From IMG/VR virus record IMGVR_UViG_3300042914_002678: a DNA stretch of 64,000 nucleotides; one strand, given 5' to 3'. Both the position numbers and the translations under genes were made by a program. Positions 1-64,000 of the stretch are shown here, piece after piece. This DNA comes from a virus. Its lineage: Duplodnaviria > Caudoviricetes. The notes under the pieces were generated by a model. That model was not told the origin of the DNA. It was given only the letters and a program-made list of their open reading frames with translations, and made no database searches. Positions within the stretch are counted from its first letter, which is position 1; each line of letters begins with the position of its first letter.

Positions 1-2
1 TT

Positions 3-188
3 ATAAATAGTCTGAGGAAAAAGAAGAGATTTTCTCCCTGGCTCCGACAAGATAAAATCAAAGACCTTGATTATGTTAAACGTTACTATGGTTATAGTAA
101 TGAGAAGGCAAAGCAAGCTTTGAGGATTCTAACAAAAGAACAACTTACTTTTATAAAATCGAAATTTGAAACTGGAGGAACAAAATGA
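3..188 (+). CDS. gp62: Clamp loader small subunit, C-terminal part (5' truncated by window edge)
   Basis: Frame from nt 3 reads INSLRKKKRFSPWLRQDKIKDLDYVKRYYGYSNEKAKQALRILTKEQL, typical of the T4-like gp62 C-terminus; ATGA overlap with regA. Confidence 0.9.
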   Translation: MNSLRKKKRFSPWLRQDKIKDLDYVKRYYGYSNEKAKQALRILTKEQLTFIKSKFETGGTK

Positions 189-625
189 GTGTCGTTCAAG
201 AACCTGAAGTGAAGTGGACGCCCGATCAAATGGTTGAAGTGGTTCTTAATGAACCAGACGACTTTTTGAAGGTACGCGAAACTTTGACTCGTATCGGAGT
301 CGCATCACGAAAGGAAAAGAAAATCTATCAGTCTTGCCATATTCTTCACAAGCAAGGTAGATATTATCTCGTTCACTTTAAGGAACTGTTTGCTCTTGAT
401 GGCAAACATGCAAACCTGACTGTGAACGATGTGCAACGTCGTAATCGTATTGCCCAACTTCTTGCAGATTGGGGTTTGATTGCAATTGTTGACTTAACTA
501 AGATTCAAGATATTGCTCCATTGAACCAAATTAAAGTTCTTGCCTATAAGGATAAAGGAGAATGGATTTTAGAAACCAAGTATAATATTGGATCTAAAAA
601 GAAAAAGGTAGAGGATGCCGAATGA
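185..625 (+). CDS. regA: Translational repressor RegA
   Basis: PDDFLKVRETLTRIGVASRKEKKIYQSCHILHKQGRYYLVHFKELFALDG signature; T4 gene order 62-regA. Confidence 0.97.
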   Translation: MSVVQEPEVKWTPDQMVEVVLNEPDDFLKVRETLTRIGVASRKEKKIYQSCHILHKQGRYYLVHFKELFALDGKHANLTVNDVQRRNRIAQLLADWGLIAIVDLTKIQDIAPLNQIKVLAYKDKGEWILETKYNIGSKKKKVEDAE

Positions 626-629
626 AAAA

Positions 630-655
630 GAGCGGGTTTTACACCCGCCTTTTTT
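630..655 (+). terminator. Intrinsic terminator after regA
   Basis: GCGGGT/ACCCGC stem followed by a T run. Confidence 0.7.
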
Positions 656-732
656 GTAAGAGGTATTATAATTATATACGGATGCCGAAAGGGTCCACAA
701 AACACAACCTCGCTTTTAAAGGAGCTACCATA

Positions 733-1173
733 ATGACTAACCTTGCAACATCACGGTTTACTGCGTCCGATCTTCCTGCTTTGATGGAAAGAATCACTCG
801 CAATAGTATTGGAATGGATGAATACTTTGATCGTATTTTCCATCTGCATGAAACTACCACCAATTACCCCCCTTACAATCTAGTTCAAGTTAGTAACGTA
901 GAATCACGTCTTGAACTTGCTCTTGCTGGATTTAAGAAGAAAGAAGTTTATGTCTACACACAAGACGGAAAACTTTTTGTGGAGGGTCAAAAAGAAGATA
1001 AAGAAACGGAGTCCAACTATATCCATAAGGGTTTGGCTCAACGGAGTTTTAAGAGAGCATGGACACTCTCTGATGATACGGAAGTACGATCAGTTGATTT
1101 TGAGGATGGGCTTTTGACTGTTACTCTTGGTAGAATTGTTCCAGATCATCATAAGCGTAAAGATTACCTATAA
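733..1173 (+). CDS. hsp20: Small heat shock protein Hsp20/IbpA family
   Basis: NYPPYN...LELALAGF...YIHKGLAQRSFKRAWTL...DGLL alpha-crystallin motifs; start moved to ATG 733 behind the AAGGAG SD. Confidence 0.95.
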   Translation: MTNLATSRFTASDLPALMERITRNSIGMDEYFDRIFHLHETTTNYPPYNLVQVSNVESRLELALAGFKKKEVYVYTQDGKLFVEGQKEDKETESNYIHKGLAQRSFKRAWTLSDDTEVRSVDFEDGLLTVTLGRIVPDHHKRKDYL

Positions 1174-1208
1174 ATAATAATACCTGATTTGACCGCAATC
1201 TGTCAGGA

Positions 1209-1232
1209 GGAGGGTGAAAATCCCTCCTTTTT
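1209..1232 (+). terminator. Intrinsic terminator after hsp20
   Basis: GGAGGG/CCCTCC stem plus T run. Confidence 0.7.
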
Positions 1233-1234
1233 AT

Positions 1235-1242
1235 TATAAATA
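1235..1242 (+). promoter_or_regulatory. T4-type late promoter
   Basis: TATAAATA just upstream of the HNH gene. Confidence 0.7.
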
Positions 1243-1266
1243 CATATGCGGTCAAATTGGAGTAGA

Positions 1267-1881
1267 ATGAATTACCTAAAGGTTTATTGTAACCTTATCA
1301 GGAAAGCAGAAAATAGAACTCCTCCTGAAGGTTATGTTGAAAAGCATCACATATTTCCTAAAAGTATTTTTGGTAAAAATGATAGAGTTGTAATTCTCAC
1401 AGGGAGAGAACATTACATCGCTCACCTTCTTCTTCAAAAAATATGTGAGAAAAGATACGGAATAAGACATAGAAGCACGCAGAAGATGTTGTGTGCCCAT
1501 ATCAATATGAAATCAAAAGGAAGATATTGTAATTCATATTTGTATGAAAACGCAAGGGTAAAGAGAAGTGAAAGTATGAGAGGAGAACTTCACTGGAACT
1601 GGAAAGGTGGTGCTGTTAGGAAGTATAATTGTAAAAATAATAAAAAGTATAATAAAATAAACTATTACAATAAAAAAGAAAAATTTAATATAAATGATAA
1701 TTATAAAAGATATGAATATGAGTTAAAACATTCTTCTGGATTAATTGTTATGACTAAAAGTATGAGAAAGACCTGTGAAGAGTATGGATTAGATCATAGA
1801 ACTATGAATAAAATTATAAAGGGACAAAGAAAATCTCATAAAGGTTGGACTTGTAAAGAGGTGAAAGAATTGTCTATATAG
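1267..1881 (+). mobile_element. Free-standing HNH homing endonuclease (Mob-like) with C-terminal DNA-binding domain
   Basis: MNYLKVYCNLI...YVEKHHIFPKS...N...V.LTGREHYIAHLLL HNH motif; C-terminal CEEYGLD...KGQRKSHKGW; AT-rich insertion between core genes. Confidence 0.85.
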
Positions 1882-1898
1882 TCTGTATCGTCGGCGCA

Positions 1899-1952
1899 TG
1901 AGGAGCACCTGGCAAAATCCAGGTTGACTCCTCCTTTTTTTCTTGCTATAAT
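1899..1952 (+). promoter_or_regulatory. Terminator-like hairpin fused with a sigma70 promoter
   Basis: GAGGAG..CCTGG/CCAGG..CTCCTC hairpin plus T run; TTGACT(1924)-17 nt-TATAAT(1947). Confidence 0.8.
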
Positions 1953-1975
1953 AGTCTGAAGAGATCAATGAAAAA

Positions 1976-2308
1976 ATGACAATTAAACTGGCGTTATTAA
2001 AATCTGGAGAAACACTAATTTCGGAAATAAAGGAACTTGTATCGGAAGATTCGGAAGGTTCTGGTAATAATCAAGTTTATGGATATATTTTCACAAATCC
2101 CGAGAAAGTTATCACACAAACTCCAATATTAGTATCTGAAAATACTAAGGAAGATCAATCTTCCGTTCAAGTATCTCTTTCTCCTTGGATTATCCTATCA
2201 AAGGATAAAGATATATTAGTTTCTAAAAATTGGGTAATTACATTTGTAGAACCAATAGAATCATTAAAAGTCATGTATGAGGAAAAAGTAAATGGAAGCA
2301 ACAATTAA
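1976..2308 (+). CDS. Hypothetical protein preceding DNA polymerase (Sm-like fold possible)
   Basis: ORF with LLKSGETLISEI and LSPWI motifs, typical of this locus in T4-like cyanophages. Confidence 0.75.
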   Translation: MTIKLALLKSGETLISEIKELVSEDSEGSGNNQVYGYIFTNPEKVITQTPILVSENTKEDQSSVQVSLSPWIILSKDKDILVSKNWVITFVEPIESLKVMYEEKVNGSNN

Positions 2309-2561
2309 ATGTATTGTATTTCGTAATGATACAGTAGTAATAACACAAATTGAAGAAATTGATGTTGAGCTTGGAGAACCTAACTGCAAATTAATTAAAC
2401 CTTGTAAAATAACTAAAGAAATTACTGGTGAATGTTATTTAACTAGTTGGTTGTCTGATTATACAACTCAAGATACTTTTATGATTCATTCTGATAGTAT
2501 TCTAACTATTACTAGTCCAAATTCCAATCTTATTAAAAAATATATTGATATCATTTCCTGA
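2292..2561 (+). CDS. Hypothetical protein, similar in character to the preceding gene
   Basis: Overlaps the previous gene; TGATG coupling to gp43. Confidence 0.7.
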   Translation: MEATIKCIVFRNDTVVITQIEEIDVELGEPNCKLIKPCKITKEITGECYLTSWLSDYTTQDTFMIHSDSILTITSPNSNLIKKYIDIIS

Positions 2562-5062
2562 TGCGATTTTATACTAACGTTCAAATGGTCGGGGATCACT
2601 TCTTGGTCCGTGGTTATGAAGGTGGAAAACACTTTATGACCCGCGAGAAGTTTAACCCGACTCTTTTTGTCCCTGCCAATAAAAAAACAAAATATCAAAC
2701 TTTAAATGGTGAATATGTAGAATCAGTTCAACCTGGATCTGTTCGTGACTGTAGGGAGTTCGTTAAAAAGTATGAGAATGTAGAAAACTTCAAAATCTTC
2801 GGAAATACACAATACATTTATCAGTATATTTCTGACATTTATCCAGAAGAGGAACTGAAGTTTGATATCAGTAAGATTAAAGTAACAACAATTGATATTG
2901 AGGTTGCTTCTGAAAATGGATTCCCTGATGTAGAATCTGCTGCTGAAGAAGTTCTTTTGATTACCGTTCAAGATTATTCTTCAAAACAAATTCACACTTG
3001 GGGGAAGGGTCCCTTTCAAAACAAACAGAAGAATGTAAACTATCATTCATTCTCAAGTGAGTATGATCTCTTAACCGATTTCATTAATTGGTGGATGATT
3101 GAATCGAATACACCTGAAGTTGTGACTGGTTGGAATAGTAAACTATATGATATTCCTTATCTTGTTCGTAGAATTGATAGAGTTCTTGGTGAAAAGTTAA
3201 TGAAACGAATTTCTCCTTGGGGACTTGTAACTGAAACTGAAACTTATATCTCTGGACGTAGGCATCTTTGTTATGATATTGGAGGAATTTCACAGTTAGA
3301 CTATCTTGATCTTTATAAGAAATTTACTTATAAGGCACAGGAATCTTATCGTCTGGATTATATTGCAGAAGTTGAACTTAAGCAAAAGAAATTAGATCAC
3401 TCCGAGTTTGATACGTTCAAAGACTTCTACACTAAAGGTTGGCAAAAGTTTGTAGAATACAACATCAAGGACGTGGAACTTGTTGACCGTTTGGAAGACA
3501 AGATGAAACTGATTGAACTTGCGCTTACCATGGCATATGACGCCAAGGCAAACTATGAGGATGTATTTTCTCAAGTTCGCATGTGGGATACAATCATTTA
3601 CAACTATCTGAAGAAAAGGAATATTGTTATTCCTCCTAAAGAGCGTTCTGATAAAGACACCAAGTATGAAGGTGCTTATGTAAAAGAACCAATTCCTGGA
3701 ATGTATGATTGGGTAGTGAGTTTTGACCTTAACTCACTATATCCACACTTGATTATGCAATACAACATTAGTCCTGAAACTTTGGTTGAAGAAAAACATC
3801 CATCAGTTAATGTGGATAAAATCCTCAATCAAACTATCAATTTTGAGATGTACAAGGATTATGCCGTATGTGCCAACGGTGCGATGTATCGTAAGGATGT
3901 TCGTGGATTTCTTCCAGAATTGATGGAAAAGATCTATAATGAACGTGTAATTTTTAAAAAGAAAATGCTTGCGGCAGAGCAAGAATACGAAAAGACCAAG
4001 AACAAGGAGTTAGTTAAGGAGATTGCTCGTTGCAATAACATTCAGATGGCACGAAAGATTCAATTGAACTCTGCCTATGGTGCTATTGGTAATCAGTATT
4101 TTCGTTATTTTAAGCTTGCAAATGCCGAAGCAATTACTTTGTCTGGTCAAGTTTCAATTAACTGGATCATGAATAAGGTAAATGCTTATCTAAACAAAAT
4201 TCTTAAGAGTACAGATGTTGATTACGTTATTGCTTCGGATACTGATTCTCTTTACGTTAATATGGGTCCTTTGGTTGAGAGTGTATACAAAGGAAGAAAG
4301 AAAACTACTCAAAGCGTTGTTTCGTTCCTTGATAAGGTCTGTCAAGTGGAATTTGAAAAGTATATTGAAAGTTCTTACCAAGAATTGGCGGAATACGTAA
4401 ATGCTTATGAGCAGAAAATGATCATGAAGCGGGAATGTATCGCTGAACGTGGAATCTGGACTGCAAAGAAACGATATATTTTGAGTGTTTGGGATAGTGA
4501 AGGTGTTCGTTATGAAGAATCCAAACTCAAGATCAAAGGGATTGAAGCAATTAAATCTTCTACACCTGCCCCTTGTCGTAAGATGTTGAAAGAATCTTTT
4601 AATATCTTAATGAGTGGTACTGAAGATGATATGATTAAGTTTATTGATCAGTGTCGTGAGGAGTTTAAATCCCTTCCCCCAGAACAAATTGCATTTCCTA
4701 GAACTGCATCTGATGTTCGTAAGTATCATTCTTCTTCCAATATTTACGCACCTAAAACTCCGATTCAAGTTCGTGGTGCATTACTGTTCAATCATTATAT
4801 AAAACAGAAAAATCTTACCAATAAGTATTCTCTGATTAATAATGGTGAAAAAGTTAAGTTTTTATTTTTGAAAAAACCAAATATTATTCGGGAAAATGTG
4901 ATCTCTTTTATTCAACAGTTTCCTACCGAACTTGGTCTTGACAAATATATTGACTATGAACTACAATTTGAGAAAGCATTCTTGGATCCACTTAAAACAA
5001 TTCTCAATATTATTGGGTGGAAAGAAGAAAAAACTGTAAACCTTGAATCATTTTTTTCTTAA
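2561..5062 (+). CDS. gp43: Family B DNA polymerase
   Basis: Exonuclease DIEV and GWN..YD motifs, SFDLNSLYPH, K..LNS.YG, ASDTDS. Confidence 0.99.
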   Translation: MRFYTNVQMVGDHFLVRGYEGGKHFMTREKFNPTLFVPANKKTKYQTLNGEYVESVQPGSVRDCREFVKKYENVENFKIFGNTQYIYQYISDIYPEEELKFDISKIKVTTIDIEVASENGFPDVESAAEEVLLITVQDYSSKQIHTWGKGPFQNKQKNVNYHSFSSEYDLLTDFINWWMIESNTPEVVTGWNSKLYDIPYLVRRIDRVLGEKLMKRISPWGLVTETETYISGRRHLCYDIGGISQLDYLDLYKKFTYKAQESYRLDYIAEVELKQKKLDHSEFDTFKDFYTKGWQKFVEYNIKDVELVDRLEDKMKLIELALTMAYDAKANYEDVFSQVRMWDTIIYNYLKKRNIVIPPKERSDKDTKYEGAYVKEPIPGMYDWVVSFDLNSLYPHLIMQYNISPETLVEEKHPSVNVDKILNQTINFEMYKDYAVCANGAMYRKDVRGFLPELMEKIYNERVIFKKKMLAAEQEYEKTKNKELVKEIARCNNIQMARKIQLNSAYGAIGNQYFRYFKLANAEAITLSGQVSINWIMNKVNAYLNKILKSTDVDYVIASDTDSLYVNMGPLVESVYKGRKKTTQSVVSFLDKVCQVEFEKYIESSYQELAEYVNAYEQKMIMKRECIAERGIWTAKKRYILSVWDSEGVRYEESKLKIKGIEAIKSSTPAPCRKMLKESFNILMSGTEDDMIKFIDQCREEFKSLPPEQIAFPRTASDVRKYHSSSNIYAPKTPIQVRGALLFNHYIKQKNLTNKYSLINNGEKVKFLFLKKPNIIRENVISFIQQFPTELGLDKYIDYELQFEKAFLDPLKTILNIIGWKEEKTVNLESFFS

Positions 5063-5187
5063 TGAATTTGCCTATAAATGAAAAAGAGTTGGATGATATA
5101 ATTAAAATATTGGAAACTCGTAATCCACCACTTTATGCCAAGTTGTGGTCACATAAATTAAATAAATTAAAGGGGGAAAAAAATTAA
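5062..5187 (+). CDS. Small hypothetical protein (41 aa, not in ORF track)
   Basis: MNLPINEKELDDIIKILETRNPPLYAKLWSHK...; TAATG-coupled at both ends. Confidence 0.6.
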   Translation: MNLPINEKELDDIIKILETRNPPLYAKLWSHKLNKLKGEKN

Positions 5188-6191
5188 TGGATTTTCTTAA
5201 AGATATCGTAAAAGAAATTGGTGGTGAGTATACACAACTTGCTTCCGACATTGATGAGACTGAAACTTATGTTGACACAGGTTCGTACATTTTTAATGCA
5301 CTGGTTTCAGGTAGCATATTTGGCGGTGTATCTGGCAACAAGATTACTGCTATTGCTGGAGAGTCTAGTACTGGAAAAACTTTCTTCAGCCTCGCCGTTG
5401 TTAAGAATTTTCTTGATACCAATCCCGATGGTTATTGCCTCTACTTTGATACTGAAGCTGCTATTACCAAATCTCTCTTAGAATCCCGTGGAATTGATAC
5501 TTCTCGTCTTGTGGTTGTTAATGTGGTTACTGTTGAAGAGTTTCGTGGAACTGCGCTCAAAGCAGTAGATATGTATATGAAAAAACCAGAAGCAGAACGA
5601 AAACCCTGCATTTTTGTGCTAGACTCTTTGGGAATGCTTTCAACGAGTAAGGAGATTAATGATGCTCTGAATGATAAAGAAGTTCGGGACATGACCAAAT
5701 CACAACTGATTAAAGGTGCATTCCGTATGCTTACCTTGAAACTTGGTCAAGCGAAAATTCCAATGATTGTAACCAATCACACTTATGATGTTATCGGTGC
5801 TTATGTTCCTACTAAGGAGATGGGGGGTGGTAGTGGTCTTAAGTATGCCGCTTCTACTATCATATATCTTAGTAAGAAAAAAGAAAAAGATGGAACTGAA
5901 GTTATTGGAAACATTATTAAGGCAAAGACTGCTAAGTCGCGTTTGAGCAAAGAAAACAAAGATGTAGAAGTTCGATTATTTTATGATGAACGAGGTCTTG
6001 ATCGATATTATGGATTACTTGAACTTGGTGAAATCGCAGGAATGTGGAAAAATGTCGCTGGTCGATATGAGATCAACGGCAAGAAAATTTATGGTAAAGA
6101 AATTTTAAAGAATCCTGATCAGTATTTTACCGAAGAAGTAATGCAGCAACTTGATGCTGCCGCTAAACTACAATTTTCTTATGGGACATAA
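5187..6191 (+). CDS. uvsX: RecA-like recombinase UvsX
   Basis: Walker A GESSTGKT, YFDTE, LDSLG, MGGGSG motifs. Confidence 0.97.
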   Translation: MDFLKDIVKEIGGEYTQLASDIDETETYVDTGSYIFNALVSGSIFGGVSGNKITAIAGESSTGKTFFSLAVVKNFLDTNPDGYCLYFDTEAAITKSLLESRGIDTSRLVVVNVVTVEEFRGTALKAVDMYMKKPEAERKPCIFVLDSLGMLSTSKEINDALNDKEVRDMTKSQLIKGAFRMLTLKLGQAKIPMIVTNHTYDVIGAYVPTKEMGGGSGLKYAASTIIYLSKKKEKDGTEVIGNIIKAKTAKSRLSKENKDVEVRLFYDERGLDRYYGLLELGEIAGMWKNVAGRYEINGKKIYGKEILKNPDQYFTEEVMQQLDAAAKLQFSYGT

Positions 6192-7128
6192 AGTGCATAA
6201 TATAGTAGATTGCTTTCCATACTTTAATGAAAAGGAATTATTAGAATTGAGAATTAATCTCTTAAAAGATTATGTAGATAAATTTGTCATAGTTGACGCT
6301 AATTATACTCATAGTGGTAATAAAAAAGAGTATACTTTAAAAAAAACAATATCAGAATTAAAATTACCATCTGAAAAAATAGAAGTAATAGAAGTAGACT
6401 TATCTGAAGAATGTTTGCCAGATTGTGATTTTTACGATGAACATTTTTTAAATACAAGTCAAAAAACTTCAAGAGAAAGATTTCAAAGAGACGTAATATC
6501 TAAATGTTTAGATACAAATAATTTTTCAGAAGAAACTATTTTTATAATTAGTGATTGTGATGAAATTATAAATCCAAAATATATTGATACTTACAAAAAA
6601 GCATGTTATGATAATCCTCAGTTCATTTTTAAAGCAGATTTAGTATATTTGGAAGGTAAGTGTAATTGCAGGTTATATTGTTCAGATTCTCCGGATATTC
6701 CCGCTGAGTGGAGATATTCATTATTTTTCTGCAATAAGAATCAACTTAAAAATATGAGTTTAAGTGCGATTCGTGGTGGTGTATACGATTATCTTATTAG
6801 GTGGGTTTATTCTGGTGATGATAGAATTAAAGACGTTGGTTGGCATTTTTCTTGGATGGGATCAAATCAAAATAGAATATTAAAGTCAAAATCTTTTTGC
6901 CATTATAATCAGGAAATCGATACTTTAAAATATAGTAACTATTCAAACGTTGAAATGGAAAACTTTTTGTTAGAATATAATTTTAGTGAAGGTGAAATAT
7001 GCCCTAGTGGAAATATTGGTATGATTATCAAACAATATCCACTAGAAAATTTACCTCAGATTATATTTGATCTTCCCAGAGTTAAACAATTTCTCTTACC
7101 CCAACTAGCATATAATGGAACGAATTGA
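6181..7128 (+). CDS. Glycosyltransferase, GT17-like
   Basis: DCFPYFNEKELLELRINLL..YVDKFVIV...THSG, E..QRD, ISDCDEI and GWHFSW motifs typical of GT17-like proteins. Confidence 0.8.
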   Translation: MGHKVHNIVDCFPYFNEKELLELRINLLKDYVDKFVIVDANYTHSGNKKEYTLKKTISELKLPSEKIEVIEVDLSEECLPDCDFYDEHFLNTSQKTSRERFQRDVISKCLDTNNFSEETIFIISDCDEIINPKYIDTYKKACYDNPQFIFKADLVYLEGKCNCRLYCSDSPDIPAEWRYSLFFCNKNQLKNMSLSAIRGGVYDYLIRWVYSGDDRIKDVGWHFSWMGSNQNRILKSKSFCHYNQEIDTLKYSNYSNVEMENFLLEYNFSEGEICPSGNIGMIIKQYPLENLPQIIFDLPRVKQFLLPQLAYNGTN

Positions 7129-8494
7129 GACAACTATTCTCAGAAATTTAGTATTTAATGAAGATTACTCACGCAAAGTTATTCCTTTCATACAACCAGA
7201 TTATTTTGAGCAAAAGACCGAAAAGGTCATTTTTGAAGAGATTGTTCAATTCATTGTTAAGTATGGTTCGGCAATCACCATTGAAGCACTCAATATTGAG
7301 GTAGAAAATCGAACTGATTTAACCGAAGATCAGATTAAAGAAATCAGAGATATTAATGGTTCTTTAAATGATAATCTAGTTGATAAGCAATGGTTACTTG
7401 ATACTACCGAAAAGTGGTGTCGTGATCGTGCTATTTACCTGGCACTTATGGAATCTATCCATATTGCCGATGGAAATAATGATAAAAAGAATCGTGATGC
7501 GATTCCAAACATTCTTTCCGATGCTCTTGCAGTATCTTTTGATAATAATATTGGGCACGATTATTTAAATAACTATGAGGAACGATATGAGTTTTACCAC
7601 AGAAAAGAAGACAAAATTGAATTTGATCTCGAATACTTTAACAAAATCACAAAAGGTGGTCTCCCTAACAAAACTCTTAACATCGCTCTTGCTGGTACGG
7701 GCGTCGGGAAAAGTTTATTCATGTGCCATGTGGCTAGCTCCGTCTTGCTCCAAGGACGGAACGTTCTGTACATTACGTTGGAAATGGCAGAAGAACGCAT
7801 TGCTGAAAGAATTGACGCAAACCTTTTGAATGTGCCAATTCAACAATTAATTGATCTTCCGCGTTCAACATTTGAAAATAAAGTAAATGGTATTGTAAAA
7901 AAGACACAGGGATCTTTAATTATTAAGGAATATCCAACCGCTTCTGCACATTCTGGTCACTTCAAGGCACTTCTCAATGAACTTGCTCTTAAGAAATCAT
8001 TTCAACCTGATATTATTTTCATTGATTACCTCAATATTTGTGCTTCCAGTAGGCATAAGGCAAATAGTTCTATCAATTCTTATTCGTACATTAAGTCAAT
8101 TGCAGAAGAGTTACGTGGATTGGCAGTGGAATTCAATGTTCCCATTGTCTCTGCTACCCAGACCACTAGGAGTGGATTTGGTTCATCTGATCCAGAATTA
8201 ACTGATACAAGTGAGTCATTCGGTCTCCCTGCCACTGCTGATCTTATGTTTGCTCTTATTAGCACCGAAGAGTTGGAGCAATTGGGACAGATTATGGTGA
8301 AACAACTGAAAAACCGATATTCTTCAACTGATAAATATAAGAGGTTCGTGTTAGGAATTGATAGAGCAAAAATGCGTCTTTATGATTGTGAGCAAACCGC
8401 TCAGAAGGATATTTTAGATTCTGGTAAAGATAAAGATTTTGTTTATGACGATGAACCAAAAATAAAAAAATCATTTGATGGATTTAAATTCTAA
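7115..8494 (+). CDS. gp41: Replicative DNA helicase
   Basis: LAGTGVGKS Walker A, ITLEM, IFIDYL, ATQTTR, QLKNRY. Confidence 0.98.
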   Translation: MERIETTILRNLVFNEDYSRKVIPFIQPDYFEQKTEKVIFEEIVQFIVKYGSAITIEALNIEVENRTDLTEDQIKEIRDINGSLNDNLVDKQWLLDTTEKWCRDRAIYLALMESIHIADGNNDKKNRDAIPNILSDALAVSFDNNIGHDYLNNYEERYEFYHRKEDKIEFDLEYFNKITKGGLPNKTLNIALAGTGVGKSLFMCHVASSVLLQGRNVLYITLEMAEERIAERIDANLLNVPIQQLIDLPRSTFENKVNGIVKKTQGSLIIKEYPTASAHSGHFKALLNELALKKSFQPDIIFIDYLNICASSRHKANSSINSYSYIKSIAEELRGLAVEFNVPIVSATQTTRSGFGSSDPELTDTSESFGLPATADLMFALISTEELEQLGQIMVKQLKNRYSSTDKYKRFVLGIDRAKMRLYDCEQTAQKDILDSGKDKDFVYDDEPKIKKSFDGFKF

Positions 8495-9213
8495 TGGCAA
8501 TTATTTACTGTATTCATAGTTTATCTACTGGTAAAAAATACATAGGGCAAACTATTGAAAAAATGCAGAGAAGAGTTTTGCGTCATTTTAGAACTATAAA
8601 TGAAACTAAAATTAGCAGGGAAATTCAAAAATATAGTAAATATGATTTTGTTTATGGTGTAGTTGAAGAAATAGAAGATAAAAATTTATTAGATGAAAGA
8701 GAACAATATTGGATAAAATATTATGATTCTATAGATAATGGATTTAATATTAAAGAAGGTGGTAAATGTGCAAGAGGATTTAAACAATCTAAAAGTTCTA
8801 TAGAAAAAAGAAGAAAAAAATTAATTGGAAGACCTTTGAGCGAGGAGCATAAGCAAAAGTTAAGTAAAGCACATAAAGGAAAAGTTTTATCAAGAGAAAC
8901 AGTTGATAAAATGATCGCATATAGAACTGGTAGAAAACTTACTAAAAGTTGTAAAGAAAAAATTTCTCAATCACATTCAAAAAATACTTACGAATTAAAA
9001 AAAGAAGATGGAACTATTTTGGTAATTAAAAATCTAGCAAAATTTTGTAGAGATAACAATTTTTCCCAAAGTTATTTTAGTCGTATTTTGAGAGGAGAAA
9101 GAAAAACTTATAAGGGATGGACTATCAAGATACTTGACAGTGGGCAGGATGATGAGTATAATGATTATGAAGACAAGAAACCTAAAAAATCGTTTGAAGG
9201 ATTTAAATTTTAA
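8494..9213 (+). mobile_element. GIY-YIG (Seg-like) homing endonuclease with NUMOD3-type repeats, fused to a duplicate of the gp41 C-terminus
   Basis: IIYCI...KKYIGQT...R...H, REQYWI...GFN; LSEEHKQKLSKAHKG repeats; last 27 aa resemble the gp41 tail. Confidence 0.9.
9134..9162 (+). promoter_or_regulatory. Consensus sigma70 promoter inside the coding tail, upstream of mazG
   Basis: TTGACA-17 nt-TATAAT. Confidence 0.85.
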
Positions 9214-9629
9214 TGGAAACTGCTAAACACGTTAATTTTGATAAGTATGCTGAGTTTGTGGATGCCGTAACTTCTGACGCATCCAAAGACTTTCTTGCTC
9301 TTTCTGACCGTTTGGTTGAACTGGATGAAAAGGGTGCAAATATTGAACGACTTCTGACTGCCTCTGTTGGCATTAATGCTGAAGGTGGTGAGTTTATGGA
9401 GATTGTGAAGAAAATGATCTTCCAAGGTAAACCCTATAACGAAGACAACCGCGAGCACCTGATTATTGAACTGGGTGATATTATGTGGTACGTTGCTCAG
9501 GCATGTATGGCACTTGGTGTTAGTATTGATGATGTAGTTGCTCGTAATGTACAAAAACTTCTCAAGCGTTATCCTGAAGGTGCGTTTGATGTTTATTTCT
9601 CCGAAAACCGTGCTGCTGATGATCGATGA
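9213..9629 (+). CDS. mazG: MazG-family nucleotide pyrophosphohydrolase
   Basis: EGGEFMEIVKK...ELGDIMWY...N..KL..RYP signature. Confidence 0.95.
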   Translation: METAKHVNFDKYAEFVDAVTSDASKDFLALSDRLVELDEKGANIERLLTASVGINAEGGEFMEIVKKMIFQGKPYNEDNREHLIIELGDIMWYVAQACMALGVSIDDVVARNVQKLLKRYPEGAFDVYFSENRAADDR

Positions 9630-9811
9630 CTAAACAAAAACAAGTGACAATTAAAATGGATCTTTCTACTGCTGGAGCAGTACGTCAAGTTCTTTTTGAT
9701 TCTCAAAAAGGATATAGTGACGAGTATACCCCAGAAAGAATTTTAAATATTCGCACAGTAATTGCGGAAATTGATTGCAATTTTGCTCATATTATGGGTG
9801 TTGATGTGTGA
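9626..9811 (+). CDS. Hypothetical protein
   Basis: ATGA-coupled to mazG. Confidence 0.65.
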   Translation: MTKQKQVTIKMDLSTAGAVRQVLFDSQKGYSDEYTPERILNIRTVIAEIDCNFAHIMGVDV

Positions 9812-9828
9812 CCCTTCGGGGTTTTACT

Positions 9829-9899
9829 GGGGAATTAGTTAAACGGTATAACGGGTGCTTTGCAAGCACTTATTAGGAGTTCGATTCTCCTATTCTCCA
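9829..9899 (+). tRNA. tRNA-Ala(UGC)
   Basis: Cloverleaf, anticodon loop TTTGCAA, G3:U70 Ala identity pair, TTCGATT T-loop; CCA not encoded. Confidence 0.93.
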
Positions 9900-9902
9900 T
9901 TT

Positions 9903-9975
9903 GCCCGTGTACTCCAACGGTAGAGAGGGTGGACTTAGAATCCATACAGTGGAAGTTCAAATCTTCTCACGGGCA
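9903..9975 (+). tRNA. tRNA-Leu(UAG) with short variable loop
   Basis: GCCCGTG/CACGGGC acceptor stem, GTGGA-CTTAGAA-TCCAT anticodon arm, TTCAAAT T-loop, A73. Confidence 0.88.
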
Positions 9976-9991
9976 CTAAATAAAAATAAAA

Positions 9992-11233
9992 ATGGCAAGT
10001 TACGGAGTTGATAATTGGAATAGAAATTGGAAAGGTAGTGATCACCAATCTACTGTGAAAAAATCATCTTCTGCTTACTATAGAAAAAATAAAAATAATA
10101 CTTTTTCTAGAATTGGCAATTTAAATGAAGGAACTCAAATAACTTATATTGATTCTGAAACTAAATCTCATACTAGAGCGGCAATTAAGTTACCTAATAG
10201 AGACGACATTTATTATATTAATATTGATAATTTAATAAAACCTAAGAAAACTGATAGGTCTTATATTTCTTTAAATCCAGGTTCTTTTGGATTAGAAAGT
10301 CAAACTTATGCTTCTGCCACAACTTATTACAATTCAGTTATAAATTCGTTGAATTTGAGAAATGATATTGACGGAGAGTTGTTTGATTATCTACACCAAC
10401 TTTTAAACTATGTAAAAACAGGATCTCATGATTATGAAGGCATTAAGATGACTGGATTCCCTTGGGGACCGTTAATGAAAGATTTTGGAGAGGTACTCGG
10501 ACCTATAGCTTGTGTGAAAAGAGGAATATTAAATCAAATAGTACCAACAGTAGGACTTACTTCACCTAAAATTTATATTCCGTCTTCTGGACAATCAGTT
10601 TATGATTATAAACTCATAATTGGAACAACAGAACATTTAATATCCGCTAAATCGGGAAAAGGAGTTTCTAATCAAGTTAAACCGCAGTATGTAATTCCTG
10701 TAGTTCAAGATAATTTATCAAGTGCTTTATTAATGTCTGAATCTTATAAATTATTGAAAATATTATCAAATTATAGTATTAAGCAAGGTCCTTTTTATGG
10801 ATGGCAACTTCTACAAACTAGAGTTGAATTGACTAATGCTGCAATTTCAGATATGGAAACAAATTATGCTCCTAGAAATAAAAAAGGATCGAGTATAATA
10901 GTCGATTATGAATCTTGGAAACCATTTTTAAAAAGATATTTTTCTGGAAGAAAAAGAGTTACATATGGACAAGTTAGGTATAAATGTGAACAGTTAATTG
11001 AAAGTGAATCTAAAGTTGGTATGTTAAATCAAAATCTTAGAAAAATATTTAATGTGTATTTGAATGAATCGAGAATAATTTATGTTAAGACTACTATAAA
11101 TGCCAGAACAGGAATTCCAACTATTACCGCATCTTCTGGTGGAGGATCTTCTGCTGTAAGGAGACTTTATTTAAGATCATCAAATAGTTCTCCGACAAGA
11201 ACTGGTGATAAAATGGGATTTCAGATTAGTTAA
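9992..11233 (+). CDS. Hypothetical protein, possible PD-(D/E)xK-type nuclease
   Basis: DFGEVLGP...IP...YDY...ISAKSG spacing resembles restriction-endonuclease active sites; upstream CTAAATA late-like promoter. Confidence 0.5.
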   Translation: MASYGVDNWNRNWKGSDHQSTVKKSSSAYYRKNKNNTFSRIGNLNEGTQITYIDSETKSHTRAAIKLPNRDDIYYINIDNLIKPKKTDRSYISLNPGSFGLESQTYASATTYYNSVINSLNLRNDIDGELFDYLHQLLNYVKTGSHDYEGIKMTGFPWGPLMKDFGEVLGPIACVKRGILNQIVPTVGLTSPKIYIPSSGQSVYDYKLIIGTTEHLISAKSGKGVSNQVKPQYVIPVVQDNLSSALLMSESYKLLKILSNYSIKQGPFYGWQLLQTRVELTNAAISDMETNYAPRNKKGSSIIVDYESWKPFLKRYFSGRKRVTYGQVRYKCEQLIESESKVGMLNQNLRKIFNVYLNESRIIYVKTTINARTGIPTITASSGGGSSAVRRLYLRSSNSSPTRTGDKMGFQIS

Positions 11234-11235
11234 TT

Positions 11236-11466
11236 ATGAACTCTATTATTTTAGATATTATCAAAACATTTGAGAGTAAATCAAAAAATACAAACTCTAG
11301 ATATAAAGACTTTTTATTATATGTTAATGATACTTTTGAAGATAAAATTAATTCTTGTAGGATAGAAAAGTCAAAGAATAAATATAAAAAGATCAAATTA
11401 AATGTTCTGAGATACATAGCAGTAAACGAAAAGGAAATAATCTCTAAAATCTGTAAAAATAAGTAA
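11236..11466 (+). CDS. Hypothetical protein
   Basis: ORF coupled to the next gene (TAATG). Confidence 0.65.
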   Translation: MNSIILDIIKTFESKSKNTNSRYKDFLLYVNDTFEDKINSCRIEKSKNKYKKIKLNVLRYIAVNEKEIISKICKNK

Positions 11467-12770
11467 TGAAAAAATTTTTTCAATTTTTATCCGAAGCACA
11501 AGAATCTAAAGCGATTCAACAGGCTAAACGTATGGGTTTGGATACAGACCAACATGGTGGTTGGTATAAAAATGGAGAATTCGTAGCAAAAACGGTAAAT
11601 GGCGAATTAAAGTTTTATAACAAACGCCAGAAAGTAGGAGAGAAAGATTCTCCACAATCAGAAAAAGAAAAAAATCTTTCTTATTTTTCAACCGATTCGT
11701 CTAACTCTCAAGTTCAGCAACAATCTACTCAGGGATCCTCTCCAGAACAAACAACAGTTCCTCAAGAGACAACTCCAACAAATTATCTTCCTGTAGAAAA
11801 AACAAAAGGAACTCTAACCATTGCATACGGAAGATTTAATCCTCCTCATGCTGGTCATCTTCAATTAATGGATACTGCTGCTAGTTCGGCAGAATCTGAG
11901 GGTAGTGATTATGTAATTGTTCCTTCAAGAACTCAGGACAAAAATAAAGATCCATTGGATGTGGATACAAAAGTATCAATAATGAGAAAAATGTTTCCAC
12001 AGCATAGTGAGAGAATAGTAAATGATTCAAATACAAGTACTATTTTTGATGTTCTTAAAAAAGCACATAATGACGGATATGCAAATGTAAGAATTATTGG
12101 TGGACCTAATAGAGTAAAAGAATTTGAAAAATTGACTAATGGTTATAATGGTAATCTTTATCAATTTGATACTATAGAAGTAATGCCAATTGGTGAAAAG
12201 GACGCAGATTCTGATAAAGCTGAAGACTTTTCTGCTTCAAGAATGAGACTTGCTGCTGCAGAAAATGACTTTAAAACTTTTCGCTCTGGAATGCCTGCAG
12301 AAATGAGACCAAAAGAAATTCGTGATATTTTTAATACTGTTCGTCAATCAATGGGAATTCAAGACGAGGTTGTTGAAGTTTGGAAAATAGCACCAAAACT
12401 TGACTGGAAAAATCTTAGAGAAAATTATATTCATGAAAGAATATATCAAGTAGGTGAATTAGTTGAAAATTTAAATACGGGATTGGTTGGAAAAATTATT
12501 CGCAGAGGAACTAATTATCTTATTTGTGTAACTGAAGATAACATTATGTTTAAGTCTTGGATTAAAGATGTAAAGGAATCTTATCAAGAAAAATCTGTAA
12601 ATAGTAAAATGAGACTTCCTGGAAAACCAAATACATTAGTTGGTACAGTTGGATATTTAAAATACGTCGCACAACAAACACCTGGTTCAGAACTTGATAA
12701 AGAAAATTTAGCTTTTGGTCAAAAGAATTTTGGATTGAATTTCATAAATAAGTATAGGAAAAGTAAGTAA
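11466..12770 (+). CDS. Cytidylyltransferase-like (HIGH-motif) nucleotidyltransferase, probably virion-associated
   Basis: YGRFNPPHAGH and SASRMR motifs; N-terminus MKKFFQFLSE. Confidence 0.85.
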   Translation: MKKFFQFLSEAQESKAIQQAKRMGLDTDQHGGWYKNGEFVAKTVNGELKFYNKRQKVGEKDSPQSEKEKNLSYFSTDSSNSQVQQQSTQGSSPEQTTVPQETTPTNYLPVEKTKGTLTIAYGRFNPPHAGHLQLMDTAASSAESEGSDYVIVPSRTQDKNKDPLDVDTKVSIMRKMFPQHSERIVNDSNTSTIFDVLKKAHNDGYANVRIIGGPNRVKEFEKLTNGYNGNLYQFDTIEVMPIGEKDADSDKAEDFSASRMRLAAAENDFKTFRSGMPAEMRPKEIRDIFNTVRQSMGIQDEVVEVWKIAPKLDWKNLRENYIHERIYQVGELVENLNTGLVGKIIRRGTNYLICVTEDNIMFKSWIKDVKESYQEKSVNSKMRLPGKPNTLVGTVGYLKYVAQQTPGSELDKENLAFGQKNFGLNFINKYRKSK

Positions 12771-12786
12771 TTAAAAAAATCTCCCA

Positions 12787-14136
12787 ATGAATAAGAAATT
12801 TTTTGAGGAAAATGAAAGAGTTGCTCCTCATCGCGGTCATGCCGCTGGCGACAGTGATATTGAAAAGGCAGCATCACAACTTGTTTCTGATGTAAAATAT
12901 AAAGTTAAAAAGGAATTAGGTCCAAACACCAATTTAAATCCTGCTCAAGTTGCTCAAAAATATCAGCAAAAACTTAAGTCATCTCCTGCACCTTCTGCAG
13001 TTAAGGCAATTGCAATAAAAAAACTTATGCCTCAACCAACAGTATCTGCAGAACAGTTTGAAGTCAGCGATATTGTAAAGGAATCATTACTTGTGGCTCT
13101 CAATAAAGTTTTTGTTGAAGGTGTTACTAATGAAGAGGTTGACGTTGAGAATGAATATCTACAAGAACTTTACACTAAAGTAAATAAGGAAGGTGAAAGA
13201 CTGTATCATATTAGAGTAACTGATAAGAAAACTGGAAATACCTATACTCGCGATGCAACTCGTTCGAAAATTTCAGAACTTCGTGCAAATCCAAATATTT
13301 CTTCTGTTGAAATGACAGAATATGATAGGGATTCTGATGAAGAAAAGACAAAAGGTGAAAATACTGCAAAAGTTAAGTCTGGTAAAGGATTGAAGAATGA
13401 CGGAAATCTTGCCAATAATTATCCCCCATATAACAGAGTAACTCGTGGTGATGTTATTGCTGGAGCCACTGGTAATGATCAAATGGGTGGTAAAAAAAAA
13501 GTTCGTAAAGAAGCATTTGAATATCTCTTTGAAGTAGAGGGAAAAACTAAAAAAGATAGAATAATTGATATAAAAAAAGATAATAAAAGTTGTGTTACTG
13601 TTGGTCCAGAAGTAAGTGAAGAAACTGTTCTTGAAATGTCAGTAAGCGTTAATCAACAGCAAGCAGCTGGTGCAGCTCTTTCTGCAAAAAGAGGTAAAAC
13701 AGACCCTTCAAAATTAAAAGGCGCTGCCCGTGAAATGTATGATTCCATGACAGAAAAACAACTTCGTGATTTTGCATCAACATCACATGAAGGTCTTCCA
13801 GAAAAGGTTCAAAAAGAATCCGCAGAATGTGGATGTGATGATCAGAAAAAAGAAGATACAAGACCTTTGAAAACAAAAATTAATCTTGTAAAAAATGCTT
13901 TAAGGGCAAGAGGTCTTAACATGTCTTATGAACCGGAAGGTGAATTAGTTTATGAAGGTGATGAGGACACTAATAATAATAGAGCAAGAGAAGCAGGTGA
14001 TTGGAGATCAAGAAGTCAAAGGCCAGTAAGACGTAGACCTTCAGTGTCAGATGATCCAAGATATGGATCTATGTCTGATTCAGACTGGGCAAGATCATCA
14101 CACAATCCAGCAAACAAAAGACGTAGATACAGATAA
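12787..14136 (+). CDS. Large hydrophilic hypothetical protein, probable internal head protein
   Basis: Charged and low-complexity, with many (I/L/V)-x-E sites and an MSYEPEGE motif. Confidence 0.7.
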   Translation: MNKKFFEENERVAPHRGHAAGDSDIEKAASQLVSDVKYKVKKELGPNTNLNPAQVAQKYQQKLKSSPAPSAVKAIAIKKLMPQPTVSAEQFEVSDIVKESLLVALNKVFVEGVTNEEVDVENEYLQELYTKVNKEGERLYHIRVTDKKTGNTYTRDATRSKISELRANPNISSVEMTEYDRDSDEEKTKGENTAKVKSGKGLKNDGNLANNYPPYNRVTRGDVIAGATGNDQMGGKKKVRKEAFEYLFEVEGKTKKDRIIDIKKDNKSCVTVGPEVSEETVLEMSVSVNQQQAAGAALSAKRGKTDPSKLKGAAREMYDSMTEKQLRDFASTSHEGLPEKVQKESAECGCDDQKKEDTRPLKTKINLVKNALRARGLNMSYEPEGELVYEGDEDTNNNRAREAGDWRSRSQRPVRRRPSVSDDPRYGSMSDSDWARSSHNPANKRRRYR

Positions 14137-14169
14137 ATAGGACAGGATACTCTCTATACGGAGGTCATC

Positions 14170-14343
14170 ATGGGCGCAGTAGTAGCAGTGGTAAAACCAC
14201 TTCTTATTCAAATTGCAACACATCCGGCGGTTAAGAACTTAGTTCTTGAGTTGCTTGCCAAGTATGTTAAGTCAACGGACAATAGCATTGATGATGTTGT
14301 TTATGAATTGGTTAAGGATAACCTCTTTAAACCACAAACATGA
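14170..14343 (+). CDS. Small hypothetical protein (57 aa, not in ORF track)
   Basis: MGAVVAVVKPLLIQIATHPAVKNLVLELLAKYVKSTDNSIDDVV...; GGAGG SD. Confidence 0.7.
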   Translation: MGAVVAVVKPLLIQIATHPAVKNLVLELLAKYVKSTDNSIDDVVYELVKDNLFKPQT

Positions 14344-14504
14344 TTACTTGTTTTGTAACTAATTGGGGAGTAACCATTGTTCTCGGTCTATTACTAACTG
14401 CCTCTGAGTGGTTGGCAAAAACAAAAAGATTTGAAGAAAATGGATTACTAGATTTAACAACACATTTTTTAAGAGTTGTTTTACGCAAAGGAGACAAAAA
14501 GTAA
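14340..14504 (+). CDS. Small single-TM membrane protein (54 aa, not in ORF track), holin-like candidate
   Basis: MITCFVTNWGVTIVLGLLLTASEWLAKTKRFEENGLLD...; ATGA-coupled. Confidence 0.6.
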   Translation: MITCFVTNWGVTIVLGLLLTASEWLAKTKRFEENGLLDLTTHFLRVVLRKGDKK

Positions 14505-14518
14505 AGGTCTCCTTTTTT
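14489..14518 (+). terminator. Intrinsic terminator
   Basis: AGGAGAC/GTCTCCT stem plus T run. Confidence 0.7.
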
Positions 14519-14526
14519 TATAAATA
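14519..14526 (+). promoter_or_regulatory. T4-type late promoter
   Basis: TATAAATA about 30 nt upstream of the 14556 ORF. Confidence 0.75.
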
Positions 14527-14555
14527 TCAATATAAAGAAATTATAGGTAGAAAAC

Positions 14556-15116
14556 ATGTCTCTTTGGGGCAATAAAGATTCTTTAAGCACGGGTCTTACT
14601 GGAACTATAACAATCAATCTTGCTACGGAAACGGTAACCGGTAGTGGCACAACTTTTGTAACCGCTGGTATTTCTACCGGAGATATTCTTGTAATTGGTA
14701 TTGGAGCTACTTACGGTCAAGCAGTAATTAGTGGAATAACTTCTGCTACTATACTATCAATTGGTTCAACCCAATTCATCACCGGAATAGGAACCGTTGG
14801 TTTTGGAGCAACTGTTGGAGTTGCTTACACTATAACTCAAAAACCAAAATATACTTTAGAAGATGGTCAGTATTTTGCACCAGATGTAAAATCAAATAGA
14901 TTTTCTGCGGTATTTGGTGTAGATACCACCGAGCAAGCAGTTGCAAATGCAGCAGCAGGTAATGCACGTAAGTATGCACCTGCTCATGCTGGATGGGTTG
15001 GAGTTACAACTTATAATGATATGCACGGAAATCTGAGAGTTAAGACAGAAACTCTTGTTGCTGGAAGTATGATTACTGGTGACGCTGCTGACGACTCTAG
15101 ATATCCAGATAGTTGA
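14556..15116 (+). CDS. Probable virion structural protein
   Basis: MSLWG start, Thr/Gly-rich beta region, AHAGWVG...GNLRVKTETLVA C-terminus; late promoter upstream. Confidence 0.7.
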   Translation: MSLWGNKDSLSTGLTGTITINLATETVTGSGTTFVTAGISTGDILVIGIGATYGQAVISGITSATILSIGSTQFITGIGTVGFGATVGVAYTITQKPKYTLEDGQYFAPDVKSNRFSAVFGVDTTEQAVANAAAGNARKYAPAHAGWVGVTTYNDMHGNLRVKTETLVAGSMITGDAADDSRYPDS

Positions 15117-15122
15117 TAATAT

Positions 15123-15497
15123 ATGAGATTTGATGAATTGAATGAGAGCAATTATATGCTCTTTGCGATAAAATTCTATGATAATCCTCAGTCTGTTACT
15201 AGGGAAGATTTTGAAGACGACTTGAAAAGAATTAAGTATGTAAAAAGATTGATAAAAAGATATAAAAATACTGGCGTTCTAAAGTCCCATTTAATTCTTA
15301 ACCATTTAATTGTTTTATTTAATGTTTTTAATGAAGCTACTATTCCATTACTGTTTTATAATTTAGAAAAAGATTTGTGGTCAATCATAAAAAGTTTTTT
15401 AATATTTTTAAATAGGATTCCAGAATATCCTATTAGTCGAGATATTAATAATATTGAATATGATGAAAATTGTTTAAAACAACTACAAGAAATTTAA
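15123..15497 (+). CDS. Hypothetical protein typical of T4-like phages
   Basis: F..FAIKFYDNP...F.DDLKRIKYVKRL...LILNHLIVLFNVF pattern. Confidence 0.75.
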   Translation: MRFDELNESNYMLFAIKFYDNPQSVTREDFEDDLKRIKYVKRLIKRYKNTGVLKSHLILNHLIVLFNVFNEATIPLLFYNLEKDLWSIIKSFLIFLNRIPEYPISRDINNIEYDENCLKQLQEI

Positions 15498-15694
15498 TGG
15501 ATATTGATAAAGTAATTTCTATTATTAAAATTTTAAAAGAAGAAGGTGGAATGACCTTGGGTTCTGGACAAATTGCTGGAACACAAGAAGCAGGGGATGA
15601 CCCCCCAGTTGATTTGAGAAGAGGAAGAAGAAGAAATTGGAATCCTTTCTTTAAAGATCTTGCTAAAATGCAAAGAAGAAAACCACGACAATAA
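15497..15694 (+). CDS. Hypothetical protein
   Basis: TAATG-coupled start at 15497. Confidence 0.65.
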   Translation: MDIDKVISIIKILKEEGGMTLGSGQIAGTQEAGDDPPVDLRRGRRRNWNPFFKDLAKMQRRKPRQ

Positions 15695-15698
15695 AACA

Positions 15699-16118
15699 AT
15701 GTTCCCATCATCCACCGAAACAAAAATAGCACTACTTGAAGAGCGTATCAATGTTTATGAGCAGATGATGGAACGCATTGATACTGCAATTCAGAAGATA
15801 GGAGAGACAAGTCAAAATATTAGTCAAATGCTTGCCATTCATAATGAAAAGATTGAGCAGTGTAATCGAACAGACAATATTATTGTAAAGATGATTGAAG
15901 ATATCAAAGTATCATCAAAAGAGCAGCATGATCAAATAAGTGAAAAATTAAGTGAAAGAATAGAAAAGGTAGAAGAAAAAGTAGAAAGTATTTCAAAATT
16001 CAGATGGCAAGTACTGGGTGGTTTAGCAGTACTTGCCATTTTTATTAAATTTGCTCCACCTGCACTTAATCTCTTGACACCTCGTATTTCACCTGCTACA
16101 GTAGAAAGACTGAAATAA
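15699..16118 (+). CDS. Coiled-coil protein with C-terminal membrane anchor
   Basis: Heptad-rich region followed by WQVLGGLAVLAIFIKF; start adjusted to ATG 15699. Confidence 0.7.
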   Translation: MFPSSTETKIALLEERINVYEQMMERIDTAIQKIGETSQNISQMLAIHNEKIEQCNRTDNIIVKMIEDIKVSSKEQHDQISEKLSERIEKVEEKVESISKFRWQVLGGLAVLAIFIKFAPPALNLLTPRISPATVERLK

Positions 16119-16130
16119 GCACCCTTCATA

Positions 16131-17102
16131 ATGGATTTTGTTGATTCTAAGTACATTGGATTAGTATCTTCGCGTCTACAAAAATTTAAAAGGGTCAAAT
16201 CGGATCTCTACAATTTTCGTTGTCCTATTTGTGGCGATTCTCAAAAAAACAAAAATAAGACAAGAGGTTATATTTACACCGTAAAAAATAATACCAATTT
16301 CAAGTGTCATAACTGTGGTGCCAGTTTATCATTCAATAACTTTCTCAAAGAAATAGATCTGAATCTTCATAAACAATATACTTTGGAGAAGTTTAAAGAA
16401 GGACATACTGGCAAAAATTTTGTGGTTGAAGAACCGAAGTTTGAGTTTACAAAACCATCTTTTAAAAAAAAGTTAGATCTTCCCAAAGCATCTGAGAATC
16501 CTATTTCTAAACAATATCTAGAAAATAGAAAACTTAATCCTGAAAAGTTTTATTTTGCTCACAAATTTAAAGAGTGGACAAATACTCAAAAGATTACATT
16601 CAGTACTGTTGGTAGAGATGAGAGTCGCATTATTATACCAATGTATGATACTGAAAATAACTTGATTGGTTTTCAGGGAAGAGCACTCGGTCCTAACCCT
16701 GTTAAATATATTACCGTGATGCTTTCTGATGATGCACCAAAAATTTATGGTCTTGATCAAGTGGATTCTTCGAAACCCATTTACATCGTTGAAGGACCCT
16801 TCGACTCCACGTTTGTACAAAATGCTGTTGCTATGTGTGGGTCCGACGTTGATATTGGGTCGTTTGGTTGGGGCGATTATATTTACGTTTTTGATAACGA
16901 ACCACGTAATCGAGAAATCGTCATCAGAATCGAAAAAACCATCAATAGAGGTGAAAAGGTAATTATTTGGCCAACAACCATCGAGCAAAAAGATATTAAT
17001 GATATGGTGCTCGCTGGACTTAATGTTATGAATGTGTTAAAATCAAATACATACACAGGTTTAGAAGCAAAAATTAAGTTTAACAACTGGAAAAAAATAT
17101 GA
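16131..17102 (+). CDS. gp61: DNA primase
   Basis: CPICGDS...CHNC zinc finger; TOPRIM VEGPFD; KDINDM. Confidence 0.97.
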   Translation: MDFVDSKYIGLVSSRLQKFKRVKSDLYNFRCPICGDSQKNKNKTRGYIYTVKNNTNFKCHNCGASLSFNNFLKEIDLNLHKQYTLEKFKEGHTGKNFVVEEPKFEFTKPSFKKKLDLPKASENPISKQYLENRKLNPEKFYFAHKFKEWTNTQKITFSTVGRDESRIIIPMYDTENNLIGFQGRALGPNPVKYITVMLSDDAPKIYGLDQVDSSKPIYIVEGPFDSTFVQNAVAMCGSDVDIGSFGWGDYIYVFDNEPRNREIVIRIEKTINRGEKVIIWPTTIEQKDINDMVLAGLNVMNVLKSNTYTGLEAKIKFNNWKKI

Positions 17103-19399
17103 GCAACGGAACGAAAGTCGTCAAAAGGAACGGTAAAACTGAACCTCTTGATTTAAATAAACTTCATATCATGGTAGAAGAGGCGTGTAAGGACCTCGCA
17201 AATGTTTCTGCATCACAGGTTGAGATGCAGTCTGGTATTCAATTTTATGACGGCATTACAACCGCAGAGATTCAAGAGATTCTGATTCGTTCTGCTTCTG
17301 ACCTGATTGATCTGGAGCATCCCAATTATCAGTTCGTTGCCGCCCGTCTTTTGTTGTTTGCCCTTCGCAAGCAACTGTTTGGTGGAATGTATGAATGCCC
17401 TACCGTAAAGAAGCACGTAGAGCGTTGTGTGGGTAGGGGTGTATATGACTCAGAAATTATCTCATTGTATTCTGATGAAGAGTTTGATAAACTTCAATCG
17501 TTTATTGATCATAGTCGTGACTATCTGTTCACTTATGCAGGGTTACGTCAAGTCGTTGATAAGTACCTAGTGCAAGACAGAAGCACTGGAGTACTTTACG
17601 AAACTCCACAGTTTATGTACCTTTTGATTGCAGCGACTATCTTCTCCAAATATCCAAAGGAAACACGTTTAGACTACGTTAAAAAGTACTATGACGCAAT
17701 CTCAAGACACCGAATCAACATTCCAACCCCCATCATGGCGGGAGTGCGAACACCACTTAGACAATATGCTAGTTGTGTTCTTGTTGACGTTGATGACACC
17801 CTCGATAGTATCTTTACTAGCGATATGGCTATTGGCAGATATGTTGCACAAAGGGCGGGTATCGGTATCAACGCAGGTAGAATCCGTGGCATCAACGCTA
17901 AAATCAGAGGCGGAGAAGTACAGCATACGGGCGTTGTCCCTTTCCTCAAGAAGTTTGAAGCAACTGTCCGATGCTGCACTCAGAATGGCATCAGAGGTGG
18001 ATCAGCAACTGTCCACTTTCCAATCTGGCACCAAGAGATAGAAGATATCCTAGTATTAAAAAATAACAAAGGAACCGAAGATAACCGTGTTCGTAAGTTA
18101 GACTACAGTATTCAAATCTCCAAACTATTCTATGAACGATTCATTCAAAACGGAGAAGTCTCTCTCTTCTCTCCACACGACGTTCCTGGTCTGTATGATG
18201 CTTTTGGGACTGATAGATTTGACGATTTGTATGTTGATGCAGAACGAAATGAGTCTATTCCTAGAAAAACTATCGGAGCTCAAGAACTCTTTCTGGACCT
18301 CCTGAAAGAACGTGCGGAAACTGGTCGTATTTACATTATGAATATTGACCACTGTAATTCCCACTCTTCCTTCTTGGATAAGGTTGAGATGAGTAATCTT
18401 TGTCAAGAAATTACTCTGCCAACCAAACCACTTCAACATATTGATGATACTGATGGGGAAATTGCTCTCTGTATTCTTAGTGCTATTAACGTTGGAAAAA
18501 TTAGGGATCACGAAGATCTTGAAGTTCTTTGCGATCTTGCTGTTAGGAGTCTTGATGAACTCATTGATTTTCAAGGATATCCCGTCAAAGCAGCAGAAAT
18601 CGCCACGAGGGCACGTCGTTCACTTGGGGTAGGTTTTATTGGTCTGGCACACTATCTCGCCAAGCACGGGGAGCATTATGATGATCCTGGTGCATGGAAA
18701 CTGGTTCATGATCTGACTGAGGCATTTCAATATTATCTGATTCAAGCAACTGTTGATCTTGCCAAAGAAAAGGGTGCATGTGAATATTCACATAGAACCA
18801 AATACGGTAATGGCATTCTCCCTATAGATACTTACAAGAGAGATGTGGACGAAATTGTACCTAACGAACTTAAGTATGATTGGGAATCGCTTCGTGAGCG
18901 GGTCAAGCAGTACGGAGTACGGAACAGCACGTTGTCCGCACAGATGCCTTCGGAGAGCAGTTCCGTTGTGTCAAATGCAACCAACGGAATCGAACCACCT
19001 CGCGGATACTTGTCCATTAAGAAGTCGAAGAAGGGTCCACTCAAGCAGATTGTTCCACAGTATCAAACGCTTAAGAACAATTATACGCTTCTGTGGGATA
19101 TGCCTAGCAATCGTGGGTATATTCATATTGTTGCTGTTATGCAAAAATTCTTCGATCAAGCGATTTCTGGAAACTGGTCCTATAATCCAGAAAATTACCC
19201 AGATAATGAAGTTCCTGTTAGTGTAATGGCACACGATATGCTTGAAACTTATCGTCTGGGACACAAAACAGCATATTATCAAAATACTTATGACCATAAA
19301 ACTGATGAAGTAGTTGAAGAACCAAAACAAGAACTACAATCTCTTCTTGATGATATTATGAGTTCTGACGAAGAAAGTTGTGAAAGTTGTACAATCTAA
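17099..19399 (+). CDS. nrdA: Ribonucleotide reductase class Ia alpha subunit
   Basis: ATP-cone VVKRNG, SCV, SNLCQEI, MPSESSS motifs; no intron or intein seen. Confidence 0.99.
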   Translation: MSNGTKVVKRNGKTEPLDLNKLHIMVEEACKDLANVSASQVEMQSGIQFYDGITTAEIQEILIRSASDLIDLEHPNYQFVAARLLLFALRKQLFGGMYECPTVKKHVERCVGRGVYDSEIISLYSDEEFDKLQSFIDHSRDYLFTYAGLRQVVDKYLVQDRSTGVLYETPQFMYLLIAATIFSKYPKETRLDYVKKYYDAISRHRINIPTPIMAGVRTPLRQYASCVLVDVDDTLDSIFTSDMAIGRYVAQRAGIGINAGRIRGINAKIRGGEVQHTGVVPFLKKFEATVRCCTQNGIRGGSATVHFPIWHQEIEDILVLKNNKGTEDNRVRKLDYSIQISKLFYERFIQNGEVSLFSPHDVPGLYDAFGTDRFDDLYVDAERNESIPRKTIGAQELFLDLLKERAETGRIYIMNIDHCNSHSSFLDKVEMSNLCQEITLPTKPLQHIDDTDGEIALCILSAINVGKIRDHEDLEVLCDLAVRSLDELIDFQGYPVKAAEIATRARRSLGVGFIGLAHYLAKHGEHYDDPGAWKLVHDLTEAFQYYLIQATVDLAKEKGACEYSHRTKYGNGILPIDTYKRDVDEIVPNELKYDWESLRERVKQYGVRNSTLSAQMPSESSSVVSNATNGIEPPRGYLSIKKSKKGPLKQIVPQYQTLKNNYTLLWDMPSNRGYIHIVAVMQKFFDQAISGNWSYNPENYPDNEVPVSVMAHDMLETYRLGHKTAYYQNTYDHKTDEVVEEPKQELQSLLDDIMSSDEESCESCTI

Positions 19400-19444
19400 G
19401 TTTATTAAATATAACAGTGTTGGTTAGTTTAGAAGAGAAAAATT

Positions 19445-20626
19445 ATGACTTTTAGTTTTAAAACAAGTTTAGAGGATAGAAAAGTGATCAATCAAATGAC
19501 AGTTTTCAACTCCGAAGAAGTTGATACTAAGAAACAACCAATGTTTTTTGGTCAACCGCTTGGAATTCAGAGATATGATTCTTATAAGTATCCAATCTTT
19601 GATAAACTCACAACACAGCAATTAGGATATTTCTGGAGACCTGAGGAGGTCTCCCTCCAAAAGGATCGTGGAGATTATCAATCCCTTCGCCCCGAACAAA
19701 AACACATTTTTACCAGCAACCTGAAGTATCAGGTGATGCTGGACTCTGTTCAGGGTCGCGGACCTGGTATGGCATTTGCACCATACTGTTCACTTCCCGA
19801 ACTGGAGGCGTGTATGAAGGTTTGGGAGTTTATGGAGATGATCCACTCCCGCTCATACACCTATATTATCAAGAATGTCTATTCAGATCCATCTGAAGTT
19901 TTTGATACGATTTTAAAAGAGGATCGTATTATGGAACGTGCTGTCAGTGTAACTGAGGCATATAATGACTTCATTAATAGTGCTCAACATTATGGGACTT
20001 CTGAACTTTGGAAACATGCCCAAGAACAAGTTCCCTACGCCCAGGCAGAAAGGTATGAACTCAAACGAAAACTTTTCAGAGCAGTTGCAAACGTTAATAT
20101 TCTTGAAGGTATTCGCTTTTATGTCAGTTTCGCTTGCAGTTTTGCATTTGGCGAACTCAAACTTATGGAAGGAAGTGCAAAAATCATCTCACTAATTGCT
20201 AGAGATGAAAATCAGCACCTTGTCATCACTCAAAACATTCTTAACAAGTGGAAGGAAGGTGATGATCCTGATATGAAGAAAATCTCACAAGAAGAAGAGC
20301 AATGGGTCTACAAGACCTTTGAGAACGCTGTCAATCAAGAAAAACTTTGGGCAGAGTATCTGTTCAAGGATGGATCTATGATTGGTTTGAATGACAAACT
20401 GTTACAGCAGTATGTTGAATGGATTGCTAATCGTAGAATGAAGGCGATTGGTCTTCGCCCACTTTATGATATTCCTGCTAAGAATAATCCACTTCCTTGG
20501 ACTGAGCATTGGATTTCTTCTAAGGGACTTCAAGTGGCACCCCAGGAAACGGAAGTTGAATCATACATAGTAGGTGGGATTAAACAAGATGTTACCAAAG
20601 ATACTTTCTCAGGATTCCAATTATGA
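19445..20626 (+). CDS. nrdB: Ribonucleotide reductase class Ia beta subunit
   Basis: FWRPEE, EMIHSRSY, LEGIRFYVSF, RDENQH, APQETE. Confidence 0.99.
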   Translation: MTFSFKTSLEDRKVINQMTVFNSEEVDTKKQPMFFGQPLGIQRYDSYKYPIFDKLTTQQLGYFWRPEEVSLQKDRGDYQSLRPEQKHIFTSNLKYQVMLDSVQGRGPGMAFAPYCSLPELEACMKVWEFMEMIHSRSYTYIIKNVYSDPSEVFDTILKEDRIMERAVSVTEAYNDFINSAQHYGTSELWKHAQEQVPYAQAERYELKRKLFRAVANVNILEGIRFYVSFACSFAFGELKLMEGSAKIISLIARDENQHLVITQNILNKWKEGDDPDMKKISQEEEQWVYKTFENAVNQEKLWAEYLFKDGSMIGLNDKLLQQYVEWIANRRMKAIGLRPLYDIPAKNNPLPWTEHWISSKGLQVAPQETEVESYIVGGIKQDVTKDTFSGFQL

Positions 20627-20750
20627 TGAATGGGTGGAACAAGATATCATAAACGCATATAAGAATGCAGCAGAAGCAGATGAATTTCTGTTTGGTGATT
20701 ATGACTATGAGACAGAATGGTTAGGTAAAAAAACTGATGATGTAAACTGA
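20589..20750 (+). CDS. Small acidic hypothetical protein overlapping the nrdB end (53 aa, not in ORF track)
   Basis: MLPKILSQDSNYDEWVEQDIINAYKNAAEADEFLFGDYDY...; ends at the terminator. Confidence 0.5.
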   Translation: MLPKILSQDSNYDEWVEQDIINAYKNAAEADEFLFGDYDYETEWLGKKTDDVN

Positions 20751-20772
20751 GGGTCTTCGGACCCTCTTTTTT
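20749..20772 (+). terminator. Terminator with UUCG tetraloop
   Basis: GAGGGTC-TTCG-GACCCTC plus T run. Confidence 0.9.
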
Positions 20773-20780
20773 TATAAATA
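20773..20780 (+). promoter_or_regulatory. T4-type late promoter
   Basis: TATAAATA. Confidence 0.75.
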
Positions 20781-20810
20781 TTCGTAGGAATCTCTATAAG
20801 TATAAAGAAA

Positions 20811-22295
20811 ATGCTCCCATCTGATATCAAAGATTTGTACAAATCATATCAATCAATTTATCAGCAAGAAGACGATGATATTTCTTCTGAAATGATTGAA
20901 GAGATTGTTGAAGAACTAGTAGAAGAATGTTTAGAGTTTGGATATACTCTCGATGAAGCAACTAATGCCATTCAAGAAGCGGCAGAAATCTATTTTGATG
21001 CCGAAGAACTTGAAGAAGCAAAAGTAACTTACGGTAGCGATACTGAGAGTCCAGAAGAAAGAACTGCAAGAGCAAAAGAAAGACTTGGTGGAAGAAAAGC
21101 AACAGCACGTAAGGCAGCGGTAAAAGGCGCTGTAGAGCGTGTTAAAACAAAGGCAAAGGGCATTAAGGCAGGTGTTGAAATTGCAGGTTCAATCGCCAAG
21201 GATGAGGCAAGAAGAGCAGGACGTGGCGCTCTTCATGCAGTTGGCAAAGCTGCTAGTGCTGTTGCAAGTGCTCCTGGCAAGGCAGTTACAGCGGTCACAG
21301 ACGCTGCTAGAGCGAAGAAGGCAGAAGTTAAGCAGGGTGTTAAGAGCCTGCTTGGAAGGGGTCTCCGTAAGGCAGCAGGCGCTGCTGGTGTAGTTGCCCA
21401 GAAGGCACGTAAAGCAGGTGCTGCTGCTGGTAGAGCTGCTGAAAGACTTGGTGAATCTTCAATTAATGAAGAGCCATCTCTTGGTAATATAAAAGCAACG
21501 ATGGCGACACAGAGATCTGCACAAAATGCCGCAGGGATGAGAGGACCTGAATTAACTCATGGTGCAAAACCAGCATCTACTGGATCTCCAAAAGCAGCAG
21601 GATCTGCAACATCAGGTTCTGCTGTAACTCAACCAAGAAGCAGAGAGTTCTCTCATGGCACTAAACCATTAAAATCAGTTGTAAAGGGTGGGCTTACAAT
21701 GTCTTATGAACCAGAAGGTGAAAATGTTGATGAAAATGTTGGTGGGTCAGTAAAAATGAAACCAGGTTCTGGACTGGGTGGCGGAACTCCAGTTTATCCA
21801 AAAGGACAAGAACCAAAAGCAACTGGCGCCAAATTGCCAAGTCTTCAAAATGCACATTATGAATATAGTGAAAATGATATCTATGATTTAGTTATGGAAT
21901 ACTTGCTTGATACTGAGCAGGCTGAAACAATTTCCGAAGCTCAATATATTATGTCACAAATGGATGTCGAAATGATTACTAATATCGTAGAAGAAACAAC
22001 GACTGAAAAACTTGCAAGAAGAGCAAGTGAAAAAGCAGAAGAACCAGGGGCAAAAACAACTTATAAGCCTCAAGGTCCTGGATTCAAAAATCCAAGATCA
22101 AAAGCATCAATCATGAATCAAATTGCAGGAAGAGCAAAATCTAGAACAGAGCACGGTGTAGATTCACAATATGGTGAGGGAACTCCTCAACATAGTGAGC
22201 AACCAAGACGTGGTGGAAGGGCTGGTAGAGGGTCTAAAACTGATAGACCAGGAACTGCAAATATGCCAAATCCAAATAGAAAACCAAAAAATTGA
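20811..22295 (+). CDS. Modular low-complexity protein, probable internal head protein
   Basis: Acidic helical modules alternating with Ala/Lys/Gly-rich segments; MSYEPEGE motif; late promoter. Confidence 0.75.
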   Translation: MLPSDIKDLYKSYQSIYQQEDDDISSEMIEEIVEELVEECLEFGYTLDEATNAIQEAAEIYFDAEELEEAKVTYGSDTESPEERTARAKERLGGRKATARKAAVKGAVERVKTKAKGIKAGVEIAGSIAKDEARRAGRGALHAVGKAASAVASAPGKAVTAVTDAARAKKAEVKQGVKSLLGRGLRKAAGAAGVVAQKARKAGAAAGRAAERLGESSINEEPSLGNIKATMATQRSAQNAAGMRGPELTHGAKPASTGSPKAAGSATSGSAVTQPRSREFSHGTKPLKSVVKGGLTMSYEPEGENVDENVGGSVKMKPGSGLGGGTPVYPKGQEPKATGAKLPSLQNAHYEYSENDIYDLVMEYLLDTEQAETISEAQYIMSQMDVEMITNIVEETTTEKLARRASEKAEEPGAKTTYKPQGPGFKNPRSKASIMNQIAGRAKSRTEHGVDSQYGEGTPQHSEQPRRGGRAGRGSKTDRPGTANMPNPNRKPKN

Positions 22296-22312
22296 TTTTA
22301 ATTTGCATATTA

Positions 22313-22337
22313 GGGAGGGCAATTTCTCCCTTTTTTA
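22313..22337. terminator. Terminator between convergent genes
   Basis: AGGGAG/CTCCCT stem plus T run. Confidence 0.7.
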
Positions 22338-22670
22338 TTATCTAGTTATTGCCTTTTTAACAAATACTTCCCCTTCAACTGCTCTCGTTTTAATACCTGA
22401 TTTTATCAATACTAAGTCGTATTGATAGACTCCAGGTTTTATTTGTGATGTTTGTGTTGCTGCCAATGCTACTTTAACTTCTCCAGTTTCTTGATTCGGA
22501 AAAGAAACAGTAAATGATACAGAAGAATCGGAATCGCTATTCTTCTTTATTTTTGATGAAGCAGTATATCCAACAAGATTAAGAGGGGAATTATCAACAT
22601 TTGTTAGTTCAAATGTTTGTTCAAAATCTACGTCGGTGTATACTACAAGATTTGATATGTAAATTGCCAT
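22338..22670 (-). CDS. Probable virion (baseplate-associated, Ig-like) protein
   Basis: DFEQTF...PLNLVGYTASSKIKK...F.VSF.N...G.V...L....T..IKPG.Y.YDLVL pattern. Confidence 0.65.
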   Translation of the reverse strand: MAIYISNLVVYTDVDFEQTFELTNVDNSPLNLVGYTASSKIKKNSDSDSSVSFTVSFPNQETGEVKVALAATQTSQIKPGVYQYDLVLIKSGIKTRAVEGEVFVKKAITR

Positions 22671-22676
22671 TTTTTC

Positions 22677-23018
22677 TTATGCGGTGATTCCAGATCTTAC
22701 AAAAATCATACCTTCCATAATTACAGATTTTTTTCCAGTTGTATTATTTTTGAGGACAACATCATAGACATATCTTCCTTCTTTAATATTTGTTGTTATA
22801 GTAGATCCCAAAGATAATGTTAACTCTCCAGCGGATGGGTTGCTAAAACTTATTCCAAACCCAGCGACAATATTTCTAGATTCCGGATGTTTTCTAATAT
22901 ATGAAGAAGCTGCATATCCAGACAAAACTATTGGCACATCTGAAGTTGATTCAAAATTCAAATTTTGTGAAAAATCAACACCTTGATTAATTACAAAATT
23001 TCTGACGTAAACTGTCAT
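22677..23018 (-). CDS. Paralog of the adjacent minus-strand gene
   Basis: Same pattern (DFSQ...LSGYAASSYIRKH...GELTLSL...GRYVYDVVL). Confidence 0.65.
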   Translation of the reverse strand: MTVYVRNFVINQGVDFSQNLNFESTSDVPIVLSGYAASSYIRKHPESRNIVAGFGISFSNPSAGELTLSLGSTITTNIKEGRYVYDVVLKNNTTGKKSVIMEGMIFVRSGITA

Positions 23019-23052
23019 TATTATAAGTCTTTATTAGATATTTATCAAGGGC

Positions 23053-23082
23053 TTGACAAAACCATTGGAATATACCTAGAAT
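23053..23082 (+). promoter_or_regulatory. Sigma70-like promoter
   Basis: TTGACA-18 nt-TAGAAT. Confidence 0.6.
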
Positions 23083-23129
23083 AGGTTTGTCTCCTTTGAA
23101 GATAAATAATAGCTCTATAAGATTATGAT

Positions 23130-23579
23130 ATGAGCTATGAGAATCCTTGGTTGTATAAAAGCCAAGTTTTTGAGACTGATAATATTGGGGATTACTTTGG
23201 TTTTGTTTATTTGATTACCAATAAGACCACCGGTAAAAAATATATTGGAAGAAAGTATCTGTGGTCTTATAGAACTCCTCCAGGAAAAAAGAGAAGAATA
23301 AAACAAGAATCAGATTGGAAAAAGTATTATGGTTCTTGTCCGGAATTAAAAGAAGATATTAAAAAGTATGGAAAAGAGATCTTCAGTAGAGAAATATTAA
23401 GTCTTCATAACACAAAAGGTGACTGTAACTATGAAGAAACAAAACAACTTTTCCTAAATAATGTGTTGAAAGAGTCTCTTGACGATGGGGGACCAGCGTA
23501 CTACAATAGCAATATTCTAGGTCGCTACATGCGAAAAGATTATGGCAACTTTGGAACAAACTCTTCGGAATACACATGA
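23130..23579 (+). CDS. GIY-YIG endonuclease, short form (probably a resident gene)
   Basis: FGFVYLITNKTTGKKYIGRK...ESDWKKYYGS motif. Confidence 0.85.
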   Translation: MSYENPWLYKSQVFETDNIGDYFGFVYLITNKTTGKKYIGRKYLWSYRTPPGKKRRIKQESDWKKYYGSCPELKEDIKKYGKEIFSREILSLHNTKGDCNYEETKQLFLNNVLKESLDDGGPAYYNSNILGRYMRKDYGNFGTNSSEYT

Positions 23580-23739
23580 TTGGGCAATTGATCGTATTCA
23601 TACTTTATCTGAAAAAGATATTGAAAATGCCCATGCGATTCAATCTGAGTTTAGTGAATGGTTGAATCCGAATATTTCAGATCATGATATCTATTCATTA
23701 GAGTACTTAGGAGAGAATGATGACCTTAGATCTTCATAA
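23542..23739 (+). CDS. Hypothetical protein
   Basis: ORF overlapping both neighbours. Confidence 0.6.
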   Translation: MATLEQTLRNTHDWAIDRIHTLSEKDIENAHAIQSEFSEWLNPNISDHDIYSLEYLGENDDLRSS

Positions 23740-24391
23740 CTTTTTCAAATTTTACGACGATAATAATTCAAATCATGTAGCAGCAGTTCAGTGGTTAGAA
23801 GACAATCTTCCTGCTCAATTCCTTGATGATTCAGAAGCAGATTGGATTGGAATTTTTAGAACTAAGCCACCTACACCAGCAGTTCTGAATGTTCCTTACT
23901 TCAATCAAGTAGACAATTACAGAGATGCACAAAGAACTTGTAACAGTTCGTCATGTGCTATGTGCCTTGCTTTCCTCAAGCCAGGAAGCATTAAAGGTGA
24001 TGACGAGTATGTTAAGAAAGTATTTGCAATTGGCGATACTACTGACCATGCGGTACAAACGAAAGTTCTCGCAGGTTATGGAATTAAGTCACACTTTAGT
24101 TACAATCTTTCTTTTGCTGACATTGATAAGAGTCTTGATGCTGGGAAACCTGTTGTTATTGGTATCTTGCACAGGGGTTCTTTATCTGCACCTACTGGTG
24201 GGCACATGTGTGTTGTAATTGGTAAGACTCCAGATGGTAAAGGATATTATATCAATGACCCCTATGGTTCATTGAACGATAACTATACTGGTCCAGTTAC
24301 AAACGGTAAGAAGACTATTTACACAAAAGCAGTTCTTAAGCATCGTTGGTGCCCAGGAGGTAACGATGGATGGGGCAGAATCTTCGATTAA
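23717..24391 (+). CDS. C39-like cysteine peptidase with N-terminal module shared with the lysozyme
   Basis: VPYFNQ...TCNSSSCAM catalytic Cys, GGHMCVV His, INDPYG Asp. Confidence 0.85.
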   Translation: MMTLDLHNFFKFYDDNNSNHVAAVQWLEDNLPAQFLDDSEADWIGIFRTKPPTPAVLNVPYFNQVDNYRDAQRTCNSSSCAMCLAFLKPGSIKGDDEYVKKVFAIGDTTDHAVQTKVLAGYGIKSHFSYNLSFADIDKSLDAGKPVVIGILHRGSLSAPTGGHMCVVIGKTPDGKGYYINDPYGSLNDNYTGPVTNGKKTIYTKAVLKHRWCPGGNDGWGRIFD

Positions 24392-24489
24392 TTTTAAAAG
24401 AAAGATGCTTAAAGTGATCAAAGATCTTACAAATAATGGTAGGCACCTAGAAGCAAACGAACTTTATCAACGGTATTTCGGAGACAACA

Positions 24490-25161
24490 ATGGCAAGAAT
24501 CGATCTACATAACTTCTTCAAGTTTTATGACGAGAAGAACCCTAACCACGTCAAAGCAGTTCAGTGGTTGGAAGATAACCTCCCAGTCAAGTATCTAGAA
24601 GATAATATTGATTGGGCGGAGATTTATAGGGGAAAAAAGGGTAATGCGGCACCAGCATCAGCACCAACTGCTGCCGCTACTGTAGCAGGTGGTGATGATA
24701 TGCCTATGATGGGTCTAAAACTCATCAAAGAGTTTGAAGGATGTCATTTAAATGCATATCCTGATCCTCTCACAGGTGGACTTCCAATCACAATTGGTTG
24801 GGGTTCAACCCGTAAGAAGGATGGATCTCACTTTAAACTTGGTGATACTTTGACTCAACAAGAAGCAGATTCACTTCTTATTGAACAGTGTAAGAATGAA
24901 TTTCTTCCTGCACTTCGCAAAATCCCACACTGGAATGAAATGTCTGATGGAAAAAGAGGCGCTCTGCTCAGCTTTGCTTATAATCTTGGTGCCGGTTTTT
25001 ACGGTGGTGATAACTTTAATACTATTACTAAACGCCTGAAGAATAAAGAGTGGGATATGGTTCCTGATGCGCTTTATCTTTACAGAAATCCTGGTTCAAA
25101 TGTAGAAGCAGGTCTTGCTCGTAGAAGAAAAGCAGAAGGTGAAGCTTGGAAAAAAAGTTAA
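24490..25161 (+). CDS. Phage lysozyme (GH24), probable endolysin
   Basis: IKEFEG...AYPD...TIGWG catalytic pattern; ALLSFAYNLG; GLARRRKAE. Confidence 0.92.
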   Translation: MARIDLHNFFKFYDEKNPNHVKAVQWLEDNLPVKYLEDNIDWAEIYRGKKGNAAPASAPTAAATVAGGDDMPMMGLKLIKEFEGCHLNAYPDPLTGGLPITIGWGSTRKKDGSHFKLGDTLTQQEADSLLIEQCKNEFLPALRKIPHWNEMSDGKRGALLSFAYNLGAGFYGGDNFNTITKRLKNKEWDMVPDALYLYRNPGSNVEAGLARRRKAEGEAWKKS

Positions 25162-25180
25162 CTTCACACACTAAACTACA

Positions 25181-25522
25181 ATGACTAACAAGAAAAACGA
25201 AAATGCTATGGGACAATTAATTCGTATATGTATTTTGGGTTGGTCTGCTGCTCTTCTGACTGCAAGTTATGCTGGTACTCTATCTAAGATGGACCCAACA
25301 TTTATTGCAACAGTTTTCACTGCATCTGCCGCCACTTTTGGTATTAATACTATGAAGAAAGGTGGAGATGAAGAAGACGAAAAGAAAGGAGAACCAAAAA
25401 GAGAAGAGTTTGTAGAAGCACCTCCAGAACCACCAGCACCTGAAGTAACCACTTCAGAGCAATCTCTTGAAGAAAGAGTAGAAGTTCTTGAAGGTCAAGT
25501 TCAACCACGTACAGGAGCATAA
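25181..25522 (+). CDS. Two-TM membrane protein next to the lysozyme (holin candidate)
   Basis: Two hydrophobic segments and a charged C-terminal tail. Confidence 0.55.
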   Translation: MTNKKNENAMGQLIRICILGWSAALLTASYAGTLSKMDPTFIATVFTASAATFGINTMKKGGDEEDEKKGEPKREEFVEAPPEPPAPEVTTSEQSLEERVEVLEGQVQPRTGA

Positions 25523-25638
25523 TGGCAAAGTCAGCAAACAAAGCTAAGAAAGGTGGAGCAGGTTCTGCTAATAATAAAAAGCAGAACTCTGGAAACGCCA
25601 ATGCCAATAAAGCAAAAAATGGAGGCAAGAAAAAATAA
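25522..25638 (+). CDS. Small basic Lys/Asn-rich protein (38 aa, not in ORF track)
   Basis: MAKSANKAKKGGAGSANNKKQNSGNANANKAKNGGKKK; TAATG-coupled, GGAG SD. Confidence 0.55.
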   Translation: MAKSANKAKKGGAGSANNKKQNSGNANANKAKNGGKKK

Positions 25639-25738
25639 TGTTACTAGAAATTTTAATTGCTGGTAATATTATAATTGGACCTAATTTATGTGCGGTTGAT
25701 TTTATACATAAAGGACAACTTTATACAGTTGAATACAA

Positions 25739-25939
25739 ATGCCAAGAGAATGGAACACTCCAAAGAGGGAGTGTTGGAACGCTCCAATCCACCAAATATT
25801 GAAAGCTATAGATAATCACACCCGTCTTTTTATGGAGACGGGTGATTTTTGGCATGAAGAACAGGCCCAGATCTTGAGAAAGTATGTAAAAGATTTGAAA
25901 GTCTGGATTCATAAACAAGAAGGATGGTGGGATGAATGA
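25739..25939 (+). CDS. Hypothetical protein
   Basis: ORF coupled (ATGA) to the next gene. Confidence 0.65.
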   Translation: MPREWNTPKRECWNAPIHQILKAIDNHTRLFMETGDFWHEEQAQILRKYVKDLKVWIHKQEGWWDE

Positions 25940-26682
25940 AAAAAATCCTAGCAACAATTGGTTTATCATTAACTTTAGTTGGTCCAGTATATGCTGATAA
26001 GTTGTTAAGAACACAACCAACAGTAAGACCTTATAGTGCAGAGGCAATGGGTTGTATGATTCTTTTGGAATGTACTGAAGGTGTAGAAAAACTTTCAGTG
26101 GATTCTGAATTACTAAAAAAACCAGACTTTGATCCATTCAGAGAGGAATTGAAAAGGATTATTATCGCTCTTGATAGTGTAAATGTTCCAGTTTATGTTG
26201 CACCAGAAAGATATTTTACTCCAAGGACAGTAGGATTGTATAAACCAAACTACAACCGTTTCTTTGTTAATGAAACTCTTCTTAAAGATCCAAGAGAGTT
26301 TTTAGGAACACTGAGACACGAAGGATGGCATGTTGTTCAGGATTGTATGGGTGGTGGATTGCAAACATCCTTTATGGCTCAAGTGCATCAGGATAGTGAA
26401 ATTCCTGCTTGGATTATGAAAAATACTAGATTAACTTATGAGTCAATGATGCAAAGTCGTGCTATTCCTTGGGAGGCAGACGCAAACTGGGCAGAAGAAC
26501 AATCGAATGTAACTGCTGAAAAGATAGAAATGTGCGCCAAGGGTCCTTTATGGGATCAAATTCGCCCAACACCAATGACTATGGATTGGTTGATTGGGTG
26601 TGGATATATGAAACCACAGGAAGGAAAGTATCCATACTATCCAAATAAAAGAGTAGAGTATTGTACTGAAGGTAAGTATTGA
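25936..26682 (+). CDS. Secreted putative zinc metalloprotease
   Basis: Signal peptide; LRHEGWHVVQD (HExxH) and downstream EADA. Confidence 0.65.
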   Translation: MKKILATIGLSLTLVGPVYADKLLRTQPTVRPYSAEAMGCMILLECTEGVEKLSVDSELLKKPDFDPFREELKRIIIALDSVNVPVYVAPERYFTPRTVGLYKPNYNRFFVNETLLKDPREFLGTLRHEGWHVVQDCMGGGLQTSFMAQVHQDSEIPAWIMKNTRLTYESMMQSRAIPWEADANWAEEQSNVTAEKIEMCAKGPLWDQIRPTPMTMDWLIGCGYMKPQEGKYPYYPNKRVEYCTEGKY

Positions 26683-26787
26683 TGGACCAGTTCCCTTGGG
26701 GTGTTGTTATAATATTAGGATGTGGTCTTAGTTTTACTGCATATATCATTTACTACATATTAAAGTTAGCACACGAGGAGATGAAAG

Positions 26788-27000
26788 ATGAAGAATTTAG
26801 CAATCATTCTGTCAGCGACGAGTCTGGCAATTAGTGGAGCACTTTGTTATGGTGCTTATGTGACTTATCAAAAAGCACAGAAGATTCTTGAGAATCCAGA
26901 AGAGTTTGTTGGAAAGGTTGTAGAAAATCAAGTTAATAAGGCATTTGAAAAGTTGCCTATTCCTAAACTAAATACTGAGAAGTTTAAGTTACCTTTCTGA
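26788..27000 (+). CDS. Small membrane-anchored protein
   Basis: N-terminal hydrophobic helix; SD GAGGAG. Confidence 0.65.
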   Translation: MKNLAIILSATSLAISGALCYGAYVTYQKAQKILENPEEFVGKVVENQVNKAFEKLPIPKLNTEKFKLPF

Positions 27001-27410
27001 TGGATAAGGATCCTTACATTTACAGAATTAAGTCTGTAGGAAGAGTAGTAGATGGTGATACTATTGATGCGTCAATAGACTTAGGATTTGATATTGCATT
27101 GGAAAAAAGAATTCGTCTTGCTGGGGTTGATACTCCAGAAAGTAGAACAACCGACCTCAAAGAGAAGGCAATGGGTCTTGAATCAAAAGAATGGTTGAAG
27201 AAAAAACTTGAAGGTGCTAAAGATATTATCATCAAGACAGAACTTCCAGATAGTACAGAGAAGTATGGACGTATTATTGGACATTTGTTTATTAACGGAC
27301 AAGAAACTTCATTGAATAACCAAATGATTATCGAAGGTTATGCTCTCGCATATGACGGGGGAACAAAAGATAAAAACTTTGATGTTCTCAAACAAATCAG
27401 AAATAAATGA
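27000..27410 (+). CDS. Thermonuclease (staphylococcal nuclease-like)
   Basis: RVVDGDTID...IRLAGVDTPE...KYGRIIG. Confidence 0.9.
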   Translation: MDKDPYIYRIKSVGRVVDGDTIDASIDLGFDIALEKRIRLAGVDTPESRTTDLKEKAMGLESKEWLKKKLEGAKDIIIKTELPDSTEKYGRIIGHLFINGQETSLNNQMIIEGYALAYDGGTKDKNFDVLKQIRNK

Positions 27411-27622
27411 TTTACTTTAATATTGTTAGATTGTTTATTATTATTTGGGCAGCACTTATGATTTCTGCTGTAGAATCTGTTGCGATTCGTACAGAAGGGC
27501 AGGTAGAACTTGAAACTACAAGCAGAGATGCATATGCAAAAGTTCTTGTGCTTGCTGTTGGTTCTTTTCTTGGTGATGCTGCTTTCAAACTAAAGAAGAA
27601 AAATGAAACTAGCGATTCTTGA
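27407..27622 (+). CDS. Small membrane protein
   Basis: Two hydrophobic stretches; coupled ORF. Confidence 0.55.
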   Translation: MIYFNIVRLFIIIWAALMISAVESVAIRTEGQVELETTSRDAYAKVLVLAVGSFLGDAAFKLKKKNETSDS

Positions 27623-27836
27623 TTTCTTAATCGTCTTAAGATTGCTCACTAATGATGGTATAATGCTTGAAAATAGAAGACCTATTCCTAAAAGACAACC
27701 ACCAGAAGTGATTCGTTTTGTTAGGAGACCCGCAAAAAGAGGTCGTAAAAAATCGTTACAGTTTGGTACTACTTTGTTAAATAGTAAAGATTTGTTTAAG
27801 GTGTTGCATAATGACACAAGCACCAGCAAAAGATAA
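27603..27836 (+). CDS. Hypothetical basic protein
   Basis: Coupled ORF. Confidence 0.5.
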   Translation: MKLAILDFLIVLRLLTNDGIMLENRRPIPKRQPPEVIRFVRRPAKRGRKKSLQFGTTLLNSKDLFKVLHNDTSTSKR

Positions 27837-27944
27837 GGAAGAAAAGAGGGAAAAAGATAATATTTTTCTTGAAATATTCTATAGTCTTTTAGTTCAACTT
27901 CCCATTATTGTAGTTACTTGGATAATATCAAAATTTGATTGGGA

Positions 27945-28781
27945 TTAAAAGGATAATCGAGCAGATAGTTTTTTAGCAATTTTTTTAGCGGGGGCAAAGA
28001 GAGACTTGAATCTTTCTTTGCCTTCTTTTGTAAATTTGTCTGATATTACGTCGTCGATAATAATTTTATTATCGATTTCATAAAGAGCATTAATTTCCAC
28101 TTGGTCACGAATATATTGTTCTACATTATCAACTTGCTCTACAAGACGAGTTCCTTCTGCCGAATATTCAAAGATATCGATGTGTCCACCTTCTGCCATT
28201 ACATAGTGAAGAACAGGTTTAACATGTTTGATTTTAATTTTAAACTTGTTCTTTGTTGCTTCTTTAATCAATGGTTCCGCAGCATTTTTTAATGCATTAA
28301 GAACTGTTGTGGATGCAATAGTAGCAGCAGTTGTAACTACTGCGACAGCACCAGCCGTAGCAACAAGAGAAGGATCAGGTAAATTAATATCGACTCCATA
28401 AGCAGTGAAACTAGGTTGAGGTTTATTTGCTGGGACTTCTGTAACTGGAGTGGGAACAGGAGTTTGAGTAGGAGGGGTTTGAGCAACCTGAGGCAGTTGA
28501 GGAGGGGGGGTAGTATCAGGTAATCCTCTCTCTTTTGGTTTCTCTTCTTGTGCTTGTTTTTGACGTTCTGCATTTACTGCAGCATCAAACTCTGCTTGAG
28601 TCGGTACATTAATAACTGGATACTTGATTGTAATATTTGGTACATCAACAACAGGAACTTCTAATCCACGAACTACTGGTGCTTCTGTTGATCTAACAAC
28701 TGGGGGATTTATTGTTGGAATGATACTAGGACCAGTAATTCTTATGTTAGTGCTTTGTATCTCAATTGGGTTTATTTCCAT
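27945..28781 (-). CDS. Pro-rich hypothetical protein with central hydrophobic segment
   Basis: Long ORF in the minus-strand block; PDPSLVATAGAVAVVTTAAT. Confidence 0.7.
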   Translation of the reverse strand: MEINPIEIQSTNIRITGPSIIPTINPPVVRSTEAPVVRGLEVPVVDVPNITIKYPVINVPTQAEFDAAVNAERQKQAQEEKPKERGLPDTTPPPQLPQVAQTPPTQTPVPTPVTEVPANKPQPSFTAYGVDINLPDPSLVATAGAVAVVTTAATIASTTVLNALKNAAEPLIKEATKNKFKIKIKHVKPVLHYVMAEGGHIDIFEYSAEGTRLVEQVDNVEQYIRDQVEINALYEIDNKIIIDDVISDKFTKEGKERFKSLFAPAKKIAKKLSARLSF

Positions 28782-28843
28782 ACGTTTTAGTATTCTAATT
28801 AATACTTATTATAAATAATACTGATAATATATTTAAGATAATT

Positions 28844-29509
28844 ATGAAATATTATACTTATGCATATTTGCGTGAAGATGGAACACCTTATTATATTGGC
28901 AAAGGAAAAGAAAATAGAATATACAAAAAACATATTGTTCCAATTCCCACAGAGGATAGAATTTTATTTTTGAAGAAAAATATTTCTGAAGAAGATGCAA
29001 TTAAACACGAAGTTTATATGATTTCAATATTTGGTAGAAAAAATAATGGAACTGGAATTTTGAGAAATCTTACTGATGGTGGCGAAGGAAGTTCTGGAAG
29101 AAAATTATCAAAAGAAACTATTGAAAGAATGAGTATTGCTGCTAAAAATCGCAAGATAAGTGATGAAGGACGAAAAAAATTAAGTGAAAGAAGTAAAAGA
29201 ATGGGAAAATGGAAAGGTGAAGATAATCCAGGATCAAAAATGAAGGGATTAAAAAGAGATAAACCTTTCACTGAAGAACATAAGAAAAAAATTTCATTAT
29301 CAAATACTGGAAAAAAACATAATAGAGACATTAAACCATTGACAAATTGCAGAAAAATAAAAGTTTATTTTGTTGATGGTTCTATTATTGAATGTTGGGG
29401 TATTAGAGAATTTGAAAGGCAATACGGATATTTGCCAAAACCAGATAGTAGAACTGGAAAATTTTATGGTAAAGCAAAAAATATATTAAAAGTAGAAACT
29501 ATTTTGTAA
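28844..29509 (+). mobile_element. GIY-YIG homing endonuclease with NUMOD3-type repeats
   Basis: YYTYAYLREDGTPYYIGKGK..R, LRNLTDGGEG, FTEEHKKKISLSNTGK; late promoter TATAAATA at 28810. Confidence 0.88.
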
Positions 29510-30095
29510 TTTTAGAAATAACTTTGCCATCACCAGTCATTAAATATCCATTTGGTGATGGTCCAACTATATCAGCACATACTTTTCCATAAGGACTTTC
29601 TGGATGAAAGAATCCACCAGATTTAATTACTTCTAAGCACTTCAAAATTCTTACAAGCTCAAAATCTAAACGACTTTTTTCATATTCACTTTGCTGCCTA
29701 GCAATTTCAGTTGCCGCTCTTTTTTTGCACAAACTCATTAGATCACCATCTAATGGAATATTCAGACCAGCAGAAATGCCCCAGTTTCCATTGCGTGATG
29801 CAAATGTTTCTGGGTCATCACTTGCATTATTACTACTCATTAAAAATGGAGATACTGAAAAAGTTGCTCCTTGGCAACTTACACCACCACCATAAGTGTT
29901 CAATGCATATGGACCTTGTAACACCTGAACTGCTTGGTTTGTTACGTTACCAGTTGCAGATGCTGAAGGTCCTGCAATATTCGTATTACTTGGTGCTGGA
30001 GTGCTTTGTGCAAATGCAGTTCCAGTTGAAATTATTGCGTAAAGACAGAAATTGATGTAGTGGTGGATTGTGTTTCTGTGGTGCGATCTATCCAT
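29499..30095 (-). CDS. Putative secreted protein (start uncertain)
   Basis: Signal-like CLYAIISTGTAFA, then a beta-rich segment and a helical C-terminus with Cys. Confidence 0.7.
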   Translation of the reverse strand: MDRSHHRNTIHHYINFCLYAIISTGTAFAQSTPAPSNTNIAGPSASATGNVTNQAVQVLQGPYALNTYGGGVSCQGATFSVSPFLMSSNNASDDPETFASRNGNWGISAGLNIPLDGDLMSLCKKRAATEIARQQSEYEKSRLDFELVRILKCLEVIKSGGFFHPESPYGKVCADIVGPSPNGYLMTGDGKVISKITK

Positions 30096-30391
30096 GTTTC
30101 TTTTGCCACTCCAGGGCCGAGATAGGTTTCACTGAACTGGAATGGAGCACCTTGAGTCATAATACTGTAGTTTGCTCCCTGTTGAGGAGTGCCAGGAATG
30201 TTAATATTAGTTCCAGTCACAGTATATGATGTGCCAGTTGTATATTCAACTTGGCGAATTGTTTCTATTACTTTTGTAGTAGATTCTGTAGTTGCATTGA
30301 TTGTGCCTCTGGTGAAATTAGGCACAACAGATTCTGCTAGGGCAGGGCAAGAAAACCCTATCAGGAATAAACCTGCTAGGATATGTCTCAT
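30032..30391 (-). CDS. Putative secreted Thr-rich protein
   Basis: Signal peptide MRHILAGLFLIGFSCPALA. Confidence 0.75.
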   Translation of the reverse strand: MRHILAGLFLIGFSCPALAESVVPNFTRGTINATTESTTKVIETIRQVEYTTGTSYTVTGTNINIPGTPQQGANYSIMTQGAPFQFSETYLGPGVAKETWIDRTTETQSTTTSISVFTQ

Positions 30392-30849
30392 TTGAATACG
30401 CTCAATTCAATACTACGTTGAGCAGTAGCAGAAGTTCCTGCGCCACCAGCAGTAACAGTAGGAACACCAGTTGGGGAAAGAGTACCTGCAAGAGTTCCTT
30501 TCTCACCACCAACTTGAGTTACACTATCTCCATAGAGATTGGGAGAACCAATAACACCAGTGGTTACAGTTTGAGTAGTAACAGGAGTATCAGCAGCATT
30601 GATACTTTCTGAGAAACTAAATGCTTGACCTGGAGTATTGATATCATAGGTTCCAGCACCACCTACACCACCAAAGGATGTGGATTGGATATTGGTTCCT
30701 GATGCGGAATACGAAGCACCAATTCGGGTTGATTGAACTGCGGCACCATCAACTTTCAATTGAACGGAATCAGTAATTTTTGATGTAATTTCAGCAGCAT
30801 TAACTGGGATTGCGAAGAATAACGAAAAGGCTAATAGAAGTCTTTTCAT
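30388..30849 (-). CDS. Putative secreted Thr/Gly/Ser-rich protein
   Basis: Signal peptide MKRLLLAFSLFFAIPVNA. Confidence 0.75.
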   Translation of the reverse strand: MKRLLLAFSLFFAIPVNAAEITSKITDSVQLKVDGAAVQSTRIGASYSASGTNIQSTSFGGVGGAGTYDINTPGQAFSFSESINAADTPVTTQTVTTGVIGSPNLYGDSVTQVGGEKGTLAGTLSPTGVPTVTAGGAGTSATAQRSIELSVFK

Positions 30850-30889
30850 TTTCTTATTTTGTGATAAACACTACAAGTATTTAGTGTTT

Positions 30890-32815
30890 TTATCTTGGAA
30901 TAACTGGCAAATAAAACACTCTTGACTGTGTTTGTCTTGTGGTAGGTGCTGTATAGTTTGCTATTCTATCTATTTCTGTCCAATTACTATTATCGTTTGA
31001 ACCATAAATTATCCATGATTTTGGATCTTGGGTATTGTCATTATCTGCTGTAGACCACTTGTAACTAGTTATATTTGTTGAAACTCCTAAATTAAATATT
31101 ACGTCTACACTTAATGAAGAACTTGTAAATTTAGTTGCGGTATTTAAATCTATTAGATTTTCTGGATTTGATCCTGCTGAACTGGTTACTGATGTTGAAC
31201 TTGAATATAAAATTTCTGATTGATTATAATATAATTTAAATTCTGATGCTTGTGTTGACGTGGGTGAACTTCTAGATTCTGTTATTTGCCATTTTATATA
31301 TTGGTAGGTGAGGTAAAGATCTTGTGTGTTTCTAGTTGGAAATTTGCGACTTAATCTTGGACCCCAGATAAGTCTTACTGCCCCATTCCCTCCATCTTCG
31401 TATTCTACAAGAGTATTATCTGATCCAGCACCTCCTCCTCCAAAATTTCCCGGTTTTGAGGGATTATATGGACTGTCATCATAAAGTGGCAATGTTGCAT
31501 CTTCTCCTCCAGATCCGCCTTTTCCCCCAGATCCATCACCAGTAGAACCAGAACCACCTAAACCACTAGAACCTTCTCCATATACTCCTACTCCTCCTCC
31601 AGATCCAGCGGTATCAACTCCACCACTTCCACCACCACCACCTGCTCCTCCACCAGACCCGGAAGATCCAGACGTACCTACATTAGACACAACATCTCCA
31701 CCCTTTCCTCCATTTCCAGAATATCCACCGGCACCGCCGCCTCCTCCAGAATCGTCAGCAGATCCTCCCCTTGTACCTCCGTTTCCGCCATTTCCACCTC
31801 CTTCTCCAACAAATGATCCACCAAGACCAGATGTATTATTAGCACCTATTGCACCTTGTCCTCCATTACCTGCAACTGTTGAAGAGTTTATAAAGTAACT
31901 TTGACCACCAGAACCAGCTCTAGTTGTACTATTAATAATTCTAGTTCCTCCTTTTCCAACTTGAATCGTATATGTATTTCCTGGTGTTACCGGTATTATA
32001 TTTTTCCATCCCAATCCACCACCACCAGCACCTGATGCAGAATTTGAGTTTGAAGCACTTCCACCACCACCACCAATACATACCGAAGAAACTTCATATA
32101 CATTTTCTGGACAAGTCCAAGTGCGTGTTTGTGGAAATGTATTTAATGTGTATCCACTGTTGGATTCTGGTGTAAACGCTTTAAATAAGGAATCTCTATC
32201 ATAAAAACCAGAAACACCAGATCTTATTGTGTTTATATGAAGATCTATTCTACTTGGATTTGTTGAAGAACCACCTTCATAAAAAGTAATTGACCAAACT
32301 AATGGATTTACCCTGTTAGATTGCCATCCGGCATATATTATGGTTGTTGTTCTATTTGGACTTGTCCCTGAAGTTATTTTTACTGGTCCATTATATCCAT
32401 ATGTTACTATGCTATCCGAACTGTTATATGAATTATTTGCAGTATTTGCACATATAAAAATTTTATCATATGGAATTTCTCCTGGATTACTAAAGTTAGG
32501 ACTGGTATCATGAGTGTAAGAACCAGGATAAAATACAATATAACTGTCTACACCTATAATAACGTTGCTATATTGAGTTCCATTAAACCAAACATTAAAT
32601 CCAAGATTTATAGTCGCAGCAAATGAACTGTCAGTTATATAACCATTAGTAGAACTGCTGACATATAAATTTGAGTTATTTCCAGTTGGAATACTTACTT
32701 TTGGAATCTTAGTGATTTCTAAGTCATCAACTTTAAAAAGTTGTTGACCAGTTTCTGTTGTGTTGGAAGTTTGTGTGCTATTGTCGAGCGTAAGAAAACT
32801 TTGAATGACGGTCAT
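30890..32815 (-). CDS. Glycine-rich virion/fibre protein with C-terminal discoidin (F5/8C)-like domain
   Basis: GGGGG/AGGGGG glycine-rich domain; C-terminal NL.D...TKF...Y.W.TA.ND...DPKSW.IYGSND..NW. Confidence 0.7.
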   Translation of the reverse strand: MTVIQSFLTLDNSTQTSNTTETGQQLFKVDDLEITKIPKVSIPTGNNSNLYVSSSTNGYITDSSFAATINLGFNVWFNGTQYSNVIIGVDSYIVFYPGSYTHDTSPNFSNPGEIPYDKIFICANTANNSYNSSDSIVTYGYNGPVKITSGTSPNRTTTIIYAGWQSNRVNPLVWSITFYEGGSSTNPSRIDLHINTIRSGVSGFYDRDSLFKAFTPESNSGYTLNTFPQTRTWTCPENVYEVSSVCIGGGGGSASNSNSASGAGGGGLGWKNIIPVTPGNTYTIQVGKGGTRIINSTTRAGSGGQSYFINSSTVAGNGGQGAIGANNTSGLGGSFVGEGGGNGGNGGTRGGSADDSGGGGGAGGYSGNGGKGGDVVSNVGTSGSSGSGGGAGGGGGSGGVDTAGSGGGVGVYGEGSSGLGGSGSTGDGSGGKGGSGGEDATLPLYDDSPYNPSKPGNFGGGGAGSDNTLVEYEDGGNGAVRLIWGPRLSRKFPTRNTQDLYLTYQYIKWQITESRSSPTSTQASEFKLYYNQSEILYSSSTSVTSSAGSNPENLIDLNTATKFTSSSLSVDVIFNLGVSTNITSYKWSTADNDNTQDPKSWIIYGSNDNSNWTEIDRIANYTAPTTRQTQSRVFYLPVIPR

Positions 32816-32819
32816 ATTT

Positions 32820-33317
32820 TTAAGTTAAACTTAGACCAGAACCAGCGATTACGAAAGTAGGTGTAGAACCACCCACAATACAAAGTAATGTGCAAAGACC
32901 TCTTTGTGCTAATGTTCTACTTGTTGAGTTTGAAGAAGTTCCCGCCAAGTACATTGTGATATTTGCTTCTTGATCAGATTCTTTAGATATTGTTATGTCT
33001 AATGCAGAATTATTATAAATTGTAATCGTGTCTCCGGGAGAAAATACTGAAACTGGAACAATTACTGTGGAATTTGTAGACACATGCTTTCCTACATCCG
33101 ATGCCAATAACGTATATGAAGTAGTTTTAGAATTTTGTGGGACATTACCTAAAATTGCTCCTTGAGTTCCTTGAAGTCCTTGAGTTCCTTGGAGACCTTG
33201 ATTTCCTTGAAGTCCTTGTAGTCCCTGAACACCTTGAAGACCTTGAGTACCTTGAAGACCTTGAGCACCTTGAAGACCAATAAAACTACTTCCTAATAAA
33301 CCAGATAATGTAGGCAT
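32820..33317 (-). CDS. Collagen-like short tail-fibre protein
   Basis: 13 G-X-Q triplets followed by PQNSKTTSYTL..SDVGK...RTLAQRGLCTLL, a cyanophage fibre-type domain. Confidence 0.75.
   Translation of the reverse strand: MPTLSGLLGSSFIGLQGAQGLQGTQGLQGVQGLQGLQGNQGLQGTQGLQGTQGAILGNVPQNSKTTSYTLLASDVGKHVSTNSTVIVPVSVFSPGDTITIYNNSALDITISKESDQEANITMYLAGTSSNSTSRTLAQRGLCTLLCIVGGSTPTFVIAGSGLSLT
33159..33278 (-). repeat. 9-nt tandem repeat encoding collagen-like (Gly-X-Gln)n
   Basis: CCTTG(A/G)-based units with 9 bp period on the plus strand. Confidence 0.9.
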
Positions 33318-33358
33318 TATATTTTTTTTAACTTCTTAATTTTATTTATTTCAGATAC

Positions 33359-33387
33359 TTGACAAATCCTAAATAAAAACTTAATAT
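33359..33387 (+). promoter_or_regulatory. Sigma70 promoter
   Basis: TTGACA-17 nt-TAATAT. Confidence 0.75.
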
Positions 33388-33391
33388 GGAA

Positions 33392-33511
33392 AATCCCCTT
33401 ACAGGGATTACATCATGAGTCTGTGATGTGACAATTAGAGCCGTGGAAGGTGCCCTTCGAGAGAGGTGGTGTACCCCCCTTCTATACGGATGTAGAGTTC
33501 AATTAATTTTA
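33392..33511 (+). ncRNA. Candidate structured 5' leader RNA
   Basis: Hairpins AATCCC/GGGATT and ACATCA/TGATGT, and a branched CCGT-GGAAGG/CCTTCT-ACGG domain. Confidence 0.55.
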
Positions 33512-34165
33512 ATGCTAAACTTCTTTACTGTAACCGTTCCTCTTGTAGCGATGGTTACAACCAGTACGGCAACACTGCCATTCTCTAGTTATAAACTGCA
33601 AGGTCCGCCTCCCCCAGTGGATGTAAAACCTTACACTATTATTAAAGAGTTTGAACCAGAGACGACAGCAATCCGCGAGGTTGCAATTCCAAAGTTAAAA
33701 GAGAAAAGGTTAATTTGTAAAGGGTGTTCAGAACATGAACAACTTGCTCTGGATTATTTCCAAGATCAAGGAATTAAAGACAGAAACGCCCTTGCTACTA
33801 TCATGGGCAATATTAAGCAAGAATCTATGTTCGTGCCTAATATTTGTGAAGGTGGTAGCAGGACTCAGTACCATCACTGCGGTCGCGGTTATGGTCTGAT
33901 CCAATGGACATCTGCCGATCGTTATTATGGATTGGGTGATTTCGCTAAGAAGTTTGGTGGTTCTCCATCAGCACTTCCAACGCAACTTCGTTATCTAACG
34001 ACTGAGGTTCAGTGGAAACGAATTGAAGATAGGATGAAAACTCCTGGAAAATCTATCAATCGTTACATGGACTATGCGTATAGTTGGATTGGTTGGGGCA
34101 TTCATGGTGCCCGCACATCATATGCACATGAATATGCTTCCAAACTGATCACGGTAGAAGTTTGA
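33512..34165 (+). CDS. Phage tail-type lysozyme (Phage_lysozyme2-like) with N-terminal signal/anchor
   Basis: ALATIMGNIKQES and GYGLIQWT motifs; start adjusted to ATG 33512. Confidence 0.85.
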   Translation: MLNFFTVTVPLVAMVTTSTATLPFSSYKLQGPPPPVDVKPYTIIKEFEPETTAIREVAIPKLKEKRLICKGCSEHEQLALDYFQDQGIKDRNALATIMGNIKQESMFVPNICEGGSRTQYHHCGRGYGLIQWTSADRYYGLGDFAKKFGGSPSALPTQLRYLTTEVQWKRIEDRMKTPGKSINRYMDYAYSWIGWGIHGARTSYAHEYASKLITVEV

Positions 34166-34248
34166 TATAATAGAATAAAGTTGGGGAGAATTATTATCTC
34201 TCCCCTTCTTGTATACATATAGAAGTAAATTTTTTATTGGAGATTATT

Positions 34249-34437
34249 ATGTCCGTATCAGAAGAACTACTTAATGCTGTTGAAGCTTGGAAAGTAGAAG
34301 ACGAAAAGTTTGTTGGCGGAAATAACGCCGCAGGAACTCGTGCTCGCAAGGCACTTCAGGAAATTTCTAAACTTGTCAAGACACGTAGAACAGAAATTAC
34401 TGAAGAGAAAAACGCTCGTAAGGCAGTAAAGGCTTGA
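34249..34437 (+). CDS. Histone H1-like (Hc1-family) small basic protein
   Basis: GNNAAGTRARKALQEISKL motif typical of Hc1-like proteins; GGAG SD. Confidence 0.75.
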   Translation: MSVSEELLNAVEAWKVEDEKFVGGNNAAGTRARKALQEISKLVKTRRTEITEEKNARKAVKA

Positions 34438-34462
34438 CGGGTTGGGTTTAATACCCTATAAT
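34434..34462 (+). promoter_or_regulatory. Sigma70 promoter
   Basis: TTGACG-17 nt-TATAAT; the -35 overlaps the upstream stop codon. Confidence 0.8.
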
Positions 34463-34468
34463 ACTCTC

Positions 34469-34548
34469 ATGGGCAGGCGAGGTTCCAACCCTCCTTTAAG
34501 ACCCGCCCCTTCCATGCCTATCATAGAAGCACAAACAGGAAGGGTTAT
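34469..34548 (+). ncRNA. Candidate pseudoknotted small RNA
   Basis: ATGGGCA/TGCCTAT and GGCG/CGCC stems, crossed by CCTTCC/GGAAGG. Confidence 0.5.
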
Positions 34549-34620
34549 GGGACTGTCGCCTATTGGTTAAGGCCCACTGCTTATAACGGTGTGAACGGAG
34601 TTCAATTCTCCGCAGTCCTA
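34549..34620 (+). tRNA. tRNA-Ile(UAU)
   Basis: Cloverleaf; CACTG-CTTATAA-CGGTG anticodon arm; TTCAATT T-loop. Confidence 0.85.
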
Positions 34621-34649
34621 TTGACAATCTAAGTTAAATACTTTATGAT
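34621..34649 (+). promoter_or_regulatory. Sigma70 promoter
   Basis: TTGACA-17 nt-TATGAT. Confidence 0.8.
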
Positions 34650-34655
34650 TGTCTC

Positions 34656-34726
34656 GTGAGTAACAGAGGGTCTAAACCTTGTGTAATCCTCACACACCTC
34701 CTCTAAGAGAACTTATAGGAGGTCTT
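34656..34726 (+). ncRNA. Yfr1/Yfr10-like small RNA candidate
   Basis: Stem-loop, unpaired AATCCTCACAC (10/11 match to the Yfr1 motif ACTCCTCACAC), then stem-loop ACCTCCT...AGGAGGT; own promoter. Confidence 0.65.
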
Positions 34727-34728
34727 AT

Positions 34729-34803
34729 GGGCACGTAACTCAGCCTGGACAGAGTATCCGACTTCTAATCGGTTAGCCGTAGGTTCAAATCCTACCGTGC
34801 CTG
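34729..34803 (+). tRNA. tRNA-Arg(UCU)
   Basis: Cloverleaf; CCGA-CTTCTAA-TCGG anticodon arm. Confidence 0.93.
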
Positions 34804-34857
34804 TTTTGAATAAAACAACTTAAAAACATAAATAATAATGTAATATCCATTAATAAT

Positions 34858-35316
34858 ATGGAATGTGTAACCTGCGGAAAACAACATAATAATCCAAAAT
34901 TTTGTAGTAGAAGTTGTGCCGCTAAATGGACTAATGTTCAACACCCTAAAAGGAAAAAAATTAATTTTCCAAATAAATGCGAAATGTGTGGTGTAGAAAT
35001 TGATTATAGAAGTAAAAGATGTATAAAATGTTGTGGTTCTTTGGGTGATATGACATTAAAAGAAGCAATTTATGAAAAACATCACAAGTCTTCTGCTTTT
35101 GCTTTAATTAGGACAAGAGCAAGAGCAGAAGGAAAAAAACTTGGATTTACCAAATGTTGCAAATGTGGGTATGATAAACATATAGAAGTTGCCCACATTA
35201 AACCAATTTCTTCTTTTAGTGAAGAGGTTATGATAAGTATTATTAATTCCAAAGAAAACATAATGCCTTTGTGCCCAAATTGCCACTGGGAATACGACCA
35301 TAACCTTTGGACTTGA
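34858..35316 (+). mobile_element. HNH endonuclease with N-terminal zinc-ribbon motifs, inserted in the tRNA cluster
   Basis: CVTC...FCSRSC, CCKCGYD...EVAHIKP...N...LCPNCHWEYD; CATAAATA late-like promoter upstream. Confidence 0.85.
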
Positions 35317-35341
35317 CATAATCTCAGAACTAGTGTAATAT
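35313..35341 (+). promoter_or_regulatory. Sigma70 promoter
   Basis: TTGACA-17 nt-TAATAT; the -35 contains the HNH stop codon. Confidence 0.75.
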
Positions 35342-35347
35342 ATAAAC

Positions 35348-35490
35348 TGATAGAGGGTAAGTCACTGTTATATCCTTATGAGGTATATCACACTTACTCC
35401 ATCAAATGTAGGAAGTGCAACACCTCTCGCTGGTTTAGACTGGATGATGTGAAAGGTGATTCTGTCCGCACATAGAAATCCCTCCTACCA
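35348..35490 (+). ncRNA. Candidate ~140 nt structured RNA ending in CCA
   Basis: Long 5' hairpin plus a multibranch 3' domain closed by GTAGGA/TCCTAC. Confidence 0.5.
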
Positions 35491-35494
35491 TTAT

Positions 35495-35567
35495 TCCCTT
35501 ATAGCTCAATTGGCAGAGCACGGAGCTGTTAACTCTGGGGTTCCTGGTTCGAGTCCAGGTGGGGGAG
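35495..35567 (+). tRNA. tRNA-Asn(GUU)
   Basis: Cloverleaf; CGGAG-CTGTTAA-CTCTG anticodon arm. Confidence 0.93.
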
Positions 35568-35657
35568 TTGGAAGTGATCCTGCGATAACCTCAAGAGCAC
35601 TCCTTCCAACTAAAACCTAGAATATTTCTAGGTCAGGGGGATGGCCTCCCCTGTTTC

Positions 35658-35729
35658 GCCCTTGTAGCTCAGTGGTAGAGCAACGGTTTTGTAAACCGTT
35701 GGTCGCTGGTTCAAATCCAGTCGGGGGCT
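35658..35729 (+). tRNA. tRNA-Thr(UGU)
   Basis: Cloverleaf; ACGGT-TTTGTAA-ACCGT anticodon arm. Confidence 0.95.
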
Positions 35730-35757
35730 TGACATAATACTCATTATGTCTTATACT
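35729..35757 (+). promoter_or_regulatory. Sigma70 promoter containing a perfect 8-bp inverted repeat
   Basis: TTGACA-17 nt-TATACT; GACATAAT-actc-ATTATGTC. Confidence 0.75.
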
Positions 35758-35763
35758 TTTCCT

Positions 35764-35807
35764 ATCCGTGTGAAGGAAATGTGCTGGGAGAGAAATCTCC
35801 CACTTTT
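35764..35807 (+). ncRNA. Candidate ~45 nt RNA with a segment near-complementary to the Yfr1 motif
   Basis: GTGTGAAGGA followed by a GGGAGA-GAAA-TCTCCC hairpin and TTTT. Confidence 0.4.
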
Positions 35808-35878
35808 GCGAATGTGGTGTAGCGGTAACATCCCATCCTTCCAAGTTGGTGTCACGGGTTCGATCCCCGTCATTCGCT
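35808..35878 (+). tRNA. tRNA-Gly(UCC)
   Basis: Cloverleaf; CCATC-CTTCCAA-GTTGG anticodon arm, U73. Confidence 0.93.
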
Positions 35879-35903
35879 TATAAACCGTAAAAACCGAAAA
35901 GGC

Positions 35904-35938
35904 TTGACTGATCCCAAAGGAACTGTTAAGATAAATAC
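35904..35938 (+). promoter_or_regulatory. Porin promoter: sigma70 type with overlapping late-like element
   Basis: TTGACT-17 nt-TAAGAT overlapping ATAAATA. Confidence 0.7.
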
Positions 35939-36008
35939 CGTGAAGTGATAGTGCCTCAACTACTCGCATAGTCACACATTATGTCCTATAGAACAAAAAC
36001 AAATTTTT

Positions 36009-37502
36009 ATGAAACTCAAACAACTGATGCTTGCACCTGTTGCTCTGGGAATGGTTGCTCCTGTTGCTGCGAATGCCGCAGACCTTAACATGGCAGCAGT
36101 CAACCAATACTCCACTGAGCAGGTTACAAGCGTTTCGCAACTTTCTGATGTGCAACCCACTGACTGGGCATATCAGGCACTCAGCAATCTTGTAGAGCGT
36201 TATGGTTGTGTTGCTGGTTATGCAAACGGCACCTTTGGTGGTGGTAAAGCAATGACCCGTTATGAAGCAGCAGCACTTCTGAATGCTTGCCTTGACCGTG
36301 TAACCGAAGTTACTGATGAACTCGGTCGTCTTGCAAATGAGTTCCGTGATGAACTGACTGTAATTCAAGGTAAAGTTGCAAGTCTGGAAACCAAAGTTGG
36401 TGCTCTGGAAGCAACTCAATTCTCTACCACAACTAAACTGAAAGGTGAAGCATCTTTCGTTCTTGGTGGTGTTGATAATGCTTGGGTTCCTGGTAAGGAT
36501 TCCAGTACCAATGTAGGCAATACTGCCTTCAACTACGATCTTCGTATCAATCTTGATACTTCTTTCACTGGAAAGGATCTTCTTCGTACTCGTCTTCGTT
36601 CTGGTAACTTCTCCAGTCAACCTTTTGGTTCCAGTTCTTCACTCTTTAAACTGGACAAAGCAGAAGGCACTTCTGATTCTGTAAAGATTGACCGTCTGTA
36701 CTACAGCTTCCCTGCTCTTGCTAAGGGTGTAACTCTGACTGCTGGTGCTCTGGTTCGTAATACTGAGATGACCTGGATTCCTTCTGCTTATAAGTCGGAT
36801 GTTCTGGACTTCTTCCAACTTGCTGGTGCTCCTGGTGTCTATAACAAGGCAACTGGTGCTGGTTTCGGTGCTCAGTGGTCACAAGGTAAGAAAGGTTTCG
36901 TTGCTGGTCTGAACTATGTTGCTCAGAGTGGTGCTGATTCTACCAAAGGTGAGTTTAATGAAAAGGGTGCTCTGAACACTCTTGCTCAGATTGGTTATCG
37001 TACTCCTCAGTGGGGTGCTGCTTTCGGTTATCGTTACGGTACTGAAGGCACCCGTGTTCGCACCTTTAATGGTGTTCTGGGTAGTTCTGGTGCTCTTGCT
37101 CCTGGACAAACCTCTAATGGTTATGCTCTGAGTGCTTACTGGCAACCTAAGAAGTCTGGTATTATTCCTTCTGTGAGTGGTGGATATGGTTGGAACACCG
37201 TAAGCTTGAATGCTGAAGGTGCAGCAACTCCTACTGGTGCTACCGATTCTCAAACTTGGTATGCTGGTCTTCAGTGGTCTGATGTATTCGCCAAGGGTAA
37301 TTCTGCTGGTTTCGCTATCGGTCAACCTGGAAATGCAGAAGGTCTTGAAAAGGATGCAACAATGTGGGAACTGTTCTATAAGTATCGTGTAAGCGATAAT
37401 ATTACTGTTACTCCTGCTGTGTTCTATGTGTCTAACAATCAAGCACTTGCAGATACTTCTTCCAACTATGGTGGTGTAATTCAGACGACTTTCCGTTTCT
37501 GA
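36009..37502 (+). CDS. Cyanobacterial SLH-domain porin (Som/OprB family)
   Basis: Signal peptide, SQLSDVQPTDWAYQALSNLVERYGCVAGY SLH motif, coiled coil, FSTTTKLKGE, beta-barrel, C-terminal TTFRF. Confidence 0.95.
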   Translation: MKLKQLMLAPVALGMVAPVAANAADLNMAAVNQYSTEQVTSVSQLSDVQPTDWAYQALSNLVERYGCVAGYANGTFGGGKAMTRYEAAALLNACLDRVTEVTDELGRLANEFRDELTVIQGKVASLETKVGALEATQFSTTTKLKGEASFVLGGVDNAWVPGKDSSTNVGNTAFNYDLRINLDTSFTGKDLLRTRLRSGNFSSQPFGSSSSLFKLDKAEGTSDSVKIDRLYYSFPALAKGVTLTAGALVRNTEMTWIPSAYKSDVLDFFQLAGAPGVYNKATGAGFGAQWSQGKKGFVAGLNYVAQSGADSTKGEFNEKGALNTLAQIGYRTPQWGAAFGYRYGTEGTRVRTFNGVLGSSGALAPGQTSNGYALSAYWQPKKSGIIPSVSGGYGWNTVSLNAEGAATPTGATDSQTWYAGLQWSDVFAKGNSAGFAIGQPGNAEGLEKDATMWELFYKYRVSDNITVTPAVFYVSNNQALADTSSNYGGVIQTTFRF

Positions 37503-37523
37503 TAATAACTACATAGTGTAAAC

Positions 37524-37559
37524 TGGGGGGTTGACAAAACCCCCTTTTTAGTGTATTAT
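37524..37559 (+). terminator. Terminator hairpin with embedded sigma70 -35
   Basis: GGGGG-TTGACAAAA-CCCCC plus T run; TTGACA-17 nt-TATTAT. Confidence 0.8.
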
Positions 37560-37580
37560 AAGTAACAAGTTAAAAGTTTT

Positions 37581-37736
37581 ATGTCTCTTATTTCCCAACG
37601 CGATAGAGAAGTTGCTCTTGAAGCACTTGATTTTTATCTCTTCAATAAAAAATTTGATTTTACTGAAGAAAAAAGAATGGAACTAAATGCTTTGATTAAT
37701 TGGATCAAACTAGAATACACAAAGAATGAAAATTAA
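37581..37736 (+). CDS. Small hypothetical protein (51 aa, not in ORF track)
   Basis: MSLISQRDREVALEALDFY...; follows a promoter. Confidence 0.6.
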   Translation: MSLISQRDREVALEALDFYLFNKKFDFTEEKRMELNALINWIKLEYTKNEN

Positions 37737-37890
37737 TCTATGGTTTTGTAAGGATATGAATCAGTGGCGTTGGACTTTGACTGATGATCACCGTCCAATC
37801 ATTAAACAAGAATCAGGTCAAAGAGAAAATCTACGTGATGCTATGAATGATGTAGCAAATACTGTAGAATATATGATGAGTCAATATTGA
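37726..37890 (+). CDS. Small hypothetical protein (54 aa, not in ORF track)
   Basis: MKINLWFCKDMNQWRWTLTD...; overlapping start. Confidence 0.6.
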   Translation: MKINLWFCKDMNQWRWTLTDDHRPIIKQESGQRENLRDAMNDVANTVEYMMSQY

Positions 37891-37897
37891 CTTTATT

Positions 37898-37970
37898 GGG
37901 CGATTAACTCAGCGGTTAGAGTGTCTGCTTTACACGCAGAAAGTCCGCAGTTCGAATCTGCGATTGCCCA
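37898..37970 (+). tRNA. tRNA-Val(UAC)
   Basis: Cloverleaf; TCTGC-TTTACAC-GCAGA anticodon arm. Confidence 0.95.
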
Positions 37971-38016
37971 TTATAAATATTCAAAAAAGATTGAAGAAGT
38001 ATAACTGATTATAACA

Positions 38017-38274
38017 ATGGAAAATTTAAGAATCAGATGTCGATCCTGTGGTAAGGAGTTAGAGGGACATTCTACGAAAACTATAACTTGTGGTTGTCCA
38101 AATATGGCAACAATTCGTGGAGGAGTTATTTCAGCTGTTGACTTATCCTCTGTTGTTATGCTAAACTTTGTAAATAATAAATCAAAGTCTGGTGTTCTCA
38201 CTAACGAAGACCTTGCCTTTCAAGAGGCAAGAAGACAACGTAAGGTAAGACGTTTAGATTTTGAAGTCCGCTGA
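38017..38274 (+). CDS. Small zinc-binding hypothetical protein
   Basis: CRSC...CGC motifs; TATAAATA at 37972. Confidence 0.7.
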   Translation: MENLRIRCRSCGKELEGHSTKTITCGCPNMATIRGGVISAVDLSSVVMLNFVNNKSKSGVLTNEDLAFQEARRQRKVRRLDFEVR

Positions 38275-38285
38275 GGACTTATTTT

Positions 38286-38372
38286 GGAAGCGTGGCAGAG
38301 TCCGGTTTATTGCGCTTGTCTTGAAAACAAGTGAGGGTAACACCTCCGTTAGTTCAAATCTAACCGCTTCCG
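38286..38372 (+). tRNA. tRNA-Ser(UGA)
   Basis: Cloverleaf with long variable arm; CTTGT-CTTGAAA-ACAAG anticodon arm. Confidence 0.95.
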
Positions 38373-38485
38373 TTACAAATATTACAAAATTTTAGATTTT
38401 TTTAATCTATATTTTTGTATCAACACAAACTTGACAAAGTAGAATTACTGACTAATATAATTAGTAATATTCAACCTAAAACCTT

Positions 38486-38635
38486 ATGGATCAGCACACC
38501 TATCTTAATTGGGTGAAGATCAAAGAAACTTTTGAAACGTCTGGTAATACAGATAATATGTTTTATAAGAGAGCAGTTGAAATCGTAAAAACACGAAAAG
38601 ACCCTCTTGCAAAGTTTCTTGGAGATGAAAAGTGA
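38486..38635 (+). CDS. Small hypothetical protein (49 aa, not in ORF track)
   Basis: MDQHTYLNWVKIKETFETSGNTDNMFYKRA...; downstream of a TTGACA promoter. Confidence 0.6.
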   Translation: MDQHTYLNWVKIKETFETSGNTDNMFYKRAVEIVKTRKDPLAKFLGDEK

Positions 38636-38838
38636 TGGAACCTTTTGATGTTGATTATGTAACTCGTACAGAAGTACAGGAGATGATTGATGCCGCTATC
38701 CGAAGGCATAATCGTAATGCTTCCATTATTAGTATGTGTGTTGGTTGGGTGGTTCTTGCTTTATTTGCTGAGGGACTTTTAAGACTTGTAGGGGTAATTC
38801 CTCCACTACTTCCATGGCTCAAAATTACTCTCCAATAA
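38632..38838 (+). CDS. Small membrane protein
   Basis: HNRNASIISMCVGWVVLALFAEGLL hydrophobic segment. Confidence 0.65.
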   Translation: MMEPFDVDYVTRTEVQEMIDAAIRRHNRNASIISMCVGWVVLALFAEGLLRLVGVIPPLLPWLKITLQ

Positions 38839-39104
38839 TATTTTTAGTTCCTTGGTTTGTGCTTATGGGTATTGCAATTTCTATGATTGCACAAGGTTGG
38901 ATGATTATGAACGCTCACCATGGATACTCAAAAAGTCCAAAAGTGAAGCACCCAGAAATGAACGATGTTAAGGTAGGAGATCCGTTACTAGTGGTGAGAT
39001 TTACAGACGAAGATATTGAACAACTTCAAAGAAGAGTTTTACAACAAAAAATAGAAGAACTATTTGAAGAACCATCAACTTACGAGGACGAGGAAGATGA
39101 TTAA
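38814..39104 (+). CDS. Membrane protein with HPEM motif (cyanobacterial DUF2973-like)
   Basis: N-terminal TM helix, then VKHPEM...LLVVRF. Confidence 0.6.
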   Translation: MAQNYSPIIFLVPWFVLMGIAISMIAQGWMIMNAHHGYSKSPKVKHPEMNDVKVGDPLLVVRFTDEDIEQLQRRVLQQKIEELFEEPSTYEDEEDD

Positions 39105-39192
39105 AGCAATAATATCAACAATTATTCTTTTTTCTTCTATTGGACTTTTTATACATTGGGGACTTACACACGCATATCCAGAGGTTTTATGA
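39097..39192 (+). CDS. Tiny single-TM protein (31 aa, not in ORF track)
   Basis: MIKAIISTIILFSSIGLFIHWGLTHAYPEVL; ATGA-coupled to gnd. Confidence 0.55.
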   Translation: MIKAIISTIILFSSIGLFIHWGLTHAYPEVL

Positions 39193-40223
39193 AAGTAGGA
39201 TTGATTGGATTAGGTAGAATGGGCGAAGGTATGTCTCGCCGCATGATGAAGGCAGGAATAGAAGTCTGGGGTTATCGGAGGAATTATGAAAAAGCAAACG
39301 AAGCATACGAAAGTGGGTATGTTAACGGCGTTACAACTACTATTGAAAATCTTGTTAAAGTAGTTAAGCAAAATAAAAATGGAGGAACACAACCAGGAAT
39401 CTTTCAGATGGTTGTACCTGCCGAAACCGTAGAGGAGACGATCAATGAGTTACTACGATATTGTGGTGAAGGAGATATTATTATTGATCATGGCAATAGC
39501 AATTTTAAAGACAGTCGGAAGAGAGCAGAACGCCTGGCAAAGTTGGGTATCCAATATATTGATTGTGGCACTAGCGGTGGTGTTTATGGTTTGGATCGTG
39601 GATACTGTCTTATGGTTGGTGGTGGAAATACTGCAGTCGCCACTTGTTCGCGCATTTTTGATGCCCTCGCTCCAGGAATCAACGCTGCCCCCAGGACTCA
39701 ATTTAACTCGGACGTAACTTCTGCAGAGTTTGGTTGGTTACATTGTGGTGGACCTGGTGCCGGACACTTTGTAAAAATGGTTCATAATGGTATTGAATAC
39801 GGTATAATGCAAGCATATGCTGAAGGTTTCGATATTTTAAAGAACGCTAACGCAGGTTCTCAGTATGTTAAAGAAGGAGATGCTGAGGTTGCTCCAATGG
39901 CAGACCCAGAAAGTTATTGTTATGATATTGACGTTGCTGAGGTTGCTGAGTTATGGCGTCGTGGTAGTGTGGTTGGGTCTTGGTTACTCGATCTTACTGC
40001 TGATGTGCTACGCAGGGATGGTAGCCTTAAACAGTTCTCTGGAGGCGTATCCGACAGTGGTGAGGGTCGTTGGACTGTTTCTGCCGCTGTGGATCTGGGG
40101 GTTCCCGCTCCTGTTATTACTACTGCCTTATTTGAAAGATTTAACTCACGCAATCTCGGATCATTTGGAGCAAAGATCTTAAATGGTATGCGTTATATGT
40201 TTGGGGGACATCATGTTAGGTAA
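39189..40223 (+). CDS. gnd: 6-phosphogluconate dehydrogenase (decarboxylating)
   Basis: GLIGLGRMG, IDHGNS, DCGTSGG, GAGHFVKMVHNGIEYG, DSGEGRW; start at ATG 39189. Confidence 0.97.
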   Translation: MKVGLIGLGRMGEGMSRRMMKAGIEVWGYRRNYEKANEAYESGYVNGVTTTIENLVKVVKQNKNGGTQPGIFQMVVPAETVEETINELLRYCGEGDIIIDHGNSNFKDSRKRAERLAKLGIQYIDCGTSGGVYGLDRGYCLMVGGGNTAVATCSRIFDALAPGINAAPRTQFNSDVTSAEFGWLHCGGPGAGHFVKMVHNGIEYGIMQAYAEGFDILKNANAGSQYVKEGDAEVAPMADPESYCYDIDVAEVAELWRRGSVVGSWLLDLTADVLRRDGSLKQFSGGVSDSGEGRWTVSAAVDLGVPAPVITTALFERFNSRNLGSFGAKILNGMRYMFGGHHVR

Positions 40224-40332
40224 AGCACTTATTTTTATTTCTATTCCTTTTGTACTGACTACACTGTATTTTGGAACACGAGGAGGATACTATGACTCCA
40301 AAGACTATAAGGGAAATGGAACCGCACATTAA
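40213..40332 (+). CDS. ndhP: NDH-1 complex small subunit NdhP homolog (39 aa, not in ORF track)
   Basis: MLGKALIFISIPFVLTTLYFGTRGGYYDSKDYKGNGTAH fits the NdhP pattern: TM helix plus FGTRxGxYDxxxYxGNGxAH. Confidence 0.88.
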   Translation: MLGKALIFISIPFVLTTLYFGTRGGYYDSKDYKGNGTAH

Positions 40333-40519
40333 GCAAAGATATAATTTTGCAATGTCTGCATTTTCAAGAATGCTTGGGATAAGATCCGCTTCTAATGACA
40401 TGCATATTAAGCAGTTCTGTATTGAATGGTCATACTGGGATGTGAGTGCTCCTTTGTCAGGTCTTAATGAGGTTGATCAGTATTTTTATTATGAATATAA
40501 GAATTGGAGAGGAAGATGA
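40292..40519 (+). CDS. Hypothetical protein overlapping ndhP
   Basis: ATG 40292 with GGAGG SD. Confidence 0.55.
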   Translation: MTPKTIREMEPHIKQRYNFAMSAFSRMLGIRSASNDMHIKQFCIEWSYWDVSAPLSGLNEVDQYFYYEYKNWRGR

Positions 40520-40635
40520 TTTTTCACGTAGTAGAAACACTTGCAAATAGTCCAATTTGGTTAGGACTTTGTGGATTTGGAATAGTTGTGGTTCCTATTA
40601 TGGGAATTGCTTTTATACATAATAACATAAAGTAA
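40516..40635 (+). CDS. Tiny membrane protein (39 aa, not in ORF track)
   Basis: ATGA-coupled; one TM helix. Confidence 0.5.
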   Translation: MIFHVVETLANSPIWLGLCGFGIVVVPIMGIAFIHNNIK

Positions 40636-40644
40636 AGTAAAGAT

Positions 40645-41079
40645 ATGGCGACAATTACGTTAGCAGTTACAGCACCTTCTATTGGTAGTGAATGGACTGT
40701 TCAATTTACTGCGGACTCTTCAACAACAATTAAAACTATAACTGGGTTTTCAATTAGTGCCACAACTCCTAGTTTACCAAGTTTATTTTCAGTGTCTTCT
40801 GTAAATGGATATGACGGAAGTGGAGTTCAGTATGTAACTTGGAGATCTACAAGTCCAGCTGGTCAGCATCCAACTTCTGGATGGAGTATGGACATTTGGA
40901 ATCAAGCTTTTTATGAAGACATTATTACTTATAATGGTAATGTTGGTAAAGTATGGTCTGATGTGAATGGAGTAACTTATAGTTTAAATCCTAATAAGTG
41001 GAGTTTAATTTATAATTATGGTAGTTTATATGCTCCAGTATTTACGAAAGGTGGCACATTGACAGTAACAGTTACTTGA
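40645..41079 (+). CDS. Hypothetical beta-rich protein
   Basis: Thr/Ser-rich ORF. Confidence 0.6.
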   Translation: MATITLAVTAPSIGSEWTVQFTADSSTTIKTITGFSISATTPSLPSLFSVSSVNGYDGSGVQYVTWRSTSPAGQHPTSGWSMDIWNQAFYEDIITYNGNVGKVWSDVNGVTYSLNPNKWSLIYNYGSLYAPVFTKGGTLTVTVT

Positions 41080-41115
41080 CAAAATTTATTACTTATGTTA
41101 CTATATTATAAATTA

Positions 41116-41189
41116 CGGAATGTAGCTCAGTTTGGTAGAGCACTCGCTTTGGGAGCGAGATGTCGCAGGTTCGAATCCTGTCATTCCGA
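41116..41189 (+). tRNA. tRNA-Pro(UGG)
   Basis: Cloverleaf; CTCGC-TTTGGGA-GCGAG anticodon arm; promoter TTGACA(41076)-17 nt-TACTAT. Confidence 0.95.
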
Positions 41190-41205
41190 TTATTAATCAC
41201 TAGTA

Positions 41206-41754
41206 ATGTTACACTTTTTCAATTCTCCATTTGTATTTTCACAGAAAGTTGAAAACCATACTCAAATAAAAAATCAATTATTGCCAAAAATAATTGAAGA
41301 ATACAATCATAATAAAAATAAAGAAGATTATCTTTGGAGTAAAACTTCCGAAACCAAAATGATAACTAGTTATCATAACACTTCACCTGATTTTTATGAC
41401 GATTTTTTTTATGAAAATGTAGTCTTTAAACCTTTTAATGATTTGGTTAATCAGATTAATTTAAAAGTAAGTTCGGAATGTTCATTAGAGCAAATATGGT
41501 GGAATGTATATCATAAAAATGATTATGCAGATGTTCATAATCATGGACCAGAAAAAGTATCAGGAGTTTATTTGTTAAATTTAAATGAAAAAAATACTAC
41601 AGTTTTTATGACTAAAAACGAGTGCGCTTTTCAAACACATGAATCTGATTATGCAAAAGAAGGAGAAGTTTTATTATTTCCTTCAAGTTTACTTCATTAT
41701 GTTCGTCCTTCTAAAACAAGAAGAGTAACTATTTCATTTAATATTTCTATATAA
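41206..41754 (+). CDS. 2OG-Fe(II) oxygenase superfamily protein
   Basis: HNHG...SGVY...GEVLLFPSSLLHYV...RVTISFN. Confidence 0.8.
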   Translation: MLHFFNSPFVFSQKVENHTQIKNQLLPKIIEEYNHNKNKEDYLWSKTSETKMITSYHNTSPDFYDDFFYENVVFKPFNDLVNQINLKVSSECSLEQIWWNVYHKNDYADVHNHGPEKVSGVYLLNLNEKNTTVFMTKNECAFQTHESDYAKEGEVLLFPSSLLHYVRPSKTRRVTISFNISI

Positions 41755-41838
41755 TAAAAACTAATCTATTTGATCCTTTCAACCCATTGACAACCACAAT
41801 TCACCATGCTATAATTTTCCTGTAAACAAAGCAAAACA

Positions 41839-42054
41839 ATGTCTCTGATTCAAAAGTTCAAAAAAGATGTTAGCACTCTTCAACTTGCTGCTAACGGGGA
41901 AATCTACCTTGATGTAAAGAATCCGAAACTTTATAAAAAGGTTCGTCGCTTCTACGAAAATGAAGGAGTCGTATTTTCTGGTGACCCCCTTGATGACTAT
42001 GAAATGCTCATGGAGTATGTTGCTCAAGATCTTGAGTCTGTTGAAGTTGCTTAA
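41839..42054 (+). CDS. Hypothetical protein
   Basis: ORF behind a TTGACA...TATAAT promoter. Confidence 0.7.
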   Translation: MSLIQKFKKDVSTLQLAANGEIYLDVKNPKLYKKVRRFYENEGVVFSGDPLDDYEMLMEYVAQDLESVEVA

Positions 42055-42098
42055 AATTAAATATTTTTTCTTTGAAAAAAAAAGAAAATTATCAAAAA

Positions 42099-42554
42099 AT
42101 GAGTTATTCACTTTCTATTGTAAATGACCTAACAAAATTAGAAATTCTAAGAATTATTAGAAATAAATGTAGAGAATACATGACTGGATATACTGGAGAG
42201 ATATCAAAAGATCAACAACAAAAATGGTTCTCTTCTTTAGATAAAAACAAAAATATTCCTTTTCTATTCATTAAAAATGATACTAAAACATCTGTAGGAT
42301 ATGGATTAATAAAGTGTGAACTTGATACATGCTATTTGAGTGCTGGATTATTGGAAGAATACAGAGGATTTGGTATAGGTAAATTTTTATTTGAAGCATT
42401 AATAAGTGAGTGTTATAAAATAAATTGTAAATCTATACAATTACAAGTTTTAAAAACTAATAAAAGAGCTTTTAATCTATATAATAAATTAAACTTTAAA
42501 GTTTTTTCTGAAGATAATAGTAAATATTTTATGGAATTGATTGATTTAAAATGA
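42099..42554 (+). CDS. GNAT-family acetyltransferase
   Basis: YRGFGIGKFL acetyl-CoA motif; N.RAFNLY.KL.F. Confidence 0.85.
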   Translation: MSYSLSIVNDLTKLEILRIIRNKCREYMTGYTGEISKDQQQKWFSSLDKNKNIPFLFIKNDTKTSVGYGLIKCELDTCYLSAGLLEEYRGFGIGKFLFEALISECYKINCKSIQLQVLKTNKRAFNLYNKLNFKVFSEDNSKYFMELIDLK

Positions 42555-43279
42555 AAATATTAATTCTTTGTTGCTATTATGATAGACCTAATATGGTCAG
42601 ATTTGCTTTAAATTCTATAAAAAATCAGTCATATGATAATTGGGAATTAATTTTTGTAGACGACTCAAGTAAATTTCCAGGAAAACCAATTGTAGAAGAA
42701 ATATTAGGAGATTATCTTAACAAAGTAAAATTTTATCATACAAATGATCCAGAAAAAAAAGAAGGTAATGGAGAAAGCATTTTTGGAAAATATTGGAATA
42801 TTGCTTCTTTAAATAGTGACTCTGATATTTCTATTATGCTTTGTGATGATGATGCATTAACACCAAATTATCTTCAAGAATTATCGAAGTGGTATGAAAA
42901 TAATCCAAATCAAAACTATTCTTATTGTCATTTAAGTACATTTAATCCTTATGAAGTAAGATCTTTAGATGAAATTAAAATTAATCTTAATTATGGTTTA
43001 AATCATAAAGTACCTATAAATCCATACTGTATGTTAGACGCCAGCCAAGTCTCTTGGAGAACAGATGCCGTCCGTATGAATAATGTAAGATTTCCTTTTC
43101 CACAAACTTCCAGTTTAGACGCTGATTTTTATAAACAATTATTTGAAATTTATGGAGAATGTTACTTTAATGGAATTGTTGGACAATATAAAGGAATTCA
43201 TTGTGATCAATTAGGCTTGAGATTATTTGAAGAAAATAAAGTTTATACTGTTAATGATTTATCTTTTATACCACTATGA
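42551..43279 (+). CDS. Glycosyltransferase family 2
   Basis: ALNSI.NQSY.NWELIFVDDSS; LCDDD (DxD). Confidence 0.85.
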   Translation: MKILILCCYYDRPNMVRFALNSIKNQSYDNWELIFVDDSSKFPGKPIVEEILGDYLNKVKFYHTNDPEKKEGNGESIFGKYWNIASLNSDSDISIMLCDDDALTPNYLQELSKWYENNPNQNYSYCHLSTFNPYEVRSLDEIKINLNYGLNHKVPINPYCMLDASQVSWRTDAVRMNNVRFPFPQTSSLDADFYKQLFEIYGECYFNGIVGQYKGIHCDQLGLRLFEENKVYTVNDLSFIPL

Positions 43280-44361
43280 TACCATTGTTTAAAGTCAGAA
43301 TGTCAGATCAAGCTCCTTCTTTAGTTAAGGAAGTTCTTGAATCTGGATTTATTGGTCAAGGAAATAAAGTAGAAGAGTTTGAAAATCTTTTATGGAAGGA
43401 ATTAAAAACAAAAGTAAAACCAATTACTGTAAATTCTTGTACTAGTGCGATTGATTTAGCACTTCATCTTTGTGGTGTTGGACCTGGAGATGAGGTAATT
43501 TCAACTCCACAAACATGCTTTGCAAGTCAAGTTGGAATTATTCATAGACATGCAACTATTAGATGGGGAGATATTGATCCTCAAACTGGATTAATATCTC
43601 CTGATAGTGTGTCTAAATTAATTACAAATAAAACTAAAGCAATTATTGCTGTTAATTGGGCAGGAAAACCTTGTGATTATTTAAAACTTAAATCCTTTGG
43701 AGTTCCTGTAATTGAAGATGCCGCACACACTTGGGATTCATTTTTAGAGACTTCTAATGAAAGAGGTGACTATATTTGCTATAGTCTTCAAGCGATTAAA
43801 TTTCTTACATCTTCTGACGGTGGAATTTTGATTACTCCAAAGAATAAAGAAGAAGACGCTCGTTTGTTAAGATGGTATGGTTTAGATAGAACCAAAAATG
43901 AGTCTTTTAGATGTACTCAAAATATAAAAGAAGCTGGTTTTAAATATCATATGAATGATGTTTGTGCTGCTATTGGAATCTGTAATATTCCCGAAGCAAG
44001 AGACTCTGTATTCAAGCATAAAAATAATGCAAAATTTTATTCTGAAAATTTAAAAGAATGTTCTTTTGTAAGTGCTCCCGAATATGACAAATATTGTTCC
44101 TATTGGATTTATTCTCTTTTAGTGGAAAAAGGAACTAAAGAAGAGTTTATTGAGTATCTAAAAGAAAATGGAATCAGTTCAAGTCCAGTTCACCATAGAA
44201 ATGATATGTATGAATGCGTTACTCAATTTGAAGAAGGTGAACTTGAAGGTGTTAGTGAATTTTATAAAAAACAAGTTAGCATTCCTGTTGGTTGGTGGTT
44301 ATCTAATCGGGATCTAAACCACATTATAACTGCAATAAAAAATTACGATTCTTTTTTATAA
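43276..44361 (+). CDS. DegT/DnrJ/EryC1/StrS PLP-dependent sugar aminotransferase
   Basis: GFIGQG.KV.EFE, NSCTSA, GDEVI, IEDAAH, SLQAIK (catalytic Lys), GFKYHM. Confidence 0.92.
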   Translation: MIPLFKVRMSDQAPSLVKEVLESGFIGQGNKVEEFENLLWKELKTKVKPITVNSCTSAIDLALHLCGVGPGDEVISTPQTCFASQVGIIHRHATIRWGDIDPQTGLISPDSVSKLITNKTKAIIAVNWAGKPCDYLKLKSFGVPVIEDAAHTWDSFLETSNERGDYICYSLQAIKFLTSSDGGILITPKNKEEDARLLRWYGLDRTKNESFRCTQNIKEAGFKYHMNDVCAAIGICNIPEARDSVFKHKNNAKFYSENLKECSFVSAPEYDKYCSYWIYSLLVEKGTKEEFIEYLKENGISSSPVHHRNDMYECVTQFEEGELEGVSEFYKKQVSIPVGWWLSNRDLNHIITAIKNYDSFL

Positions 44362-44412
44362 TTAAATAGTCACGGATGGACTTTAACAGCACTGGTCGGG
44401 AGCAAACCCCTT

Positions 44413-44649
44413 ATGTCTAAAACAAGTGTCCTGAGATATATCGGGAACTTTCTCCTTCTACTTGGTTATCAAATCATGTTATGGGGAGATTTTAAAAATG
44501 GTTTGATTATTAAGTTTATCGGGGGACTGCTTGGTATTCCTTTTGCTATCAAACTCAAACTTTGGGATGTGTTATTTTTAATTGCATTCTTTGGTATCAC
44601 CGAAATATCAAAGTTAACCCAACTTTCTCTTAGTCCTGGAATGACTTAA
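44413..44649 (+). CDS. Small membrane protein
   Basis: Hydrophobic 78 aa ORF. Confidence 0.65.
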   Translation: MSKTSVLRYIGNFLLLLGYQIMLWGDFKNGLIIKFIGGLLGIPFAIKLKLWDVLFLIAFFGITEISKLTQLSLSPGMT

Positions 44650-44714
44650 AACTTAAACTGGTGGAGTCAATATGACCCTATTGTTACACACAAACACACA
44701 TATGGAGATTAATT

Positions 44715-44927
44715 ATGTCCAAAACACCTTATGAACTTCGGTTTGAAATTTTCAAACAAGCATACAATATGCTTAATGATAATTTCTGTGTTGAATATGA
44801 CTTTGCAAGAGCATGGAATGAAAATTCTATGAATAGTGTAAAGATGGATCTTCCAGAATTTCCAACTCTAAAACAAGTTCTTCAGCAAGCACAAGTTATT
44901 AATGACTTTGTTTCTGAAACAAAATAG
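44715..44927 (+). CDS. Hypothetical protein
   Basis: MSKTPYELRFEIFKQA...FPT...A..INDFVS; GGAG SD. Confidence 0.7.
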   Translation: MSKTPYELRFEIFKQAYNMLNDNFCVEYDFARAWNENSMNSVKMDLPEFPTLKQVLQQAQVINDFVSETK

Positions 44928-44979
44928 GTTTGTAATTAAAAAATATCCTATATAAATAAATATAGTTGTATGGGATATA

Positions 44980-45414
44980 ATGGCGACAAGAGAACAAAAG
45001 TTAGAAGCGAAAAGACGCTACTATCAAAAGCATAAAAACAGATTAAATGAGGAATCAAGAGAACTCAATACCAGATTGAGATATGAAAAGAAAAACTTTA
45101 TCATAGAAAATCTTGGATCCAAGTGTTGTAAGTGTGGAACTACTGATTGTCTAGAAATAGATCACATCAATCCTGGACTTAAAAAAGATCAAAGATGTCT
45201 TTATGTTTGTTCTTGGGATAGGATAAAAAGTGAAATGGATAATCTCCAACTTCTCTGTAGTTCCTGCCACCAAGAAAGATCTCAGTTGCAAAAAGATGCT
45301 TCATGGTTTTATTTTAAAAATCTTTCTTTAGAAGAACAAAATAATCTAATGGAGAAATTTAAAAGAGAAGGTTCTACTTTACCTTCTTGGTGCCCGCAAG
45401 ATAAGGCACAATAA
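44980..45414 (+). mobile_element. HNH endonuclease
   Basis: CCKCG...LEIDHINP...NLQLLCSSCH; TATAAATA at 44951. Confidence 0.85.
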
Positions 45415-45423
45415 AAATTCTTG

Positions 45424-45494
45424 CTGGTGCGGATGGGGAATTCTTTCTCCGCCTGGTTTCTAATTTCCAGTCAAAGAATTGGTGGCGAGCCTGA
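45424..45494 (+). ncRNA. wcaG RNA motif
   Basis: Two UGGYG elements (TGGTG, TGGCG) flanking GCGGA/TCCGC and CTGG/CCAG stems; upstream of gmd and wcaG as described for this motif. Confidence 0.8.
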
Positions 45495-45499
45495 GTTAT

Positions 45500-45529
45500 A
45501 AAGGTGGGTTGCATAAACTCACCTTTTTT
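45500..45529 (+). terminator. Terminator-like hairpin just after the wcaG RNA
   Basis: AAAGGTGGGTT/AACTCACCTTT stem plus T run. Confidence 0.7.
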
Positions 45530-45552
45530 AGTATAATATTACTAGGTATTCT

Positions 45553-46221
45553 TTGGATATGAATATTAATAGATTTTATATAAACTGCTTTGACAATAAA
45601 ACAGATCTTTGTGAAATAGGAGCAAAATATGGTACTGACAAATCTCCATATAGTTATGTAAATGAAGATTATTATAGACATTCGTATACACCTTTTTATT
45701 CCATTTTATTGTCTAGATATAGACATCAAAAAATAAATTTTGGCGAAATTGGAATATTGCACAACTCTTCAATTAAAATGTGGAGAGAATATTTTCTAAA
45801 TGCAAATATATATGCCTGGGACGGACATCATGAACACATAGAAAATGCTAAGAAGTGTAAATTGCAAAATGTAGTTTATGATTATATGCATACTTCTTTT
45901 GAAGAATCCATAGAACAATCGCTTTCAAAGTGTAAAGTAAAGTTTGATATTTTAATTGATGATGCTAGTCATTTATTTTGGGATCAAATTAGGTTGATTC
46001 GTGGATGTGTAAAATACTTATTGCCTTCTTCAATTTTAATAATTGAAGATATTGATAAAGGCAATTTGGAAGAATCGTATATTAATGAAATAAAAAATTA
46101 TGGGTATGACAAATATTATGACGAAATTTCTTTTATTGAATTTAATCATAATAATAGAAATTTAATTGATTATGATAATGATAAAATAATATTAATGACT
46201 AGATCAAATTATAGTGATTGA
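45553..46221 (+). CDS. Class I SAM-dependent methyltransferase-like protein
   Basis: GTDK...HSY...Y, EIGI...[18 protein letters not shown]. Confidence 0.75.
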
Positions 46222-46241
46222 AATACTTTAATGTAAAAAAT

Positions 46242-47243
46242 ATGAAAACTGCATTGATAACTGGAATAACAGGACAAGATGGATCGTATCTTGCTGAACT
46301 CCTATTAGAGAAAGGATATGAAGTTCACGGCATAATTCGTCGTGCTTCATTAATCAATACTCATAGAATTGATCATATTTACGATCAGATTAAACTTCAC
46401 TATGGAGATCTTACAGACTCTACTAATCTTGTAAGAGTGATTCAGCAAGTTCAACCTGATGAGATTTACAATCTTGGTGCTCAAAGTCATGTAAAAGTGT
46501 CTTTTGAAGTACCAGAGTATACTGGTCAAACTGATGGATTGGGAACTCTTCGTATTCTTGAGGCAGTTCGTCTTCTGGGTATGGAGAATAAAACTAGAAT
46601 CTATCAGGCATCTACTTCAGAGATGTTTGGTAAGGTTCAAGAAATTCCACAGAAAGAAACAACACCATTTTACCCACGTTCACCTTATGGAGTTGCAAAA
46701 GTTTATGGATACTGGATCGTCAAAAATTACAGAGAGTCTTACGGATTACATGCAAGTTCTGGAATTCTTTTCAATCACGAATCCCCTAGAAGAGGAGAAA
46801 CTTTTGTCACAAGAAAAATCACTCGCGGATTATCATCTATTTCAACTGGGCAACAAGATGTATTATATCTCGGGAATCTGAATGCAAAGCGCGATTGGGG
46901 ACACGCTAAGGACTTTGTGGAGGCGATGTGGTTAATGCTGCAGCAAGATGAAGCAGATGACTATGTAATCGCCACAGGGGAGCAATACTCGGTGCGTGAG
47001 TTTGTTGAGGAGGCAGCACCTTATTTTGGAATGAAGATTGCTTGGGAAGGTGAAGGTCTTGATGAGGTTGGTATTGATAGACTTACCAAAAGAACTGTTA
47101 TTAAAGTAAGTCCTAAATATTTTAGACCTGCTGAAGTAGAAACCTTATTAGGTGATGCCACAAAGGCAAAAGAAAAATTAGGTTGGGAACCTAAAATTTC
47201 ATTTGAACAATTAGTTGAGGATATGTGCATTTATGGACAGTGA
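46242..47243 (+). CDS. gmd: GDP-mannose 4,6-dehydratase
   Basis: [45 protein letters not shown]. Confidence 0.98.
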
Positions 47244-48186
47244 TTCTAGAGTATTAGTTGCTGGTGCCAACGGGATGGTTGGATCAGCAATCGTGAGAAA
47301 CCTTGAGAGTAAAGGTTATAATAATATCATTAAAGGAACTCGTCAAGTTGTAGATTTCTCTTATGAGGAAGAAACTGAAAATTTCTTTAAAAAAAATAAA
47401 CCAGAATATGTTTTTGTTGCTGCCGCTAAGGTTGGTGGCATTATGGCAAACAATACTTACAAGGCAGATTTCCTAACTGAGAATCTTCGCATTCAGACTA
47501 ATATTATTGAGTCTGCTAATCGTTGGAATGTTAAAAAACTTTTGTTTCTTGGTTCTTCTTGCATCTATCCTAAGTTTGCCACTCAACCAATTGTGGAAGA
47601 TCAATTGATGACTGGTGCTTTGGAACCAACTAATGATGCCTATGCGATTGCTAAGATCGCTGGCATCATGTTGTGTCAGGCATATCGGCAACAGCATGGT
47701 TTTAATGCTATTTCATTGATGCCTACTAATCTTTACGGACCCAATGATAATTTTGATTTGGAGACATCTCACGTCCTTCCTGCAATGATTGCTAAGTTTC
47801 ATTATATGAAAGAGCATGGATATACTATTGATATGGGTGGTCCTTGGTACGGTAGTGTAAACCTATGGGGTGATGGTTCTGCAATGCGCGAGTTTTTGTA
47901 TGTTGATGATCTTGCAGAGGCGTGTTATATTTGTATGCAACACTATGACAGTTCTGAGCATATTAATGTTGGTACTGGTGAGGATATAACTATTAAGGAA
48001 CTTGCGGAAACTATTTCGAAAGTTGTTGGATTTATGGGTGAAATTGAGTGGGACATTACAAAACCAAATGGAACACCCCGTAAAGTGTTAAACGTAAACA
48101 AAATAAAAGAACTTGGTTGGGAACCAAAAATCGGTCTGTATGAAGGTATAGTAAAAACTTACGATTGGTATAAAGAAAATGTATGA
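47233..48186 (+). CDS. fcl: GDP-L-fucose synthase
   Basis: [47 protein letters not shown]. Confidence 0.97.
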
Positions 48187-48523
48187 ATTAGTAAAAAAAC
48201 CATGGGGATCTTATACTAATATTTTAGAAGAAGATTATACCAAAGTAAAAAAAATAGTTATTAATCCTGGAGAATCACCAAGTTACCAGTATCACTTTAA
48301 AAGAAGTGAAGTTTGGGTGTTAGTTAAAGGCACTGCTAAAGTTAAAATAAATGATTTATTTTATGATTATAAGTCTGGTGATATTCTTTTTATACCCAAA
48401 GAAACAAAACATCAAATAACTAATAGCGGTTCTGAAGAATTAATTTTTATTGAGATTCAAATGGGTGAATATTTTGGAGAAGACGATATTGTAAGATTGG
48501 AGGATAATTATGGAAGAATTTAA
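48179..48523 (+). CDS. Cupin, mannose-6-phosphate isomerase type II C-terminal-like
   Basis: KPWG.Y...PG...S.QYH..RSE.W...EIQ.GEY.GEDDI.R.ED.YGR. Confidence 0.9.
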   Translation: MYELVKKPWGSYTNILEEDYTKVKKIVINPGESPSYQYHFKRSEVWVLVKGTAKVKINDLFYDYKSGDILFIPKETKHQITNSGSEELIFIEIQMGEYFGEDDIVRLEDNYGRI

Positions 48524-50075
48524 AGTTTTAATACCAACGAGTGGGTTAGGATCTAGACTTGGCAATATTACAAAATACACAAATAAAAGTTTAGTTAGAA
48601 TTGGGGATATTCCTTCTATTTCTCATATTATAAATTTATATCCTTCAGACACTGAGTTTGTTATAACCTTGGGATACTATGGATCTCATGTTAAACAATA
48701 TCTATCTTTAGCACATCCAAATACTAAAATAGATTTTGTTGAAGTTGATAATTATATGGGAGAAGGTAGTAGTTTACTTTATTCCATATCTTTGTGTGAA
48801 GAATATTTGAACTGCCCATTTATTTTTCATGCATGTGATACTTTATTATCGAAAGATTACATATCAAAAATTGATTTTTCAACTAATTGGTCTGTTGGTG
48901 GAATAGGAACTAATAGTCAATCTTATAGAACTATTAATTCTATTAATGGTAAGATCATATCAATAAATGAAAAAGGAGAACAAAATTTTGATTATGTTTA
49001 TGTTGGAGTATCTGGAATACTTCAACATGAAATTTTTTGGAATGTTTGTAAATCAACATTACAAAAATCAAACAGTCAAGATTTAAGTGATTGTGATATT
49101 ATTAGAAAAATGTCTGATTTTTCTTTAATTAAAGTGGGTGAATGGTATGATATTGGAAATATTGATTCTCTAAAAATTGCGAGAGAAAATCATTTATCAT
49201 CTATTAATGTTTTGGACAAAGAAGATGAAAATATATTTTTATTAGATAATTTAGTAATTAAATTTTTCCATAATAAAAAAGTATGTTCAGATAGAGTTTT
49301 AAGATCTTCTAAATTGTTTGGTGTTGTCCCATCAATAATTAAATCAACTGAAAATTTTTATTCATATGAATATGTTCGAGGAAATTTATTTTCTGAAGCA
49401 TTAGATATTATTAAATTTAGAGAACTATTAAATTGGTCTGTTGATAATCTTTGGATTGAGAGTGAAGATTCTAATTATAAAAACAATGCTCTTTCATTTT
49501 ATAAAGATAAAACTTTAATAAGAATTAATAAATTTTTAGAAAAATATAACTTAGAAGATAAAATTGATAATATTAATGGAATAGAAATTCCTCCCATGAA
49601 AGAATTAATATCCGAGGTTAATTTTAATTCTATTATTGGAGAAACACCTACAAAATTTCATGGAGATTTTATTTTAGATAATATTATCTACAATAATGAA
49701 AAGTCTTTTACTCTTATTGATTGGAGGCAAGATTTTAATGGTAATTTGGAATGTGGAGATATGCATTATGATATTGCAAAATTAAACCATAGTTTGACTC
49801 TTAATCATAAAATTCTTTCGGATCAAATGTATATAATTAATATTGGTGATTCTGAAATATATTGTGATGTTTATATTAAAAAGACTTTTTCTGATTGTAG
49901 GAAATTGTTAAGACAATTTTGTATTATTAATGAGATTGATTATGAAAAAATTAAAATACTTACGTCATTAATATGGGTAAATATGGCACCACTTCATGAA
50001 CATCCTCTTGATATGTTTTTATATTATTTTGGTAAATACAATTTATTTTTAAATTTAAAAGGAGATGAAAAATGA
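48510..50075 (+). CDS. Nucleotidyltransferase fused to an APH/choline-kinase-like phosphotransferase
   Basis: SGLGSRL...TNKSL, WYDIGN; C-terminal HGDFILDNI...IDWR. Confidence 0.8.
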   Translation: MEEFKVLIPTSGLGSRLGNITKYTNKSLVRIGDIPSISHIINLYPSDTEFVITLGYYGSHVKQYLSLAHPNTKIDFVEVDNYMGEGSSLLYSISLCEEYLNCPFIFHACDTLLSKDYISKIDFSTNWSVGGIGTNSQSYRTINSINGKIISINEKGEQNFDYVYVGVSGILQHEIFWNVCKSTLQKSNSQDLSDCDIIRKMSDFSLIKVGEWYDIGNIDSLKIARENHLSSINVLDKEDENIFLLDNLVIKFFHNKKVCSDRVLRSSKLFGVVPSIIKSTENFYSYEYVRGNLFSEALDIIKFRELLNWSVDNLWIESEDSNYKNNALSFYKDKTLIRINKFLEKYNLEDKIDNINGIEIPPMKELISEVNFNSIIGETPTKFHGDFILDNIIYNNEKSFTLIDWRQDFNGNLECGDMHYDIAKLNHSLTLNHKILSDQMYIINIGDSEIYCDVYIKKTFSDCRKLLRQFCIINEIDYEKIKILTSLIWVNMAPLHEHPLDMFLYYFGKYNLFLNLKGDEK

Positions 50076-50614
50076 TTAGTATTCAATATGCTTCAACTCT
50101 AGTTAATCCCGAATATAATCATGCCATTGAATTTGGTGTTGCTGAAGGAAGAACTATAAAAATGATGAGAGAATCATTGAATGAAAATTATAAAGTTTTT
50201 GGTTTTGATTCTTTCTTTGGATTACCTGAAGACTGGGTAGGAACTCATCAAGTTAAAGGAGATTTTAGTACAAATGGTGTGGTTCCAGAAATAGAAAATG
50301 TTAAATTTTTTAAAGGTTGGTTTGAAGATACAATTCCAGAGTATTTAAAAGAAGCTAGTACGATAGGACTTCTTCATGTTGATTGTGATCTTTATTCTTC
50401 TACTAAAACTATTTTTAAATATTTACATCCTTATATAAAATCTGGGACTATAATCGTTTTTGATGAATGGTGCTATAATTTTAATGAATCTTTCAATGAT
50501 CACGAGCAGAAAGCTTTTTATGAATATGTTGAAGAGCATGATGTAAAATATGAATTTATACCTTTTTCTGATCCAGAAAAAGGTTGTGAAAGAAGAATAG
50601 TTAAAATTTTATGA
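50072..50614 (+). CDS. TylF/MycF-like methyltransferase
   Basis: EFGVAEG, GFDSFFGLPE, KGWFEDT, HVDCDLYSST, IVFDE. Confidence 0.82.
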   Translation: MISIQYASTLVNPEYNHAIEFGVAEGRTIKMMRESLNENYKVFGFDSFFGLPEDWVGTHQVKGDFSTNGVVPEIENVKFFKGWFEDTIPEYLKEASTIGLLHVDCDLYSSTKTIFKYLHPYIKSGTIIVFDEWCYNFNESFNDHEQKAFYEYVEEHDVKYEFIPFSDPEKGCERRIVKIL

Positions 50615-51609
50615 ATTTTCCCAAGTATTATATTGGTCCAATGAGTAAAAATGTTGTTGACTGTGTAATTAAACACAGTCAAAAATATACTATTGGATTA
50701 ATACCCTCCAGAAGACAAGTTGATTTTTCTGGGGGATATGTAAATGGGTGGAATAGCAAAACTTTTTCCGAATATGTGAAAAATAAAAATTCAAATATTT
50801 TCCTTTGTAGAGATCATGGTGGAGCAAAACAAGGGCAACTGATTGATGACGGAATTGAGTCTTTTGAAAATGATGCCAAATATTTTGATTTAATTCACAT
50901 TGATCCTTTCAGAGATTCTGAATCAATAGAGCAATCTGCAGAAAAAACAAGATTAATGGTAGTAAAGATGTGGAATCAAAATCCACATATGATTTATGAA
51001 GTTGGGACTGAGGAAGCAATTTTTAAATATGAACCAGATGAACTTTTTTGGTTTCTAGAGTTTTTAAAATTATCTTTAACTGCTGAACAATTTGGTCAAA
51101 TTAAATATGCTGTTGTTCAATCTGGAACGAGATTAGATCTTTCTACTAGAACTAATATTGGTAACTTTAATAATAATAGATTAAAAAATTTTATTGAAGT
51201 AGTTAAAAGTTTTGATTTAATGAGTAAAGAACATAATGGAGATTATCTAACGGAGTCTTTTGATGTTGAAACTAGATTTCAATCGGGATTAGACGCTATT
51301 AATATTGCTCCAGAATATGGACAGATTGAATCTGAATTTTATCTTGATTCTTGTAAACAAGATTCTGGTTTATTTGAAATTCTATATCAAATATGTTATA
51401 ATTCTGGTAAGTGGAAAAAATGGATTGTTGATATTAATAGGATATCTAAAGAACAATTAATTATGACCTGTTGCCACTATGTACTCTCAGACAATGAATT
51501 TATAGAAAAAATTAAAGTTCATTTTCCCAATGCCGACAAAAAAATTCAAAAAAGAATTTCTTCTCAATTAAAATTATTACATGAGCAAACTAAAAACTAT
51601 TGCATTTGA
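50611..51609 (+). CDS. Tagatose-bisphosphate aldolase/epimerase (GatZ/KbaZ)-like TIM barrel protein
   Basis: RDHGG, IHIDP, EVGTEE, EHN.DY, NIAPEYG motifs. Confidence 0.65.
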   Translation: MNFPKYYIGPMSKNVVDCVIKHSQKYTIGLIPSRRQVDFSGGYVNGWNSKTFSEYVKNKNSNIFLCRDHGGAKQGQLIDDGIESFENDAKYFDLIHIDPFRDSESIEQSAEKTRLMVVKMWNQNPHMIYEVGTEEAIFKYEPDELFWFLEFLKLSLTAEQFGQIKYAVVQSGTRLDLSTRTNIGNFNNNRLKNFIEVVKSFDLMSKEHNGDYLTESFDVETRFQSGLDAINIAPEYGQIESEFYLDSCKQDSGLFEILYQICYNSGKWKKWIVDINRISKEQLIMTCCHYVLSDNEFIEKIKVHFPNADKKIQKRISSQLKLLHEQTKNYCI

Positions 51610-51958
51610 TTTGGATGATGTCATTTGTTCTCGTTCTAATAGATATGAGAATTTAGGTCCAAACAAATATAACTATTGTGAACCAGATCAATCTATAATT
51701 GATCTGGTTAATTTTCTATATGAGCAGGGTAATAAAATAGTTATATATACTGCAAGAGGAATGTCTCAATATAAAGGAAATGTATCTCTTATCTATAGTG
51801 AGTTATATTCCAAAACAATTCAACAATTAAATGATTGGGGTTTGAAGTACGATCAACTTGTAATGGGAAAAATTCATTATGATTTATTGGTCGATGATAA
51901 AGCATTAAATTCTTCTAACATTACAAAAGAAACTATTATAAAATTTTTATATGAATAA
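51581..51958 (+). CDS. HAD-family capsule-biosynthesis phosphatase
   Basis: FDLDDVI, IYTARGM, MGK..YD...DDKA. Confidence 0.82.
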   Translation: MSKLKTIAFDLDDVICSRSNRYENLGPNKYNYCEPDQSIIDLVNFLYEQGNKIVIYTARGMSQYKGNVSLIYSELYSKTIQQLNDWGLKYDQLVMGKIHYDLLVDDKALNSSNITKETIIKFLYE

Positions 51959-53321
51959 GTTAGTAATTTTTGATCTCGATGGAGTTCTTATTGATAGTAG
52001 AGAAATGCATTATGAAGCACTTAATCGTGCTTTAGGAAATGTTTCTTGGGATTATGTGATTAGTAGAGAAGAACATTTAAGTCTTTATGATGGTCTTCCT
52101 ACTTCAAGAAAACTTGCGATTCTTACTGAGAAGAAAGGACTTCCAACAGATAAACAACAAAAAATATGGGAAGATAAACAAAAAGAAACTCTTGAAATCT
52201 TTTCCGATTTAGAGTATGATTATGAATTAATGCATTACTTCCAACAACTTAAGCAACGAGGATATCAAGTTGCGGTTGCTAGTAATAGTATTCGTAATAC
52301 TGTTAAACTTGTTCTACTTAAGTTGGGAGTATTAGAGTTTGTTGATTATTATGTAAGTAATGAAGATGTTACTCGCAATAAACCATTTCCAGAGATGTAT
52401 TGGAAGTGTATGATTGCCTGCAATGCACTTCCAAAAGATACTGTAATTTTTGAAGATAGTCACATTGGTAGACAAGGTGCTTTAGACAGTAAATCGCATT
52501 TGATTGCTATTGAAAATAGAGATGATTTAAACCAAGAAAAAATTAATAAAGTATTTGAAATATTTGCATCTAAAAAACACACTATTGTACCTTGGAAATC
52601 TGATAAAATGAATGTTCTTATTCCTATGGCAGGTGCTGGTAGTAGATTCGCCAGTGCTGGATATACGTTTCCCAAACCATTAATTGAAGTTAATGGCAAA
52701 CCTATGATTCAAGTAGTGGTTGAGAACTTGAATATTGAAGCAAATTATATTTTTATTGTTCAGAAAGAACACTATGAAAAGTATAGTCTTCAATATTTAC
52801 TTAATCTAATTGCTCCTAACTGCAATATTGTTCAGGTAGATGGAATTACAGAAGGTGCTGCTTGTACCACTCTCCTTGCCAAAGAATTAATCAATAATGA
52901 CCATCCATTAGTAATGGCAAACTCTGATCAGTTTGTTGAATGGAATAGTAACGAGTGCCTTTACGCCTTTAATGCTGATGGTATTGATGGTGGTATCGTT
53001 AGTTTCGAGGCAACTCATCCTAAATGGTCTTATGCTAAAGTTGGTGAGGATGGTTTTGTATCTGAGGTTGCCGAAAAGAAACCAATTAGTAACAATGCAA
53101 CAGTCGGTATCTATTTCTGGAAGAAGGGTTCTGATTATGTAAAGTATGCCGAGCAAATGATTGAGAAGGACATCAGGACTAATAATGAGTTCTATGTCTG
53201 CCCAGTCTTCAATGAGGCAATCCAAGATGGTAAGAAAGTTCGGATCAAAGATATTGATAAAATGTGGGGAATTGGTACACCAGAAGATTTAAACTATTTC
53301 TTGGAGCACTATAAAGGATGA
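51951..53321 (+). CDS. HAD phosphatase fused to a sugar-phosphate nucleotidyltransferase
   Basis: FDLDGVL...KPFP...FEDS; PMAGAGSRF..AGY..PKPLI...EKKPIS...GTPEDL. Confidence 0.87.
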   Translation: MNKLVIFDLDGVLIDSREMHYEALNRALGNVSWDYVISREEHLSLYDGLPTSRKLAILTEKKGLPTDKQQKIWEDKQKETLEIFSDLEYDYELMHYFQQLKQRGYQVAVASNSIRNTVKLVLLKLGVLEFVDYYVSNEDVTRNKPFPEMYWKCMIACNALPKDTVIFEDSHIGRQGALDSKSHLIAIENRDDLNQEKINKVFEIFASKKHTIVPWKSDKMNVLIPMAGAGSRFASAGYTFPKPLIEVNGKPMIQVVVENLNIEANYIFIVQKEHYEKYSLQYLLNLIAPNCNIVQVDGITEGAACTTLLAKELINNDHPLVMANSDQFVEWNSNECLYAFNADGIDGGIVSFEATHPKWSYAKVGEDGFVSEVAEKKPISNNATVGIYFWKKGSDYVKYAEQMIEKDIRTNNEFYVCPVFNEAIQDGKKVRIKDIDKMWGIGTPEDLNYFLEHYKG

Positions 53322-53797
53322 AACTGATCGCTCATCGTGGAAATATTGATGGACCAAATCCATTACAAGAAAATCGTCCAGAATATATTGAGGCAGCAAT
53401 TTCCGAAGGATATGATGTAGAGATTGATATTCGTTATGATACTTTTGATAATAATTTTTATCTTGGTCATGATGAACCTCAGTATATTGTTACTCCATAT
53501 TGGTTAGCACAACATATGGATAATTTATGGATTCATTGTAAAAATATTGATGCTCTCAATCATTTTGTAAGTAAAACTGGTGGTTATAATTATTTTTGGC
53601 ATCAAGAGGATGATTTTACTTTGACAAGTAAAAATTATATTTGGACTTATCCCGGAAAATCATATACACCCAGATCAGTAATTGTTATGCCAGAATGGAA
53701 TATGCCAGTTGAAACTTTTAGCGATTTGCGAGCATTTAATTGTCATGGTATTTGTAGTGATTATTCTTTTTATTTAAAATCTGAGGTATATGAATGA
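53318..53797 (+). CDS. Glycerophosphodiester phosphodiesterase-like protein
   Basis: IAHRGN...EN...GYDVEIDI...LGHD. Confidence 0.78.
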   Translation: MKLIAHRGNIDGPNPLQENRPEYIEAAISEGYDVEIDIRYDTFDNNFYLGHDEPQYIVTPYWLAQHMDNLWIHCKNIDALNHFVSKTGGYNYFWHQEDDFTLTSKNYIWTYPGKSYTPRSVIVMPEWNMPVETFSDLRAFNCHGICSDYSFYLKSEVYE

Positions 53798-54591
53798 ATA
53801 AAAATAAAGTTGCGGTTCTTTTAAGTGGGCATGTTAGATCTTATGAATCTCTTCAACAAGTTGTTGAAGGTATGGAGGAAAATTTAATAAAAATAAATCC
53901 TGAATATGATTTCAAGTTTTTTATGCACACTTGGAATTTTTTGGATTGGAATCATGATGGAACTGTTTATCATACTCATAATACAGAAAGTCAAAAAATA
54001 TTAGATATTATTAATTTAGAAAAATTATCTATTACTAAAAATAAAAATCCAATATTGGTCAATAATGATGATAGAACGCACGGACAATATACTTCTGTGA
54101 ATGAATGTAATAAATTAAAAAAAGAATTTGAAAATAAAAATTTTAGTTTTGATATTTCTATTAGAACTAGATGTGATCTGAAAATTTGCGAACCATTGGA
54201 TTTATCAATTATTGATACATCTTGCTTCAATATTACCAACGACGCATTTGGATTTGCGGATTGGTTTTGTATATCATCATCAAAACTTATTGATTATTAT
54301 TCTGATTTAATTTTAAATTTGGAATCTTTAGTTGATGAAAATTTAAAATATGGATGTTATGGAAAATATTCTGTAGACCAACATCATCTTTTATTATTGT
54401 ATCTTAAAAAAATTAAACATGGACTCAGTTTTGATGATTTTGTGGATTTGAAAATAAATCCTGAGTATAATGAATCTTACGAAAAAGATGCGAAAGAAAT
54501 AGAAAATTATGTTAAAAGGATTGATTTTTTATATTACTTAATAAGATCTGATGGACGCTCAAACGACACGTTTAAAAAAGGATATCGGTAA
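53794..54591 (+). CDS. Glycan-island hypothetical protein (GT-A-like)
   Basis: AVLLSGHVRS...FFMHTW...RTRCD...DWF. Confidence 0.6.
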   Translation: MNKNKVAVLLSGHVRSYESLQQVVEGMEENLIKINPEYDFKFFMHTWNFLDWNHDGTVYHTHNTESQKILDIINLEKLSITKNKNPILVNNDDRTHGQYTSVNECNKLKKEFENKNFSFDISIRTRCDLKICEPLDLSIIDTSCFNITNDAFGFADWFCISSSKLIDYYSDLILNLESLVDENLKYGCYGKYSVDQHHLLLLYLKKIKHGLSFDDFVDLKINPEYNESYEKDAKEIENYVKRIDFLYYLIRSDGRSNDTFKKGYR

Positions 54592-54596
54592 ATAAA

Positions 54597-55286
54597 ATGG
54601 AATTTACTTTTGGCATTATTACTTCTGGAACAGAGGATGAAAATATCAACATTATTATTGATAGTATTGAAAAGCAAAATATTCCTACTTATGAAATTAT
54701 AATAGTTGGAAATTCGAAAGTTTCTAGAAAAAAAACTAGAGTAGTTCAGTTTAATGATGAACATATTCCTAAATGGATTACCAGAAAGAAAAATATAATT
54801 ACAAATGTTGCTAAGTTTGAAAACGTTGTTTACCTTCATGATTATGTGGTTCTTACTGATGATTGGTATAAGTCATTTTTAGAATTTGGAAATGATTTTG
54901 ATTTGTGTATGAGTCGTATTACAAATCATGATGGAACTCGCTATCGTGATTGGTGCATTTGTATGTGGGATAATCCTACAATTATGCAAATTGTTGGTCC
55001 GGATAAAAAATGTATTCTTCCATATGATGAGAAAAGATTTAAAAAGCATATGTACTTTTCTGGAGCATACTGGGTAGCAAAGAAACAAGTTATGCTAAAA
55101 TATCCTTTAAATGAGCAACTTATTTGGGGTCAGGGTGAGGATGTATTGTGGTCATCTCAGGTTCGACATGAGTATGAATTTAAAATGAATGAAGATTCTG
55201 AAGTTAAATTACTTAGGCAAAAAGAAGTTGCTTATGGTATTGCTGATCAAGAAACAATTCAAAAATTGAGTATAGTTTTAACTTGA
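54597..55286 (+). CDS. Glycosyltransferase (GT-A fold)
   Basis: FGIIT...WITRKKN...LHDY...GQGEDV. Confidence 0.7.
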   Translation: MEFTFGIITSGTEDENINIIIDSIEKQNIPTYEIIIVGNSKVSRKKTRVVQFNDEHIPKWITRKKNIITNVAKFENVVYLHDYVVLTDDWYKSFLEFGNDFDLCMSRITNHDGTRYRDWCICMWDNPTIMQIVGPDKKCILPYDEKRFKKHMYFSGAYWVAKKQVMLKYPLNEQLIWGQGEDVLWSSQVRHEYEFKMNEDSEVKLLRQKEVAYGIADQETIQKLSIVLT

Positions 55287-55287
55287 T

Positions 55288-55935
55288 ATGAAAAATATAA
55301 TTTATTTCCATATAGCAACAATTGGAGAATATCAAGAAATATTTGATGAGATCTATACTCAATTTGTAGAGTCAAATCTTATAGATAATGTGGAAACTAT
55401 TAATTTATGTATAGTTGGTCAAGGAGATTTGAACGTTCAACTAAATGATAAGATTAGAATTTATCAGGATTCGGATATAAATTCTGGTGAATTTTTTACA
55501 TTAGACAAAATAAAATTTTTTTCTGATTATTCTGAAGAAAATTATAAGATACTTTATATTCATACAAAGGGTGTTACGACCCCAGATAATCAATGTATTA
55601 TTGATTGGAGAAAGTATATGACTTACTTTAACGTCTGTCAATATCAAAAGTGTTTTGATTTATTAGATGAATATGATTCCTGCGGAGTAGATTTAGTAAA
55701 TGATCCAGCACTACATTATTCTGGAAATTTTTGGTGGGCAAATTCTTCTTATATTAAAAAACTTCCCACCATTAATGAAATTAAATTTCCCAAAACTCCT
55801 CCTATACTTTCTATACGTCACAACTGCGAATTTTGGATTGGAATGGGAAATGGGAAATTAAAAAGCCTTTGGAATTCCAATATAAATGTATATGAAAGAC
55901 ATTTACACAATTATTCTAAAGATAATTATATTTAA
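55288..55935 (+). CDS. Glycan-island protein, putative glycosyltransferase
   Basis: EFFTL...LYIHTKG...W...HYSGNFWWA..SY. Confidence 0.6.
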   Translation: MKNIIYFHIATIGEYQEIFDEIYTQFVESNLIDNVETINLCIVGQGDLNVQLNDKIRIYQDSDINSGEFFTLDKIKFFSDYSEENYKILYIHTKGVTTPDNQCIIDWRKYMTYFNVCQYQKCFDLLDEYDSCGVDLVNDPALHYSGNFWWANSSYIKKLPTINEIKFPKTPPILSIRHNCEFWIGMGNGKLKSLWNSNINVYERHLHNYSKDNYI

Positions 55936-55937
55936 CC

Positions 55938-56720
55938 ATGAAATCAAAAACACCTTTGCTAATCTATACACATTCTGATTGTGATTTTATTTGGCCAGCA
56001 TTAATAGGTCAAGTTCAAAAATATGTAGTGGATGTGGAAGTTCATTTTGGATACAATGATACTTTGGTTGATATAACAAATTACAATATTCCAAGTGACT
56101 GGATTCTTCATACTTATGATGATAATTTGATTTGGACAGAAAAAGTTAATCAACTTTTAAAACAATTTGAAAGTAAGTATGTTCTTTTTATTCATGAAGA
56201 TTGGTTGCCAACTAATTACGTATATGGTAATATCATTGACGATATGACTGAATTTATGGATGAAGTTAACTGTGGATTTCTCTTAAGTTATATCAATTCT
56301 GATCATACCAGAGTGACTAGGAGACTCTATGACACAACTAACCCAAAAGAATTTGGAATAGAAAGTAAATACGAAGGATTTTACTTTTATAGAGAAGATA
56401 GTCATATATTTCAACCTGCTATATGGAATAAAAAAGTTTTTGAAGAATTTACTGAGAAACTGAAAAAAAGAAAAAATCAAAATGAAGACGTTGATTGCTT
56501 AGAATTTATGAGACGTAAAAATGCATATAGTATTCAAGGTGAAAAAGATATTGTAAATAAAAGAACAACAACCTCATTATTTTTTCCTCATATGCACGCT
56601 CTTTCCGAAGGTCTTTGGAATTTTGGAAAGTATCCTACATTAAAAGAATTGTTGGATAGTTATGGAATTGATACTAATAGTAGAGGTATACATACATGGT
56701 GGGAACTTAATTGGCAATAA
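55938..56720 (+). CDS. Putative glycosyltransferase
   Basis: YVLFIHEDW DxD-like motif; QPAIWNK. Confidence 0.55.
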   Translation: MKSKTPLLIYTHSDCDFIWPALIGQVQKYVVDVEVHFGYNDTLVDITNYNIPSDWILHTYDDNLIWTEKVNQLLKQFESKYVLFIHEDWLPTNYVYGNIIDDMTEFMDEVNCGFLLSYINSDHTRVTRRLYDTTNPKEFGIESKYEGFYFYREDSHIFQPAIWNKKVFEEFTEKLKKRKNQNEDVDCLEFMRRKNAYSIQGEKDIVNKRTTTSLFFPHMHALSEGLWNFGKYPTLKELLDSYGIDTNSRGIHTWWELNWQ

Positions 56721-56722
56721 TT

Positions 56723-57061
56723 ATGAATCTATGTCAAATTACAACTGAATATTTTAAAATTTTTTCTAATAAAGATATTAATAAACTTTCTCAATTATTT
56801 GATAATAATATAGTTTTAAAAGACTGGGATATTGAAAAGTTTGGAAAAGAAGAAGTCATTAAAGCAAATCAAAATATTTTTGATTCTGTAGATAAGATTA
56901 CCGTAACTCCAATTAAAATTTGTTCAGATGGAAATACAACAGCATCTGAAATTAATATAGAAGTAATTGTTAATGGTAAAATAGAACATCTTAATGTTGT
57001 AGACTTTATTGAATTTTCTGAAGAAAATAAAATTTTATCAATTACTGCATATAAGAGATGA
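56723..57061 (+). CDS. SnoaL/NTF2-like protein
   Basis: YF..FSNKDI..L..LFD..I.LKDW...GKEEV...VVD.IEF....KI..I.AYK. Confidence 0.7.
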   Translation: MNLCQITTEYFKIFSNKDINKLSQLFDNNIVLKDWDIEKFGKEEVIKANQNIFDSVDKITVTPIKICSDGNTTASEINIEVIVNGKIEHLNVVDFIEFSEENKILSITAYKR

Positions 57062-57849
57062 ATAGGTGTTGCTTTATTATCTTTGCACATTCTTTAGTGC
57101 AAACTGTAGATGATTTAAATGATATGATTGAAAATATTAATTATTTTCATGATAATTGTGATTTTATTGTTAATCATCCAACTATTGATCATCTAAAGGT
57201 AAGAACTCGTCATATGCCTGGAGTTCTTAATCATTCTAGTTTTATTTTTGGTGCTTATGAACAAATTTTGAGATCATTGACAAATGAAGAAATTAATTCG
57301 TTTGATCATTTTTGTTTAGTATCTGCCAATCAATATTTTATTAATAAAATAGAATTTGAAAAGGGAGTTAATTATGTTACTTTCTATAATGTGGAAAATA
57401 ATTGGCATGAATTTTATAATGGATATAAATTTAGTAAAGATGTTATTGGATTCCCATTAAATCAATATCATGGAAGATGGGATAGAAATGATTTGTATAA
57501 ATTATATAATATTCAAATAACTCCTATGGCTTCTAATTGGGAGTGTCTTGCTTTGACAAATGAAGCAATGATACTTGCTAAAGAACATATTGATACATGT
57601 GTTAATTTATATCCAAATGAAGATATGATAAGTGTTTTTCCTGGATATATGGCTCTTCTTTCTGGTCAACCATGGGAATTTCCAAAACACTTTGGATCTT
57701 ATGATCCTTCAAATTATGAAAGAACTCATTTTCTTACTGAATCCCAAATTGATAAAAAATATAAAGATGGATATTATAGTGTAAAAAGAACTAACTATAG
57801 TAAAGATTGTCCGCTCAAAAATTATATTAGAAGAGAATACATGAAATGA
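57058..57849 (+). CDS. Glycan-island hypothetical protein
   Basis: ATGA-coupled ORF. Confidence 0.6.
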   Translation: MNRCCFIIFAHSLVQTVDDLNDMIENINYFHDNCDFIVNHPTIDHLKVRTRHMPGVLNHSSFIFGAYEQILRSLTNEEINSFDHFCLVSANQYFINKIEFEKGVNYVTFYNVENNWHEFYNGYKFSKDVIGFPLNQYHGRWDRNDLYKLYNIQITPMASNWECLALTNEAMILAKEHIDTCVNLYPNEDMISVFPGYMALLSGQPWEFPKHFGSYDPSNYERTHFLTESQIDKKYKDGYYSVKRTNYSKDCPLKNYIRREYMK

Positions 57850-58805
57850 TTACTATCAATTATTTGTCTCATAATAGACCAATAGAATTTTGGAAAATAA
57901 CTGAATATTTTTTAAACAAAATTAAACCAGAAAATAAATATAAAATTAGAGTAAACATCCTTGCATCGGAGACTCCAGAATGGCAAGCATTAGATGATAT
58001 TGAAACTAATTTAATTTCATTTCCTCACGGAGGAATGAATTATATGGAAAAAATTAATTATGCAATATCTGAAGATACAAAATATTCTGTGAAACTTGAT
58101 GAAGATTGTTTTATCAATAATCATGTTTGGGATTATATTATTGAAAATATTGATATTCTTGACTCCGATGAAAACTTTGCTTTAGCACCTTTATTATCAA
58201 ATAATATTCCTTTAGTTGATCAATTTATTGATTCATTCATTGGTGATGAAGATGTTAAAGAAAAAATTTTTAAAGATTTTTTGGCAAGAAATATGCCTAA
58301 CGGTCTTTGGGGTGCAGATTATTCTTCTTTAAATGAGCATACAATTAATACTAACCTTTGGGATTCTGTGGCATTTTATAATGGCGTAGAAAAAATAAAT
58401 CACCACTACAAAGGAATTCATCCTATTAGAATTTGTGCAGATGCTCAGGTTATTTTAAATGATTATATAATGGATAATTTTGATAAAATGTTGAGCATAC
58501 AAGATTATTCTATCAAAGAATTTACTTGCCCATACTATACAAATAGTGTATTTTTTATTAAGACTAGTGATTGGAAAAAGGTTTTAGAAATGCCTGCATA
58601 TGATGCATTTGACGAAGTTCAATTTAATATGTTTAAAGAACAATTTAATAAAAAAACATTTTATGTAGATAATGGTTTCTCATTGCATTTAACTTATAAT
58701 ACAATACATAATATTAATCATAATGTGTGGGGAATTGGTATGCAGGATGGTAAAGATTATGAAATAAAACTCGTTGAAAAAATCTGTCAAAAGTTAGGAT
58801 TATGA
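57846..58805 (+). CDS. Putative glycosyltransferase
   Basis: VKLDED (DxD-like) motif. Confidence 0.6.
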   Translation: MITINYLSHNRPIEFWKITEYFLNKIKPENKYKIRVNILASETPEWQALDDIETNLISFPHGGMNYMEKINYAISEDTKYSVKLDEDCFINNHVWDYIIENIDILDSDENFALAPLLSNNIPLVDQFIDSFIGDEDVKEKIFKDFLARNMPNGLWGADYSSLNEHTINTNLWDSVAFYNGVEKINHHYKGIHPIRICADAQVILNDYIMDNFDKMLSIQDYSIKEFTCPYYTNSVFFIKTSDWKKVLEMPAYDAFDEVQFNMFKEQFNKKTFYVDNGFSLHLTYNTIHNINHNVWGIGMQDGKDYEIKLVEKICQKLGL

Positions 58806-59620
58806 AAAAAAGATACAATATTGTAGGTGCATGTTGGAATCATTATGAAAATGGAGTTAAAAATTCATCTATCTTAAATAATGCGACAAAATATGTAGAA
58901 TGGGTTACTGACGGATCTGCTGAAGAAACATTTTATGTTGATCAAGCATTGTCTTTTGGAATTAATGATAAAAAAAGTTTAAAAAAATATGGATGGATAT
59001 ATGAACCAACTGAAATTTATCCAAATATTTTTCAAGATGTTAAAAACAATTATCTAAAATATGTAGAAAATTATGATGCAATTTTTACTTTTAATAAAGA
59101 ATTGTTAGAACTTCATGAAAAATTTAAATCTGTTTATCAATTTGGAACTTGGATAATTCAACCAAAAATATATCAAAAAACTAAATTAGTTTCTATGATT
59201 TCTTCCAATAAGATTATGTGTCAGGGGCATTTATATAGACTAAAATGGGTTGAAAAATTAAAGGATAAAGTTGATTTATATGGAATTGGATTTAATCAAA
59301 TTTCATATAAGGAAGATGGATTAAAAGATTACATGTTTTCTGTTGCTATTGAAAACTGTAGTTATGAAACTTATTTTTCAGAAAAAATACAAGATTGTTT
59401 TGCAACAGGAACAATACCAATTTATCATGGTGCTCCAGATATTGGAAAAATATTTAATTCGGATGGTATTATTACTTTGACTGATGATTTTGATATATCA
59501 ATCTTGACACCAGAGTTATATTATGATAAATTAGATGCAGTTAAAGAAAATTTTGAAATTATTAAAAATAGTAATATTATAGATGATTATCTATATCTTA
59601 CATATTTACATAAATATTAA
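58802..59620 (+). CDS. GT10-like (fucosyltransferase-type) glycosyltransferase
   Basis: YMFSVAIEN...YFSEKI.DCFATGTIPIY.G. Confidence 0.8.
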   Translation: MKKRYNIVGACWNHYENGVKNSSILNNATKYVEWVTDGSAEETFYVDQALSFGINDKKSLKKYGWIYEPTEIYPNIFQDVKNNYLKYVENYDAIFTFNKELLELHEKFKSVYQFGTWIIQPKIYQKTKLVSMISSNKIMCQGHLYRLKWVEKLKDKVDLYGIGFNQISYKEDGLKDYMFSVAIENCSYETYFSEKIQDCFATGTIPIYHGAPDIGKIFNSDGIITLTDDFDISILTPELYYDKLDAVKENFEIIKNSNIIDDYLYLTYLHKY

Positions 59621-59651
59621 AACAAAAAAGTAACTTATTTAGATTAAAAAA

Positions 59652-60233
59652 ATGAAGCATTTTTATGAAGGTCCTCAGTTTGGTGAAAACTGGTTTAATT
59701 ATGGTGAATTATATTCACAAATAGTTGAATATTTTCCATCTGGTAGTAAATTTGTTGAAGTCGGATCTTGGAAAGGAAGATCTTCAGCATATATGGCAGT
59801 CGAAATTGTTAATTCTGAAAAAAATATTGATTTTTATTGTGTAGATACATGGGAAGGTGGGGAAGATCATAAAAACAGTAAAATTTTTTCTAAAGAACTC
59901 GAAACTTTATATGAAGTATTTTTGCAAAATATTTCTCCAGTAAAGGATTATATTAAACCTATTAAATCTACATCAGTTGAAGCTTCAAAACAATTTGAAG
60001 ATAATTCTTTAGATTTTGTTTTTATTGATGCATCACATGAATATGAAGATGTTAAAAATGATATTAAAGTATGGCTTCCAAAAGTAAAACCTGGAGGAGT
60101 TTTTGCTGGTCATGATTATTTTTATGAGGGTGAAGATTATTTTCCTGGAGTTAAACGAGCAGTAAATGAAGCACTGACAGATTTTCAAACATGCTTTAAA
60201 AATTGTTTTGTCTATTCAAAACCAGAAATTTAA
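59652..60233 (+). CDS. Class I SAM-dependent methyltransferase
   Basis: VEVGSWKGRS, DTW.G, VFIDASHEY, KPGG..AGHDY. Confidence 0.85.
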   Translation: MKHFYEGPQFGENWFNYGELYSQIVEYFPSGSKFVEVGSWKGRSSAYMAVEIVNSEKNIDFYCVDTWEGGEDHKNSKIFSKELETLYEVFLQNISPVKDYIKPIKSTSVEASKQFEDNSLDFVFIDASHEYEDVKNDIKVWLPKVKPGGVFAGHDYFYEGEDYFPGVKRAVNEALTDFQTCFKNCFVYSKPEI

Positions 60234-60248
60234 TAGGATTGAAAAATT

Positions 60249-61091
60249 ATGATTGGTATGAACATATTGGGTCAAAATGGAAGACTTGGAAATCAAATGT
60301 TCCAATATTCTGCTTTGGTTGGAATATCAAAAAATATGGGATATGATTACTGTATTCCAAATCATTCAAATGCTATTAATTTTGGATCTGCTCTTTCTAC
60401 TCATCATCAATTACATCATTGTTTTGAAATGATTCATCATAACAATAGATTTGGGTATATTGATGGTGATGAAGTTGAATTGCATCAATATGAATTTTGT
60501 GAAGAACTTTTTAATGAATGTCCAGATAATGTAACACTTAAAGGATATTTTGAAACTGAAAAATATTTTCAAAATGCAGAAAAAGAAATTAGAAAAGATT
60601 TTACTTTTAAAACAACAATTATAGATGAAGTTAACGATATTTTTTCAGAGCATTTAAAAAAAGATCCTGTTTCTATCGTTGTTCGTAGATTTTCTGATAG
60701 TTATGACTATTATGGTGTAGAAAATAATCATTATAATTTACCTTTAGCATATTATGAAAAATCTATTAGTATGCTGGGAAAAGATAGAACTTATATAATT
60801 TGTTCTAATGATGTAGAATGGTGTAAAGAACAAACCATTTTTAAGAGAGATAATTTTATTATAAATGATTTTGATTCTAAAAATATTATGAAAGGGCATT
60901 TTGATCTTTGTTTAATATCAAGTTGTAAAGATCATATAATTGCGAATTCTTCTTTTAGTTGGTGGGGTGCTTGGTTAAGTAAAAATAAAAATAAAACTGT
61001 ATTTGCTCCTGAAGTTTGGTTTGGTAAAAATCAATCTTCTCTGAATACCAAAGATCTTATCCCTAATAATTGGAATAAAATAACTTTTTAA
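60249..61091 (+). CDS. Alpha-1,2-fucosyltransferase (GT11)
   Basis: GRLGNQMFQY, GYFETEKYF, IIANSSFSWWGAWL; VVRR replaces the usual HVRR. Confidence 0.88.
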   Translation: MIGMNILGQNGRLGNQMFQYSALVGISKNMGYDYCIPNHSNAINFGSALSTHHQLHHCFEMIHHNNRFGYIDGDEVELHQYEFCEELFNECPDNVTLKGYFETEKYFQNAEKEIRKDFTFKTTIIDEVNDIFSEHLKKDPVSIVVRRFSDSYDYYGVENNHYNLPLAYYEKSISMLGKDRTYIICSNDVEWCKEQTIFKRDNFIINDFDSKNIMKGHFDLCLISSCKDHIIANSSFSWWGAWLSKNKNKTVFAPEVWFGKNQSSLNTKDLIPNNWNKITF

Positions 61092-61103
61092 TTTATTAAT
61101 AAA

Positions 61104-61931
61104 ATGAAAAATTTAACTTTTTTGATGCCATGTAGAATAGAGTCTAATGATAGATTAAGGAATATAATCACATCAGTTTCTTATCTTTTATATAATTTTC
61201 CCGAGTCAAAAATAATAGTTTATGAATCTGATAAAAAATCTATATTTTCCGATAAAGTATTGCCATATTTAAAAAAACATTTTTATAATAATATTGACAA
61301 TCTTTCCCATATATTTAATTATGATGAAAATTTATTTTTTCATAAAACAAAAGTTTTAAATGAATTATTAATTAATTCAAAAACTGATATAGTATATAAT
61401 TATGATGTTGATATTGTATTTCCATTATCAAGTTATCATAAATCTTATGATATGATAGTAAATCAAAATTATGATGCTGTTTATACATATGGAGTTGGTG
61501 CATATCAGTTACACGTAAATTATACCGATGATTTGCGTGATAAATTTATAGAATCAAAATTTAATTTAGAAGTTTTAAATCAAAATTCTCATTTGGGAAT
61601 GTCCGTAATGGGATGGGGTCAAATGATTAAAAAACAATCTGAAATAGATTCTTATATGTGGAATGAAAATTTTATATCTTGGGGTCCCGAAGATTGTGAA
61701 TTTTTATATAGAATTCAAGTTATGGGACTTAATGTTGGTAGAATAAATGATTATGGTTATCACTTTGAACATTCTAGAACATTTAATTCGCATTATACTA
61801 ATCCTAAATGGCAAAATAATTATAACTTATGGAATACTATAAGAACATGGGATAAAGAAAGATTGACTAATTATTATGAGCAACAAACCTATGTAAAAAA
61901 GAGAAGGGGTCAATCAAATGCTGGCATTTAA
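61104..61931 (+). CDS. Glycosyltransferase (GT2/GT7 galactosyltransferase-like)
   Basis: DRLRN, KTKVLN, YDVD, NENF.SWG.ED.E, YHFEH.R. Confidence 0.8.
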   Translation: MKNLTFLMPCRIESNDRLRNIITSVSYLLYNFPESKIIVYESDKKSIFSDKVLPYLKKHFYNNIDNLSHIFNYDENLFFHKTKVLNELLINSKTDIVYNYDVDIVFPLSSYHKSYDMIVNQNYDAVYTYGVGAYQLHVNYTDDLRDKFIESKFNLEVLNQNSHLGMSVMGWGQMIKKQSEIDSYMWNENFISWGPEDCEFLYRIQVMGLNVGRINDYGYHFEHSRTFNSHYTNPKWQNNYNLWNTIRTWDKERLTNYYEQQTYVKKRRGQSNAGI

Positions 61932-62724
61932 TCATCTTGGAAAATTGGGACGTTTGGGAAATCAAATGTTTCAATATGCCTCATTGAGAGGTATTGCTCG
62001 AAATCGTGGATATGATTTTTGTATTCCAAATCATAATCAAGTAGTTAAAGATCCATATGGGTTTGATATGAAGATTGAACTCTTTTATCCATTTAAGATG
62101 GTTAATGTTCGTCCTCATAATATTAAACTTCTTGATCGTGGATATGCACCTGTAGCGGAAGAAAAATATTTTCATTTTGATGAAATACTTTTTAATATGT
62201 GTCCAGATGAGATTTCTCTTGCTGGATTTTTTCAGTCGGAAAAATATTTTAAGAATATTGAAAATGAAATCAGAGAAGACTTTACTTTTAAGAATGAGAT
62301 TTTAGATCCTTGTAAAGAAATGATAAAATCTGTAGGAGATGCAATTAGTTTGCACGTTAGACGAACTGATTATCTCCAAAATCCAAATCATACTCCTTTG
62401 GATTTGTATTATTATACCGAAGCACTTAATCGGATGGATTCTAATTTACCAGTAATTATCTTTACTGATGATGTTGAATGGTGTAAAAAACAAAAAATGT
62501 TTTCAGGAGAGCGTTTTATGATTTCCGAATCCAATGATCATTATGTTGATATGTGTTTGATGAGTTTATGTAAGCATCATATTATTGCTAATAGTTCTTT
62601 TAGTTGGTGGGGAGCATGGTTAGCAGAAAGCAAAAAAGTTGTATCTCCTTCTAAGTGGTTTGGACCTGATAATTCTGATAAAAATTTAAAGGATTTAATT
62701 CCAGAAACGTGGGAAGTTATTTGA
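61918..62724 (+). CDS. Alpha-1,2-fucosyltransferase (GT11)
   Basis: GRLGNQMFQY, GFFQSEKYF, HVRRTDY, IIANSSFSWWGAWL. Confidence 0.92.
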   Translation: MLAFNHLGKLGRLGNQMFQYASLRGIARNRGYDFCIPNHNQVVKDPYGFDMKIELFYPFKMVNVRPHNIKLLDRGYAPVAEEKYFHFDEILFNMCPDEISLAGFFQSEKYFKNIENEIREDFTFKNEILDPCKEMIKSVGDAISLHVRRTDYLQNPNHTPLDLYYYTEALNRMDSNLPVIIFTDDVEWCKKQKMFSGERFMISESNDHYVDMCLMSLCKHHIIANSSFSWWGAWLAESKKVVSPSKWFGPDNSDKNLKDLIPETWEVI

Positions 62725-62725
62725 C

Positions 62726-63517
62726 ATGGACAAAAACAAATCATTATACAAACTTAAGAATATACCACCAATTTATTATTTGAATTTAGATGGTCAACCA
62801 GAAAGAGCACAATATATGGAAGACCAGTTTAAATACTGGGGGATTGAAAACTATACTCGCATTTCTGCATATGACGGTCGTTCAGACGATTTGAGTGATA
62901 TTATTAAAGGAAAATATCCAGATATGATGAATTCTGGTGAAGTTGGTTGTGTAACGACTCATTTAAAAACTCTCAAACATTTTGTTGAAGAAACTGATTA
63001 TCCTTACATTATAGTAATGGAAGATGATTGTGATTTATCTACTGTGTCTCATTGGGGATTTACTTGGAAAGACTTTTATTCAAAAGTTCCATATGACTAT
63101 GATGTAGTTCAACTTGCTATTATTAACCCTGCACAGGTTCATTTACAGATTCATCGTCGTTTTGTAAATGATTTTTCAACTGCATGTTATATGATCACTA
63201 GGCACCATGCACAAAAACTTGTCAATCTTCACTGTCGTGATGATAAGTATAAATTGGATAATGGTGTTAAACCAAGAGCTGTTGCTGACGATTTAATTTA
63301 TAACTCTGGTAATACTTTTTCTATTCCTTTATTTTTGTATAAAATCGAATTGGGATCTTCAATTCACGATATTCATATTGATGTGTTTCATCGCAGCAGT
63401 TATGAGGGATTGTGGCAATTTTGGAGAAATCAATCTGCAGACATTGAAAATTGGAATTCTTTATTTGAGTATGATCCATACTTTGGAAGACTTCCGCCTG
63501 GATGGGAAGGAAAATAA
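62726..63517 (+). CDS. GT25-like (LPS biosynthesis) glycosyltransferase
   Basis: YYLNLD...R...RISAYDG...GEVGC..THL...IVMEDD. Confidence 0.85.
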   Translation: MDKNKSLYKLKNIPPIYYLNLDGQPERAQYMEDQFKYWGIENYTRISAYDGRSDDLSDIIKGKYPDMMNSGEVGCVTTHLKTLKHFVEETDYPYIIVMEDDCDLSTVSHWGFTWKDFYSKVPYDYDVVQLAIINPAQVHLQIHRRFVNDFSTACYMITRHHAQKLVNLHCRDDKYKLDNGVKPRAVADDLIYNSGNTFSIPLFLYKIELGSSIHDIHIDVFHRSSYEGLWQFWRNQSADIENWNSLFEYDPYFGRLPPGWEGK

Positions 63518-63551
63518 TAAGCATTTATACTCAAGTTATGATATCCGAACA

Positions 63552-63589
63552 AAGAGGGGCTTGACCCCTCTTTATTTTTGCTATATAAT
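63552..63589 (+). promoter_or_regulatory. Terminator hairpin fused to the sigma70 promoter of hli
   Basis: AAGAGGGG-CTTGA-CCCCTCTT; TTGACC-17 nt-TATAAT. Confidence 0.8.
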
Positions 63590-63616
63590 TCTGTAACAGT
63601 TCTTTACAAAACTACA

Positions 63617-63826
63617 ATGACTGTAACTAAAAATGAATTTGGGCAAATGAATATGTTTGCCAAAGAACCTACAATGTGGATGTCTGAGGAAGATATTGAG
63701 CGTTATGGATTCGAACCCTATGCTGAGAAAGCGGAGAAAGCAAATGGACGCTGGGCTATGGTCGGTATTGTTGCTGGGCTCATTTCTTATCTTAGCACTG
63801 GCAAACTCTTCTTCGGCATCTTCTGA
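63617..63826 (+). CDS. hli: High-light inducible protein
   Basis: AEKANGRWAMVG chlorophyll-binding motif; GQMNMFAKEP N-terminus. Confidence 0.93.
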   Translation: MTVTKNEFGQMNMFAKEPTMWMSEEDIERYGFEPYAEKAEKANGRWAMVGIVAGLISYLSTGKLFFGIF

Positions 63827-63839
63827 CAATTGATTGACA

Positions 63840-63926
63840 ATGACGGAACTTTTATTTACACTAACTTCAGTTGCCTTCTTCGTACTGTTGGCAGCATCTG
63901 TAGAAAAACTTTCAGAAACTTATTGA
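63840..63926 (+). CDS. Tiny membrane peptide (28 aa, not in ORF track)
   Basis: MTELLFTLTSVAFFVLLAASVEKLSETY. Confidence 0.5.
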   Translation: MTELLFTLTSVAFFVLLAASVEKLSETY

Positions 63927-63927
63927 A

Positions 63928-64000
63928 ATGACATTTAACATTACTTTTCATTGGCCTAGTGGATCTAAAATTAGTCCCACTATTGAATGCTCTCCAGACC
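63928..64000 (+). CDS. petF: Probable plant-type ferredoxin, N-terminus (truncated by window edge)
   Basis: MTFNITFHWPSGSKISPTIECSPD resembles the start of 2Fe-2S ferredoxins; located next to hli. Confidence 0.6.
   Translation, partial: MTFNITFHWPSGSKISPTIECSPD

Follow-up and report, generated by a model that had tools for sequence, protein, structure and literature searches.

A GIY-YIG endonuclease gene between two ends of the helicase gene gp41 in a T4-like freshwater cyanophage

Organisation of the gp41-mazG locus

The phage represented by the window, meaning the whole 64,000-nucleotide stretch of DNA that was analysed, is a T4-like freshwater cyanophage. On its plus strand the gene gp41 is followed by a gene for a GIY-YIG/NUMOD3 homing endonuclease (8494-9213) and by mazG (Table 1). 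The gp41 gene has 84.6% nucleotide identity to gp41 of S-SRM01, whose annotation is that of a DnaB-like replicative helicase. The C-terminal 27 codons of gp41 (tail1, ILDSGKDKDFVYDDEPKIKKSFDGFKF*) have a counterpart in the C-terminal 27 codons of the endonuclease reading frame (tail2, ILDSGQDDEYNDYEDKKPKKSFEGFKF*). The two tails are of equal length and in register, share 15 of 27 residues and 55 of 84 nucleotides (65.5%), and agree at 18, 22 and 12 of 27 first, second and third codon positions, respectively. Among 127,834 six-frame window positions, no other 27-residue stretch gave even 10 matches. Each tail ends in TAATG, in which the stop codon overlaps the start of the next gene (gp41/nuclease and nuclease/mazG). 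These paired tails, their 15 shared residues and the TAATG after each had been pointed out in the initial annotation and were confirmed from coordinates and alignment. The same holds for the promoter-like TTGACA-17-TATAAT in the second tail only, which is the sole 12/12 match in the 3.2 kb from 6900 to 10100; tail1 contains nothing comparable. The insertion point lies 27 codons before the end of gp41, and gp41 remains whole by means of a recoded end.

Table 1. Features of the gp41-mazG locus in the window
Feature	Position	Strand	Basis or remark
gp41, replicative helicase (DnaB-like)	7115-8494	+	Pfam DnaB_C, 1.6e-20
Upstream recoded patch, SSTDKYKRFVLG	8321-8356	+	Usually accompanies the nuclease
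Replacement gp41 tail (tail1), part of the cassette	8411-8494	+	AT-rich, without promoter motif
GIY-YIG homing endonuclease body, 212 codons	8494-9129	+	Pfam GIY-YIG, 1.1e-07; NUMOD3, 1.8e-05
Native gp41 tail, displaced (tail2); in-frame C-terminal 27 codons of the nuclease	9130-9213	+	Nucleotide identity to insert-free relatives
Sigma-70-type promoter-like site, TTGACA-17-TATAAT, in tail2	9134-9162	+	Only 12/12 match in 6900-10100
Shine-Dalgarno-like site for mazG, GAAGGA	9196-9201	+	Lies in the E-G codons of the tail; read from the sequence
mazG, pyrophosphohydrolase	9213-9629	+	Pfam MazG, 3.3e-09

The catalytic domain of I-TevI (1LN0/1MK0) aligns over residues 4-88 of the nuclease, with the IY, YIG/YVG, RHF, ERE..W and NG(F/Y)NI motifs matched. 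We take these motifs to hold the catalytic Tyr, Tyr, Arg, His, Glu and Asn positions of I-TevI, all of which are identical in the nuclease. The GIY-YIG domain (PF01541, E=1.1e-07) is accompanied by a modular C-terminal DNA-binding region with NUMOD3 at residues 112-130, and the C-terminal module can be aligned both to phage relatives and to the C-terminal end of an HNH endonuclease encoded elsewhere in the window (1246-1881). The N-terminal GIY-YIG domain, the NUMOD3-type linker and the small C-terminal DNA-binding module ending in ..G.RK..KGW.. are all as in the I-TevI/I-BmoI family; unlike these enzymes, the nuclease is not intron-encoded and bears 27 extra C-terminal residues derived from gp41. 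Its relatives stop 4-13 residues past the conserved KG(W/Y/F) motif, at about the start of tail2. The body of the nuclease gene has a GC content of 26% compared with 37-42% in its flanks. The best matches among isolated phages are enzymes of Clostridium, Bacillus, Staphylococcus and crAss-like phages with about 30-34% identity, and no close relative of the nuclease was found at the gp41-mazG site in the isolated-phage collection. Across 11 alleles dN/dS was 0.05-0.30 with dS up to 0.8, which in these alignments shows purifying selection on the nuclease; together with the residues kept at the catalytic positions, this makes it a candidate active enzyme.

Origin of the two tails and exchange of the cassette

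About 110 insert-free relatives, S-SRM01, DSL-LC03 and S-SKS1 among them, have the order gp41-TAATG-mazG and a gp41 tail of the type (tail2) that is fused to the nuclease downstream in the window. All relatives compared were metagenome contigs. The gp41 of insert-free phages, on which the initial annotation had staked its reading, ends in a GQ(D/E)(D/E)EYN..KKPKKSFEGFKF-type tail and not in the KDKDFVY type. In 31 insert-free IMG/VR loci the exact tail2 peptide closes gp41 and is followed by TAATG-mazG, a set that is biased because its retrieval relied in part on the pattern of the tail2 peptide itself. This bias is corrected by a sample that was selected on gp41 residues 1-400 alone and thus independently of the tail: 78 of its 79 readable loci were without nuclease, all with native-type tails.

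At the nucleotide level tail2 is identical to the gp41 tail of the insert-free locus L048 at 84 of 84 positions and 94-98% identical to many others. Its identity to insert-free loci (94-100%) exceeds that of the gp41 body (only 77-91%), and homology to every insert-free relative restarts exactly at 9130. When each carrier is paired with the insert-free phage closest to it in mazG, its tail2 agrees with the native tail of that phage (80-100% identity, as against 65-73% for tail1); between tail2 of the cassette-bearing locus L012 and the native tail of the insert-free L112 the identity is 100%. On these comparisons, tail2 is shown to be the ancestral gp41 tail and tail1 the incoming copy. The gp41 gene of the window is a hybrid of a native body and a foreign 3' end, and the main proposal of the initial annotation, an insertion inside gp41 that brought a diverged replacement tail and left the ancestral one fused to the nuclease, is supported.

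Equal length and register of the copies would also suit a local tandem duplication of the phage's own tail that diverged in place with nothing foreign involved, and a single ancient duplication in some ancestor is possible. For the window genome this explanation is largely refuted, and overall we consider it very improbable. Tail1 keeps an identity of 83-96% between backgrounds with different native tails, is AT-rich like the nuclease and shares a DEPKxKK signature with the native tails of another gp41 lineage. Furthermore, the foreign tract in L012, when compared with L112, runs about 400 nt upstream of the tail repeat, and the gp41 body of the window is closest to that of insert-free phages. 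A degenerate-pattern scan found no exact native donor of the KD.DF-type tail; native DEPKxKK tails exist, but retain EEEYN(N/T) and the promoter.

The KD.DF-type tail was seen only directly upstream of this GIY-YIG nuclease. The same layout at the same junction (..W-x-I-K followed by I/K-L-D) is present in 13 IMG/VR contigs and in further database entries, with an identity to the window of 83-96% for tail1 and 84-95% for the nuclease and a lower one for mazG (62-90%). Among cassettes the identity of tail1 (83-96% of nucleotides) tracks that of the nuclease. Tail1 and nuclease of L012 and L014 are identical at 719 of 719 nucleotides, while their flanks diverge both upstream (282/306) and from tail2 onward. 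On the mazG tree the 13 nuclease-bearing rows require 11 changes, the shuffled mean being 12.4, which is a scattered presence; close relatives are polymorphic for presence and absence at one fixed site. Contigs of the cassette-bearing and the empty-site form were both present in three lake-water runs, namely the metagenomes X1 and X2 and the RNA-Seq-labelled library X19, whose 2-4 kb contigs look like DNA. As these alignments show, tail1 and the nuclease move as one unit between backgrounds.

The carrier L012 and the insert-free L112 form a near-isogenic pair. They agree at every position of the first 1387 nt, differ at 122 positions in the final ~490 nt of gp41 and are again 100% identical over 1110 nt beginning at the first base of tail2, so that their differences are confined to the last ~490 nt of gp41 and the nuclease. 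This is replacement of flanking gp41 sequence along with the nuclease, as in co-conversion of flanking markers, in an unpolarised pair with which gain and loss are both compatible. The earlier claim that the insertion supplied a tail therefore stands with its extent corrected, since the foreign sequence usually reaches further into gp41, as seen in this pair and in the recoded patch at 8321-8356. The 3' part of gp41 groups by nuclease presence (4 changes compared with 8.2 in shuffles). Insert-free alleles mostly read NDPTIYKRFIVG at the patch; all nuclease-bearing IMG/VR alleles have the recoded version, and 78 of 78 insert-free alleles of the unbiased sample lack it. A strict linkage between this SSTDKY patch and the nuclease was rejected, being perfect in IMG/VR and failing in a search of 5.8 billion proteins. 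Three genomes (L186, L188 and L189) have the patch, no nuclease and a native tail directly before mazG, and the patch is therefore not a strict or required determinant of immunity.

The displaced tail and mazG

The motif TTGAC(A/T)-17-TAnnnT occurs in 22 of 24 native tails, in all 10 fused tails and in 76 of 78 loci of the unbiased sample, compared with none of 12 distinct tail1 versions. In motif-bearing tails the codons CTT-GAC and TAT-A(A/C)T are invariant, in contrast to the Tyr and Asp codons next to them. Sigma-70-type hexamers at a 17-nt spacing are thus shown by comparison of the tails to be conserved beyond the coding requirement, and constitute a putative promoter from which transcription would start near 9169-9170. 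The motif has also outlived the fused reading frame. L018 has an in-frame TGA early in tail2 and L019 and L187 have tail2 coding sequence deleted; all three have kept the promoter motif, and their nuclease is intact despite loss of the fused tail. A non-coding tail remnant in a further locus, L056, retains the motif as well. All loci in which a native tail or the L056 remnant precedes mazG have kept GA(A/G)GG upstream of that gene; it is missing in L019.

In S-PM2, mazG has been reported under a putative early promoter (PMC2297514). In the RNA-library run X20, assembled contigs fall on mazG (position 9230 onward) and not on the nuclease, although transcript starts and levels cannot be read from such contigs and gaps in their coverage prove nothing. 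The initial annotation had held that tail2 preserves both transcription and translational coupling of mazG. The part concerning the promoter has comparative support, while coupling is dispensable, as is the fused peptide, because three lineages lost the tail2 frame yet keep the promoter.

The fused tail could nevertheless be functional as protein, either by docking the nuclease on a gp41 partner at the replisome or by competing with gp41, so that cleavage and repair would be coupled to replication. All 10 distinct younger-clade alleles have an intact tail that is read in frame with the nuclease. The acidic centre and aromatic C-terminus of the tail may be likened to the partner-binding tails of T7 gp4 and T4 gp41. 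We nevertheless regard a function of the peptide as improbable: the early stop of L018 and the lost coding of L019 and L187 leave nuclease and promoter intact, and proteins related to the nuclease stop at the point where the tail starts. Intactness elsewhere may be put down to constraints on the DNA (promoter and ribosome site) and to the recent past of each tail2 as the native tail of the recipient. Tethering of the nuclease to helicase partners, as once proposed for this locus, hence found no support. Relaxed protein constraint on fused tails was considered and dropped, being inseparable from differences between backgrounds, each tail2 matching the native tail of its own background. A joint reading, in which the tail DNA is both homing target and hostage, since imprecise deletion removes the mazG promoter, and the tail peptide docks the nuclease to a replisome partner and times cut and repair to replication, is no less doubtful. 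If true, it would describe a phage homing endonuclease with a co-opted replisome-interaction motif.

A portable gene end and its relation to known elements

The arrangement is probably best explained by a free-standing GIY-YIG homing-endonuclease cassette that lies within the coding region of gp41, an essential gene, with no intron or intein and carries a portable recoded gene end. The mobile unit would comprise two parts. One is a foreign recoded 3' end of gp41, which spans 27 codons and in most cases some gp41 sequence further upstream; the other is a nuclease reading frame that lacks its own stop and continues, in frame, through the 27 codons with which gp41 of the recipient originally ended. 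Tail1 would complete gp41, and the displaced tail2 would retain a role at the DNA level as sigma-70-type promoter, Shine-Dalgarno site and overlapping mazG start, the peptide appended to the nuclease being a by-product. The nuclease is predicted to cut insert-free gp41 at or near the codons around D432/I433, and repair from a cassette-bearing co-infecting genome would copy the cassette, co-converting gp41 on the upstream side only. Carriers may be shielded from self-cleavage by the synonymous changes at the start of the tail (ATA CTT GAC to ATT TTA GAT). A search by eye for an I-TevI-style CNNNG at 23-25 nt upstream of the junction showed that the closest such motif occurs in both allele types; being common to carrier and empty alleles, it is uninformative on cleavage.

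The same two-tail layout could have arisen and spread through ordinary recombination between phages at the conserved, promoter-bearing gp41 tail, with the nuclease as one cargo and not the driver. Such promoter-repeat (PeSL) mediated exchange is documented in T4-type phages (PMC4122927). In L056, which has no nuclease, gp41 with a promoter-less tail copy is followed by a 2OG-Fe(II) oxygenase, a frameshifted non-coding remnant with TTGACT-17-TATAAT and mazG; a nuclease is therefore not needed to create the two-tail architecture. Other cargos are carried at the gp41-mazG junction of P-SSM2, S-T4, Bellamy, L036 and L058, and the gp41 tail is the best-conserved DNA of the region and thus a good substrate for recombination. 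Recombination alone is however an unlikely account. It hardly explains why residues at all catalytic positions were kept under purifying selection across deep divergence without benefit to the phage or to the nuclease itself. Moreover, the cassette is better conserved than either flank and identical in two backgrounds, and synonymous recoding of the first five codons is seen in all 12 tail1 versions, which fits target immunity. The homing cassette remains the preferred interpretation.

The layout as such has been published for mobile endonuclease genes of fungal mitochondria, where mORFs form gene hybrids in atp6 of Allomyces macrogynus and in atp6, atp9, cox2 and nad3 of Glomus (PMC3630166). 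There, as in the phage, an endonuclease ORF lies near the 3' end of an essential gene, a foreign C-terminus, in gp41 more diverged than the native one, completes the gene in frame, and the native C-terminus is displaced downstream of the endonuclease and is most similar to insert-free relatives; some of the fungal frames also lack a stop. The present case differs in its phage host, in its replicative helicase target and in TAATG coupling instead of fusion to the host gene. A further difference is that the next gene has its promoter and ribosome site in the displaced end, which can be shown to be conserved on their account, and that there is evidence at the population level from many backgrounds and one near-isogenic pair. 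No description of such an arrangement in cyanophages or other phages was found in the literature covered, subscription journals lying outside it.

The free-standing Seg and Mob endonucleases of T4 ('intronless homing') have downstream promoters within their ORFs, such as the gene 32 promoters in segG (PMC2988022). As in these, a GIY-YIG enzyme lies between conserved replication genes with co-converted flanking DNA, and by analogy it would have no early promoter of its own and be expressed from the upstream message, with the downstream promoter inside the ORF. The T4 genes differ in being intergenic or in splitting a gene into two polypeptides (mobE, mobA), and no duplicate target-gene end is described for them in PMC2988022. 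Beyond what is seen in T4, the origin of the embedded promoter is visible here as the captured tail of the upstream gene.

Replacement gene ends are also brought by integrating elements such as e14 and phage 21 in icd and many islands in tRNA genes. As in e14 and phage 21, the element brings a slightly different 3' end of its target and strands the original end on the far side; unlike them, it has no integrase and would spread by homologous repair or recombination between phage genomes.

To our knowledge, homing endonucleases have been thought to persist in essential genes only by means of self-splicing introns or inteins, and otherwise to be intergenic. A spare recoded gene end that is carried along would be a third route in phage. 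The locus also gives a direct view of how a downstream promoter, as long noted in T4, ends up inside an endonuclease ORF, and with that promoter in its reading frame the element would be hard to lose. The enzyme is a candidate sequence-specific nuclease whose predicted target region is defined and highly conserved. Public data include carriers as well as empty sites, one near-isogenic pair, decayed forms and likely products of loss, and the cycle of gain, decay and loss may therefore be studied at a single locus.

The two gp41 tails and their ancestry

The pair of 27-codon tails described in the initial annotation, one closing gp41 and the other closing the GIY-YIG/NUMOD3 endonuclease downstream, was confirmed exactly as described: 15/27 residues are identical, both copies end in TAATG and only the second contains the promoter-like TTGACA-17-TATAAT, the sole perfect match within 3.2 kb. 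The tails share 55/84 nt, and nothing near this similarity was found at other six-frame positions of the window. The source record is a viral contig of 98.6 kb, and among isolates S-SRM01, a Synechococcus phage from fresh water (Kyanoviridae), is nearest, with 84.6% nucleotide identity over gp41 and mazG. The closest insert-free relatives lack the GT17-like gene and have uvsX adjoining gp41; this position holds a homing endonuclease in S-SRM01 and a 2OG-oxygenase-like or cupin gene in other relatives.

Features of the gp41-mazG region and of related loci
Feature	Location	Strand	Remarks
Second free-standing endonuclease	window 1246-1881	+	HNH-type motif (EKHHIFPK)
uvsX	window 5187-6191	+
GT17-like glycosyltransferase	window 6151-7128	+	overlaps uvsX and gp41 on either side
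gp41 helicase	window 7115-8494	+
Second recoded patch	window 8321-8356	+	SSTDKYKRFVLG; in every IMG/VR carrier
Replacement tail	window 8411-8494		end of gp41
GIY-YIG/NUMOD3 endonuclease	window 8494-9213	+
Displaced tail	window 9130-9213		end of nuclease ORF
TTGACA-17-TATAAT	window 9134-9162		inside displaced tail
mazG	window 9213-9629	+
2OG-Fe(II) oxygenase	L056:3084-3680		169 residues; between gp41 and mazG, same two-tail layout
Nuclease-free gp41	L186:1256-1456		nuclease-linked haplotype joined to native tail
Interrupted gp41	L015:496-2989		break at Walker A motif (ALAG|CVHPE..)
Interrupted gp41	L018:216-3001		in pieces with extra ORFs
Distant GIY-YIG relative	L104 (Bacillus phage Izhevsk), NC_071045.1 41332-42081		~32% identity; directly follows a DnaB-type helicase gene and precedes the primase gene

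No gene separates gp41 from mazG (gp41-TAATG-mazG) in S-SRM01, DSL-LC03 and S-SKS1, and their tails are of the type fused to the nuclease. The exact peptide that ends the window's nuclease forms the gp41 C-terminus of 31 insert-free IMG/VR contigs; mazG comes next except in about a third, which have a different gene there. Since the tail peptide pattern had helped to retrieve this set, a second sample was drawn by gp41 residues 1-400 alone, and 78 of its 79 readable loci lacked the nuclease, all 78 having native-type tails, as the initial annotation had expected of insert-free relatives. The DNA of the second tail is 84/84 identical to one insert-free contig and 94-98% identical to most, with gp41 bodies at just 77-91%. 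Because insert-free relatives have tails of this type and the homology of the window to every one of them restarts exactly at 9130, the downstream copy is the original gp41 tail.

A replacement tail that travels with the nuclease

The same layout was found in 13 IMG/VR contigs and in more from a large protein database, with ..W-x-I-K followed by (I/K)-L-D at the junction. Identity to the window among these carriers is 83-96% in the replacement tail, 84-95% in the nuclease, 62-90% in mazG and 71-84% in gp41 farther upstream. Two carriers, L012 and L014, are identical at 719/719 nt over replacement tail and nuclease and at 282/306 upstream, and diverge from the second tail onward, with different mazG types. 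For each carrier, the fused tail matches the native tail found in whichever insert-free phage has the most similar mazG (100% for L012/L112, 97.6% for L008/L151 and 95% for L017/L181). A tree of the 740 nt at the end of the gp41 body gave 4 changes for carriers against 8.2 in shuffles, and on the mazG tree the 11 state changes for 13 distinct carriers were not fewer than with shuffled labels; linkage of the cassette thus extends into upstream gp41 and not into downstream sequence. The cassette is also rich in A+T: the flanks have 37% and 42% GC, the nuclease 26% and the replaced end of gp41 29%. The upstream tail belongs to the nuclease as part of the cassette. The DEPKxKK signature is found also in native nuclease-free tails of another gp41 lineage, which suggests that lineage as source of the replacement tail; the KD.DF centre was present in no native gene found.

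The cassette-bearing L012 and the cassette-free L112 have 0 mismatches over the first 1387 nt of overlap, 17 scattered mismatches in the following 1100 nt, 122 within the final ~490 nt of gp41, and 100% identity over 1110 nt beginning exactly where the displaced tail starts. The exchanged tract thus takes in ~400 nt of gp41 body as well as replacement tail and nuclease, and its right edge, at the tail repeat, is sharp. This pattern would be expected for double-strand-break repair with one-sided co-conversion, and gain versus loss is not readable from the pair. Both forms were seen among contigs of three lake-water sequencing runs, either with the cassette covered without difference or with gp41 joined straight to the native tail. 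In L186 a nuclease-free gp41 matches in its 3' part the nuclease-linked haplotype of L012, and the second tail of L012 follows immediately; it looks like a cassette-loss product, probably arising via recombination between the two tail copies. The recoded patch upstream of the replacement tail was found in the larger database also in nuclease-free loci whose tails are native (L186, L188, L189). These loci and the apparent loss in L186 make the patch a mark of past contact with the cassette and not a requirement for immunity.

All nuclease residues aligned with what we take to be the catalytic Tyr, Tyr, Arg, His, Glu and Asn of I-TevI are identical, and dN/dS among 11 alleles is 0.05-0.30, with dS as high as 0.8; the enzyme looks active. 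Its phage relatives stop 4-13 residues past the conserved ..G.RK..KG(W/Y/F).., about where the gp41 tail attaches, so the 27 gp41-derived residues are an appendage. The GIY-YIG enzyme and the second endonuclease of the window have similar C-terminal DNA-binding modules (I-HmuI NUMOD-like, ..KGQRKSHKGWTCK.. in the second), so two catalytic classes share one binding module within one phage.

The displaced tail as regulatory DNA

The motif TTGAC(A/T)-17-TA...T was present in 22/24 distinct native tails, in 76/78 of the unbiased sample and in 10/10 distinct fused tails, and in 0/12 distinct replacement tails; the native tails lacking it belong to genomes with another gene set between gp41 and mazG. 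In motif-bearing tails Leu-Asp is always CTT-GAC and Tyr-Asn (or Tyr-Thr) always TAT-A(A/C)T, whereas neighbouring Tyr and Asp codons vary freely, and DSL-LC03 has a Leu-to-Val change with TTGACA still kept. The fused tail of L018 has an early in-frame TGA and those of L019 and L187 have wholly lost their coding sequence, and all three keep TTGACT-17-TA(T/A)(G/A)AT before mazG. These loci settle what the displaced tail is kept for, and L056 lends independent support. There, a promoter-less gp41 tail, its -35 hexamer lost (CTTAAT), is followed by the oxygenase, a frameshifted non-coding tail remnant and mazG, and the remnant keeps TTGACT-17-TATAAT, GAAGGA (ribosome site) and TAATG-mazG. Because the motif survives loss of tail coding in these four loci, the tail is conserved as a regulatory element, a putative mazG promoter, and the fused peptide and translational coupling are dispensable. 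The proposal that this tail preserves both transcription and coupling of mazG thus gains comparative support for the promoter motif, kept in decayed tails too; coupling is something that L018, L019 and L187 do without. In S-PM2, a T4-like cyanophage, mazG is reportedly under a putative early promoter (PMC2297514).

L056, with its oxygenase, also shows that recombination at the promoter-bearing repeat can insert other cargo, so the layout does not have to be the work of the nuclease. The gp41-mazG junction is a cargo hot spot (L036, L058, L094, L004 (P-SSM2), L005 (S-T4), L006 (Bellamy)), and its cargo of small genes differs by phage, for example a PF05175-domain gene in P-SSM2, a 136-residue ORF, or a 105-residue ORF starting MNGYYSVF.

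Proposed insertion by homing and comparison with known systems

For insertion by the endonuclease itself, the last 84 nt of gp41 would be a typical homing target, since they are the best-conserved DNA of the region in empty-site genomes. Carriers keep the full native tail behind the nuclease, so the recognition site would not lie wholly inside it; most likely it straddles the point of insertion (codons D432/I433) or sits immediately 5' of it. In 12/12 versions the first five codons of the replacement tail keep the residues ILDSG but differ in the Leu codon as a whole and in the third base of the other four. The left junction would place an upstream half-site before the replacement tail and the right one nuclease sequence before the native tail; with half-sites only, immunity of carriers would follow. 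With no promoter of its own and its start on the stop codon of gp41, the nuclease fits the T4 rule that such endonuclease genes are expressed from upstream messages and are not placed under early promoters (PMC2988022). Target, half-site immunity and expression from the upstream message are steps that we infer from these comparisons.

Elsewhere gp41 is itself interrupted, in L015 (apparently intein-like), in L018, where one extra ORF has a NUMOD3 motif, and in L050 (~1.45 kb added between positions equivalent to 8167 and 8186 of the window), reminiscent of the 'fractured', split-intein gp41 genes in the literature (PMC2677866).

The cassette has the layout of fungal mitochondrial mobile endonuclease ORFs, in which the native C-terminus is displaced by one of foreign origin (PMC3630166; see also PMC6279837). 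A literature search found no description of such a cassette in a phage. Embedded promoters of downstream genes are likewise known from seg/mob ORFs of T4 (PMC2988022), and at the gp41-mazG locus the origin of such a promoter is visible. The particular value of this locus lies in its promoter-bearing displaced tail and in an unusually complete population record.

Follow-up and report, generated by a model that had tools for sequence, protein, structure and literature searches.

Whether a cyanophage could silence the porins of its host with an RNA resembling Yfr1, while making a porin of its own that escapes the same control, is the question raised by a 2.9 kb region of the DNA analysed here. 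An earlier note had read this region as a linked 'porin swap' system composed of a Yfr1-like RNA (RNA 1), a near-complementary partner RNA (RNA 2) and a phage porin lacking the target site. According to a passage of PMC6596454 that cites Richter et al. 2010, the porins of Prochlorococcus MED4 are under the control of Yfr1; our literature search found no paper that connects cyanophage genomes with Yfr1 or with a porin. The window, by which we mean the whole 64,000-nucleotide stretch, is a piece of an uncultured freshwater T4-like cyanophage close to S-SRM01. The best explanation of the 2.9 kb, and probably the correct one, is that it holds three separate and ordinary cyanophage parts, namely a tRNA-Arg leader, a tRNA-Gly leader and a porin gene, which are not linked to one another.

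Organisation of the locus

The features of the locus are as follows.

34434..34462, plus strand: sigma-70-type promoter belonging to the first unit of leader and tRNA (TTGACG-17-TATAAT, 11/12)
34467..34548, plus strand: canonical family-A leader before tRNA-Ile (model R1, 76.9 bits, E 1e-19); its second hairpin, 34508-34544, is abiF-motif-like (Rfam abiF 35.9 bits, just under the gathering cut-off of 37)
34548..34621, plus strand: tRNA-Ile, anticodon tat (ARAGORN and Rfam)
34621..34649, plus strand: sigma-70-type promoter adjoining the tRNA-Ile 3′ end (TTGACA-17-TATGAT, 11/12)
34654..34728, plus strand: RNA 1 ('Yfr1-like'), by alignment and model R1 a diverged family-A leader of tRNA-Arg that retains the 5′ domain and has a plain 7-bp hairpin in place of the abiF hairpin
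34685..34695, plus strand: AATCCTCACAC, 10/11 identical to the Yfr1 motif; 34689-34693 (CUCAC) paired with 34656-34660 (GUGAG)
34728..34804, plus strand: predicted tRNA-Arg, anticodon tct (start 34728/9)
34858..35316, plus strand: HNH endonuclease ORF (Pfam HNH_2, E 8e-9), an insertion within the tRNA cluster found in just 4/80 related loci
35313..35493, plus strand: promoter and family-C structured leader ahead of tRNA-Asn (promoter scan, comparison of the relatives' loci)
35494..35568, plus strand: predicted tRNA-Asn, anticodon gtt
35658..35729, plus strand: predicted tRNA-Thr, anticodon tgt
35729..35757, plus strand: sigma-70-type promoter adjoining tRNA-Thr (TTGACA-17-TATACT, 11/12; layout shared with relatives)
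35758..35807, plus strand: RNA 2, the family-B leader conserved ahead of tRNA-Gly; its GUGUGAAG core is single-stranded and its hairpin covaries (homologues, sequence variants)
35808..35878, plus strand: predicted tRNA-Gly, anticodon tcc
35904..36008, plus strand: porin promoter and A/U-rich 5′ UTR of about 70 nt (promoter scan, leader comparison)
36009..37502, plus strand: phage porin with signal peptide, SLH domain and OprB barrel (Pfam)
37525..37545, plus strand: terminator-like hairpin with a T-run downstream of the porin gene (sequence scan)

The promoters claimed for both RNAs are indeed present and are strong, each matching the consensus at 11 of 12 positions. The description of two short promoter-driven RNAs holds as far as their hairpins and their folds, which are better than those of shuffled sequences (z -3.6 for RNA 1 and -2.7 for RNA 2); it does not hold for their status as free-standing, terminated sRNA genes, since both directly adjoin tRNA genes and are tRNA 5′ leaders. 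The same order of promoter, leader and tRNA was seen again in every relative inspected.

RNA 1 and its resemblance to Yfr1

The match of RNA 1 to the 11-nt Yfr1 motif ACUCCUCACAC occurs once in the 98.6-kb contig, and Yfr1 is the best Rfam match when the RNA 1 stretch is searched alone. As a candidate Yfr1 (RF01116), RNA 1 was nevertheless rejected, with 16.9 bits (E 0.036 per contig) against a gathering cut-off of 38, compared with 65 bits for the Yfr1 of host-like genomes under the same covariance model; the Rfam alignment also passes over the 3′ hairpin of RNA 1. No U-tract terminator is present in RNA 1, in which only CUUAU separates the 3′ hairpin from tRNA-Arg. The motif had been presented as unpaired, but the CUCAC of AAUCCUCACAC pairs with the 5′ GUGAG both in the minimum-energy fold and in the family fold supported by covariation, and opening the motif costs 6.0 kcal/mol in RNA 1 versus 0.01 in host Yfr1. 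If a start at 34658 is assumed, the stem is reduced to 3 bp and the opening cost to 2.0 kcal/mol.

Conservation of the motif does not support the proposed system either, since it is missing from all the relatives compared, an outcome that the earlier note itself had named as refuting its proposal: none of the 80 porin-encoding loci has it, and none of 39 related phage records does. In S-SRM01 no Yfr1-like motif was found outside coding sequence. Among viral contigs, the exact pattern GTAATCCTCACACACCTCC gave no match and TCCTCACAC(N)CCTCC gave only unrelated matches, mostly coding, while CCTTGTGTAATCCTCACAC matched metagenome contigs a single time, in an unrelated sequence.

RNA 1 is not Yfr1 and belongs instead, as a diverged copy, to a conserved family (family A) of structured phage tRNA leaders. 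The evidence comes from a covariance model, R1, built from 10 relatives that were located via their porin and not via RNA 1, with the window left out. R1 matches 34654-34728 over its full length (model positions 1-82) with 33.1 bits and an E-value of 2e-7, the next chance match scoring 12.7 bits, and a sequence-only nhmmer profile of the leaders also detects RNA 1 (E 1.6e-5). RNA 1 lies between a consensus promoter and the tRNA-Arg gene. A blastn search with word size 7 of 34621-34728 against the 80 loci gave no match; the homology of RNA 1 is visible only by profile and covariance model.

In the family-A alignment 97.3% of cells are paired and 9 of the 15 pairs show compensatory changes, a result that none of 500 shuffles equalled. 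Two outer-stem pairs illustrate this, one being AU in 14 sequences and GC in 12, the other GC in 21 and AU in 8. The CUCAC of RNA 1 is the 3′ strand of this stem, which is maintained by compensatory changes and reads GUGAG/CUCAC in the window versus GGCAG/CUGCC or UGAG/CUCG in relatives; compared with the nearest relative (L225), the 5′ strand of RNA 1 has altered in step (A→G, G→A). The Yfr1-like appearance thus arises because the variable 3′ strand of the outer stem happens, in this copy, to spell UCCUCACAC.

In regards to function, 34621-34728 would represent an early sigma-70-type promoter followed by the structured 5′ leader of tRNA-Arg(UCU). The family-A fold, present ahead of many phage tRNA genes, consists of a short outer stem around a hairpin, both maintained by covariation, and then a second hairpin, and an RNase P cut at the tRNA 5′ end could free a leader of about 73 nt. 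No RNA data set was listed as covering 34630-34760, and in two metatranscriptome runs no contig covered 34633-34743, a result that carries no information on expression.

The phage porin and the missing Yfr1 site

What had been said about the porin is largely borne out. The ORF at 36009-37502 is complete and encodes SLH (1.6e-7) and OprB (1.7e-9) domains, with a signal peptide N-terminus ending in ...AANA and a C-terminus ending in ...FRF, an aromatic residue. Both GTGTGAGGA and a Shine-Dalgarno sequence are missing from its leader. Each of the 17 host-family porin genes examined has GTGTGAGG(A) between positions -14 and -6 relative to the ATG; this ribosome-binding-site element, GUGUGAGG(A), occurs in none of the 77 phage porin genes checked within 60 nt of the start, a contrast that backs and extends the earlier observation that the phage porin is without the Yfr1 target. 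Since the leader is without the host Yfr1 site, host Yfr1 would not be predicted to pair with it.

Relatives of the porin are encoded by 404 viral contigs, and in the tree the phage porins form one long-branched clade nested among host-family porins, to which the phage porin is at most 61% identical. The gene is a conserved phage gene, probably acquired once from picocyanobacterial Som-type porins and expressed from its own promoter through a leader devoid of a Shine-Dalgarno sequence.

Could RNA 1 still be a Yfr1 mimic restricted to this lineage?

The proposal of a conserved 'porin swap' system is abandoned because RNA 1 is a diverged phage tRNA leader: RNA 1 fails as a phage Yfr1 mimic on the Yfr1 model, and the linkage of the three parts is contradicted by porin-encoding relatives devoid of the RNA 1 motif and by the retention of RNA 2 where RNA 1 is missing. 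A narrower version would be that a duplicated, diverged leader is freed from the tRNA-Arg precursor and uses its UCCUCACAC to bind GUGUGAGGA at the ribosome-binding sites of host porins, blocking their translation while the site-free phage porin is made. We consider this unlikely, even though the best surviving alternative. In its favour, UCCUCACAC is the exact 9-nt complement of GUGUGAGGA at all the host porin ribosome-binding sites examined (9/9 in 17/17 leaders), in addition to the absence of the site from phage porins, the Yfr1 match of RNA 1 searched alone and the reported control of MED4 porins by Yfr1. Furthermore, under a first-order Markov model trained on 153 related leaders only 0.06 such 9-mers are expected in all of them together, so that pure chance is not a comfortable explanation within this data set. 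Whole-molecule duplex energies against the leaders are uninformative in this respect because internal structure is ignored. However, the Yfr1 score lies far under the cut-off, five of the nine bases are in a stem whose opposite strand changed in step, the cost of opening it is about 6 kcal/mol higher than in Yfr1, a terminator is missing, neither the 80 loci, the 39 phage records nor the pattern scans of viral and metagenome contigs yielded a second instance, and hundreds of porin-carrying phages manage without the motif.

The abiF hairpin of the canonical leaders

RNA 1 being read as a diverged leader, the canonical members of family A deserve attention. The abiF RNA motif (RF03085) forms the second hairpin of these leaders, and at least 10 of 16 related loci score 49-56 bits for it; RNA 1 itself gives no match to the abiF model, having lost this hairpin. 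The abiF RNA motif is the RNA antitoxin of the AbiF HEPN RNases (bioRxiv 10.1101/2025.04.15.648962; PMC12737573). Among 301 host-family genomes, 15 carry Abi_2 genes; the hairpins upstream of these genes are abiF-like and resemble the phage leader hairpin, including its GGUC.CU tail. The phage's own contig, S-SRM01 and one complete relative gave no match to Abi_2, and no abiF RNA above the cut-off was found in 121 host-family genomes, a weak test because just 50 candidates were scored per genome. The likeliest role of the canonical leaders would be that of decoys for host AbiF, a suggestion that we make tentatively.

It is also conceivable, although rather improbable and slightly more so than the restricted Yfr1 mimic, that the diverged leader retains a trans-acting role through its 5′ domain, for example by binding a host defence or RNA-processing protein. 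This domain is strongly conserved in family A, with covariation and an invariant loop, it is found alone directly ahead of a tRNA in two relatives (L218 and L238), and its topology of outer stem, inner hairpin and 6-nt 3′ bulge is similar to that of the abiF motif. Against this, it gives no match to the abiF model at E-values up to 10, it was not found upstream of host Abi_2 genes, and it may simply help the processing or stability of the tRNA precursor.

RNA 2 as a tRNA-Gly leader

The second RNA carries GTGTGAAGGA at 35768-35777, and 35729-35807 would comprise the tRNA-Gly promoter followed by its conserved leader. Its homologues occur in 39 of the 80 relatives, all of them without RNA 1. 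Among these relatives the hairpin covaries and the core alternates between GTGTGAAGGA and GTGTGAAGTGAAG, about half of them being without the GGA. A search of 35750-35812 against Rfam gave neither Yfr2 nor any other relevant family at E-values up to 10. The claim that RNA 2 is a partner of RNA 1 is not sustained by these observations. That it sequesters Yfr1-type RNAs, be it host Yfr1 or RNA 1, in the manner of a Yfr2-like sponge is very improbable: a single-stranded 5′ region is predicted for it and its GUGUGA-A-GGA could pair with UCCUCACAC over 6+3 bp with one bulge, but the GUGUGAAGUGAAG of about half of the relatives would allow 6 bp only, Rfam offers no match, the RNA is kept in phages without RNA 1, and its pairing with RNA 1 is not above that of shuffled sequences, 20% of which are equally good.

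Implications

These results set aside the claim that the phage encodes a Yfr1, which is attractive but without support, and they illustrate how a Yfr1 look-alike can originate in the variable strand of a conserved stem. The porin of a large freshwater cyanophage clade no longer carries the Yfr1 site common to all 17 host-family porin genes examined, so that the role of a phage-made outer-membrane porin becomes directly testable. The phage tRNA genes appear to be driven by modular promoter-leader cassettes, the canonical version of which bears the AbiF RNA antitoxin motif, and the presence of this motif is in keeping with a second, anti-defence role for phage tRNA clusters.

Comparison with known systems

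Like Yfr1 (RF01116), RNA 1 consists of a hairpin, a near copy of ACUCCUCACAC (10/11) and a hairpin, with a 9-mer complementary to host porin ribosome-binding sites. It differs from Yfr1 in that half of its motif lies within a conserved stem, the motif itself not being conserved in relatives, and in having no U-tract terminator, being joined to a tRNA gene and being a homologue of phage leaders. The phage porin shares the SLH and OprB domain architecture of the picocyanobacterial Som porins (for example PMM1119 and PMM1121), but the phage copies form a single long-branched clade and are all without GUGUGAGGA at the ribosome-binding site.

The abiF RNA (RF03085; also AbiFr or RCd22), whose cognate AbiF is an Abi_2 protein and HEPN RNase, is matched by the second hairpin of the canonical phage leaders and is similar to the hairpin upstream of host-family Abi_2; the phage copies differ in being located in tRNA leaders, preceded by a phage-specific 5′ domain and without an Abi_2 gene in the phage records searched. 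Pseudo-ToxI, encoded by phage phiTE, mimics a type III antitoxin RNA and could serve as a model for the abiF-bearing leaders, as a phage RNA that would neutralise an abortive-infection RNase of the host, although the toxin family is different. Species 1 and 2 of the phage T4 tRNA cluster (rnaC and rnaD) are small, stable, structured non-tRNA RNAs that are co-transcribed with tRNAs and freed by tRNA processing. The cyanophage leaders are likewise structured RNAs that would share transcripts with phage tRNAs, a likeness in arrangement, and they differ in that each has its own consensus promoter.

Layout of the tRNA cluster

The 98.6-kb IMG/VR viral contig that contains the window has an estimated completeness of 51%, and its nearest cultured relative is the freshwater Synechococcus phage S-SRM01 (Kyanoviridae). 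Genes for a tail lysozyme and an Hc1 histone-like protein precede the tRNA cluster:

34237-34437, Hc1 histone H1-like protein gene (Pfam PF07432, E 1e-14), immediately before the tRNA cluster, an arrangement shared with S-SRM01
34434-36008, tRNA cluster (Ile-tat, Arg-tct, Asn, Thr, Gly)
34858-35316, HNH endonuclease ORF, between tRNA-Arg and the next leader

In the cluster, tRNAs are interspersed with near-consensus sigma-70-type promoters, each beginning at or beside the 3′ end of the previous tRNA. Only 4 of 80 related loci have the HNH ORF, which is therefore probably a mobile homing endonuclease. The wcaG RNA motif is known from marine cyanophages and metagenomes; here it occurs in a freshwater phage (45388-45496; Rfam RF01761, 73.4 bits) and also in three of the DNA loci fetched for comparison (L224, L240 and L241). 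An Rfam scan of the window at gathering thresholds returned only the tRNAs and this wcaG RNA.

The Yfr1-like RNA as a tRNA leader

An earlier note on this DNA proposed that a Yfr1-like small RNA before tRNA-Arg (RNA 1, 34654-34728), with a partner RNA (RNA 2, 35758-35807), silences host porins while the phage supplies an insensitive porin of its own. Promoters, hairpins, both motifs and porin all lie at the positions given in that note; the parts are real, but the linked system is without support. Neither RNA is a free-standing gene: both pass straight into tRNA genes (at 34728/9 and 35808) as unterminated 5′ leaders of tRNA transcripts. Nor is the Yfr1 motif of RNA 1 unpaired, as had been supposed: in the minimum-energy fold its CUCAC pairs with GUGAG at the transcript start, and opening the 9-mer costs 6.0 kcal/mol (2.0 with a transcription start two bases later), versus 0.01 in host Yfr1.

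When the 91-nt stretch was searched alone, Yfr1 was the top Rfam family, at 16.9 bits against a cut-off of 38 and with the 3′ hairpin not aligned; two host-like genomes (Synechococcus sp. UW140 MAG and Cyanobium sp. NIES-981 MAG) have Yfr1 at 65 bits. The Yfr1 model was run over 40 records totalling ~3.7 Mb, namely S-SRM01, the phage's own contig and 38 related viral contigs, four of them with an estimated completeness of 100%. The sole match at E up to 1 was in the own contig (E 0.036), and at this threshold the model also gives matches in E. coli, Thermus and Lactococcus controls.

All promoter-leader-tRNA units of the window, S-SRM01 and 80 porin-encoding viral loci were listed, which revealed recurrent leader families. 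RNA 1 aligns with one of these, family A, which is the usual tRNA-Arg(UCU) leader in relatives and to which the first leader of the window (34467-34548, before tRNA-Ile) also belongs. A covariance model of family A (R1), built from ten relatives found solely via the porin gene, scores 76.9 bits at 34467-34549 and, over its full length, 33.1 bits at 34654-34728 (E 2e-7); in 64 kb no chance match exceeds 12.7 bits. The family-A fold consists of an outer stem around an inner hairpin, followed by a second hairpin, and is backed by covariation (97.3% of cells paired, compensatory changes in 9 of 15 pairs, none of 500 shuffles as good). The outer stem is GUGAG/CUCAC in the window and GGCAG/CUGCC or UGAG/CUCG in relatives, and RNA 1 differs from its nearest relative, L225, by paired strand changes (U·G to U-A and A·C to G-C). 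Since the outer-stem strands vary together, the motif is, as read from these alignments, this copy's form of a variable stem strand and junction.

Alternatively, RNA 1 could be a Yfr1 mimic that pairs with the host porin site through its 9-mer, which is the exact complement of that site and of which only 0.06 copies are expected among 153 related leaders (Markov model trained on those leaders). However, simple arithmetic predicts a random 9-mer ~0.75 times per 98.6-kb contig, S-SRM01 carries one copy inside a gene, any of several known motifs could have caught a reader's eye, and the family-A stem strand is already near the motif in relatives (AUCCCACAC in L032, CUCUCACC in L217). Conservation of the motif, which the earlier note called for, was not observed: neither a second instance of it nor a closer homologue of RNA 1 was found in any relative examined. 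Two other lake studies yielded DNA contigs identical to the window over 34567-35394 or 34641-34886, evidence of no more than a wide distribution of this strain. Weighing the odds of the 9-mer together with the compensating changes relative to L225, the absence of a terminator and of any second instance, we regard mimicry as unlikely.

RNA 2 and other leader families

The tRNA-Gly leader, RNA 2, matches no Rfam family. Its homologues, found in 39 of the 80 loci and in S-SRM01, all occur without RNA 1, which leaves the proposed partnership unsupported. About half of them have the core GTGTGAAGGA and the others GTGTGAAGTGAAG, and the hairpin covaries (e.g. GGGAGA/UCUCCC, GGAGGA/UCCUCC).

A third family, a conserved ~60-nt hairpin beginning at the promoter (window 35313-35493; L028, L031, L041, L049 and L055), stands before tRNA-Asn, Met, His or Ala depending on the phage, and a fourth precedes tRNA-Arg in L005, L048 and others. 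The leader cassettes look modular and exchangeable. The porin mRNA start (CCGUGAAGUGAUAGUGCC, window 35939-35960) resembles the start of the tRNA-Gly leader (window 35766-35785) as it reads in relatives (CCGUGUGAAGUGAAGUGC), and these neighbouring transcription units may have a common 5′ element or a duplication origin.

The phage porin

The porin comprises a signal peptide, an SLH domain and an OprB barrel, and relatives are encoded by 404 viral contigs. In a maximum-likelihood tree with a midpoint root only, 28 phage porins form one clade (support 100/100) on a long branch beside picocyanobacterial porins. The claim that the phage porin lacks a Yfr1 site proved stronger than originally put: all 17 host-family porin genes whose start is clear carry GTGTGAGG(A) at -14 to -6 of the ATG, and none of 77 phage porin genes has it closer than 60 nt to the start. 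The phage genes have in common an A/U-rich stretch before the ATG and no Shine-Dalgarno sequence. Given this difference, and since porins of Prochlorococcus MED4 are described as under Yfr1 control in a passage of PMC6596454 citing Richter et al. 2010, it is reasonable to infer that host Yfr1 would be unable to pair with the phage porin mRNA. Two metatranscriptome runs contain contigs related to the porin ORF, which is no proof of transcription.

One 87.6-kb viral contig (IMGVR_UViG_3300044631_000905; L060 and L081) carries two porin genes ~15 kb apart. Phage-type porins (64-74% identity) also occur in L085 (CALGUV010000018.1) and L086 (RGYP01000505.1), binned as Microbacteriaceae and Gammaproteobacteria MAGs, which are probably misbinned phage DNA.

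Family-A leaders and AbiF RNases

In at least 10 of 16 related loci, canonical family-A leaders have a second hairpin that the Rfam abiF model matches at 49-56 bits; the window hairpin 34508-34544, in the leader before tRNA-Ile, scores 35.9 bits (cut-off 37). In RNA 1 a plain hairpin stands in place of this second hairpin. Group I introns (Rfam RF00028, 58-60 bits) adjoin family-A leaders in L217 (735-928) and L224 (5772-5966). AbiF (Abi_2) HEPN RNases are neutralised by abiF RNAs through direct binding (bioRxiv 10.1101/2025.04.15.648962; PMC12737573). An Abi_2 gene was not found in the phage records searched, and 15 of 301 host-family genomes have one over the cut-off. Given the abiF-like hairpins, this mode of neutralisation and the host Abi_2 genes, it is plausible that canonical family-A leaders, including window 34467-34548, act as decoys for a host AbiF RNase. 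Upstream of host Abi_2, abiF matches were obtained at 3 of the 10 loci fetched (33.1-33.6 bits, below the 37-bit cut-off), and model R1 weakly matches that place in six (E 0.01-0.25). These host sequences differ from family-A leaders in the 5′ domain, but the hairpin and the 3′ tail are common to both.

Follow-up and report, generated by a model that had tools for sequence, protein, structure and literature searches.

A candidate antisense RNA to host tRNA-Val(CAC) in the leader of a cyanomyovirus tRNA gene

In the tRNA cluster of a cyanomyovirus, the whole 78-nt spacer from the phage tRNA-Thr(UGU) gene to the phage tRNA-Gly(UCC) gene, both identified with ARAGORN and Rfam, is read here as a composite element, in which a promoter resembling the promoter-early stem-loops (PeSLs) of T4-type phages precedes a tRNA leader antisense to the host tRNA-Val(CAC), whose anticodon it would mask. 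We hold this reading of the sequence with a confidence midway between doubt and acceptance. It draws on the anatomy and conservation of the spacer, the covariation of both of its stems, the extent and specificity of its complementarity to the tRNA and the codon bias of the phage. The stretch of DNA analysed, hereafter the window, is 64 kb long and is part of a 98.6-kb IMG/VR cyanomyovirus record, whose nearest isolate is the freshwater Synechococcus phage S-SRM01.

Anatomy of the element

Downstream of the promoter (Table 1) lies the segment GUGUGAAGGA, followed by a hairpin with a GAAA loop and then by CTTTT; the stretch between promoter and hairpin reads ATCCGTGTGAAGGAAATGTG. The preliminary description of this locus, made from the letters alone, had proposed a tiny terminated RNA under an operator-like palindromic promoter, acting as a sponge or decoy for Yfr1-type RNA. 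Its anatomical observations were confirmed: the near-consensus promoter does carry a perfect inverted repeat, and the hairpin with its GAAA tetraloop and the following TTTT are present as described (35785-35807). The underlying idea of a short RNA module placed under a promoter, with an unpaired antisense seed and a hairpin at its 3' side, was likewise borne out, the hairpin being covarying and the module conserved in hundreds of cyanophage contigs.

Table 1. Position of the element and of the neighbouring tRNA genes in the window
Feature	Position	Strand	Basis and remarks
Phage tRNA-Thr(UGU)	35658..35729	+	ARAGORN and Rfam; last nucleotide doubles as the initial T of the -35 hexamer
Sigma70-type promoter, TTGACA-17-TATACT	35729..35757	+	11/12 match to consensus; -35 at 35729-35734, -10 at 35752-35757
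Stem-loop between -35 and -10, GACATAAT-ACTC-ATTATGTC	35731..35750	+	Repeat scan, covariation
Predicted 44-nt leader RNA	35764..35807	+	Promoter geometry, direct abutment to tRNA-Gly
Antisense segment	35765..35786	+	Complementarity to the host tRNA-Val(CAC) anticodon arm
7-bp hairpin with GAAA loop	35785..35802	+	Fold and covariation; -11.4 kcal/mol, 4 G-C pairs
CUUUU linker before tRNA-Gly	35803..35807	+	T-runs in relatives: no conserved U-tract
Phage tRNA-Gly(UCC), preceded by the leader	35808..35878	+	ARAGORN and Rfam
Phage tRNA-Val(UAC), anticodon arm CUGC UUUACAC GCAG	37897..37971	+	ARAGORN

From the promoter geometry we infer that the leader begins at A35764, 7 nt after the -10 box. In its predicted fold (z = -2.5) the putative 44-nt RNA has the hairpin preceded by an open 5' segment, the seed being unpaired in both the MFE and the centroid structure, and in folds of the precursor neither pairing of the leader with tRNA-Gly nor disturbance of the acceptor stem was predicted.

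The element occurs once per genome, in the window as in the 98.6-kb record, and no further copies or phage targets were found, as GTGTGAAG and a degenerate core occurred elsewhere in both at chance level. Rfam searches, at the gathering score and at E<=10, assigned no family to the element and recovered the flanking tRNAs only. A coding role was considered and rejected: the 45-aa ORF at 35746-35883 reads through tRNA-Gly, and in only two related loci is the motif followed by an ATG. The same tRNA cluster includes an HNH endonuclease gene, and at a distance of 130 nt downstream is a gene for a phage OprB/SLH porin. The paper on S-SRM01 names the flanking tRNAs and passes over the spacer without comment.

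Relatives of the element in cyanophages

Two scans of viral contigs, one by the palindromic promoter and the other by a -10 box plus GTGTGAAGGAAG, recovered at least 218 loci and at least 151 unique elements with one common architecture. Among the matches listed, the promoter is followed after 6-10 nt by the core (CC)GUGUGAAGGAAGUG, then by a structured 3' module and directly by a tRNA, and the distance from promoter to antisense core is constant among the relatives listed. The upstream neighbour was tRNA-Thr(UGU) in 98 of the 151 unique elements among the matches listed, which likewise had tRNA-Gly(UCC) downstream in 115/151 and a tRNA-Leu in 11/151. The 3' module takes three forms: the short hairpin seen in the window (about 80 unique elements among the matches listed), an extended hairpin of ~50 nt with a k-turn-like internal loop, and a four-way junction of ~70 nt; for the longer variants Rfam returned nothing at nine related loci. 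In S-SRM01 the spacer is the same as in the window, except that its tail is CTCTTG.

In marine Synechococcus phages the same core and hairpin stand on their own as a separate gene after the capsid gene, for example between gp134 and gp135 in Syn9 and after g23 in S-CAM9; blastn recovered it from 168 phage records. This stand-alone RNA of ~43 nt, found behind the major capsid gene of these phages, has the same 5' core (CCGUGUGAAGGAAGUG), likewise antisense to tRNA-Val(CAC), beginning 5-8 nt after the -10 box and followed directly by the hairpin; we found no publication on it. It is its own gene, in which the -10 box is of the late type (TATAAATA or CATAAATA), the hairpin is rich in GC and a U6-7 terminator follows, whereas the window leader has an early sigma70 promoter with a stem-loop, no real U-tract, a 3' end set by the next tRNA and a 2-nt insertion in its core. 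The term tiny terminated RNA, used in the preliminary description, is therefore true for the family and not for the copy in the window, and the contribution of the window is the form embedded in a leader, under an early promoter that resembles a PeSL, together with the alternative 3' modules.

Complementarity to the host tRNA-Val(CAC)

The 19-mer CACTTCCTTCACACGGAAG was found in at least 120 genomes, many of them cyanobacterial, and in all nine loci checked, including those of Synechococcus WH7803 and Cyanobium, it is the anticodon arm of tRNA-Val(CAC), which is encoded by a single-copy gene in Synechococcus and Cyanobium. Of 121 genomes in the Cyanobium/Synechococcus family, 64 contained the 16-mer exactly once, and none contained its reversed control. 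At positions 35765-35778 the leader forms 14 contiguous Watson-Crick pairs with the host tRNA, spanning 4 nt of the 5' strand of the anticodon stem, the full anticodon loop and 3 nt of the 3' strand, and past a mismatch or 2-nt bulge (35779-35780) a further 4-7 pairs can form. Within the 64-kb window the best match of the host tRNA is this one, 14/14 at the leader, and conversely the antisense match fell at the tRNA-Val(CAC) locus in the three host genomes tested (3/3). No second RNA antisense to the 3' half of tRNA-Val was found in the window, where a 12-nt match at 63706-63717 falls in a coding-looking stretch.

Energies calculated with ViennaRNA, in which modifications and tertiary structure are ignored, gave a duplex of -33.6 to -35.2 kcal/mol between the leader and the host tRNA-Val(CAC), equalled by 0 of 1000 shuffles, and a net cofold gain of -17.1. 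For the host tRNA-Val(GAC) the corresponding values were -23.7 kcal/mol and -6.5, while for the phage tRNA-Val(UAC) they were -15.0 kcal/mol and 0.0, so that binding is not predicted. A role as anti-Shine-Dalgarno decoy was rejected, as the duplex with the 16S 3' end (-8.5 kcal/mol) was equalled by 313 of 1000 shuffles.

Complementarity was also followed across 77 variants chosen by their promoter only. A perfect tRNA complement of 11-18 nt was present in 73 of them, and the duplex energies with the tRNA ranged from -23 to -35.5 kcal/mol. Two of the features by which a trans-acting antisense RNA may be recognised, a predicted accessible seed and a complementarity beyond chance that is conserved among relatives, are thus both present. 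All hosts sampled have one and the same anticodon arm in tRNA-Val(CAC); the window copy and many lake variants carry insertions of 1-2 nt in the antisense stretch, which weaken the perfect duplex with the tRNA.

These insertions are among the points that would suit a structural leader, serving only the expression and processing of tRNA-Gly, in which the antisense stretch would be a tRNA-Val fossil or an initially transcribed or recombination sequence with no role in trans. The 17-mer core could be the fossil of an inverted tRNA-Val fragment kept for another reason. The element always lies in a tRNA cluster with an HNH endonuclease gene, where tRNA fragments can arise, and PeSL cassettes, as sites of recombination, keep their sequence over ~100 bp (PMC2839356). 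Such a purely structural role is nonetheless unlikely in our judgement. The same core of 16-17 nt is kept behind the capsid gene in marine phages, with a late-type -10 box and a true terminator of its own and with flanks that are otherwise unshared; it always begins 6-8 nt after the -10 box, at the predicted 5' end of the RNA; no tRNA homology was found outside the anticodon arm, where the resemblance ends; and the element is present in one copy per genome, unlike the repeated PeSLs.

Relation to Yfr1

The pairing on which the Yfr1 proposal was founded, 9 bp with one bulge against UCCUCACAC, is arithmetically correct, and this 9-mer is indeed contained both in the host Yfr1 and in the phage RNA that had been taken for its counterpart. 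The latter, however, has no Rfam Yfr1 match: the Yfr1 model (RF01116) found nothing in the window at the gathering score or at E<=10, including the RNA at 34656-34727, while the same model found Yfr1 in the three host genomes (3/3). The single occurrence of UCCUCACAC in the window (34687-34695) corresponds to chance, with 0.3 expected and the count reached in 23 of 100 shuffles.

If the leader were a decoy for host Yfr1 or Yfr10-type sRNAs, in the manner of Yfr2, it would relieve the repression exerted by Yfr1, for instance on porin mRNAs. The duplex does form in silico (-15.8 kcal/mol, reached by 8 of 1000 shuffles, with a net cofold gain of -10.2), and in Yfr1 the motif is unpaired. Two porins are targets of Yfr1, which is itself neutralised by Yfr2 by way of a 5' motif almost complementary to it (PMC6778093); the phage porin gene close by may be added to these points. 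Members of the Yfr2 family (Cyano-1, RF01701; Lambrecht et al., 2019, PMC6778093), antagonists of Yfr1 and Yfr10, are moreover short RNAs whose 5' motif is conserved and rich in purines, as it is in the leader.

Yet the duplex with Yfr1 is modest and far weaker than that with tRNA-Val(CAC) (-15.8 vs. -33.6 kcal/mol). The Yfr1 motif ACUCCUCACAC, matched by 9 bp and a bulge in the window copy, is matched by only 6-9 contiguous nt across the 77 variants, against 11-18 nt for the tRNA; no variant carries GTGTGAGGA, and the perfect complement GUGUGAGGA is absent from all of them (0/77). Energies with Yfr1 scatter between -12 and -24 kcal/mol, while those with the tRNA stay in the range given above, and the common GAAGUGAAG variants disrupt the GGA part of the pairing. 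The residual match is best accounted for by UCACAC, which the Yfr1 motif and the tRNA arm have in common. Neither a Yfr1 nor a Cyano-1/Yfr2 match was obtained at E<=10, the Cyano-1 model (RF01701) having been run on 34300-36100, and the phage 'Yfr1-like' RNA pairs poorly with the leader (duplex -12.7 kcal/mol, net gain -4.3). The leader differs from Yfr2 in lacking an Rfam match, in its Yfr1 complementarity, which is imperfect and appears not to be conserved, and in having a far better predicted partner in the tRNA. Taken together, we consider a sponge or decoy for Yfr1 very improbable; with a free 5' end complementary to the tRNA-Val(CAC) anticodon arm, the leader probably acts on this host tRNA and not on Yfr1.

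The promoter stem-loop

Even with up to 2 mismatches allowed, the window contains no second copy of the perfect 8-n4-8 inverted repeat that lies in the promoter (0.06 expected). Overlapping the -35 box and the spacer, with arms that are identical in many lake phages and a variable loop, it could suggest a protein operator at which a dimeric phage or host repressor times expression, and repressor control had been put forward as a possibility. Covariation did not sustain this proposal. In a sample of 50 promoters, picked by their downstream motif only and not by the repeat, 80% of the stem cells were paired and 46 double-change cells were counted against 20.5 expected, a value reached in 0 of 500 shuffles, with many G.U pairs. 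The arms vary between clades yet stay complementary (GACAAGA/TCTTGTC, GACGAAA/TTTCGTC and GACAGAAT/ATTCTGTC), and even the last base of the -35 box changes together with its partner (TTGACG with CGTC). Such compensation, with G.U pairs that would make no sense in a DNA half-site, fits a stem-loop and not a fixed protein site; in addition, there is one such site in 98.6 kb, and no candidate repressor was identified. The repeat is thus probably not an operator, a role that we regard as improbable on this evidence. As RNA the stem-loop is AT-rich and weak (-7.0 kcal/mol), and it would fall in the 3' trailer of tRNA-Thr transcripts.

A PeSL combines a sigma70 promoter close to consensus with a stem-loop that is contained in the promoter or overlaps it, mostly between -35 and -10, and this stem-loop behaved as a terminator in a reporter assay (PMC2839356). 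With the PeSLs of T4-type phages (Arbiol et al., 2010, PMC2839356; Comeau et al., 2014, PMC4122927) the window element shares the type of promoter, the placement of the stem-loop and the occurrence of G-T pairing within it; both are situated in a plastic region that is expressed early, with the stem placed to stop or attenuate upstream transcription. PeSLs, in contrast, are present in many copies per genome and flank ORFans with a Shine-Dalgarno sequence, whereas the window holds one copy between two tRNA genes, with a weak AT-rich stem and a non-coding antisense RNA after it. The promoter and the covarying stem of a PeSL are therefore found here, the many copies flanking variable ORFs are not, and given the single copy and the weak stem the element is described as PeSL-like in its working and is not filed as a PeSL.

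The hairpin and the 3' end of the leader

As in intrinsic terminators, the hairpin is a GC-rich stem-loop. The TTTT that follows it, however, falls short of the U-tract that such terminators have directly after the stem (at least 5 T in 8), and a terminator scan did not call the site, whose tail is CTTTTGCG. Before the tRNA, the T-run in the 80 short-hairpin relatives listed measured 1 (22 relatives), 2 (36), 3 (11) or 4 (11), so that it reached 5 in none and was 2 or shorter in 58; all 80 have T at -1 of the tRNA, which the hairpin always adjoins. The leader accordingly ends at the mature 5' end of the tRNA, with the U preferred at -1 in RNase P substrates. Since T-runs of 5 or more are lacking and the hairpin abuts directly on the tRNA with T at -1, the RNA of ~44 nt is taken as the leader of a transcript that enters tRNA-Gly, and it is RNase P, not a terminator, that probably generates its 3' end.

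The hairpin itself is well conserved in structure. Across 60 unique relatives listed, 93% of the cells were paired, with compensatory changes in 6 of the 7 pairs and 35 double-change cells, and 0 of 500 shuffles reached the observed values.

Codon usage, tRNA sets and hosts

GUG accounts for 9% of the valine codons in the phage (GC 34%) and for 45-75% in eight Synechococcus/Cyanobium loci, a contrast that follows from the difference in GC content (34% vs. 60-70%) and is not an independent test. All of the phage tRNA-Val genes in the related loci listed have the anticodon UAC (79/79; CAC, 0), and their anticodon stems are unrelated to that of the host tRNA. Small-genome (Prochlorococcus-like) members of the family were without the 16-mer, and in 12 of the 12 checked the best match to a tRNA-Val(CAC) query was tRNA-Val(GAC). 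The element was absent from the five named Prochlorococcus myoviruses checked directly, and present in Syn9 and S-CAM9. These correlations with the host are suggestive only, as they concern few genomes that are not phylogenetically independent and partly reflect GC content and shared ancestry.

The same complementarity could also mean that tRNA-Val(CAC) is bound in order to be protected or used, for example by a shield over the anticodon loop against a host anticodon nuclease or by sensing of the T-box kind. The larger variants have the k-turn-like internal loop mentioned above, and stem I of T-boxes also has a k-turn. With GUG scarce in the phage and a tRNA-Val(UAC) of its own, there would be little need to protect tRNA-Val(CAC); a duplex of 14-21 bp over the anticodon would also block decoding, and no alternative terminator or antiterminator pairing is visible in the predicted folds. 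Protection or sensing of the tRNA is therefore hardly probable, and masking of its anticodon is the reading followed below.

Proposed mechanism

The early sigma70 promoter with its embedded stem-loop would make a precursor containing the leader and tRNA-Gly, from which an RNase P cut at the 5' end of tRNA-Gly would free a small RNA of 44 nt. The hairpin may stabilise this RNA, leaving the unpaired 5' segment free to pair. The open 5' end would engage the 7-nt loop of tRNA-Val(CAC) and then invade its 5-bp stem, so that the anticodon, an identity element for ValRS that is also needed for decoding, would be accessible neither to the ribosome nor to ValRS. With less of this GUG-dedicated tRNA available, GUG decoding in the host would be depressed, while the phage would rely on GUU and GUA codons and on its own unbound tRNA-Val(UAC). 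The folded, modified tRNA is a hard target, and the predicted complex would open its cloverleaf; furthermore, the host tRNA-Val(UAC) could still read GUG, in which case the shut-off would be partial only.

A more general formulation, to which we give tentative and distinctly lower credence than to the composite element itself, is that cyanomyoviruses of Synechococcus silence tRNA-Val(CAC) by a dedicated antisense RNA and supply their own unbound valine tRNA, and that in the lake lineage this RNA takes the form of a tRNA leader released by tRNA processing.

Comparison with other RNAs from tRNA transcripts

Base-pairing RNAs arising as by-products of the processing of tRNA precursors have a reported precedent. 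The 3' external transcribed spacer of the E. coli glyW-cysT-leuZ pre-tRNA is said, in work attributed to Lalaouna et al. 2015, to be a sponge for the sRNAs RyhB and RybB. That spacer is a 3' piece that soaks up sRNAs, whereas the leader would be a 5' piece whose best partner is the mature tRNA of another organism. The stable RNAs C and D of T4 (species 1 and 2), tRNA-like molecules of 119-140 nt in the T4 tRNA cluster, resemble the leader as non-tRNA small RNAs among phage tRNA genes that are freed, in its case putatively, by tRNA-processing enzymes; the leader differs from them in its 44 nt and in consisting of a linear seed and one hairpin. T-box leaders recognise a specific tRNA through 3-4 nt of pairing and the NCCA end, and switch a terminator. 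Recognition via the anticodon would be common to both, but the leader has 14-21 complementary nt and no evident switch, and its tRNA is the host's.

Significance

Our literature search found no account of a phage or cyanophage RNA antisense to a tRNA, and where papers give lists of cyanophage non-coding RNAs, these contain only CfrI, PhotoRC-II, wcaG, glnA, manA and abiF. Base-pairing small RNAs are known as a general kind; what would be new is the class of target, a host tRNA, and the production of the RNA from within a leader.

It is known that phages carry tRNAs of their own and that they encounter tRNA-cleaving enzymes in the host. If the proposed reading is true, the element would represent a new form of viral takeover of translation, in which a host tRNA is removed codon-selectively and a phage tRNA serves as its replacement, tilting translation to the AT-rich codon set of the phage and offering a reason for the composition of cyanophage tRNA sets. 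It would also add tRNAs to the mRNAs and sRNAs that make up the target range of base-pairing RNAs in bacteria, and would mean that tRNA leaders, usually regarded as waste, can be functional products.

Features of the tRNA cluster and known RNA motifs

Sigma70-like promoters also occur in further spacers of the tRNA cluster (those starting at 34621 and 35313) and compact structures are predicted in these additional spacers, for which no antisense matches, sporadic ones excepted, were retrieved from the three host genomes at E ≤ 10. An HNH endonuclease ORF of low GC content forms an insertion in the cluster, with tRNA-Arg on one side and tRNA-Asn on the other, and is absent at the corresponding position of S-SRM01, the closest isolate. 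The window also carries a wcaG RNA, whose occurrence in cyanophages is known. The abiF candidate adjoins tRNA-Ile on the upstream side, and at the equivalent position of a related contig (L031 6138-6174) the same motif scored 44.8 bits; published work reports an abiF RNA from cyanophage S-CREM1 (PMC9964418).

Features detected in the window and in related viral loci
Feature	Location	Details
Further tRNA-cluster spacers	window 34434-34548, 34621-34727, 35313-35493, 35569-35657
HNH endonuclease ORF	window 34858-35316	Low GC; Pfam HNH_2, E = 8e-9
abiF RNA motif (RF03085)	window 34508-34544	35.9 bits, slightly below the 37-bit cut-off
wcaG RNA (RF01761)	window 45388-45496	73.4 bits
Porin gene's own promoter and predicted mRNA start	window 35904-36008	TTGACT-17-TAAGAT
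~50-nt 3′ module after the antisense core	L005 7457-7530 (-); L008 262-333 (+); at least 15 further loci	Some lake phages
~70-nt four-way junction	L016 1234-1326 (-); L019 2391-2482 (-); at least 12 further loci	Third form of 3′ module

The antisense core and a similar sequence in other contexts

The predicted porin mRNA begins with ACCGTGAAGTGATAGTGCC, similar to the antisense core variant CCGTGTGAAGTGAAGTGC without TG, and the counterpart position in S-SRM01 (L001 ~3350) reads ACCGTGAAGTGACCGTGCC; ACCGTGAAGTGATAGTGCC may represent either a degenerate second copy of the core or a start-site motif in common. Among the matches listed, two viral contigs (L132 and L205) carry the core as CCGTGTGAAGGAAG, followed 5 nt on by an ATG and an open frame, and because of this arrangement CCGTGTGAAGGAAG may there have a second role as ribosome-binding site.

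Alternative 3′ modules

Two other modules were found 3′ of the core, neither of which has a match in Rfam. The third form, a near-invariant ~70-nt four-way junction in which CUGAGAGUG ... CACUCUCA surround three hairpins, lies between the core and tRNA-Gly. In some lake phages among the matches listed, the simple hairpin is substituted by a ~50-nt module built from an outer stem that covaries, followed by GCCU-GUGA-AG[stem-loop]CU-GA-GGC, together with a conserved UGGGUAAAUCC. The GCCU-to-GGC part looks like a k-turn, and the module might provide additional contacts with the tRNA.
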